Shown here: piece by piece, positions 1-32,000 of the stretch | Position numbering within the stretch: position 1 is the first letter of the stretch | Layout of the letters: each line of letters begins with the position of its first letter | Assembly: GCF_000195855.1 (NCBI RefSeq) | Contig: NC_002677.1 | Coordinates: forward strand, 1,050,001-1,082,000 | Direction: 5' to 3' | Origin: Mycobacterium leprae TN | Lineage (GTDB): Bacteria > Actinomycetota > Actinomycetes > Mycobacteriales > Mycobacteriaceae | Length of the DNA: 32,000 nucleotides | The notes under the pieces: generated by a model | Told to the model about the DNA's origin: nothing | Databases searched by the model: none | The model's input: the letters and a program-made list of their open reading frames with translations, nothing else | Program-made: the position numbers and the translations under genes

Positions 1-400
1 TGGGCGACTAGCACCGAATCGCCGGGGAATTTCAAAAACATCGGTAGCATGACATCGATGGTGGGGCATCACACACTATCGATGTCATGCTGATGCCGGT
101 GAGGTGCGCGATCTGGAGTCCGGGTGTTGAGCTATGGGTTGACCTAGAGTGGCGAGGTAACCCAGCCTAGTGCCGCCGCGGACTTTGATCGCGCCGATCT
201 CGGTGATCGCAATCGGGGCAGTTCCCTCGGTACTGGTCGTACGTACGTCAGTGGTTTCGAGGATCCACCACTACAACAGTGGTCTCGAGCAACGGCAGCT
301 TTTCTGGGCCCCGGCTGTTGCCAGTACGCCGGCCTGACTGGTGCGACTCAGGCTGAGTCGCACCAGTCAGGCTTATGGCCGTGGCGTTAAGCAGACCCAC
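1..400 (-). pseudogene. Decayed 5' part of a DEDD (DnaQ-like) 3'-5' exonuclease-domain gene, positional equivalent of M. tuberculosis Rv2191; runs off the left edge
   Basis: Minus-strand translation from GTG (complement 400-398) reads ...[16 protein letters not shown] (VVVVD = 277-263). A 1-nt correction at about 262-261 is then needed to continue [30 protein letters not shown], which carries the Exo I D-x-E-T-T motif and the EIGA-KV motif. Without the correction the frame hits TGA at 250-248. A second shift near 100-130 is needed to recover [12 protein letters not shown]. The track shows no intact ORF here. Confidence 0.55.
332..372. repeat. Perfect 41-bp palindrome (20-bp arms around a single central G)
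   Basis: GCCTGACTGGTGCGACTCAG-G-CTGAGTCGCACCAGTCAGGC. I checked every position pairwise (332 pairs with 372, through 351 with 353). Confidence 0.9.
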
Positions 401-962
401 CGGACAGTGTCACGGCCATCGTTATGCGAAGGCAGTCCAGAGGTGTCGGTGCCGATGTCTAGCGTGCGAACAGTTCGACCTAGTTAGCTTGACCAACTTG
501 ACCCGAGAGACTCACCCTAATTGCACAAAGCACCACATTGTATAGCAAAGGCGTCGCAGTGCTCGAGCCGAATGCGTCGGTGATTATCGATTGTGATGAC
601 TGGCGCGATGCGGGTCCGGTACGGGATGCCACAACTATGTATCAGCGTGCTATTGGGAGTGTCGGAGACTCTGTTGCAGGATGAACGTGCTGTTTTGGTA
701 GTGCTCATCGACGTCGGATTGGCGCTCCGGTTACGGGCGTGCCGATTCGCGGCAAGCACCGGTTCGGGTTCTCTTGAGTGCCTGGGCTCGTCAAAACCCC
801 CTGGTTCGCCGGTTTTCCGGTGCGATGCTCTCAAGCGGGTGACTGAAATCTTTCTATTTTCTTAACGATCACATTTGGACAACGTCGATATCATTTCGTA
901 ACCTGTTTGAGATCTAAAGCCCGCTCAATGGCCAAGTGCCTTTGGCAGTTTAAGGAAAAGCT

Positions 963-2087
963 TTGAGACTTGGCTGCAAGCATCCGGTTGTGCGCCTGAT
1001 TGCGCACTTTGTTGTCGGAACGCTAGTAGGGTTCGCTGTGTTATCTCGTTTCTTTGTCGCTACCGCGATGGCTGACCCTGCTGAGGACGCGCTGGCAAAA
1101 CTTAACGAGCTGTCCCGCCAAGCTGAGCAGACCACCGAAGCGGTGCACAGCGCGCAACTTGATCTGACTGAGAAGTTGGCAGCTCAGCGGGCGGCAGACA
1201 AGAAGTACACGGACGACCAAGCTGCTCTGGCGGACGCCCAGGTGCGCTTGGCCACTTTCCAGGCTGCGGTCAACAAACTTGCTGCCGCTACGTATATGAG
1301 TGGTCGTATAAACGGCATGACCGCTCTATTGACAGCATACTCACCGCAACAATTGATCAACAAGTTGGCCCTACAGCGAGTGCTGGGTGTTCAAATGGCT
1401 ACACAGATGGCCGGTTACCGGGACGCCGGGGAGCAGGCTGTTAAGGCAGAGCAGACATCCGCTAAGTCCGCCGCTGACGCTAAGCACGCGGCCGACCAGG
1501 CTGCCGTGGTACGGGCGGGCTTGCAGTCTAAGCAGAGTAAGTTGCAGCTCCAGATTGCGGTCGTCAAGTCGCACTACCTTTCGTTGTCGCCTAGGCAACG
1601 TACCACGCTTGCAGAGCCCGGGCCAGTCCCGGCGGTGGCTACTTTGCCCGGTGCGGCATCAGCTGGCGTTAGCCCGCCACCTGATGCCGCACCACCCGGC
1701 GGATTACTCGGGGTTGCTCCAGCCCCTTTCGCAGGTGGTGGCGACCGCGCGGCTGTTGTGCAGGCGGCACTGACCCAAATCGGAAGTCCATATGCTTGGG
1801 GTGGCGCGGCGCCCGGTGGATTCGACTGCTCCGGACTGGTGATGTGGGCTTACCAGCAGGCCGGCATTGCGCTGCCTCACTCCAGCCAGGCTCTGGCCCG
1901 CGGTGGTCAGCCGGTGTCGCTGTCGGAACTGCAGCCCGGTGATGTGCTGACCTTCTATTCGGACGCGTCGCATGCCGGCATCTACGTTGGTGACGGTATG
2001 ATGATCCATTCATCCACCTACGGTGTGCCGGTGCGGGTGGTGCCGATGAATTCGTCGGGTCCGATCTACGACGCCCGCCGCTACTAA
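963..2087 (+). CDS. ripC: RipC-type secreted NlpC/P60 peptidoglycan endopeptidase with an N-terminal coiled-coil
   Basis: 374-aa ORF. It has a signal/TM-like N-terminus (FVVGTLVGFAVLSRFFVATAMA), a long Ala/Gln-rich coiled-coil and a Pro-rich linker. The C-terminal NlpC/P60 domain carries the catalytic Cys (GGFDCSGLV) and His residues (SHAGIYVG, MIHSS). It closely resembles my memory of Rv2190c. The start is TTG 963; in-frame GTG 990 is an alternative. Confidence 0.9.
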   Translation: MRLGCKHPVVRLIAHFVVGTLVGFAVLSRFFVATAMADPAEDALAKLNELSRQAEQTTEAVHSAQLDLTEKLAAQRAADKKYTDDQAALADAQVRLATFQAAVNKLAAATYMSGRINGMTALLTAYSPQQLINKLALQRVLGVQMATQMAGYRDAGEQAVKAEQTSAKSAADAKHAADQAAVVRAGLQSKQSKLQLQIAVVKSHYLSLSPRQRTTLAEPGPVPAVATLPGAASAGVSPPPDAAPPGGLLGVAPAPFAGGGDRAAVVQAALTQIGSPYAWGGAAPGGFDCSGLVMWAYQQAGIALPHSSQALARGGQPVSLSELQPGDVLTFYSDASHAGIYVGDGMMIHSSTYGVPVRVVPMNSSGPIYDARRY

Positions 2088-2101
2088 ACGCCTCGAACTG
2101 A

Positions 2102-2137
2102 GCTCACCTGCGCCAGGCTAGCCTGGCGCAGGTGAGC
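2102..2137. terminator. Perfect 36-bp palindrome at the ripC/pimB junction; candidate hairpin terminator or translational occluder
   Basis: GCTCACCTGCGCCAGGCT|AGCCTGGCGCAGGTGAGC, with 18-bp arms and no mismatch. It starts 15 nt after the ripC stop (2085-2087). Its 3' arm contains the pimB GTG start (2132-2134). No U-tract follows it. Confidence 0.45.
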
Positions 2138-3286
2138 CGGGTCCTGCTGGTAACCAATGATTTTCCGCCCCGCCGTGGTGGCATCCAATCCTATCTGGGG
2201 GAGTTTGTAGATCGTCTGATCAACATCGGGTCGCATGACGTGATGGTGTACGCACCGCAATGGACCGGTGCCGATACCTTTGACAACGCTGCCCATGATG
2301 GCGGCTATCAGGTAGTGCGCCATCCAGGCACGTTGATGCTGCCCGGCCCGGCGGTCGATGCCCGGATGCGCCGGCTGATTGTTGACCATGGTATCGACAC
2401 TGTGTGGTTCGGCTCGGCAGCGCCGCTGGCTCTGCTGGCGCCGTGTGCCCGAAAGGCGGGAGCGACCCGGGTGTTGGCTAGCACACACGGCCACGAAGTG
2501 GGCTGGTCGATGCTGCCGGTTGCACGCTCGGTGTTGCGTCGCATCGGTGACGTTACCGACGTTGTGACCTTTGTCAGCCGTTACACGCGATCGCGTGTAA
2601 CGGCTGCCTTCGGACCCAGGGCTGCGTTGGAATACCTCCCGCCAGGTGTGGACGCCGATCGATTCCGGCCCGATCCGGCGAGCCGAGCCGAGCTACGTAA
2701 CCGTTACCGGTTGGGTGAGAGGCCAACCGTTGTGTGCCTGGCGCGGTTGGTGCCGCGTAAAGGCCAGGACATGTTGATCAGGGCATTACCATCGATCCGG
2801 CAGCGGGCCGACGGGGCCGCGTTGATGATTGTTGGGGGCGGCCCGTATCTTGGAACGCTGCGTAAGTTGGCCCAGGGGTGTGGGGTTGCCGACCACGTGA
2901 TATTCGCCGGAGGCGTGGCGGCTGTCGAGGTACCCGCTCACTACACGCTGGCTGATGTATTTGCAATGCCATGCCGCACCCGCGGCGGAGGCATGGACGT
3001 CGAGGGTTTGGGCATCGTGTTCCTGGAGGCCTCGGCTACCGGCGTGCCGGTAATCGCTGGAAAATCCGGCGGAGCTCCGGAAGCTGTGCAGCACAACAAG
3101 ACTGGACTAGTAGTTGACGGCCGGTCGGTGAATATGGTGGCTGACGCAGTCACCGAGTTACTGACCGATCGTGACCGGGCCGCTGCTATGGGCGCAGCCG
3201 GACGGCACTGGGTAACCGCCGAGTGGCGTTGGGACACGCTGGCAGCTCGGTTGGCGGATCTGCTGTGTGGCAACGACAGCCGCTAG
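2132..3286 (+). CDS. pimB: GT4 family GDP-mannose-dependent mannosyltransferase (PimB'-type, phosphatidylinositol mannoside synthesis)
   Basis: 384-aa ORF beginning [21 protein letters not shown], with the GT4 EX7E region [23 protein letters not shown]. It is near-colinear with my memory of Rv2188c. Confidence 0.9.
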
Positions 3287-5085
3287 TCCTTTTCGTAGAT
3301 CGCCTCAATGTCGGAGGCGAACTTCTGGGCGACCACATTGCGCTTCACTTTCATCGTCGGCGTCAGTTCGCCGGTCTGCTCGGTGAAATCAACCGGCAAA
3401 ATGCGGAATTTGCGGATCGACTCAGCATGTGACACCGACAGGTTGGCCTGTTTGACAGCCGCGTCCACCTCGGCCACCAAGTCGGGGTCGGTGGTAAGGT
3501 CGCCTATCGCCGCGTCGGCTGCCTTGCTGTTGCGCTGCTTCCAACCATTGAAGGCCTCGGGGTCGATGGTGATTAGCGCACCTACGAACGGCTTGGCGTC
3601 CCCGACGACCAGCGCCTGGCTGATCAGCGGGTGAGCCCGCAACTGATCTTCTAATAATGCGGGGGCAACATTCTTTCCGCCGGCGGTGACGATGATCTCC
3701 TTCTTACGGCCAGTGATGGTCAAGAAGCCGTCTTCGTCGATAGCACCGAGATCGCCTGTCTTAAACCAGCCCTCGGTAAACGCCTCGATGGTCCCTTGTT
3801 CGTTGTGCCAATAGCCGCTGAACACCACATTGCCGCGTACCAACAGCTCGCCGTCGTCTGCGATGCGCATACTGTTGCCCGGCAGCAGATTTCCAACGGT
3901 CCCGACCTTAACGTTGCCGGCCTGGTTAAGTGTGATGGCAGCACTGGTCTCGGTCAGTCCATAGCCCTCGTGGATGGTGAGGCCCACCCCACGATAGAAG
4001 TGGCCTAGTCTCGCGCCCAAGGGTGCGCCGCCCGACACCGACGCATGGCAATCACCGCCAAGCGCTGCGCGCAACTTGCGGTAGACTAGCCGGTCAAACA
4101 CCGCGTGCCTGGCGCGCAGCAGAAGCCCTGGACCGCCGCGGTGGGAGGCTTCGCTCCACTCGACTGCCGTCTGTGCGGCCATCGCGAAGATTCGACTTTT
4201 GCCCTCGTTGGCTGCGTTTTGCTCAGCGGTATTGTACACTTTCTCGAATACCCGCGGCACGGACACCACCACGGTTGGCTTAAACACCGCTAACATCGGC
4301 AGCAGATTCTTGATGTCGCTGGTGAACCCGACGGTCATCTTGTAGGTGAAGGCAGACAGGGTAAGCGCTCGGGCCAGTACGTGAGCCAATGGCAGGAAAA
4401 CCAGCAGTCGCTGGCCGGGCTGCAGCAACGTCGGGAGGCATTCCTTGGCACCCCGGACTTCATAGAGCAGGTTGGAGTGTGTGAGTTGACAGCCTTTGGG
4501 GCGACCAGTGGTGCCCGAGGTATAGATAAGTGTCGCTGGGTCCTGGGCGCGTAACGTCTTGAGCCGGTTTGCCAGCTGAGCCACGTCGACCGATGCGCCG
4601 GCTTCAGCGAGTTGGTCGAGCGCCGTAGCGCCTGCGCTGTTGATCTGTAACACCTGACGTAGGGCGGGCAGTTCGCCGGCAAGCTGATTGACCATTGTCG
4701 CGTGTGCATCGGTCTCTGCGAACACCAATACCGCGTCTGAGTCCTGCAGTATCCAGCGTACCTGCTTGGCTGACGAGGTTTCGTAGATAGGTACGGTCAC
4801 CGCGCCCACGGATAGGATCGCCAGGTCGAGGATTGCCCACTCGAAGCAGGTGGCCGAGAAGATGGATACCCGGTCGCCTGCCTGCATCCCCAGCGCGATC
4901 AAACCAAGTGCTGCGGAGCGAATTTGACTGGCCGCTTCGGCGCATGTGACGTCGGTCCAGACGCCGTCGATTTGGCGTTGATATATGACCAAGTTGGGGT
5001 CATCGCGCTCGTGCTCGAAGACCACGGCCGCGATGTTGTCGTGCTCGCCGACGGAAAATCGGGTTGGGACGCTGAACTCACGCAC
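3283..5085 (-). CDS. fadD15: Long-chain fatty-acid--CoA ligase (AMP-forming)
   Basis: AMP-binding motifs [18 protein letters not shown] and TGDLG. The ORF is open to 5139, but GTG at complement 5085 (VREFSVP...) matches the usual homolog N-terminus. Either start is possible. Confidence 0.9.
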
Positions 5086-5244
5086 TCCATTGACCTCGCT
5101 TGACCTTGAGACGTTTCCAGGGCCGGCTTGCTGTCGCACAGCCTAGCCGAGCGTTCATAGCGGACGGAGGTGATTGGTCAGGGTAGCACTCCAGCTTGGC
5201 CGCCGGCTCGTCTCTGTACCCCACCCCTTAGGTAGGTTAAGTGT

Positions 5245-5667
5245 GTGAAGCTGAGGCCTATGAATTCCACGAACAGCATTCAGATTGCAGACGAGACGTA
5301 TGTTGCTGCCGACCGTGCACTGATAGGTGCCGCGGTCGCTGATCGGTCGAGCTGGCACCGGTGGTGGCCTGATTTGCGGCTGCAGGTTGTTGAGGACCGG
5401 GCGGAAAAGGGGATCCGGTGGGCGGTGACGGGCACCCTGACCGGCACTATGGAGATCTGGCTGGAACCCTTAACGGAGGAGCTGGACGGAGTGGTGTTGC
5501 ATTATTTCCTGCATGCTGAACCGGCCGGGGTAGCGGCCTGGCAGTTGGCCAAGATGAATATGGCCAAAGTGACGCATCGCCGCAGGGTGGCAGGCAAAGC
5601 AATGGCTTTTGAAGTGAAAAAGACACTCGAACGGTCGCGCTCCATTGGGGTTTCTCCGGTAATTTAA
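5245..5667 (+). CDS. Conserved hypothetical protein, SRPBCC/polyketide-cyclase-like fold (Rv2186c-like)
   Basis: 140-aa ORF of protein-like composition, first gene of a same-strand cluster. GTG 5245 has AGGTAGG upstream; ATG 5260 is an alternative start. The fold assignment comes from family recollection, not from a motif I can show. Confidence 0.7.
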   Translation: MKLRPMNSTNSIQIADETYVAADRALIGAAVADRSSWHRWWPDLRLQVVEDRAEKGIRWAVTGTLTGTMEIWLEPLTEELDGVVLHYFLHAEPAGVAAWQLAKMNMAKVTHRRRVAGKAMAFEVKKTLERSRSIGVSPVI

Positions 5668-5785
5668 CTCCGATGAATGTTGGTTCGAGTAGAGTACCGT
5701 TTCCGGCGAGGGAATCGAGAGACTCTCTCAAGATGACCGCGGTCGACCCGCTTTGCGGGAAGGGAACTGGAAAGGGTTTATCTAG

Positions 5786-6220
5786 GTGGCAGATAAAACG
5801 ACGCAAACGTTCTACATCGATGCGAATCCAGGTGAGGTGATGAAGACGATTGCTGACATCGAATCCTACCCGCAATGGATTTCGGAATACAAGGAAGTCG
5901 AAGTTTTAGAGGTTGACGACGAGGATTTCCCGAAGCGGGCGCGCATGTTGATGGACGCAAAGATTTTCAAAGACACCCTGATTATGTCCTATGACTGGAC
6001 AGCGGACCACCAATCGGTTAGCTGGATTCTCGAATCGAGCTCGCTGCTAAAGTCCCTCGAAGGCTCATATCGTTTGGTGCCCAAGGGGTCTACCACCGAG
6101 GTCACCTACGAGCTTGCGGTCGACTTTGCTATCCCAATGATCGGTATGCTCAAACGTAAGGCGGAGCACAGGTTGATTGATGGGGCGTTGAAGGACCTGA
6201 AGAAACGAGTCGAGGGCTGA
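5786..6220 (+). CDS. SRPBCC-family (polyketide cyclase/dehydrase-like) protein, TB16.3-like
   Basis: 144-aa ORF MADKTTQTFYIDANPGEVMKTIADIESYPQWISEYKEVEV..., nearly identical in pattern to my memory of Rv2185c (TB16.3). GTG start with GGAAAGGG upstream. Confidence 0.85.
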   Translation: MADKTTQTFYIDANPGEVMKTIADIESYPQWISEYKEVEVLEVDDEDFPKRARMLMDAKIFKDTLIMSYDWTADHQSVSWILESSSLLKSLEGSYRLVPKGSTTEVTYELAVDFAIPMIGMLKRKAEHRLIDGALKDLKKRVEG

Positions 6221-6240
6221 GTGACTCCAGTAGATTCCGG

Positions 6241-7488
6241 GTGCCGGCTTCGGCCCAGATCAGTCTTTTCGTTGGCAAAGGCGGGGTAGGAAAGTCCACC
6301 CTGGCGGCTGCCACAGCGGTACGTGATGCGGGAGAGGGCCGGCGGGTGTTGGTGGTCTCCACAGACCAGGCGCATTCGCTGGGTGATGTGCTAGGTGTTG
6401 TGGTCGCGCCCACCGGTCACGGCAACCCGGTTCGGGTGCTTGGCTGTGACGCTGAGGCGGGTGGCGGCTTTCTCGACGCGCTAGCACTGGATACATTAGC
6501 CTTACTCGAGGCCCGGTGGTGTGATGTAGTCGACGCCTTGGACCGGAGATTTCCCGAGTCCGAGTTGGGCAGCATTGCCCCCGAAGAACTTTCAGCGTTG
6601 CCGGGTATCCAGGAGATGCTCGGTTTGTACACGGTAGGCGAGTTTGCGACAGCTGGGCGATGGGATCGCATTGTGGTCGACTGCGCCTCGACCGCAGATG
6701 TGTTGCGTATGTTAACTCTGCCCTCCACCGTGGGTCTCTATGTGGAGCGTGCGTGGCCACGCCATCGCAGGCTCAGCATTGCTGCCGGCGACGCCCCATC
6801 GGCGGCGGTGGTTGAGTTGTTAGAGCGCATCAGCACCAGCGTTGAGCGGCTTGGTGCATTGCTGACTGATGGTTCGCTAGTCAGTGCGCACCTGGTACTG
6901 ACTCCGGAGCGGGTGGTCGCTGCTGAGGCGGTTCGAACGCTTGGTTCGTTGGCGCTGATGGGCATACGGGTCGAGGAGTTGATCGTCAATCAGGTGCTGG
7001 TAAGAAATAAGTTTTATGAATACCGAAGCCTGCTTGATCACCCGGTGTTCTGCTGGTATACAGAACGCATCTGTGAGCAACGCGCCGTCCTCGACAATCT
7101 TGACTCTACCATCGGTGACGTAGCGCTGGTAGTAATTCCGTATTTGTCCGGGGAACCGATCGGCCCCAAGGCGCTGGCCGAGCTGTTGGATGTTGCTCAT
7201 CGTCGGCGCGGACCCGCTCCGATGGGTCCGTTACGTCCTATTGTTGACCTAGAATCGGGATCGGGGCTGGAGTCTGTATACCGATTGCGACTAGCGTTAC
7301 CCCAGCTCGATTTCGCAGCGTTGACCCTGGGGCGGGTCGATGACGATCTGATCATCAGTGCTGGCGGGACCCGGTGCAGAGTTCGGTTGGCCTCTGTCCT
7401 GCGCCGGTGCATGGTGCTGGGTGCGCAGCTGCGAGGCAGCGAGTTAACAGTTCGTTTTCGACCGGATCCGGAGGTGTGGCCGATATGA
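6241..7488 (+). CDS. ArsA/Get3-family P-loop ATPase with a C-terminal HSP20-like domain (Rv2184c-like)
   Basis: Deviant Walker A GKGGVGKST (about 6274-6300). ArsA-type switch region VSTDQAHSLGD (about 6358-6387). The C-terminus YRLRLALPQLDFAALTLGRVDDDLIISAGGTRCRVRLASVL...ELTVRFRPD resembles the alpha-crystallin/HSP20-like beta-sandwich found on some ArsA-like proteins. Confidence 0.85.
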   Translation: MPASAQISLFVGKGGVGKSTLAAATAVRDAGEGRRVLVVSTDQAHSLGDVLGVVVAPTGHGNPVRVLGCDAEAGGGFLDALALDTLALLEARWCDVVDALDRRFPESELGSIAPEELSALPGIQEMLGLYTVGEFATAGRWDRIVVDCASTADVLRMLTLPSTVGLYVERAWPRHRRLSIAAGDAPSAAVVELLERISTSVERLGALLTDGSLVSAHLVLTPERVVAAEAVRTLGSLALMGIRVEELIVNQVLVRNKFYEYRSLLDHPVFCWYTERICEQRAVLDNLDSTIGDVALVVIPYLSGEPIGPKALAELLDVAHRRRGPAPMGPLRPIVDLESGSGLESVYRLRLALPQLDFAALTLGRVDDDLIISAGGTRCRVRLASVLRRCMVLGAQLRGSELTVRFRPDPEVWPI

Positions 7489-7877
7489 GTGGGGGTTATG
7501 CCGACATCGGTCCGGAACTGCGCAAGCTTGCCCAGATGACCCTGGATGGGATCGGCCCTGCAGTGCGGTCCGCAGCGGCATTGGTGGCGGGTGCTAGAGG
7601 CACTGGCAAATGCCAGCAGGCGTGGTGCCCAGTATGCGCACTGACCGCGTTGGTCATTGGTGAACAGCATCCGTTGTTGACTGTCATCGCCGACCACAGT
7701 GTCGCTCTGCTGGATGTGATTCGCGCCATTGTCGACGACATCGATCAGTCGAATAAAATTCCGCCGGACAGCCCGCACGGCGGGGGCCTGGACACCGAGA
7801 CACCAGCTCAAACCAACACATCTAACGGCACAGTGCGGAGACGCTACCAGCCCATACCCGTTAGTGTCGAGGATTGA
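7485..7877 (+). CDS. Small conserved protein with a CxxxxCxxC motif (Rv2183c-like), translationally coupled to the ArsA-like ATPase
   Basis: ATG 7485 overlaps the upstream TGA (ATGA, 7485-7488). The 130-aa product MSGGYADIGPELRKLAQ... carries GKCQQAWCPVCAL (about 7611-7637). The longer track ORF starting at 7374 would overlap the ATPase gene. Confidence 0.75.
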   Translation: MSGGYADIGPELRKLAQMTLDGIGPAVRSAAALVAGARGTGKCQQAWCPVCALTALVIGEQHPLLTVIADHSVALLDVIRAIVDDIDQSNKIPPDSPHGGGLDTETPAQTNTSNGTVRRRYQPIPVSVED

Positions 7878-7962
7878 TTGGCGGAGTGGTTGAAGTGGTC
7901 CTGCCCATCATGGATCGGTAAAGTTGGCGCAGAACACCGTCTGGTTCGGGAGAGAGAGGGCC

Positions 7963-8697
7963 ATGTGGTACTGGCTATTCAAGTACATTTTCATGGGTCC
8001 CGCGCTTTCCGTGCTTGGTCGACCGAAAGTCGAAGGCCTGGAATATGTCCCGAGTTCTGGTCCGGCGATCCTGGCCAGTAATCATCTCGCAGTGGCGGAC
8101 AGTTTTTATCTGCCGCTTGTGGTACGCCGCCGGATCACCTTCTTGGCGAAATCGGAATACTTCACCGGCACCGGCTTGAAAGGCTGGTTCACCAGTTGGT
8201 TCTACCGCGCTACTGGCCAAGTGCCCATCGACCGCACTGACGCCGACACAGCCGAGGCCGCGTTGAACACCGCTGAGCGGCTGCTTGGTCATGGCAAGTT
8301 GATCGGTATGTATCCTGAGGGCACCCGTTCGCCCGACGGCCGACTGTATAAAGGCAAGACCGGGGTGGCCCGGTTGACTTTGCAGACCGGGGTTCCGGTG
8401 ATACCGGTGGCCATGATCGGCACTAACGTAGTCAATCCTCCGGGAAGCAAAATGTGGCGATTTGGGCGGGTCACCGTCCGTTTTGGCAAGCCGATGGACT
8501 TCTCACGTTTCGAGGGGGCGGCTGGCAACCGAGTCATCGAGAGAGTCATTACCGACGAAGTGATTTACGAGCTGATGGAGCTGTCCGGTCAGGAGTACGT
8601 CGACATTTACGCCGCCAGTGTGAAGGGCCACAGTAGCAGTAGCGGTGCCAAATTGACCAACGAGGCCGTGCGCATACCTGATACCGCTGTGGGATAG
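7963..8697 (+). CDS. 1-acyl-sn-glycerol-3-phosphate acyltransferase family (PlsC-type)
   Basis: HX4D acyltransferase motif NHLAVADS and the YPEGTRS motif. ATG 7963 (MWYWLFKYIFMGP) is preceded by GAGAGAGGG. The ORF is open from 7924. Confidence 0.88.
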   Translation: MWYWLFKYIFMGPALSVLGRPKVEGLEYVPSSGPAILASNHLAVADSFYLPLVVRRRITFLAKSEYFTGTGLKGWFTSWFYRATGQVPIDRTDADTAEAALNTAERLLGHGKLIGMYPEGTRSPDGRLYKGKTGVARLTLQTGVPVIPVAMIGTNVVNPPGSKMWRFGRVTVRFGKPMDFSRFEGAAGNRVIERVITDEVIYELMELSGQEYVDIYAASVKGHSSSSGAKLTNEAVRIPDTAVG

Positions 8698-8704
8698 GCC
8701 TTGA

Positions 8705-9991
8705 TCAGCTGGCAGTCGACACCGGCGTCAGCAGCGTCTGTGTTGCCGAATCCTGCGACGTCACGCGGGTAGTCACGGTAAGCCCAGTAGCAACAATGAC
8801 TGCCAACGCCCACCACACATAGGACATCCCGGCAAGTTGGCGCCACCACACCGCGGTTGTCTCCTGATGTTGCGGAAGCAGGCCGATGGGTGTCCATCTC
8901 ATCAGCGCCACTCCGGCGGCGCTGATCACCGCCACAGCCACGTTCTGCCGTCGCCAGCTCAAGATTCCTGTTACCAGCACTGCCGGCAGCATCCATACCC
9001 AGTGGTGGGACCACGACACTGGCGAAACCACCAACCCAAACAAGGCGACGCAGATTACCGCCAGCATTGGCTCGCCAGCTCGCAATACCCGTAACATCGC
9101 CCATGCGGTTGCGGCCAGCACGAGCAAGCAACCGGCCGCCCAGAGCAGGAAGCGCTCGTGCTCCCCAAGCCCGAGCCTAGCGAGGGCACCCGCGATGTTC
9201 TGGTCGGTGTTTAATGCCGCGGCACCGATCCGTTCGGTGTTGTGTACGGTGTGAGTCCAGTATTCCCATGAATCCCGCCACGCTAGCACGAAACCAACCA
9301 GCGTCGCGCCTGCGAAGGATGCCCAAGACGTCAGTGCCGCGCGGTTGTCGCGGCGCAGCACGAAGTAGAGCAGGAATACCGCTGGAGTGAGTTTCAGGGC
9401 GATGCCCAACCCCAGCATCAGCCCGCGTGGCCATGGCGTGCGCCGTGGCACGCAGTCAGCGATCACTAGAGTCATCAGCACGACGTTTATCTGGCCGAAG
9501 GCGAAGTTCGAACTGATTGGCTCTAACCAGATCGCTGCCGGAGAGACGATGATCACTGCCAACCACAACCGGCGCAGCCAGGCCGGCCCGGGCACCGCTC
9601 GCGACATGGCCCACACGTCCAGGCGGGTCAGTACGATTATCGTCGAGACGATTAGCAACATCAACGTTGTCAGCGTGATTGCCACGCTGGCGGCCGGCAT
9701 GTGTAACCAGGCGAACGGGCAGAACGCGATGGCGGCCAACGGGGGGTAGGTGAACGGCAAATTCAGCCCGATGGGTGTGTGGAATAACACATCACCGCTG
9801 TACAGCGGGCGCCCGTCTAGCCAAGCCTGACCGCCCATCTGATAGATGTCAATATCGATGCGGTATGGAGTGTGCCCCAGCAATTGCCAGGCCACTTGTC
9901 CCAGTGCTGTCACAGCTAGCAACCAAAGTAGGCAGCAGCGCCCTATCTGCCTGTGTTTATTGCCCACTTCGGGCGTTTGCTGTCTACTCAT
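8705..9991 (-). CDS. Polytopic GT-C (GT87/DUF2029-type) polyprenol-phosphate-mannose-dependent alpha-(1->2) mannosyltransferase (Rv2181-like)
   Basis: About 10 predicted TM segments throughout. ATG at complement 9991 (MSRQQTPEV...) gives 428 aa, the size I recall for Rv2181. The frame stays open upstream to 10294. Confidence 0.85.
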
Positions 9992-10435
9992 GCCGCAGAA
10001 CAGCGTAATGGGTGTCGCCCTGCTTGCGGTGTGCCACAGCGTGGCTAACAGCACTGTGGGGGAGTGCTGGTTTGCCTTTTTAGGGTGGTCCACTGGTTCG
10101 TGCCTAGGCTGCTGTGCTGGTTCGCTGATGACATCGTCGACTGTGACCGATTGCCATAACGGTGCTGTCTGCTTGTTTTCATCCTGACGTTTTTCGTTAC
10201 CCAAACTTTCGTGCGCTTGATCCTCTACTGTCAACACGCTGGCTGGCTGCCCAGGTGGTGGCAACCGCGCAATATTCACATCGGGTTGGTGCAATAGTCA
10301 CTGCGTGCCGTTCGGCTCGGTGCTGGTAATTATCTCCGATCTGACACTGGTGACCTTGTATTTCGACGGGAGTTAGTCCGAATTCACCTTGTTCGCAACG
10401 TTATTTGAGATCGCTGCAGCGTCGGTCCGCGGTGC

Positions 10436-10846
10436 GTGCAGATTTACGCCACGGTGGTGGGGCTGCTGATTTTGGGCTTGAACCCGCTGATATTTTTCTG
10501 CCGATGTGCCATGCTGACGACTTAAGTGGTGCTGCGGGTCTAAGTGGTCAGCATACTGACTTTGGCACTACTGCTTGTCGTGGTGGTGTTGTTAAAAGGT
10601 GAAGTGTGGACCGGTCTGCTCGGCGTGCTCATCGCCGTTCTGCTGCTCATTGGCGCTATCCGATTATCGCGCCCACATGCCCCGTGGCGTCTACACTACC
10701 CAGCTGGACAAGATGCGGTGCTCACTGTAGCGGGAACGTACACTGCGCCGCTCGGTGGTGTGTGCCAAGTTGTGGTTGCAGTGCGCGATCGCTGGCACCT
10801 CGTCGCTTCCCGAGGAGCACATCGTCGATTCCCAGCTGGATCTTGA
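10436..10846 (+). pseudogene. Probable decayed membrane-protein gene (positional equivalent of Rv2180c); alternatively a short 100-aa CDS at 10544-10846
   Basis: One reading frame encodes TM-like segments VQIYATVVGLLILGLNPLIFF and VSILTLALLLVVVVLLKGEVWTGLLGVLIAVLLLIGAI. Two in-frame TAA codons (10523-10525, 10541-10543) interrupt it. The remnant is far shorter than the roughly 1 kb gap it sits in. Confidence 0.4.
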
Positions 10847-11007
10847 CGTGCACCCCGTGTCTCCACCCGAGGGCGCATAGTCTGCCTTGGTTGGTGACAG
10901 AATCGGCGGAGTTGTCGGCAAGTTGGGTGCGAAAAGCCGTACGCCCGAATTGTAGAAAGGGGATTGGAACCGGACCCGTATCGCGGGCACCGCGCTCCTC
11001 ACTGCCG

Positions 11008-11523
11008 ATGCGGTATTTTTACGACACTGAATTCATTGAGGACGGCCGCACGATCGAGCTGGTCTCGATCGGGGTGGTCGCCGAGGATGGACGCGAATAT
11101 TACGCTGTGTCAAACGAATTCGATCCCGAGCGGGCTGGTAATTGGGTACGCGTCAATGTACTTTCCAAGTTGCCGCCGCTGGCTTCGCAATTGTGGCGTT
11201 CGCGCAGGCAAATCCGTCTGGATCTGGAGGAATTTTTCGGTGTTGACGGTTCGGAGCCGACCGAACCGATCGAATTGTGGGCCTGGGTGGGCGCCTACGA
11301 CCACGTGGCCTTGTGTCAACTGTGGGGACCGATGCCAGACCTGCCGGAGGCTTTGCCTCGTTTCACTCGAGAAATCCGACAGTTGTGGGAAGACCGGGGT
11401 TGTCCCCGGATGCCGCCGCGACCGCGTGACCTGCACGACGCGCTGGTAGACGCCCGAGACCAGCTGCGCCGATTCCGGATTATCATGTCCGCAGACGATG
11501 TAGGAAGCCTACCGACTCACTGA
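11008..11523 (+). CDS. DEDDh-type 3'-5' exoribonuclease (Rv2179c-like)
   Basis: MRYFYDTEFIEDGRTIELVSIGVV (D-x-E motif), YDHVAL and HDALVDARD (H-x4-D). The 134 codons upstream in the track ORF (10606-11007) are Cys/Arg/Ser-rich and not protein-like. Confidence 0.88.
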   Translation: MRYFYDTEFIEDGRTIELVSIGVVAEDGREYYAVSNEFDPERAGNWVRVNVLSKLPPLASQLWRSRRQIRLDLEEFFGVDGSEPTEPIELWAWVGAYDHVALCQLWGPMPDLPEALPRFTREIRQLWEDRGCPRMPPRPRDLHDALVDARDQLRRFRIIMSADDVGSLPTH

Positions 11524-12975
<1,452 letters not shown>

Positions 12976-12987
12976 GTGCCTTAACGC

Positions 12988-14262
12988 TCACAGCAGTCCG
13001 CTCAGGTGGCTTCCGATTGTCCATGCCACTGTCGCGACCAACCCGGCGATTGCCACCACCACCCCTACCCAAATCAGCACCATCCGGCGGGCGTGCTGTC
13101 GTGCCCAGATGAATTCGCTGATCGCGATACCGGCGAATCGGTCTGGAACCGGTTCGTACTCGTATTCCTCGGGGGAGTCGATATCGGGCCGAGCTGGTCT
13201 TCTTGGCGCTGAGCAGTCCCTTAGTCTGCGTGTAAACTGGCGAGTGGAGTGAGGCATGGGTGCGTTGACGACCGGCTGCACCTGTTGCTCAACGGGCCGC
13301 TCGACCATGTGACCGCGGTGCAGTGCCGCCGATCGGTATTGGGCGGTGTTGCGCGGCGCCGGTACTCGGAATGGCGGCAGCGCCAATTCCTCCGCTATGG
13401 AATCCACTTGAGCGGCCATCTCTATCGCGTCGGCATATCGACCGCTGGGGTCGCGGACCGTCGCGCGTGCCACCAGCTCGTCGAATTGCTGGGGCACACC
13501 GGTAATCACCGTGCTGGCGCGGGGAACATCGATCTCCAGCCGTTGATAGGCGATCGACAGCGCAGAGTCGCCGGTAAACGGTGTGTGCCCGGTCAACAGC
13601 TCGTAGGTCATAATCCCCGCAGAGTAAACATCACTACGGGGACTGGCGTCGCCGTCGCGGACCTGTTCGGGGGACAGGTAGGCCACGGTCCCCAGGATTA
13701 CACTTGTCGAGGTGATTCCAGCGGCTGCGACGGCACGTACCAACCCGAAATCGGCGATCTTGACGTCGCCGTCATCGGAGATCAGGATGTTTTCGGGCTT
13801 GACGTCGCGGTGCACCAGGCCTGCTCGATGGGCAGCGGCCAGGCCGCCCAGCACCGGGCGAAGCACAGCCACGACGGCGTGTGGTGGCATCGGGCCGCGT
13901 TCGGCCAGCAGCTCGCGCAGCGTGCCACCTTCGATGAGTTCCATTACCAGGAATGGGTGACGGGCATCTATGCCCTGGTCGTAGACTGCGACCAGCCCAG
14001 GGTCCTTCAGCCGTGCGACGGAGCGGGCCTCGAGTTGAAAGCGGGTCAGGAGCTGTTCGTCGCCAGTGTAGCGAGAGTCCATCACCTTCACCGCGACGGG
14101 GCGATCGAGCCGGATGTCGACGCCGCGGTACACTGTTGCGGTACCACCGTTGCCGATCTTGGCTTTCAGGAGGTAACGGCCATCGAGCAACGTGCTGTCC
14201 AACGGGTCCTGATGCAGACTGGCACGGCTTGGGGAAGCGCCAGGTAATTCAGTGGCTGCCAC
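12988..14262 (-). CDS. pknL: Hanks-type Ser/Thr protein kinase with a C-terminal membrane anchor
   Basis: G-loop GNGGTATVYRG, VAVKVM, catalytic loop HRDVKPENIL, DFG and SPE motifs. A single TM (MVLIWVGVVVAIAGLVATVAWTI) lies 8 residues from the C-terminus. GTG start at complement 14262. Confidence 0.93.
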   Translation of the reverse strand: MAATELPGASPSRASLHQDPLDSTLLDGRYLLKAKIGNGGTATVYRGVDIRLDRPVAVKVMDSRYTGDEQLLTRFQLEARSVARLKDPGLVAVYDQGIDARHPFLVMELIEGGTLRELLAERGPMPPHAVVAVLRPVLGGLAAAHRAGLVHRDVKPENILISDDGDVKIADFGLVRAVAAAGITSTSVILGTVAYLSPEQVRDGDASPRSDVYSAGIMTYELLTGHTPFTGDSALSIAYQRLEIDVPRASTVITGVPQQFDELVARATVRDPSGRYADAIEMAAQVDSIAEELALPPFRVPAPRNTAQYRSAALHRGHMVERPVEQQVQPVVNAPMPHSTRQFTRRLRDCSAPRRPARPDIDSPEEYEYEPVPDRFAGIAISEFIWARQHARRMVLIWVGVVVAIAGLVATVAWTIGSHLSGLL

Positions 14263-14315
14263 CGGACCATCATAGGTGTGGTAATGGGTATTGAGCGTGA
14301 GAATGTAGGCGCACT

Positions 14316-14747
14316 GTGCGTATCAGCCTCTACACTTGCGCGGTGGGCAGTATTCCAGCGGGCGACGACGTTTTGGATCCCGACGAGCCAACATACGACC
14401 TGACTCAGGTCGCCGAGCTACTCGGCATACCGGTCAGCAGGGTGCACCGAAAGCTGTGCGAAGGCTATCTGGTTGCGGTGCGACGTGGCGATAGCCTGGT
14501 AGTGCCGCAGATCTTTTTCACCAATTCTGGTGCGGTGGTGAAAAGCCTGCCTGGTCTATTGACGATCCTGCATGATGGCAGTTTTCATGAAACTGAAATT
14601 GTGCGTTGGTTATTCACTCCAGATCCGTCGCTTACCCTCACTCGCGACGGCAGTCGGGATGTAGTTAGCAACGCCCGTCCTGTTGACGCGTTGCATACCC
14701 ATCAGGCTCGGGAAGTAGTGCGCCGAGCGCAGGCTATGGCGTATTAA
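14316..14747 (+). CDS. Winged-HTH DNA-binding protein (Rv2175c-like), divergent from pknL
   Basis: 143-aa ORF. The HTH-like segment is YDLTQVAELLGIPVSRVHRKLCEGYLVAVRRG and the conserved C-terminus is HTHQAREVVRRAQAMAY. It lies 53 bp from the pknL start on the opposite strand. Confidence 0.85.
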   Translation: MRISLYTCAVGSIPAGDDVLDPDEPTYDLTQVAELLGIPVSRVHRKLCEGYLVAVRRGDSLVVPQIFFTNSGAVVKSLPGLLTILHDGSFHETEIVRWLFTPDPSLTLTRDGSRDVVSNARPVDALHTHQAREVVRRAQAMAY

Positions 14748-16261
14748 GCGGTGTCTGTCTCGGGCGCCTTATAGAGCGCGTGCCAGGCTATCAGTGCGCA
14801 GGTTGTGGCTAGTGAAAAATGCAGCCATGAATACATGCCGTGCGATCCGTCGGGTTTGAAAATTACCATGATCCAGGACGAAAACCCTGCGATGGTCGCC
14901 AGCGCTTGCCGTGACTGGGCTAACGGCGCCGCTACCGCCAGTGGCCAGGAGTAATACCATGGCAGAGCAGCGGGAACAAACAACACCACAATTAGCATTG
15001 ACCACGCGATACCGGTCAGCGCGGATCGGTCGTCGCGCCGGTATCGCCACCACAACAGCGGCAGGGATACCGCGATGATTACGATTCCGATGAACCGGGT
15101 CATCCGCAGTACGCCGTAGAAGTCGGTCGCGAAGAAACCGTTAGCCAGAACGTTGACCAAGTTCGCTATTGCGGTCGGTACGGTCAGCCAGTTTATGATT
15201 TTCACCGATCCGGCCAGCGCGGTCATCCACCCTAGGCCTACACTGGCCGCAGTGGACAACACTGCGAACACGGTAGCGAAGATTAACAGTGCTGTCGCAG
15301 TGGCCGCCAAGAAAGCCTGGACTGGTCGGTATCCTCGCCGGTTATGCAGCTGGCGCATCCACACCCAGACCATGAAGGGCAACGAGATTCCAGCGGTCGC
15401 TTTGACTGCGATCGCGACCGTTATGAGGGCGGTACCCGCGACATTGCGGCCCTGGAAGGTCAGCGCGACGCCGGCGGTCATCAGGCCCACCATCAGCATC
15501 TCGTTGTGAACCCCGCCCATCAGATGGATGAGCACCAGCGGGTTGAGCACGCAGGTCCACAGCGCGGTTGTGCCGTCGGCGCCGAAATGTTGGGCCAGTC
15601 GAGGGGTAGCCCAGATCAACAGTGCCAATCCGGGCAGCATGCATAAGCGCAGCAGCATGGTTCCGGTCACCACGTTGTTGCCCACTGCGAGCGTGACGAA
15701 CTTCGCAACCAGAATGAATGCTGGACCGTAGGGTGCGGTGGTGATCGTCCAAATGGGACTTACGTTGTCCAGCAAAGCATTCGGGTTGCCTACTGGACCA
15801 ACCAGGTAGGGATCCAGGCCATCGCGCAACAGTGCGCCCTGAGCGAGATAAGAGTAGGTATCCCGGCTGAAGACCGGTACCGACAGCAGCAACGGCGTCA
15901 ACCAGAAGCCGATGGTGGCCCGCATCATGAACTCGGTGGCTTGGCCTGCTAGAACACGTCGACCCAGTCGTAACCAAGCAATGAGCATCAGGCTCACTCC
16001 CGTCCACAACAGAATCGACGATAGCACCAGTCCGTGGCCGAAGCGCAGCCAGGACATGCAAATCAACTCGAGCAGTGGGTCGTGCTGGCGGATGCTTCCT
16101 GCCCCCAACCCGCCCGTGGTGATCAGCAGCGAACCTAGCAACCCAAGCTTTGCGGGTCCGGACTCCGGGCTGGCGGCGAACATACGAAGCTGTGAAAAAT
16201 ATTGATGGATATATCGTTTTGTCGGCGAGTTTGCTTCCGGTAGGTGCGTAGGAGTGGTCAT
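14744..16261 (-). CDS. mptA: GT-C polyprenol-phosphate-mannose-dependent alpha-(1->6) mannosyltransferase of LM/LAM synthesis
   Basis: 505-aa polytopic membrane protein with an ATG start. The N-terminus MTTPTHLPE...GSIRQHDPLLELICMSWLRFGHGLVLSSILLW matches my memory of Rv2174. Confidence 0.9.
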   Translation of the reverse strand: MTTPTHLPEANSPTKRYIHQYFSQLRMFAASPESGPAKLGLLGSLLITTGGLGAGSIRQHDPLLELICMSWLRFGHGLVLSSILLWTGVSLMLIAWLRLGRRVLAGQATEFMMRATIGFWLTPLLLSVPVFSRDTYSYLAQGALLRDGLDPYLVGPVGNPNALLDNVSPIWTITTAPYGPAFILVAKFVTLAVGNNVVTGTMLLRLCMLPGLALLIWATPRLAQHFGADGTTALWTCVLNPLVLIHLMGGVHNEMLMVGLMTAGVALTFQGRNVAGTALITVAIAVKATAGISLPFMVWVWMRQLHNRRGYRPVQAFLAATATALLIFATVFAVLSTAASVGLGWMTALAGSVKIINWLTVPTAIANLVNVLANGFFATDFYGVLRMTRFIGIVIIAVSLPLLWWRYRRDDRSALTGIAWSMLIVVLFVPAALPWYYSWPLAVAAPLAQSRQALATIAGFSSWIMVIFKPDGSHGMYSWLHFSLATTCALIAWHALYKAPETDTA

Positions 16262-16274
16262 CGGTTCAAGCGCA

Positions 16275-17414
<1,140 letters not shown>

Positions 17415-17599
17415 TGGCGCCGTGGATGTTTTCGTGTGGCTCGGGCGGTAGCAATTAGCCGTGGTTGCCCACGTTGCTTCGACGTATTCCCTAGCTCGCG
17501 CCTATGCTGTTCGGAGGGACCTGCGTTAGCTGGCGCGGTCTGGTCCAGCACGATAGGTTGGCGCACCGGAACATAGTCATTCGATACCTGAGGAGCCGT

Positions 17600-18514
17600 G
17601 TGACCCTCAACACCATCGCGCTTGAGTTGGTGCCACCGAACCTGGACGCCGGTCAGGAGCGGGCAGTCGAAGATGCGTGCAAGGTGGTCCAATACTCCGC
17701 CGAATCCGGCCTTAGCGGCCGGATTCGGCACGTGATGATTCCGGGGATGATCGTCGAGGAAGACGATCGTCCCATTCCGATGAAGCCAAAGCTGGACGTG
17801 CTCGACTTCTGGTCGATAGTCAGACCGGAGTTGCCCGGGGTCAATGGGCTGTGCACTCAGGTCACAGCGTTCATGGACGAGGCATCGCTGGGTCGGCGGC
17901 TCGCCGATCTATCCGCTGCCGGCATGGAGGGTGTGGTTTTTGTTGGCGTACCGCGCACGATGAATGATGGTGAGGGCTCCGGTGTCGCACCAACCGACGC
18001 CTTGTCGATGTACCGTGAATTGGTGGCTAACCGTGGCGTGATCGTCATCCCCACCAGGGACGGCGAGCAGGATCGGCTGAATTTCAAGTGCAATCAGGGC
18101 GCGACCTACGGCATGACCCAGTTGCTGTATTCCGATGCAATTGTGCGTTTTCTTACCGAGTTCGCCAAGCACACTGACCATCGGCCCGAACTCTTGCTGT
18201 CGTTTGGCTTTGTGCCGAAGGCCGAACGCCGGGTCGGTTTGATCAATTGGCTGATTCAGGACTCGGGAAATGCCGCAGTGGCCGATGAGCAGGAGTTCGT
18301 CAAGCGGTTGGCGGGCAGCGAACCTGCTCAAAAGCGACAGCTCATGCTCGATCTGTACCAGCGCGTGATAGACGGTGTCGCTGAGCTAGGCTTTCCGCTG
18401 AGCATCCATTTCGAAGCGACGTATGGCATGTCCCCAGCGGCTTTCGATACCTTCGCGGAGATGGTTGCCTACTGGCCACCGGTTTGCGTGGGACAGTCGG
18501 GCGAGTCAACTTAA
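17600..18514 (+). CDS. Rv2172c-like protein (reported non-canonical, flavin-independent methylenetetrahydrofolate reductase family)
   Basis: AGGAG (17591-17595) lies 4 nt before GTG 17600 (VTLNTIALELVPPN...). The 304-aa length matches my memory of Rv2172c. The function comes from literature recollection only. Confidence 0.8.
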   Translation: MTLNTIALELVPPNLDAGQERAVEDACKVVQYSAESGLSGRIRHVMIPGMIVEEDDRPIPMKPKLDVLDFWSIVRPELPGVNGLCTQVTAFMDEASLGRRLADLSAAGMEGVVFVGVPRTMNDGEGSGVAPTDALSMYRELVANRGVIVIPTRDGEQDRLNFKCNQGATYGMTQLLYSDAIVRFLTEFAKHTDHRPELLLSFGFVPKAERRVGLINWLIQDSGNAAVADEQEFVKRLAGSEPAQKRQLMLDLYQRVIDGVAELGFPLSIHFEATYGMSPAAFDTFAEMVAYWPPVCVGQSGEST

Positions 18515-19230
18515 CTGGATGAACTGTCGCGCGGTATTTGTAATCGCGCGGAGCTTTTCCGTTCGTTCCAGGCCAACAACACCACCACACTAGCAGCTGA
18601 GAACGAAGCAATACCCAGCCAGACTGCGGCCCCGGTGAAGGAACGGGTATCGGGATCGGTGTAGCGGGCGCGTGCGCTCATGGTGCTAACTACGCCCGGT
18701 TTAAGCTTCCACGCTACGACTTTGGTCTCGATGCGGTCACCGTTGGTGGACGTCACGACTCCGGGGAAGGCGACGGTTAATTCGACGTCGGCGTCGGGAT
18801 CGGTCACCGAGGTCAGATCTGCCCGGCTTTCCAGGATCACCAGGTTGCCGTTGCGGCGCAGCGACAGGGTCACGTCGGTGGTGCTGGAGTTCATGTTGGC
18901 CAGCTGCGGCAATTCGGCGAACGTCAAGTCGGAGAACACTGCTTGTGACCCGACATAGCCGTCGCTATTGTAATTTGACACCGCTATCTTTTGGCTGAAG
19001 GGCAAATTGTCGTTAAGCTGGGGGCCAGCATCATTTTTATTTTTCGGTTTTGCCGCGGCGATGATCTTCCCGGACACTAGGTTATCAGGTGAGATGGTGA
19101 TCGAGGCCGTGACTCGCAGGCATCCGGTAGCCAACGGCACCATTGCCACCAGCAGCAGCGCGATGGTCAGTGTGCGCCGCCGTTGAGCGGTGCATCCTCG
19201 GGTGAACAGCGGGGGAAATCTGGCGCGCAC
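18511..19230 (-). CDS. lppM: Lipoprotein LppM
   Basis: Lipobox LATGC follows a basic/hydrophobic signal (RRRTLTIALLLVAMVPLATGC). There is a C-terminal TM (AAVWLGIASFSAASVVVLLAW). The start is uncertain: I chose GTG at complement 19230, and the ORF is open to 19407, where it would overlap the GNAT gene. Confidence 0.82.
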   Translation of the reverse strand: MRARFPPLFTRGCTAQRRRTLTIALLLVAMVPLATGCLRVTASITISPDNLVSGKIIAAAKPKNKNDAGPQLNDNLPFSQKIAVSNYNSDGYVGSQAVFSDLTFAELPQLANMNSSTTDVTLSLRRNGNLVILESRADLTSVTDPDADVELTVAFPGVVTSTNGDRIETKVVAWKLKPGVVSTMSARARYTDPDTRSFTGAAVWLGIASFSAASVVVLLAWNERKSSARLQIPRDSSSS

Positions 19231-19301
19231 TAGGTCATCGTGCCAGACTCGTTGAATCGCTTTGGCGACCCGTCCGGTGAGCAAGTCGGGGCTCTCAACT
19301 G

Positions 19302-19934
19302 TTACAGCGGAAGGGTGCGACCTAAGATCGCGAATGCCCGTGGATCGCCAGCGAAGTAGTGGCGGCGGATGATGTCCATGAAACCCAGCCGCCGGTATAG
19401 TCGCCAAGCTCGATTGGTTTCACCGTTGGTTTCTGGTGTGGAGAGCAGCACGTTGTTTTCACGGCGATGCGCGAGCAGCCGGCGGGTTAATGCTTCGCCG
19501 ATGCCACGGCCTTGGGTGTGAGGATGAATGTGCAATTCGGTCAACTCGAAATAGCTGTTCATCAGTCGGGCGATTTCAAGTGTTGACAAGCCACTGCGTT
19601 GCAAGCCTTGGACAACTTGTTGTTGCCACCACTGACCTGGTGCACCAGGGTAGCCGTAGGCCACGCCACGCAATGGCGCGTTGTTCAGTTCGTCAGCTGA
19701 TGGCGCCGGATGGGCAGGGCCGTCGGCCATGTCGGCTACGTCTGCTACTTCAATTCTGACTTCGACGGCGGCCACCGCTTGCCAACCCGGTCGCCGGATG
19801 TGCTCCAGCCATATTCCGGCACGCAAATTTTCGGTGTTCCGTGGGTACCGCATCGCGTCGACATAGACTTCCAGGGCCTCGTTGAGGCGCCGTTCCATTT
19901 CGTTTGGCGACAAATTTATGAGGAATATCGCCAA
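19302..19934 (-). CDS. GNAT-family N-acetyltransferase (Rv2170-like)
   Basis: Acetyl-CoA-binding motif HPHTQGRGIGEAL. The TTG start at complement 19934 is preceded by AGGAGG 10 nt upstream. 210 aa. Confidence 0.88.
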   Translation of the reverse strand: MAIFLINLSPNEMERRLNEALEVYVDAMRYPRNTENLRAGIWLEHIRRPGWQAVAAVEVRIEVADVADMADGPAHPAPSADELNNAPLRGVAYGYPGAPGQWWQQQVVQGLQRSGLSTLEIARLMNSYFELTELHIHPHTQGRGIGEALTRRLLAHRRENNVLLSTPETNGETNRAWRLYRRLGFMDIIRRHYFAGDPRAFAILGRTLPL

Positions 19935-20250
19935 CTCGTGGTGTCCTCCTCAATATACAATATGCGATGACCGGGTGAGATGTGTCTATCATTATTATCG
20001 GATGGCATGGCCGTCGACCAACGAATGGGTGTGGCAATATATCGATGATCCCGGCTTGCTTCCGTAAGTAGTTCATGGCCTACGGGGATTCCGGGCCGTG
20101 TCGTCGTGGCGGTGCGGCTTGGATAGAATCGCCTGCGAACCAGTGGTATGGCATAGATTGACCTCGTATCATCGAAAGTTAGTTGCCCACACAACGGACA
20201 TCTGTGTTTTATCGATAGTTACGTGTTAGCCTGCTGGCAGGGAGGGACGA

Positions 20251-20655
20251 ATGCCACTCTCCGATCATGAGCAGCGAATGCTCGATCAGATAGAGAGCGC
20301 TCTCTACGCCGAAGACCCCAAATTCGTGTCGAGTGTACGTGGCGGGGGGTTGCGTGTGCCGACCGCGCGGCGGCGTACGCAAGGCGCGGCGTTGTTCGTC
20401 ATTGGTCTGGGGATGCTGGTTTGCGGGGTTGCATTCAAGGCCACCATGATTGGAAGCTTTCCGATTCTTAGCGTCTTTGGCTTTGTCGTGATGTTTGGTG
20501 GTGTGTTGTTTGCCATTACTGGTTCACGGTTGTCCGGCAGGGAGGACCACCCGGGTTTGGCGCCTGGGACATCGCGTCAGCGTCGTTCGAAGGGCGCGGC
20601 GGGATCGTTCACCAGTCGTATGGAGGATCGGTTCCGGCGCCGCTTCGATGAGTAG
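20251..20655 (+). CDS. DUF3040-family small membrane protein (Rv2169c-like)
   Basis: MPLSDHEQRMLDQIESALYAEDPKF is the typical DUF3040 N-terminus. Two TM segments follow. GGGAGGG lies upstream of the ATG. Confidence 0.88.
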   Translation: MPLSDHEQRMLDQIESALYAEDPKFVSSVRGGGLRVPTARRRTQGAALFVIGLGMLVCGVAFKATMIGSFPILSVFGFVVMFGGVLFAITGSRLSGREDHPGLAPGTSRQRRSKGAAGSFTSRMEDRFRRRFDE

Positions 20656-20685
20656 CGGAACCTCCAGCCGACCTACCCACATATA

Positions 20686-20718
20686 AACGGGCAGCCAGTG
20701 GCTGCCCCGTTATCGTTC
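20686..20718 (+). terminator. Probable intrinsic terminator after the DUF3040 gene
   Basis: AACGGGCAGCC-AGT-GGCTGCCCCGTT forms an 11-bp GC-rich stem with one bulged C. It is followed by TATCGTT and lies 31 nt after the stop codon. Confidence 0.5.
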
Positions 20719-20934
20719 CCCGAGCTCACTGTTAGTCCGATTCGGGAGCATAGTGAGCCGTGAAAGGCACAATCCAAGCTCTACTGGGCCACAACAGGGT
20801 GACTGTCCCGTGTTTAGGGCTTTGAAATGCGTTTTACCGATGTCCCGATTGGGCCGGGAGGTGTCCTCGGGTGCCTCTGGGTCGACCTCGAAGTGGTGAA
20901 TAACCGCGAAAATTCGACCGCGACACTCTGTTGA

Positions 20935-20980
20935 ATGGGTCTTTATGGGGCAAAGTGGTGGATTGTGGGGTATGGTGACT
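20935..20980 (+). promoter_or_regulatory. Candidate MraZ operator: 10-bp-phased RTGGKK direct repeats
   Basis: ATGGGT(20935) cttt ATGGGG(20945) caaa GTGGTG(20955) gatt GTGGGG(20965) tatg GTGACT(20975). The hexamers have 4-nt spacers and an exact 10-bp period. They lie 48-93 nt upstream of the mraZ start. Confidence 0.55.
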
Positions 20981-21027
20981 GAAGTGTTTGGGCGAGGCGG
21001 GGCTCGGTCTTGGCGGGAGGTCAGCAG

Positions 21028-21459
21028 GTGTTTCTCGGCACCCACACGCCCAAACTCGACGACAAGGGGCGGCTTACTTTGCCCGCTAAATTCCGCGATG
21101 CGTTGGTAGGGGGGTTGATGGTAACCAAGAGCCAAGACCACAGCTTGGCTGTCTACCCCCGGGCGGAATTCGAACAGCTAGCGCGCCGCGCTAGCAAGAT
21201 GTCGCGAAGTAACCCCGAAGCCAGGGCGTTCTTGCGCAATCTCGCTGCTGGGACCGACGAACAACATCCCGACATGCAAGGCCGGATCACGTTGTCAGCC
21301 GACCACCGTCGCTATGCCAACCTTTCTAAGGATTGCGTGGTGATTGGAGCCGTCGACTACCTTGAAATCTGGGACGCACAGGCTTGGCATGACTACCAAC
21401 AGACCCACGAAGAGAACTTTTCCGCGGCCAGCGATGAAGCACTTGGCGACATCATCTAA
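21028..21459 (+). CDS. mraZ: Transcriptional regulator MraZ
   Basis: Two SpoVT/AbrB-type repeats with DxxxR motifs ([14 protein letters not shown] and [12 protein letters not shown]). GTG 21028 is preceded by GGGAGG (21015-21020). 143 aa. Confidence 0.95.
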
Positions 21460-21526
21460 TGCGTGGTTACTCGCTGCATCCGGCTCCGCCGCGCTTGCGA
21501 TCGCCACGAGATCTAAGGCGCATGCT

Positions 21527-21615
21527 CCCGCATCGTGGTCTCTGTCCGAAGGCACGACCCTGGCGTACTTCCCCAACGCCAGGGTCGTGCCTTCGGACAG
21601 AGACCACGATGCGGG
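21527..21615. repeat. Perfect 40-bp-arm inverted repeat with a 9-nt loop between mraZ and the rsmH core
   Basis: The left arm 21527-21566 is CCCGCATCGTGGTCTCTGTCCGAAGGCACGACCCTGGCGT. The loop is ACTTCCCCA. The right arm 21576-21615 is its exact reverse complement, which I verified base by base. Confidence 0.95.
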
Positions 21616-22705
21616 GATATTTGCGTTCTTCGGGGCGGTTCCGAGGAGCGACAGGTGCCGCCAGACCCGGGGAGGTGGCGAGGTGGTTGACGGCTCAAGT
21701 GTTTTCGGGCATGTGCCCGTCTTTGCGCAACGGTGTGTCACTCTGCTTGCCCCCGCGTTGACCCGCCATCACGCTGACGGGTCCAATGCGATCCTGGTGG
21801 ATGCCACTCTCGGTGTTGGTGGGCACGCAGAGCGATTCCTGACCGAATTTCCGGGTTTGCGGCTGATTGGACTTGACCGCGACCCGAGCGCCCTGGATAT
21901 CGCCCGGACTCGGCTAATGCGATTTGCCGACCGGGTCACGTTAATCCACACGCGTTATGACAACCTCGCTGTAGCACTGAACAAATTTGGTTATGCCGCA
22001 GTGGAATCGGTCGATGGTGTGCTGTTCGATCTGGGTGTTTCGTCCATGCAGCTGGACTGTGCCGAGCGGGGTTTTTCCTACGCTCAAGACGTGCCGTTGG
22101 ACATGCGGATGGACCCGTGGTCACCGGTTAGCGCGGCCGACATCGTCAATAATTACGACGAGGCCGCATTAGCCGATATCCTTCGCCGGTATGGTGAGGA
22201 GCGATTCGCGCGCCGCATCGCTGCGCACATCGTCCGCCGGCGTGCCCACACCCCGTTTACTTCGACCGCCGAGCTGGTAGCTCTGTTGTACCAGGCGATT
22301 CCAGCACCGGCCCGGCGCATCGGAGGCCATCCGGCCAAGCGCACGTTTCAGGCGTTGCGGATCGCGGTCAACGACGAGTTGAACTCGCTGAGTAACGTCC
22401 TTCCCGCTGCGCTGGATGCGCTCACTGTGGCCGGGCGCCTCGTGGTGCTAGCCTATCAGTCGCTCGAAGACCGGATTGTCAAACGCGTGTTTGCCGACGC
22501 GGTCTCCTCCCGCACACCGGCGGGCCTCCCGATCGAACTTCCGGGCCATGGACCGCGATTCCGGTTGTTGACGCGTGGCGCTGAACACGCAGATGCCGCC
22601 GAGATCGAATGTAATCCCCGCAGTGCCGCCGTGCGATTACGGGCTCTGCAACGAACCCAGCATGGAGTGGAACCGCAGCAGCCAACCAGGAGGGGCGACT
22701 CATGA
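21587..22705 (+). CDS. rsmH: 16S rRNA (cytosine1402-N4)-methyltransferase RsmH (MraW)
   Basis: The core begins [11 protein letters not shown] (about 21710). It carries [13 protein letters not shown] (SAM site), [11 protein letters not shown] and [18 protein letters not shown]. The start is uncertain. GTG 21587 lies inside the right arm of the palindrome. GTG 21683 has GGAGG (21671-21675) 7 nt upstream and is the better ribosome-binding candidate. The track start at 21344 overlaps mraZ and is not credible. Confidence 0.9.
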
Positions 22706-23835
22706 AGGCTCAGCGCGACACGCCGATCCGCCGTGGTGACAGTGGCCGTCCGGGTGGACGCGACGGTGCTGCCCGCAGTGGCAAGCGCACTGCTAATGAG
22801 GCGGGGTCACGTCGCCTCCGAACGCACGCTGGCAAGATCTCGGCTTCCGCCCGTGAGGTCGGGGTGCCGAAGTCTGGACCACGAACCAGCCCGATGTCCC
22901 GACCGGTCGAACGTCCAGCTCGCCCCAGAAACACCACGCAGGCTAAGGCGCGGGCAAAGGCACGGAAAGCCAAGGCGCCCAAGGTTGTCCGTCCTCGGTT
23001 GGGTGAGTGTTTGATCGCCCGGTTGGCATTGATAGATCTGCGGCCACGGACATTGGTGAACAAAGTTCCGTTTGTCGTGCTGGTAATCAGCTCTCTCGGC
23101 GTTGGGTTGGGCCTGACGCTGTGGTTGTCCACTGACTCTGCTGAGCGTTCGTACCAGCTGGGTGATGCCCGTGAACAGGCTCGGATGCTGCAACAGCAGA
23201 AGGAAGCGCTTGAACGTGATGTGCGGGAAGCCGAATCCGCGCCGGCACTGGCCGAGACCGCTCGCAAGCAGGGCATGATCCCGACCAGGGATACTGCCCA
23301 CTTGGTCCAGGGCCCGGGCGGTAACTGGGTGGTCGTAGGTACGCCCAAGCCGGCTGACGGCGTTCCGCCGCCGCCGTTGAACACGAAGCTTCCTGACGCA
23401 GGTCCTCCGTCGTTGAAACCGCCGGAAATTCCCCTGGAAGTCCCGGTTAGGGTAGTACCGGGCCCCGGTGGGCCACCCCCGCCGGCGAGGTCTGGACCGC
23501 AGATGTGGTTGCGCGTTCCCGACGGCGCAACAACTTTGGGAGGCCAACACCTACCCCAAGAACTTCCGCAGTTACCTGGTATGCTTAACGGGCCGGCCGC
23601 TGCGCAGGTGCAGGTCCCGGGGTTTATGCCGACGCCGGGACTGCCAATTCCAGGCAGCACTATGCGCGTCCCAGTGCCCGCGCCGGCACCAACGGAAGTG
23701 CCGGTTCGGCTGCAACCGGGGCTGGTGTCTCCCGCAGTCACGAGTCCGGTTATATCGACGAGCCCGGTGCCCACGCCGGTTAACAGCGAGCAGTTCGGCC
23801 CCGTCACGGCCACAGCGCCAGGGACGTCGCGGTGA
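22702..23835 (+). CDS. FtsL-position bitopic septal membrane protein with a basic N-terminus and a long Pro-rich C-terminal tail (Rv2164c-like)
   Basis: ATGA overlap with the rsmH stop. The N-terminus is Arg/Lys-rich ([14 protein letters not shown]). There is a single [23 protein letters not shown], then a coiled-coil, [31 protein letters not shown]. The following tail of about 170 aa is Pro-rich. Confidence 0.85.
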
Positions 23836-25859
23836 GACGCGGCGACGCTCACCGCCCATGCTCGTCGCGGTCGGCACAGTTGGGGAACAGCTCCAGCACA
23901 CCGCCCGTTCGGCAACCCAAGCGGCTTCGCCAACCAGAGAAAGCTAGGAAAGCCAAGGACACCAAAAAATCTCGCTCAGCAGTCGCGGCGGATGCAGTGA
24001 CGGAGGGTCGTTCAGCTCGGAAGCGGCGCACCCGGCAGGTGGTCGAAATAGGAACTTACGGTCCATCTTTTATCTTCCGGCATCGGGGTGGCAACGTGGT
24101 TATCTTCGCGTTGATGCTGGTGGCGGCGACGCAGCTGTTCAACCTACAGGTTTCAAATGCCGCGGGTCTGCGTGCTCAGGCGGCCGGACAGCTCAGGGTA
24201 ACTGACGTCGAAAAGGCGGTTCGCGGCAGCATAACCGACCGCAACAACGAGCAACTTGCCTTCACTATCGAATCGCGCGCGTTGACGTTTCAGCCGAAGA
24301 AAATTCGCCAGCAGCTGGAGGAAGCCAAACAGAAAACGCCATCCGCTCCTGACCCGCAGCAGCGCCTACAAGATATCGCCAAGGAGGTCGCGGGTCGGTT
24401 GAGCAACAAGCCCGACGGTCCGTCGTTGCTGAAGAAGCTGCAAAGCAACGACAGTTTCGTCTATTTGGCGCGCGCCGTCGATCCTGCCGTCGCCGAGGCG
24501 ATCTCCGCCAAATATCCCGAAGTTGGTTCTGAACGGCAGGACCTGCGCCAGTATCCGGGCGGATCACTAGCGGCCAACATCGTCGGCGGCATCGACTGGG
24601 ACGGGCATGGATTGCTGGGTCTTGAGGACTCCCTGGACTCCGTGTTGTCCGGAACCGACGGTTCGGTCACCTACGACCGCGGGTCCGACGGTGTGGTAAT
24701 CCCGGGCAGCTACCGCAATCGGCACCGGGCGGTTAACGGCTCGACCGTCCAGCTCACCATCGACGACGACATCCAGTTCTACGTGCAGCAGCAGGTGCAG
24801 CAGGCAAAGAACTTGTCCGGTGCCCATAATGTTTCGGCCGTCGTCCTGGATGCCAAGACTGGCGAAGTACTTGCCATGGCCAACGACAACACCTTCGACC
24901 CGTCGCAAGACATTGGGCGCCAAGGTGGTAAGCAGCTGGGTAACTTGGCAGTTTCCTCGCCATTTGAGCCGGGCTCGGTGAATAAGGTCATCACCGCATC
25001 CGCGGTCATTGAATATGGGCTGTCCACTCCCGATGAGGTGCTGCAGGTTCCTGGCTCGATCCAGATGGGTGGTGTGTCCGTCCATGATGCGTGGGAGCAC
25101 GGTGTGATGCCCTATACCACCACTGGAGTGTTTGGAAAGTCTTCCAACGTCGGTACGTTGATGCTGGCCCAGCGTGTCGGTCCGGAACGCTTTTACGACA
25201 TGGTCCGCAAGTTCGGGTTAGGTCAACTCACCGGCGTGGGGCTGCCCGGTGAAAGCGAGGGGTTGGTACCGTCCGTCGACCAATGGTCGGGCAGCACTTT
25301 TTCGAATTTGCCTATAGGGCAAGGTCTTTCGACGACTCTACTGCAGATGACCGGAATGTATCAAGTCATTGCCAATGACGGGGTGCGGATACCGCCGCGG
25401 ATCATTAAGGCTACTAACGCAGCTGACGGTACGCGGACGCAAGAACCGCGGCCGGACGGCATTCGGGTGGTGTCGCCGCAGACTGCCCAGACCGTGCGGC
25501 AGATGCTGCGCGCTGTGGTGCAAAAAGATCCGATGGGTTACCAGCAGGGTACTGGTCCCGCGGCCGGGGTGTCCGGCTATCAGATAGCCGGCAAGACAGG
25601 TACTGCGCAGCAAGTTAATCCCGCCTGCAGATGCTACTTCGACGATGTCTACTGGATTACCTTTGCTGGAATGGCTACCGTCGACAATCCCCGCTACGTC
25701 ATCGGCACCATGATGGACAACCCTGAGCGCAACGCGGACGGTACGCCCGGTCACAGTGCGGCCCCACTTTTCCATAACGTCGCGGGCTGGCTGATGCAGC
25801 GTGAGAACGTGCCGCTGTCACCGGATCCGGGACCACCGTTGACGCTGCAGGCCACCTAG
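23832..25859 (+). CDS. pbpB: Class B penicillin-binding protein, septal transpeptidase (FtsI/PbpB)
   Basis: GTGA overlap with the upstream stop. It has a TM anchor (VVIFALMLVAATQLF) and the transpeptidase motifs SVNK (SxxK), SSN and KTGTA. 675 aa. Confidence 0.95.
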   Translation: MRRGDAHRPCSSRSAQLGNSSSTPPVRQPKRLRQPEKARKAKDTKKSRSAVAADAVTEGRSARKRRTRQVVEIGTYGPSFIFRHRGGNVVIFALMLVAATQLFNLQVSNAAGLRAQAAGQLRVTDVEKAVRGSITDRNNEQLAFTIESRALTFQPKKIRQQLEEAKQKTPSAPDPQQRLQDIAKEVAGRLSNKPDGPSLLKKLQSNDSFVYLARAVDPAVAEAISAKYPEVGSERQDLRQYPGGSLAANIVGGIDWDGHGLLGLEDSLDSVLSGTDGSVTYDRGSDGVVIPGSYRNRHRAVNGSTVQLTIDDDIQFYVQQQVQQAKNLSGAHNVSAVVLDAKTGEVLAMANDNTFDPSQDIGRQGGKQLGNLAVSSPFEPGSVNKVITASAVIEYGLSTPDEVLQVPGSIQMGGVSVHDAWEHGVMPYTTTGVFGKSSNVGTLMLAQRVGPERFYDMVRKFGLGQLTGVGLPGESEGLVPSVDQWSGSTFSNLPIGQGLSTTLLQMTGMYQVIANDGVRIPPRIIKATNAADGTRTQEPRPDGIRVVSPQTAQTVRQMLRAVVQKDPMGYQQGTGPAAGVSGYQIAGKTGTAQQVNPACRCYFDDVYWITFAGMATVDNPRYVIGTMMDNPERNADGTPGHSAAPLFHNVAGWLMQRENVPLSPDPGPPLTLQAT

Positions 25860-25985
25860 CGGTGTGAGCGTAGCCGACATCGGCATTAGTGAGCGGTGAC
25901 GTCTACTCGCTAATTTTCGCTTTAGCGGCGATTTCGCCGCCCTGTGCTGGAGCCGGTGTGTCCGGGTAGGGTGTCATGGCTAGTC

Positions 25986-27593
25986 ATGGTTGACGGAGGT
26001 GTGACTGAGGTGGTGGCGGTGCCGGTTAGGTTGCGCCCCAGCGCCACTGCGGGGGTGCGGCTCCCTGAGCTTGTGGCTCAGGTTGGTGCTGTGCTGGCCG
26101 ACGGCCCCGGGCAGGCGGCGACTGTCCCAGACATTCCGGTGACCGGTGTGACGCTGCGGGCCCAGGAGGTGCTGTCCGGTGATCTGTTCGCTGCATTGGC
26201 TGGTGCATCCACACACGGCGCTCGGTATGCCGGCGTTGCGCTCGAACGAGGTGCTGTCGCGGTGCTTACCGACGTTGCAGGGGTCGCCGAGCTGACAGCC
26301 CAGGCCAGCAGCGTGCCGATACTCATACATCCGGAACCCCGCAGCGTGCTCGGCGGTCTTGCCGCCGCGGCATATGGACATCCCTCCAACCGGATGACGG
26401 TTGTTGGGATTACTGGAACATCGGGTAAGACGACTACCACCTATATGGTTGAGGCTGGTTTACGGGCTGGTGGGCGAGTGGTCGGGCTAGTCGGCACCAT
26501 CGGCATTCGGATCGACGGTGCCGACATCCCTAGCTTTCTGACCACGCCGGAGGCTCCTGCGCTGCAGGCGATGCTCGCGGCGATGGTCGAGCGCGGTGTG
26601 GAAACCGTGGTTATGGAGGTGTCTAGTCACGCGTTGAGTCTGGGTCGGGTGGAAGGCACCCAGTTCGCAGTGGCCGGTTTCACCAATTTGTCTCGCGACC
26701 ACCTCGATTTTCACCCCGACATGGAGGAGTATTTCGAAGCCAAGGCGGTGCTGTTCGATCCGCACTCGTTGCTGCGGGCTCGCACCGTCGTGGTATGCAT
26801 CGACGATGACGCTGGGCGCGCGACGGCCGCCCGGGCCGGTGACGCCATCACAGTCAGCGCCCTAGGTCAACCCGCATCGTGGCGCGCGACGGACATTAGG
26901 TCACCGGGTGTCGGAGCCCAGGAGTTCACCGCCGTAGACCCCGCCGGTGTCCAGCACCGGGTCGGCATTCGGTTACCCGGCCGCTACAACGTCGCTAATT
27001 GTCTTGTCGCCCTGGCGATTCTAGACGTTGTTGGGGTGTCTCCGGAGCAGGCTTCCTTGGGGTTCCGGGACATCCGAATCCCCGGACGACTGGAACGGAT
27101 CGACTGCGGCCAAGATTTTCTTGCACTGGTCGACTATGCGCACAAGCCAGGAGCGTTACACTCAGTGTTGACCGCCCTACTGCAGCCGGACCATCGGCTG
27201 GCAGTGGTGTTCGGTGCGGGGGGCGAGCGTGACCCGGGCAAGCGGGCTCCGATGGGCGAGATTGCCGCTGAGCTAGCCGATTTGGTCGTCGTGACCGATG
27301 ACAACCCGCGTGGCGAGGATCCGGCGGCAATTCGTCGTGACATTCTGACCGGCACTGTCGCGGCTGGCGGTGCGGCGCAGGTCGTCGAGATTGGTGACCG
27401 GCGGGCTGCTATCCAATACGCGGTTGCTTGGGCGGGTCCTGATGACGTGGTGTTGGTGGCGGGCAAAGGTCATGAAACCGGGCAGCGGGGCGCTGCCGAG
27501 ACCTGCCCCTTCGACGACCGGGTGGAGCTGGCTCGGGCGCTGCAGGTCCGTGACGCCCGACTGCTTCCTGCGCCTGGGCGAGCGTGCCAATGA
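25986..27593 (+). CDS. murE: UDP-N-acetylmuramoyl-L-alanyl-D-glutamate--2,6-diaminopimelate ligase
   Basis: [12 protein letters not shown]-loop, DNPR motif ([11 protein letters not shown]) and GKGHE. ATG 25986 gives 535 aa. GTG 25944 and GTG 26010 are alternative starts. Confidence 0.93.
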
Positions 27594-29143
27594 TCGACCT
27601 GACGGTTGCCCGGGTTACCGAGATCGTCGGTGGCGCGTTGGTCGATATCTCTCCCGAGGAGGCCGCCGAGCGTCGCGTCACCGGCAGCGTGGAATTTGAT
27701 TCGCGGGCTGTTGGCCCCGGCGGTCTATTCCTGGCCTTGCCGGGGGCCCGCTCGGACGGACATGACCATGCTGCTTCGGCGATAGCGGCCGGTGCGGTGG
27801 CTGTGTTGGCTGCCCGGCCGGTCGGCGTTCCCGCCATCGTAGTTGCTCCTGACCCTCGCACGGGTGACGGCGGGCTGACTGGGGTGCTTGAGCACGATGC
27901 AGACGGATCGGGCGCGGCGGTGCTGGCCGCCTTGGCTAAGTTGGCCAAGGCGGTGGCCGCGGAGCTGGTAGCTGGCGGGCTGACTATCATTGGGATTACC
28001 GGATCGTCGGGGAAGACATCCACCAAAGATTTGGTGGCCGTCGTGCTGGAGTTGCTCGGTGAGGTGGTGGCGCCACCCGAGTCGTTCAACAATGAACTGG
28101 GTCATCCCTGGACAGTGTTGCGTGCAACCCGTAGCACGGACTATTTGATTCTGGAGATGTCGGCACGCCGTCCCGGTAATATTGCCGCGTTGGCGGCGAT
28201 CGCCCCACCAAAGATAGGGGTTGTCCTCAACGTCGGCACTGCGCACCTAGGTGAGTTTGGCTCCCGGGAAGCCATCGCGCGAACTAAAACCGAGCTTCCG
28301 CAAGCTATTATGCAGTCCGGTGTGGTCATACTCAACGTCGATGACCCGGCGGTGGCGGCGATGGCTGACGCGACCGTGGCCCGCGTGATTCGGGTTAGTC
28401 GCGGTAGTTATAGCCATCCGGGGTCACCAAACAGCCCAGACGTTTGGACTGGTCCGGTGTCGCTCGACGAACTTGCTAGGCCGCGCTTCACGCTGCATAC
28501 TCGAGATCCACGCGCCGGCGCCACCGAAATCCAACTCGGCGTGTACGGCGATCATCAGGTCGCCAACGCCTTGTGCGCGGCTGCGGTCGGACTGGAATGC
28601 GGTGCTAGCGTCGAGGAAGTGGCGGTCGCGCTTGCCGCGACAGGGCCGGTGTCGCGGCATCGGATGCAGGTGACCACGCGCGCTGACGGGGTGACGGTGA
28701 TCGACGACACCTACAACGCCAACCCCGACTCGATGCGGGCCGGGCTACAGGCTTTGGCCTGGATCGCGCATGGTGGGACCCATGATAAGAACCAGCCAGG
28801 TTCTTGTGCTCGACGAAGCTGGGCGGTGTTGGGTGAGATGGCCGAGCTTGGAGAGGACTCGATAACCGAACACGATCGCATCGGCCGGCTAGCGGTGCGC
28901 TTAGATGTGTCTCGACTCGTTGTCGTGGGAGGGGGAAGGTCGATAAACGCCATGCACCGCGGAGCGGTTATGGAAGGTTCTTGGGGTTTAGAGACGGTTA
29001 ATGTGGCCGACCCCGCTGCTGCCCTGACATTGTTGCGGGCTGAAGTACGACCCGGCGACGTGGTCCTGATCAAGGCGTCGCATTCGGTCGGCCTAGGAGC
29101 GCTGGCTGATGTACTGGTGGGCGACGGGGCCATCCGCCCATGA
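27590..29143 (+). CDS. murF: UDP-N-acetylmuramoyl-tripeptide--D-alanyl-D-alanine ligase
   Basis: ATGA overlap with the murE stop (27590-27593). Begins [17 protein letters not shown] and carries [12 protein letters not shown] and [11 protein letters not shown]. Confidence 0.95.
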
Positions 29144-30219
29144 GACAGATCCTTGTCGCTGTCACAGTCGCGCTGGTTGTGTCTATCCTGTTGACCCCAG
29201 CGCTGATCCGGTTGTTCACCAGACACGGCTTCGGCCAGGAAATCCGTGAAGACGGCCCACCCAGCCACCACAACAAACGGGGAACCCCATCTATGGGTGG
29301 TGTTGCCATTGTCGCCGGCATTTGGGCCGGCTACCTGGGCACTCATCTGGCAGGCTTGGCGTTCGATGGTGAAGGCGTATCGGCGTCGGGTGTGCTGGTG
29401 TTGGGTCTGGCTACTGCGCTGGGCGGCGTCGGATTCCTCGATGACTTGATCAAGATCCGCAGGTCGCGCAACCTCGGGTTGAACAAGACAGCCAAGACCG
29501 TCGGGCAGATAACAGCCGCGGTGCTGTTCGGGGTGCTGGTGTTGCAGTTCCGCAATGGCGCCGGCTTGACACCGGCCAGCGCGGATCTGTCCTACGTGCG
29601 TGAGATTGCGACCGTCACCTTGGCGCCGGCGTTATTCGTGCTGTTCTGCATGGTCATCGTCAGTGCCTGGTCAAATGCGGTCAACTTCACCGACGGCTTA
29701 GACGGGCTGGCCGCTGGCAGTATGGCGATGGTCACCGCCGCCTATGTTTTGATCACCTTTTGGCAATATCGCAATGCGTGCGTGACGGCGCCGGGACTGG
29801 GTTGCTATAATGTGCGCGATCCGCTGGACCTGACGTTGATTGCAGCTGCGACGGTGGGCGCGTGTATTGGCTTTTTGTGGTGGAATGCCGCACCGGCCAA
29901 GATTTTCATGGGAGATACCGGGTCCCTAGCGTTGGGTGGCGTGATCGCTGGCTTGTCGGTCACCAGTCGCACTGAGATTCTTGCGGTCGTGCTGGGTTCG
30001 CTGTTCGTTGCCGAAATCACCTCGGTTGTATTGCAGATTCTGGCTTTCCGGACCACTGGTCGTCGGGTGTTTCGGATGGCGCCGTTCCACCATCATTTCG
30101 AATTGGCCGGTTGGGCCGAAACCACTGTGATCATTCGTTTTTGGCTGCTCACAGCGATCGCTTGCGGTCTGGGCGTGGTCCTGTTCTATGGCGAGTGGCT
30201 AGCCACCATTGGCGCTTGA
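29140..30219 (+). CDS. mraY: Phospho-N-acetylmuramoyl-pentapeptide transferase
   Basis: ATGA overlap with the murF stop. 359-aa polytopic protein with [22 protein letters not shown] and [11 protein letters not shown] motifs. Confidence 0.96.
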
Positions 30220-30220
30220 C

Positions 30221-31693
30221 GTGCTTGACACACTGGTACCGGGCGCGCCTGTATTAGTAGCTGGTGGCGGGGTGACCGGGCGGGCGGTACTGGCGGCGCT
30301 GACCCGTTTTGGCATGGCGGCAACGCTGTGTGACGACGACCCAGCCGCCCTGCAGCAATACGCCGACAACGGGGTGGCTACCGTGAGTGCAGCTACCGCC
30401 ACACAACAGATGTTCGAGCGGGGAAGAAAATACGTCCTGGTGGTCACCAGTCCAGGTTTCGCGCCGACCACCCCCGTGCTCGTCGCCGCGTCGGCGGCGC
30501 GGGTGCCTATTTGGGGCGATGTGGAGTTAGCTTGGCGACTCGATGCCGCGGGCTACTACGGGCCGCCACGTCGCTGGCTTGTGGTGACGGGTACGAACGG
30601 TAAAACGACGACGACGTCAATGCTGCACGCGATGTTGGCGGCAGATAACCGGCGTAGCCTGCTGTGTGGAAACATCGGCCGCCCGGTGCTGGATGTCTTA
30701 ACTGAGTTCGCCGAACCCTCGGATTTTCTTGCTGTCGAGCTGTCCAGTTTTCAGCTGCACTGGGCTCCTTCGCTACGGCCGGAGGCCGGCGTGGTGCTCA
30801 ACATTGCCGAAGACCACCTCGACTGGCATTCGACAATGGCCGATTACACCATGGCGAAGGCTCGGGTGCTGACCGGCCGGGTGGCGGTGGTTGGGCTGGA
30901 CGACAGCCGGGCCGCGGCACTGCTGAGCACGACAGTAGCGCCGGTACGGGTCGGCTTCCGGTTCGGAGAACCAGCTGTGGGCGAGCTCGGGGTGCGTGAC
31001 GGTTATCTCGTTGATCGTGCGTTTGCTGAAGACCTGGCCTTAATGCCGGTTACGTCGATACCGGTGTCGGGCCCGGTCGGAGTTCTCGACGCGTTGGCCG
31101 CTGCGGCACTGGCCCGCAGTGTCGGTGTGGGGGCGACCGCGATCGCCGACGCGGTCGCATTGTTTCGGCTGGGCCGACACCGGGCGGAGGTGGTAGCCGT
31201 TGCTGACGGGATCCGCTACGTTGATGATTCCAAGGCCACCAACCCGCACGCAGCTCTTGTCTCGGTATTAGCCTACCCGCGTGTGGTGTGGGTGGCCGGT
31301 GGCCTACTCAAGGGTGCGTCTGTCGATGCGGAGGTTGCGCGCATGGCGCCTCAGTTGGTCGGCGCGGTGCTGATCGGCCGAGATCGCGCGATGGTTGCCG
31401 AGGCGTTATCACGACACGCGCCCAATGTCCCCGTTGTCCAGGTTGTGGCAGGCGAGGATGCTGGTATGCATGCGGTTGCCGTTGTTTCTGGTACTGATGT
31501 GATAAGCATCAGTGATGTTGGCGGGACTATCGGTACTCGCGTGATGGTTGCGGCCGTGGCGGCGGCCCGGGATTTAGCCCAACCTGGTGACACCGTACTG
31601 CTGGCACCGGCCGGCGCGTCGTTCGACCAATTTAGCGGTTATGCCGACCGCGGTGACACATTCGCAACTGCCGTGCGCGCAGCGATCCGGTAG
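30221..31693 (+). CDS. murD: UDP-N-acetylmuramoylalanine--D-glutamate ligase
   Basis: [14 protein letters not shown]-loop and [13 protein letters not shown] 30221 lies 1 nt after the mraY TGA. TTG 30209 is the alternative overlapping start. Confidence 0.93.
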
Positions 31694-32000
31694 GTGGGCG
31701 TGGGTAACGCGCTGGGTCGGGATAGGGGTCGGGGCACGGGAGATAACAACAGTGTGCAGGCCGCCACGACCGTGGAGGCGGTTGAGCCCGGCACTGCTAC
31801 GACCGGCGAAGTGTCCGAAGCGGAGGCCAAAAGAGCCGGCTCTCTGAGGGCCGGAGTACGCGGCCCTCAGACTCGGTTCGATGCCTGGCTGGGCCGGCCG
31901 ATGGCCTCCTTTCATCTGATAATTGCTGTGGCTGGATTGCTGACGGCATTAGGTCTGATAATGGTGTTGTCGGCCTCAGGTGTGCGGTCCTACGGCGACG
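31694..32000 (+). CDS. ftsW: SEDS-family lipid II flippase/peptidoglycan polymerase FtsW, 5' end only (continues past the window)
   Basis: This frame is not in the ORF track because it is open to the window end. GTG 31694 directly follows the murD TAG. My translation is [33 protein letters not shown]...[42 protein letters not shown]. It matches the FtsW N-terminal TM1 region (FHLII...GLIMVLSAS). Confidence 0.85.

Follow-up and report, generated by a model that had tools for sequence, protein, structure and literature searches.

What kind of element is the long palindrome between mraZ and the catalytic core of rsmH in Mycobacterium leprae, at which level does it act, and why are its arms free of mismatches? 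An inverted-repeat search of the window, i.e., the whole 32,000-nt stretch of the M. leprae TN genome that was analysed, located two arms of 40 nt each at positions 21527-21566 and 21576-21615. The arms are 100% complementary and 9 nt apart, as a first-pass annotation had described them, and enclose the loop ACTTCCCCA (21567-21575). As RNA, the stem is lengthened by an extra U·G pair (21526/21616). The 241-nt region around the palindrome folds with -155 kcal/mol (z = -9.9), and none of 200 dinucleotide shuffles folded as well. No second copy of the arm was found in the 32-kb window with up to three mismatches allowed, at a chance expectation of 0. The element is single-copy in the window and syntenic elsewhere, and the suggestion of a MITE or another dispersed repeat such as REP was rejected.

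The palindrome is embedded in a compact arrangement on the forward strand. Upstream, mraZ extends from 21028 to 21459 (GTG start, TAA stop at 21457-21459, 143 aa) and encodes a protein identical to MRAZ_MYCLE. The stem follows shortly after, as annotated earlier, with 67 nt between stop and stem. A MIRU-like interspersed repeat of about 60 nt (21457-21526) forms an in-frame insert between the mraZ stop and the hairpin. This insert is missing in most mycobacteria, where the stem begins 9 nt past the mraZ stop, and copies or inverted copies of it were found at other loci. Like MIRU, it is short, dispersed, intercistronic, sometimes tandem, and leaves the reading frame open; the likeness concerns the neighbouring insert only and not the palindrome, and it is drawn from these traits rather than from the published MIRU consensus. 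On the 3' side, the palindrome is followed by the tail GATATTTGCGTTCTT, present as quoted in the first-pass annotation, and by a second, smaller predicted hairpin (21618-21657) in a lineage-restricted linker that is missing from the M. haemophilum protein. The RsmH methyltransferase core (Pfam Methyltransf_5, hmmscan E 2e-111) covers residues 91-407 of the 423-aa open reading frame from ATG 21434, i.e., nucleotides 21704 to 22654, in agreement with the earlier placement of the core from about 21700 onwards.

A scan of the window against Rfam returned a single family, the cis-regulatory mraW RNA (RF01746). The covariance-model match at 21520-21626 is full-length (97.6 bits on the forward strand, E 1e-20, model positions 1-107 of 107) and well above the gathering score of 50; the opposite strand of the palindrome scored 72.2 bits, so that the forward strand is favoured by 25 bits. 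The terminal loop ACUUCCCCA (21567-21575) contains the portion ACUUCCCC that is invariant across the mraW RNA family and is the RF01746 consensus loop, and the conserved terminal loop 5'-(A)CUUCCCC-3' of the motif is present. The position 3' of mraZ and 5' of the rsmH core in an actinobacterium also corresponds to that of the motif, and the stem covaries across the family. The palindrome represents the actinobacterial mraW RNA motif in M. leprae, a family membership that the first-pass annotation had missed. As a type of element it is already known, and its novelty as a kind is nil. The motif was reported as a cis-regulatory candidate of Actinomycetales, with its riboswitch status given as "?" (Weinberg et al. 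2010, PMC2864571), and according to the latest statement that we found, published by this laboratory in 2017, its function "remains unknown" (PMC5640933).

The M. leprae copy shares the long hairpin, the invariant CUUCCCC loop, the mraZ-mraW/rsmH interval, and the actinobacterial host with the other members of RF01746. In contrast to the family, however, its stem is free of mismatches, wobble pairs, the bulge, and the asymmetric internal loop; its stability exceeds that of the median homologue by about 35-40 kcal/mol, and the 60-nt repeat sets it off from the mraZ stop. Internal loops, mismatches, and a bulge are typical of the mraW consensus, and the unbroken stem marks the M. leprae copy as a derived variant without excluding it from RF01746. 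A second difference concerns the description of RF01746 as a non-coding 5' UTR element. The motif is intergenic in other actinobacteria but frame-locked into the rsmH open reading frame in Mycobacteriales. What goes beyond the catalogue entry, as far as comparison of homologous loci can tell, is the restriction of the perfect stem to M. leprae and M. lepromatosis among 159 hairpins, together with this frame-lock in Mycobacteriales.

To describe the family, 80 Mycobacteriaceae loci were fetched via the MraZ protein alone, which leaves the sample unbiased towards the motif, and a further 120 loci from diverse actinobacteria were obtained by a pattern scan of metagenomes. All 80 MraZ-fetched loci carry ACTTCCCC just 3' of mraZ. 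The ACUUCCCC columns are likewise invariant in an alignment of 92 non-redundant hairpins, although most of its rows were picked for the loop. RNAalifold predicted a single rod-like hairpin without a multi-helix junction for these 92 sequences; 20 of its 28 consensus pairs show compensatory double changes. Paired cells amount to 93.7%, as compared to 78.1% in column shuffles and 28-48% with the 3' partner slid, and double-change cells number 415 versus 125 in shuffles; none of 500 shuffles attained the observed values. U·G pairs are common in the family (one pair is U·G in 53 sequences of the alignment). As these would be C·A on the other strand, they indicate a sense-strand RNA structure of the mraZ-rsmH transcript. 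The mraW family is an RNA structure on the forward strand, neither a DNA protein site nor a mobile repeat. The early intuition that a selected, RNA-level element rather than a chance palindrome occupies the mraZ/rsmH junction was right.

How does such a structure relate to the downstream gene? In 81 Mycobacteriaceae, loop and RsmH "HxPV" core are 98 to 266 nt apart, with 30 distinct distances, 29 of which are 2 modulo 3, the exception being a MAG. When Mycobacteriales-type members from metagenomes are included, the loop-core distance is 2 modulo 3 in 92 of 93 sequences. The other actinobacteria serve as a built-in negative control, with 19, 19, and 16 sequences in the three classes; they show neither the frame-lock nor the stop-free frame described below. 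The frame-lock across the hairpin was an unexpected result of the comparison. Spacing in multiples of three was also considered as an artefact of repeat units and rejected, because eleven consecutive classes from 95 to 125 nt in steps of three are impossible to obtain from 57-60-nt units.

The frame can be followed upstream into mraZ. Every member has an ATG in the rsmH frame, +1 relative to mraZ, 8 codons upstream of the mraZ stop (21434-21436 in the window), which is the candidate start of a long, 423-aa RsmH. The ATG-loop distances in Mycobacteriaceae (67, 73, 88, 130, 133, and 244 nt) are all 1 modulo 3. The ATG is made by the codon for MraZ Asp136, which is GAT in 103 of 104 unique Mycobacteriales-type sequences; GAC accounts for 78% of mraZ Asp codons overall. 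In the 81 Mycobacteriaceae, mraZ codons 128-141 show little or no change, in contrast to the freely varying codons 101-127, and the last 16 or so codons (21409-21456) are nearly without synonymous variation, which makes them a probable initiation region and overlap for the long rsmH frame. Between this ATG and the core, 92 of 93 sequences have no stop in the rsmH frame, whereas each of the five other frames contains stops in 18 to 93 of the 93. Translation of another frame or of the opposite strand was rejected, as only the rsmH frame is stop-free. The linker bases vary at all three codon positions, which shows that the frame is kept and the peptide is not.

These observations bear on how the open reading frame through the hairpin is to be understood. 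Nearly identical peptides from both strands of the palindrome, pointed out in the first-pass annotation, are indeed found in the ORF translations. The conclusion drawn there, that the passage of rsmH through the hairpin is an artefact of ORF callers, is contradicted for Mycobacteriales, in which the frame from ATG 21434 to the core is kept over about 30 spacer lengths and is the sole stop-free one. Instead of forming a 5' UTR, the Mycobacteriales hairpin lies in the rsmH frame, and ribosomes appear to translate through it. A programmed +1 or -1 frameshift or a bypass from mraZ into rsmH was rejected, as there is neither a slippery sequence nor a matched take-off and landing sequence. At the pre-stop sequence GAC AUC AUC UAA/UGA, tRNA-Ile cannot re-pair at +1 (UCU) or -1 (CAU). 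The conserved ATG is a simpler way into the rsmH frame than frameshifting.

The start of RsmH itself is annotated inconsistently. Five versions of the M. leprae protein are deposited (340, 372, 401, 420, and 423 aa), and the 423-aa protein from the conserved ATG is already deposited for both M. leprae and M. lepromatosis. The 372-aa version of UniProt/EMBL begins inside the 3' arm of the palindrome, at GTG 21587-21589, a codon in the rsmH frame that had been correctly assigned to this arm. The 340-aa version begins at GTG 21683, which is preceded by a GGGGAGG Shine-Dalgarno (SD)-like box and a 7-nt spacer (21669-21685); the GGAGG-N7-GTG listed earlier at 21671-21685 is present and in frame with rsmH. 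This second start, CGGGGAGG-N7-GTG, is conserved too. GGGGRRG is fixed 41 nt upstream of the His codon in 43 of 93 Mycobacteriales-type sequences (background 0.00035 per nt), and a conserved "RGGVAVAD" is seen here. Ahead of ATG 21434 we found no clear SD sequence, and nothing for the mraZ-rsmH locus was found in the Ribo-RET supplementary files of PMC9094748 that were searched. An N-terminal extension of M. tuberculosis RsmH, which the first-pass annotation had mentioned, is borne out by an sRNA study whose authors argue that the long annotation is wrong and favour the short start (PMC3526491). Frame conservation argues for the 423-aa form from the ATG, which may coexist with the 340-aa form, and two RsmH starts, ATG 21434 and the SD-led GTG 21683, are plausible. 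The earlier proposal of 21683 as the real start holds in so far as this start is conserved, but not as an exclusive choice, because the ATG of the long frame is kept as well.

The second peculiarity of the locus is the perfection of the stem. When 159 unique homologous hairpins are ranked by their longest uninterrupted Watson-Crick run, M. lepromatosis (41) and M. leprae (40) come out on top; the next best reaches 17, and the median of the 157 others is 8. In every other species, the stem is imperfect in a conserved manner: it is interrupted by a bulged G, by mismatches of the types U·U, C·A, and C·U, and by an internal loop that is asymmetric, with CC opposite GUGCC, and two or three of its pairs are U·G. 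The deposited 410-aa RsmH of M. haemophilum also encodes an ordinary imperfect stem, which places the origin of perfection after the split from this species and before the split between M. leprae and M. lepromatosis. The perfect stem of 40 bp is derived within the M. leprae/M. lepromatosis lineage. The perfecting changes lie on both arms and each deletes one imperfection. The 5' arm gained GGCA, the exact complement of the 3' strand of the former internal loop, and G·U pairs of the stem were turned into A-U. Removal of G·U pairs, which are harmless in RNA, suggests that a mutational process at the DNA level is behind the perfection. Since their separation, the two leprosy species have reached 91.1% identity over 6.4 kb, a background divergence of about 9%; their arms differ at four bases that amount to two fully compensated C-G to T-A pairs. 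Such compensated differences between the two species show that the perfection is being maintained.

It is most likely that the perfection was made by templated (quasipalindrome) correction at the DNA level, aided by GC-to-AT drift. In quasipalindrome correction by intramolecular template switching (the Ripley model), which has been studied in Escherichia coli and yeast, an imperfect repeat is likewise perfected by copying of the opposite arm, and the M. leprae arms also gained 3-4 nt by a templated insertion and no longer have G·T pairs. Unlike the model, however, the M. leprae case is drawn from a comparison of species, and several events in both directions are required. GC-to-AT drift combined with selection for pairing could explain five transitions among the roughly eight arm changes, but would leave the insertion and the missing bulge unaccounted for. 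The perfection of the stem could also be selected, e.g., for stability. The first-pass annotation had read the perfect stem as evidence of special selection or a recent origin, a view that fits poorly with a state that is common to M. lepromatosis, absent from M. haemophilum, and extends to the removal of G·U pairs. Perfection probably signals no new function.

We favour the proposal that the hairpin acts as a post-transcriptional gate between mraZ on one side and rsmH with the downstream division and cell wall (dcw) genes on the other. The hairpin would form in the mraZ-rsmH transcript just 3' of mraZ and present the loop ACUUCCCC. RsmH synthesis would then depend on ribosomes that come from, or restart at, the end of mraZ and melt the helix, while the SD-led GTG 21683 could give rise to the short form of RsmH. 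An untranslated helix might resist nucleases or serve in processing and so give rise to small fragments that are stable, and the invariant loop would imply some factor that reads it. The gate, processing, and loop-reader steps of this proposal are those that we infer. The stop-stem-start geometry of other actinobacteria is consistent with a gate. In a large non-mycobacterial clade, the mraZ stop lies 0-2 nt before the first stem pair and the rsmH ATG 14-24 nt past the last one, without an SD sequence between them; with this spacing, the helix would bring the mraZ stop and the rsmH start together. However, some clades have long spacers and strong SD sequences before rsmH, so that the juxtaposition of stop and start is not universal, and the 60-nt insert of M. 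leprae puts the mraZ stop 67 nt from the stem. The gate model also does not explain the invariant loop.

The arrangement resembles termination-reinitiation across a hairpin, as in the CaMV 35S shunt or in operons in which a structure is unmasked. Ribosome shunting is a eukaryotic process. In many actinobacteria, mraZ stops at the foot of the helix and the next start lies about 15-24 nt past the other foot, without an SD sequence, whereas the Mycobacteriales restart codon lies within the end of mraZ. The analogy to a shunt is one of geometry only; the M. leprae open reading frame runs through the helix and not around it. Taken as a whole, an mraW hairpin that is translated through in Mycobacteriales, serves as a gate, and was perfected by templated correction is our best explanation, and we consider it probable, albeit with clear reserve. 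The more specific version for Mycobacteriales can be offered only tentatively, with the balance tilted against it: a translated, frame-locked helix that gives a long and a short RsmH and couples entry into the dcw genes to mraZ translation, with the helix of the leprosy bacilli perfected by templated correction and kept so via compensated changes.

The strongest alternative, which we nevertheless rate as rather doubtful, is that the motif is mainly a signal for RNA processing or stability. Cleavage of the stem by RNase III, or of the C-rich loop by RNase E/J, would split mraZ from the rsmH-dcw mRNA, the hairpin halves would shield the ends so created and build up as small stable RNAs, and translation would be incidental. 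The motif is tied to the 3' end of mraZ in all clades, with 0-35 nt from stop to stem, while 14 to 250 nt separate the stem from the rsmH start. Long double-stranded stems between cistrons are likewise known from intercistronic RNase III/RNase E hairpins (T7 early mRNA, rpsO-pnp, rnc leader). Specific RNase III sites typically have conserved internal loops, but M. leprae has lost those that would direct cleavage to a defined site. On H37Rv gene coordinates that we take to be correct, the 30/60-nt RNA of M. tuberculosis was calculated to cover the 3' arm. This abundant RNA, sRNA candidate 1359, maps to the present segment, is highly expressed, and gives 30- and 60-nt Northern bands (PMC3526491). 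In Corynebacterium glutamicum, the 3' arm contains a 5' end that is located 16 nt short of the 3' terminus of the motif (PMC3890552), and the motif was recovered in an sRNA library; the mraW transcription start of C. diphtheriae is downstream of the motif. The transcription start for rsmH that corynebacterial RNA-seq data put in or after the motif could, however, mean an internal promoter and not processing. Small stable RNAs from the mraW site in M. tuberculosis and C. glutamicum are reminiscent of the "decRNAs", stable fragments carved out of the dcw mRNAs of the E. coli mraZ-rsmH-fts operon (PMC6156199), but the mraW hairpin has no sequence relationship to these and its cleavage by a nuclease is a candidate only. 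In the literature that we searched, no cleavage site at nucleotide level was found for any mycobacterium, and the frame-lock shows that the intact, uncut RNA serves as message in Mycobacteriales. Of the functions listed in the first-pass annotation, processing and attenuation are still candidates.

An RNA operator is unlikely but deserves mention for what it accounts for. The loop ACUUCCCC, held on a rigid helix, would be bound by a trans-acting factor, e.g., RsmH itself, a KH or S1 RNA-binding protein, or the ribosome, that represses or activates rsmH and the dcw genes. An 8-nt loop that is invariant in 80 of 80 independently sampled loci, on top of a stem that covaries freely, is the pattern of a sequence-specific contact, and nothing else accounts for the conservation of the loop. 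The check for mimicry of the RsmH substrate failed, however, and the open riboswitch status of the motif (PMC2864571) adds no support for an operator. Mimicry of 16S h44 (G-C-C-C-G with C1402·A1500) was rejected because the mismatch is not kept: mycobacteria have C·A, U-A, A-U, or C-G at this covarying position.

In a further scenario, which we consider improbable, the loop would act as an anti-SD mimic: by pairing with GGGGAGG at 21669-21675, it would block the short rsmH start as long as no ribosome opens the helix. The loop 5'-ACUUCCCC-3' can form 8 pairs with 5'-GGGGAGGU-3' at 21669-21676, and the fixed position of GGGGRRG in 43 of 93 Mycobacteriales-type sequences far above its per-nucleotide background fits such pairing. 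Yet a 7-nt complement between hairpin and core occurs in just 3 of 54 other actinobacterial members, in which the loop is invariant too, and any SD sequence is partly complementary to a CCUCC-like loop, so that the match is weakly specific. With the complement in 43/93 mycobacterial sequences versus 3/54 others, kissing between loop and SD was rejected as a family-wide mechanism and is retained as a minor rival only.

We give even less credence to an intrinsic (Rho-independent) terminator or attenuator that ends most transcripts after mraZ, another of the functions proposed earlier. A very stable GC-rich hairpin directly after a stop codon and the moderately U-rich tail of M. leprae, GAUAUUUGCGUUCUU, would speak for it. 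However, the terminator scan made no call, as the tail has 4 T in 8 and thus fewer than 5 T in an 8-nt window, and the other 79 mycobacteria have a GGGGCG-type tail that is not U-rich, which leaves both M. leprae and its relatives without a U-tract. Moreover, the stem is far longer than terminator stems, the essential dcw genes downstream rely on read-through, and the reading frame is conserved across the hairpin; an intrinsic terminator was rejected.

A DNA-level role as palindromic protein site, cruciform, or mobile MITE/REP-like repeat is hardly credible, for although the perfect palindrome could in principle extrude as a cruciform in M. leprae and adjoins a MIRU-like repeat, the element is single-copy in the window, occurs once per locus in roughly 160 motif-bearing loci among 200 fetched and always at the same syntenic site, has relatives that are strongly imperfect as DNA yet pair as RNA via U·G, and carries a strand-specific loop, so that this reading is largely refuted for the mraW family and the protein-binding site of the first-pass annotation is disfavoured by U·G pairs and strand asymmetry.

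The preferred account, of a translated hairpin at the mraZ/rsmH junction that may gate access to rsmH, concerns a motif at the entrance of the actinobacterial operon for cell division and cell wall synthesis, including that of the tuberculosis and leprosy bacilli. Its value lies in a frame-locked, probably translated Mycobacteriales motif and in the lineage-specific perfection of a palindrome, both of which are directly testable. The frame-lock, the ATG that overlaps mraZ, and the geometry of stop, stem, and start turn an orphan motif into one that is accessible to simple tests, and the inconsistent annotation of the rsmH start is a concrete target for annotators and proteomics groups. The perfect stem offers a clean natural example of a quasipalindrome perfected in a reductively evolving genome. 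If the proposed coupling is true, the amount and form of RsmH and entry into the dcw genes would be linked to mraZ translation, a bacterial counterpart of shunting or termination-reinitiation.

The hairpin of the mraW RNA motif (Rfam RF01746), which separates mraZ from the region encoding the RsmH core, is flanked in M. leprae by inserted sequence on its mraZ side and by a second structure on its rsmH side. An in-frame insert, a MIRU-like interspersed repeat of ~57-60 nt (window 21457-21526), separates the hairpin from the mraZ stop. The same repeat is present in three of the other loci fetched for comparison (L027, L057 and L063 (three tandem copies)) and as inverted copies in five (L002, L040, L041, L067 and L089). 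In other species it also sits, in either orientation, in the variable linker 3' of the hairpin, and the rsmH frame is open in all cases of insertion. Directly 3' of the palindrome, a second hairpin of 17+6 pairs (window 21618-21657) codes for 12 residues including AVPRSD, a segment found again in the linkers of L017, L019, L021 and L023 and absent from M. haemophilum RsmH.

Among the Mycobacteriaceae, only locus L042 (3480-3690) carries hairpin and RsmH core out of frame, at a distance of 210, with an in-frame stop. L042 derives from a metagenome-assembled genome, and an assembly indel is therefore a likely cause of the lost frame. In L189 (6246 and 6285) and L093, a second ACTTCCCC-type loop near the first suggests partial tandem duplication of the mraW motif. 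Outside the mycobacteria, a clade of metagenome loci (L091, L104, L107, L115, L122, L133, L134, L142, L166, L169, L177, L194 and L198) places the first stem pair 0-2 nt after the end of the mraZ stop codon and the rsmH ATG 14-24 nt beyond the last stem pair; no purine-rich SD was found in the stem-to-ATG spacer of these loci.

M. leprae RsmH (window 21434-22705) is represented in public databases by five N-termini, giving proteins of 340, 372, 401, 420 and 423 aa. The 372-aa form (UniProt/EMBL) starts at GTG 21587, within the 3' arm of the hairpin, and the start codon of the 401-aa form seems to be a non-canonical ATC. At its other end, rsmH runs into the ORF for a proline-rich protein of 377 aa: the TGA that stops rsmH and the ATG that opens this ORF overlap as ATGA (window 22702-22705), an arrangement characteristic of translational coupling.

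Approximately 60-90 nt 5' of the mraZ start, four TGGG/TGGT repeats follow each other with an exact 10-nt period (20936, 20946, 20956 and 20966; window 20936-20969). The strict four-repeat pattern occurs four times in the 1.0 Mb of fetched loci, each time upstream of mraZ. TGGGN direct repeats are bound by E. coli MraZ, and the array at 20936-20969 resembles a MraZ operator.
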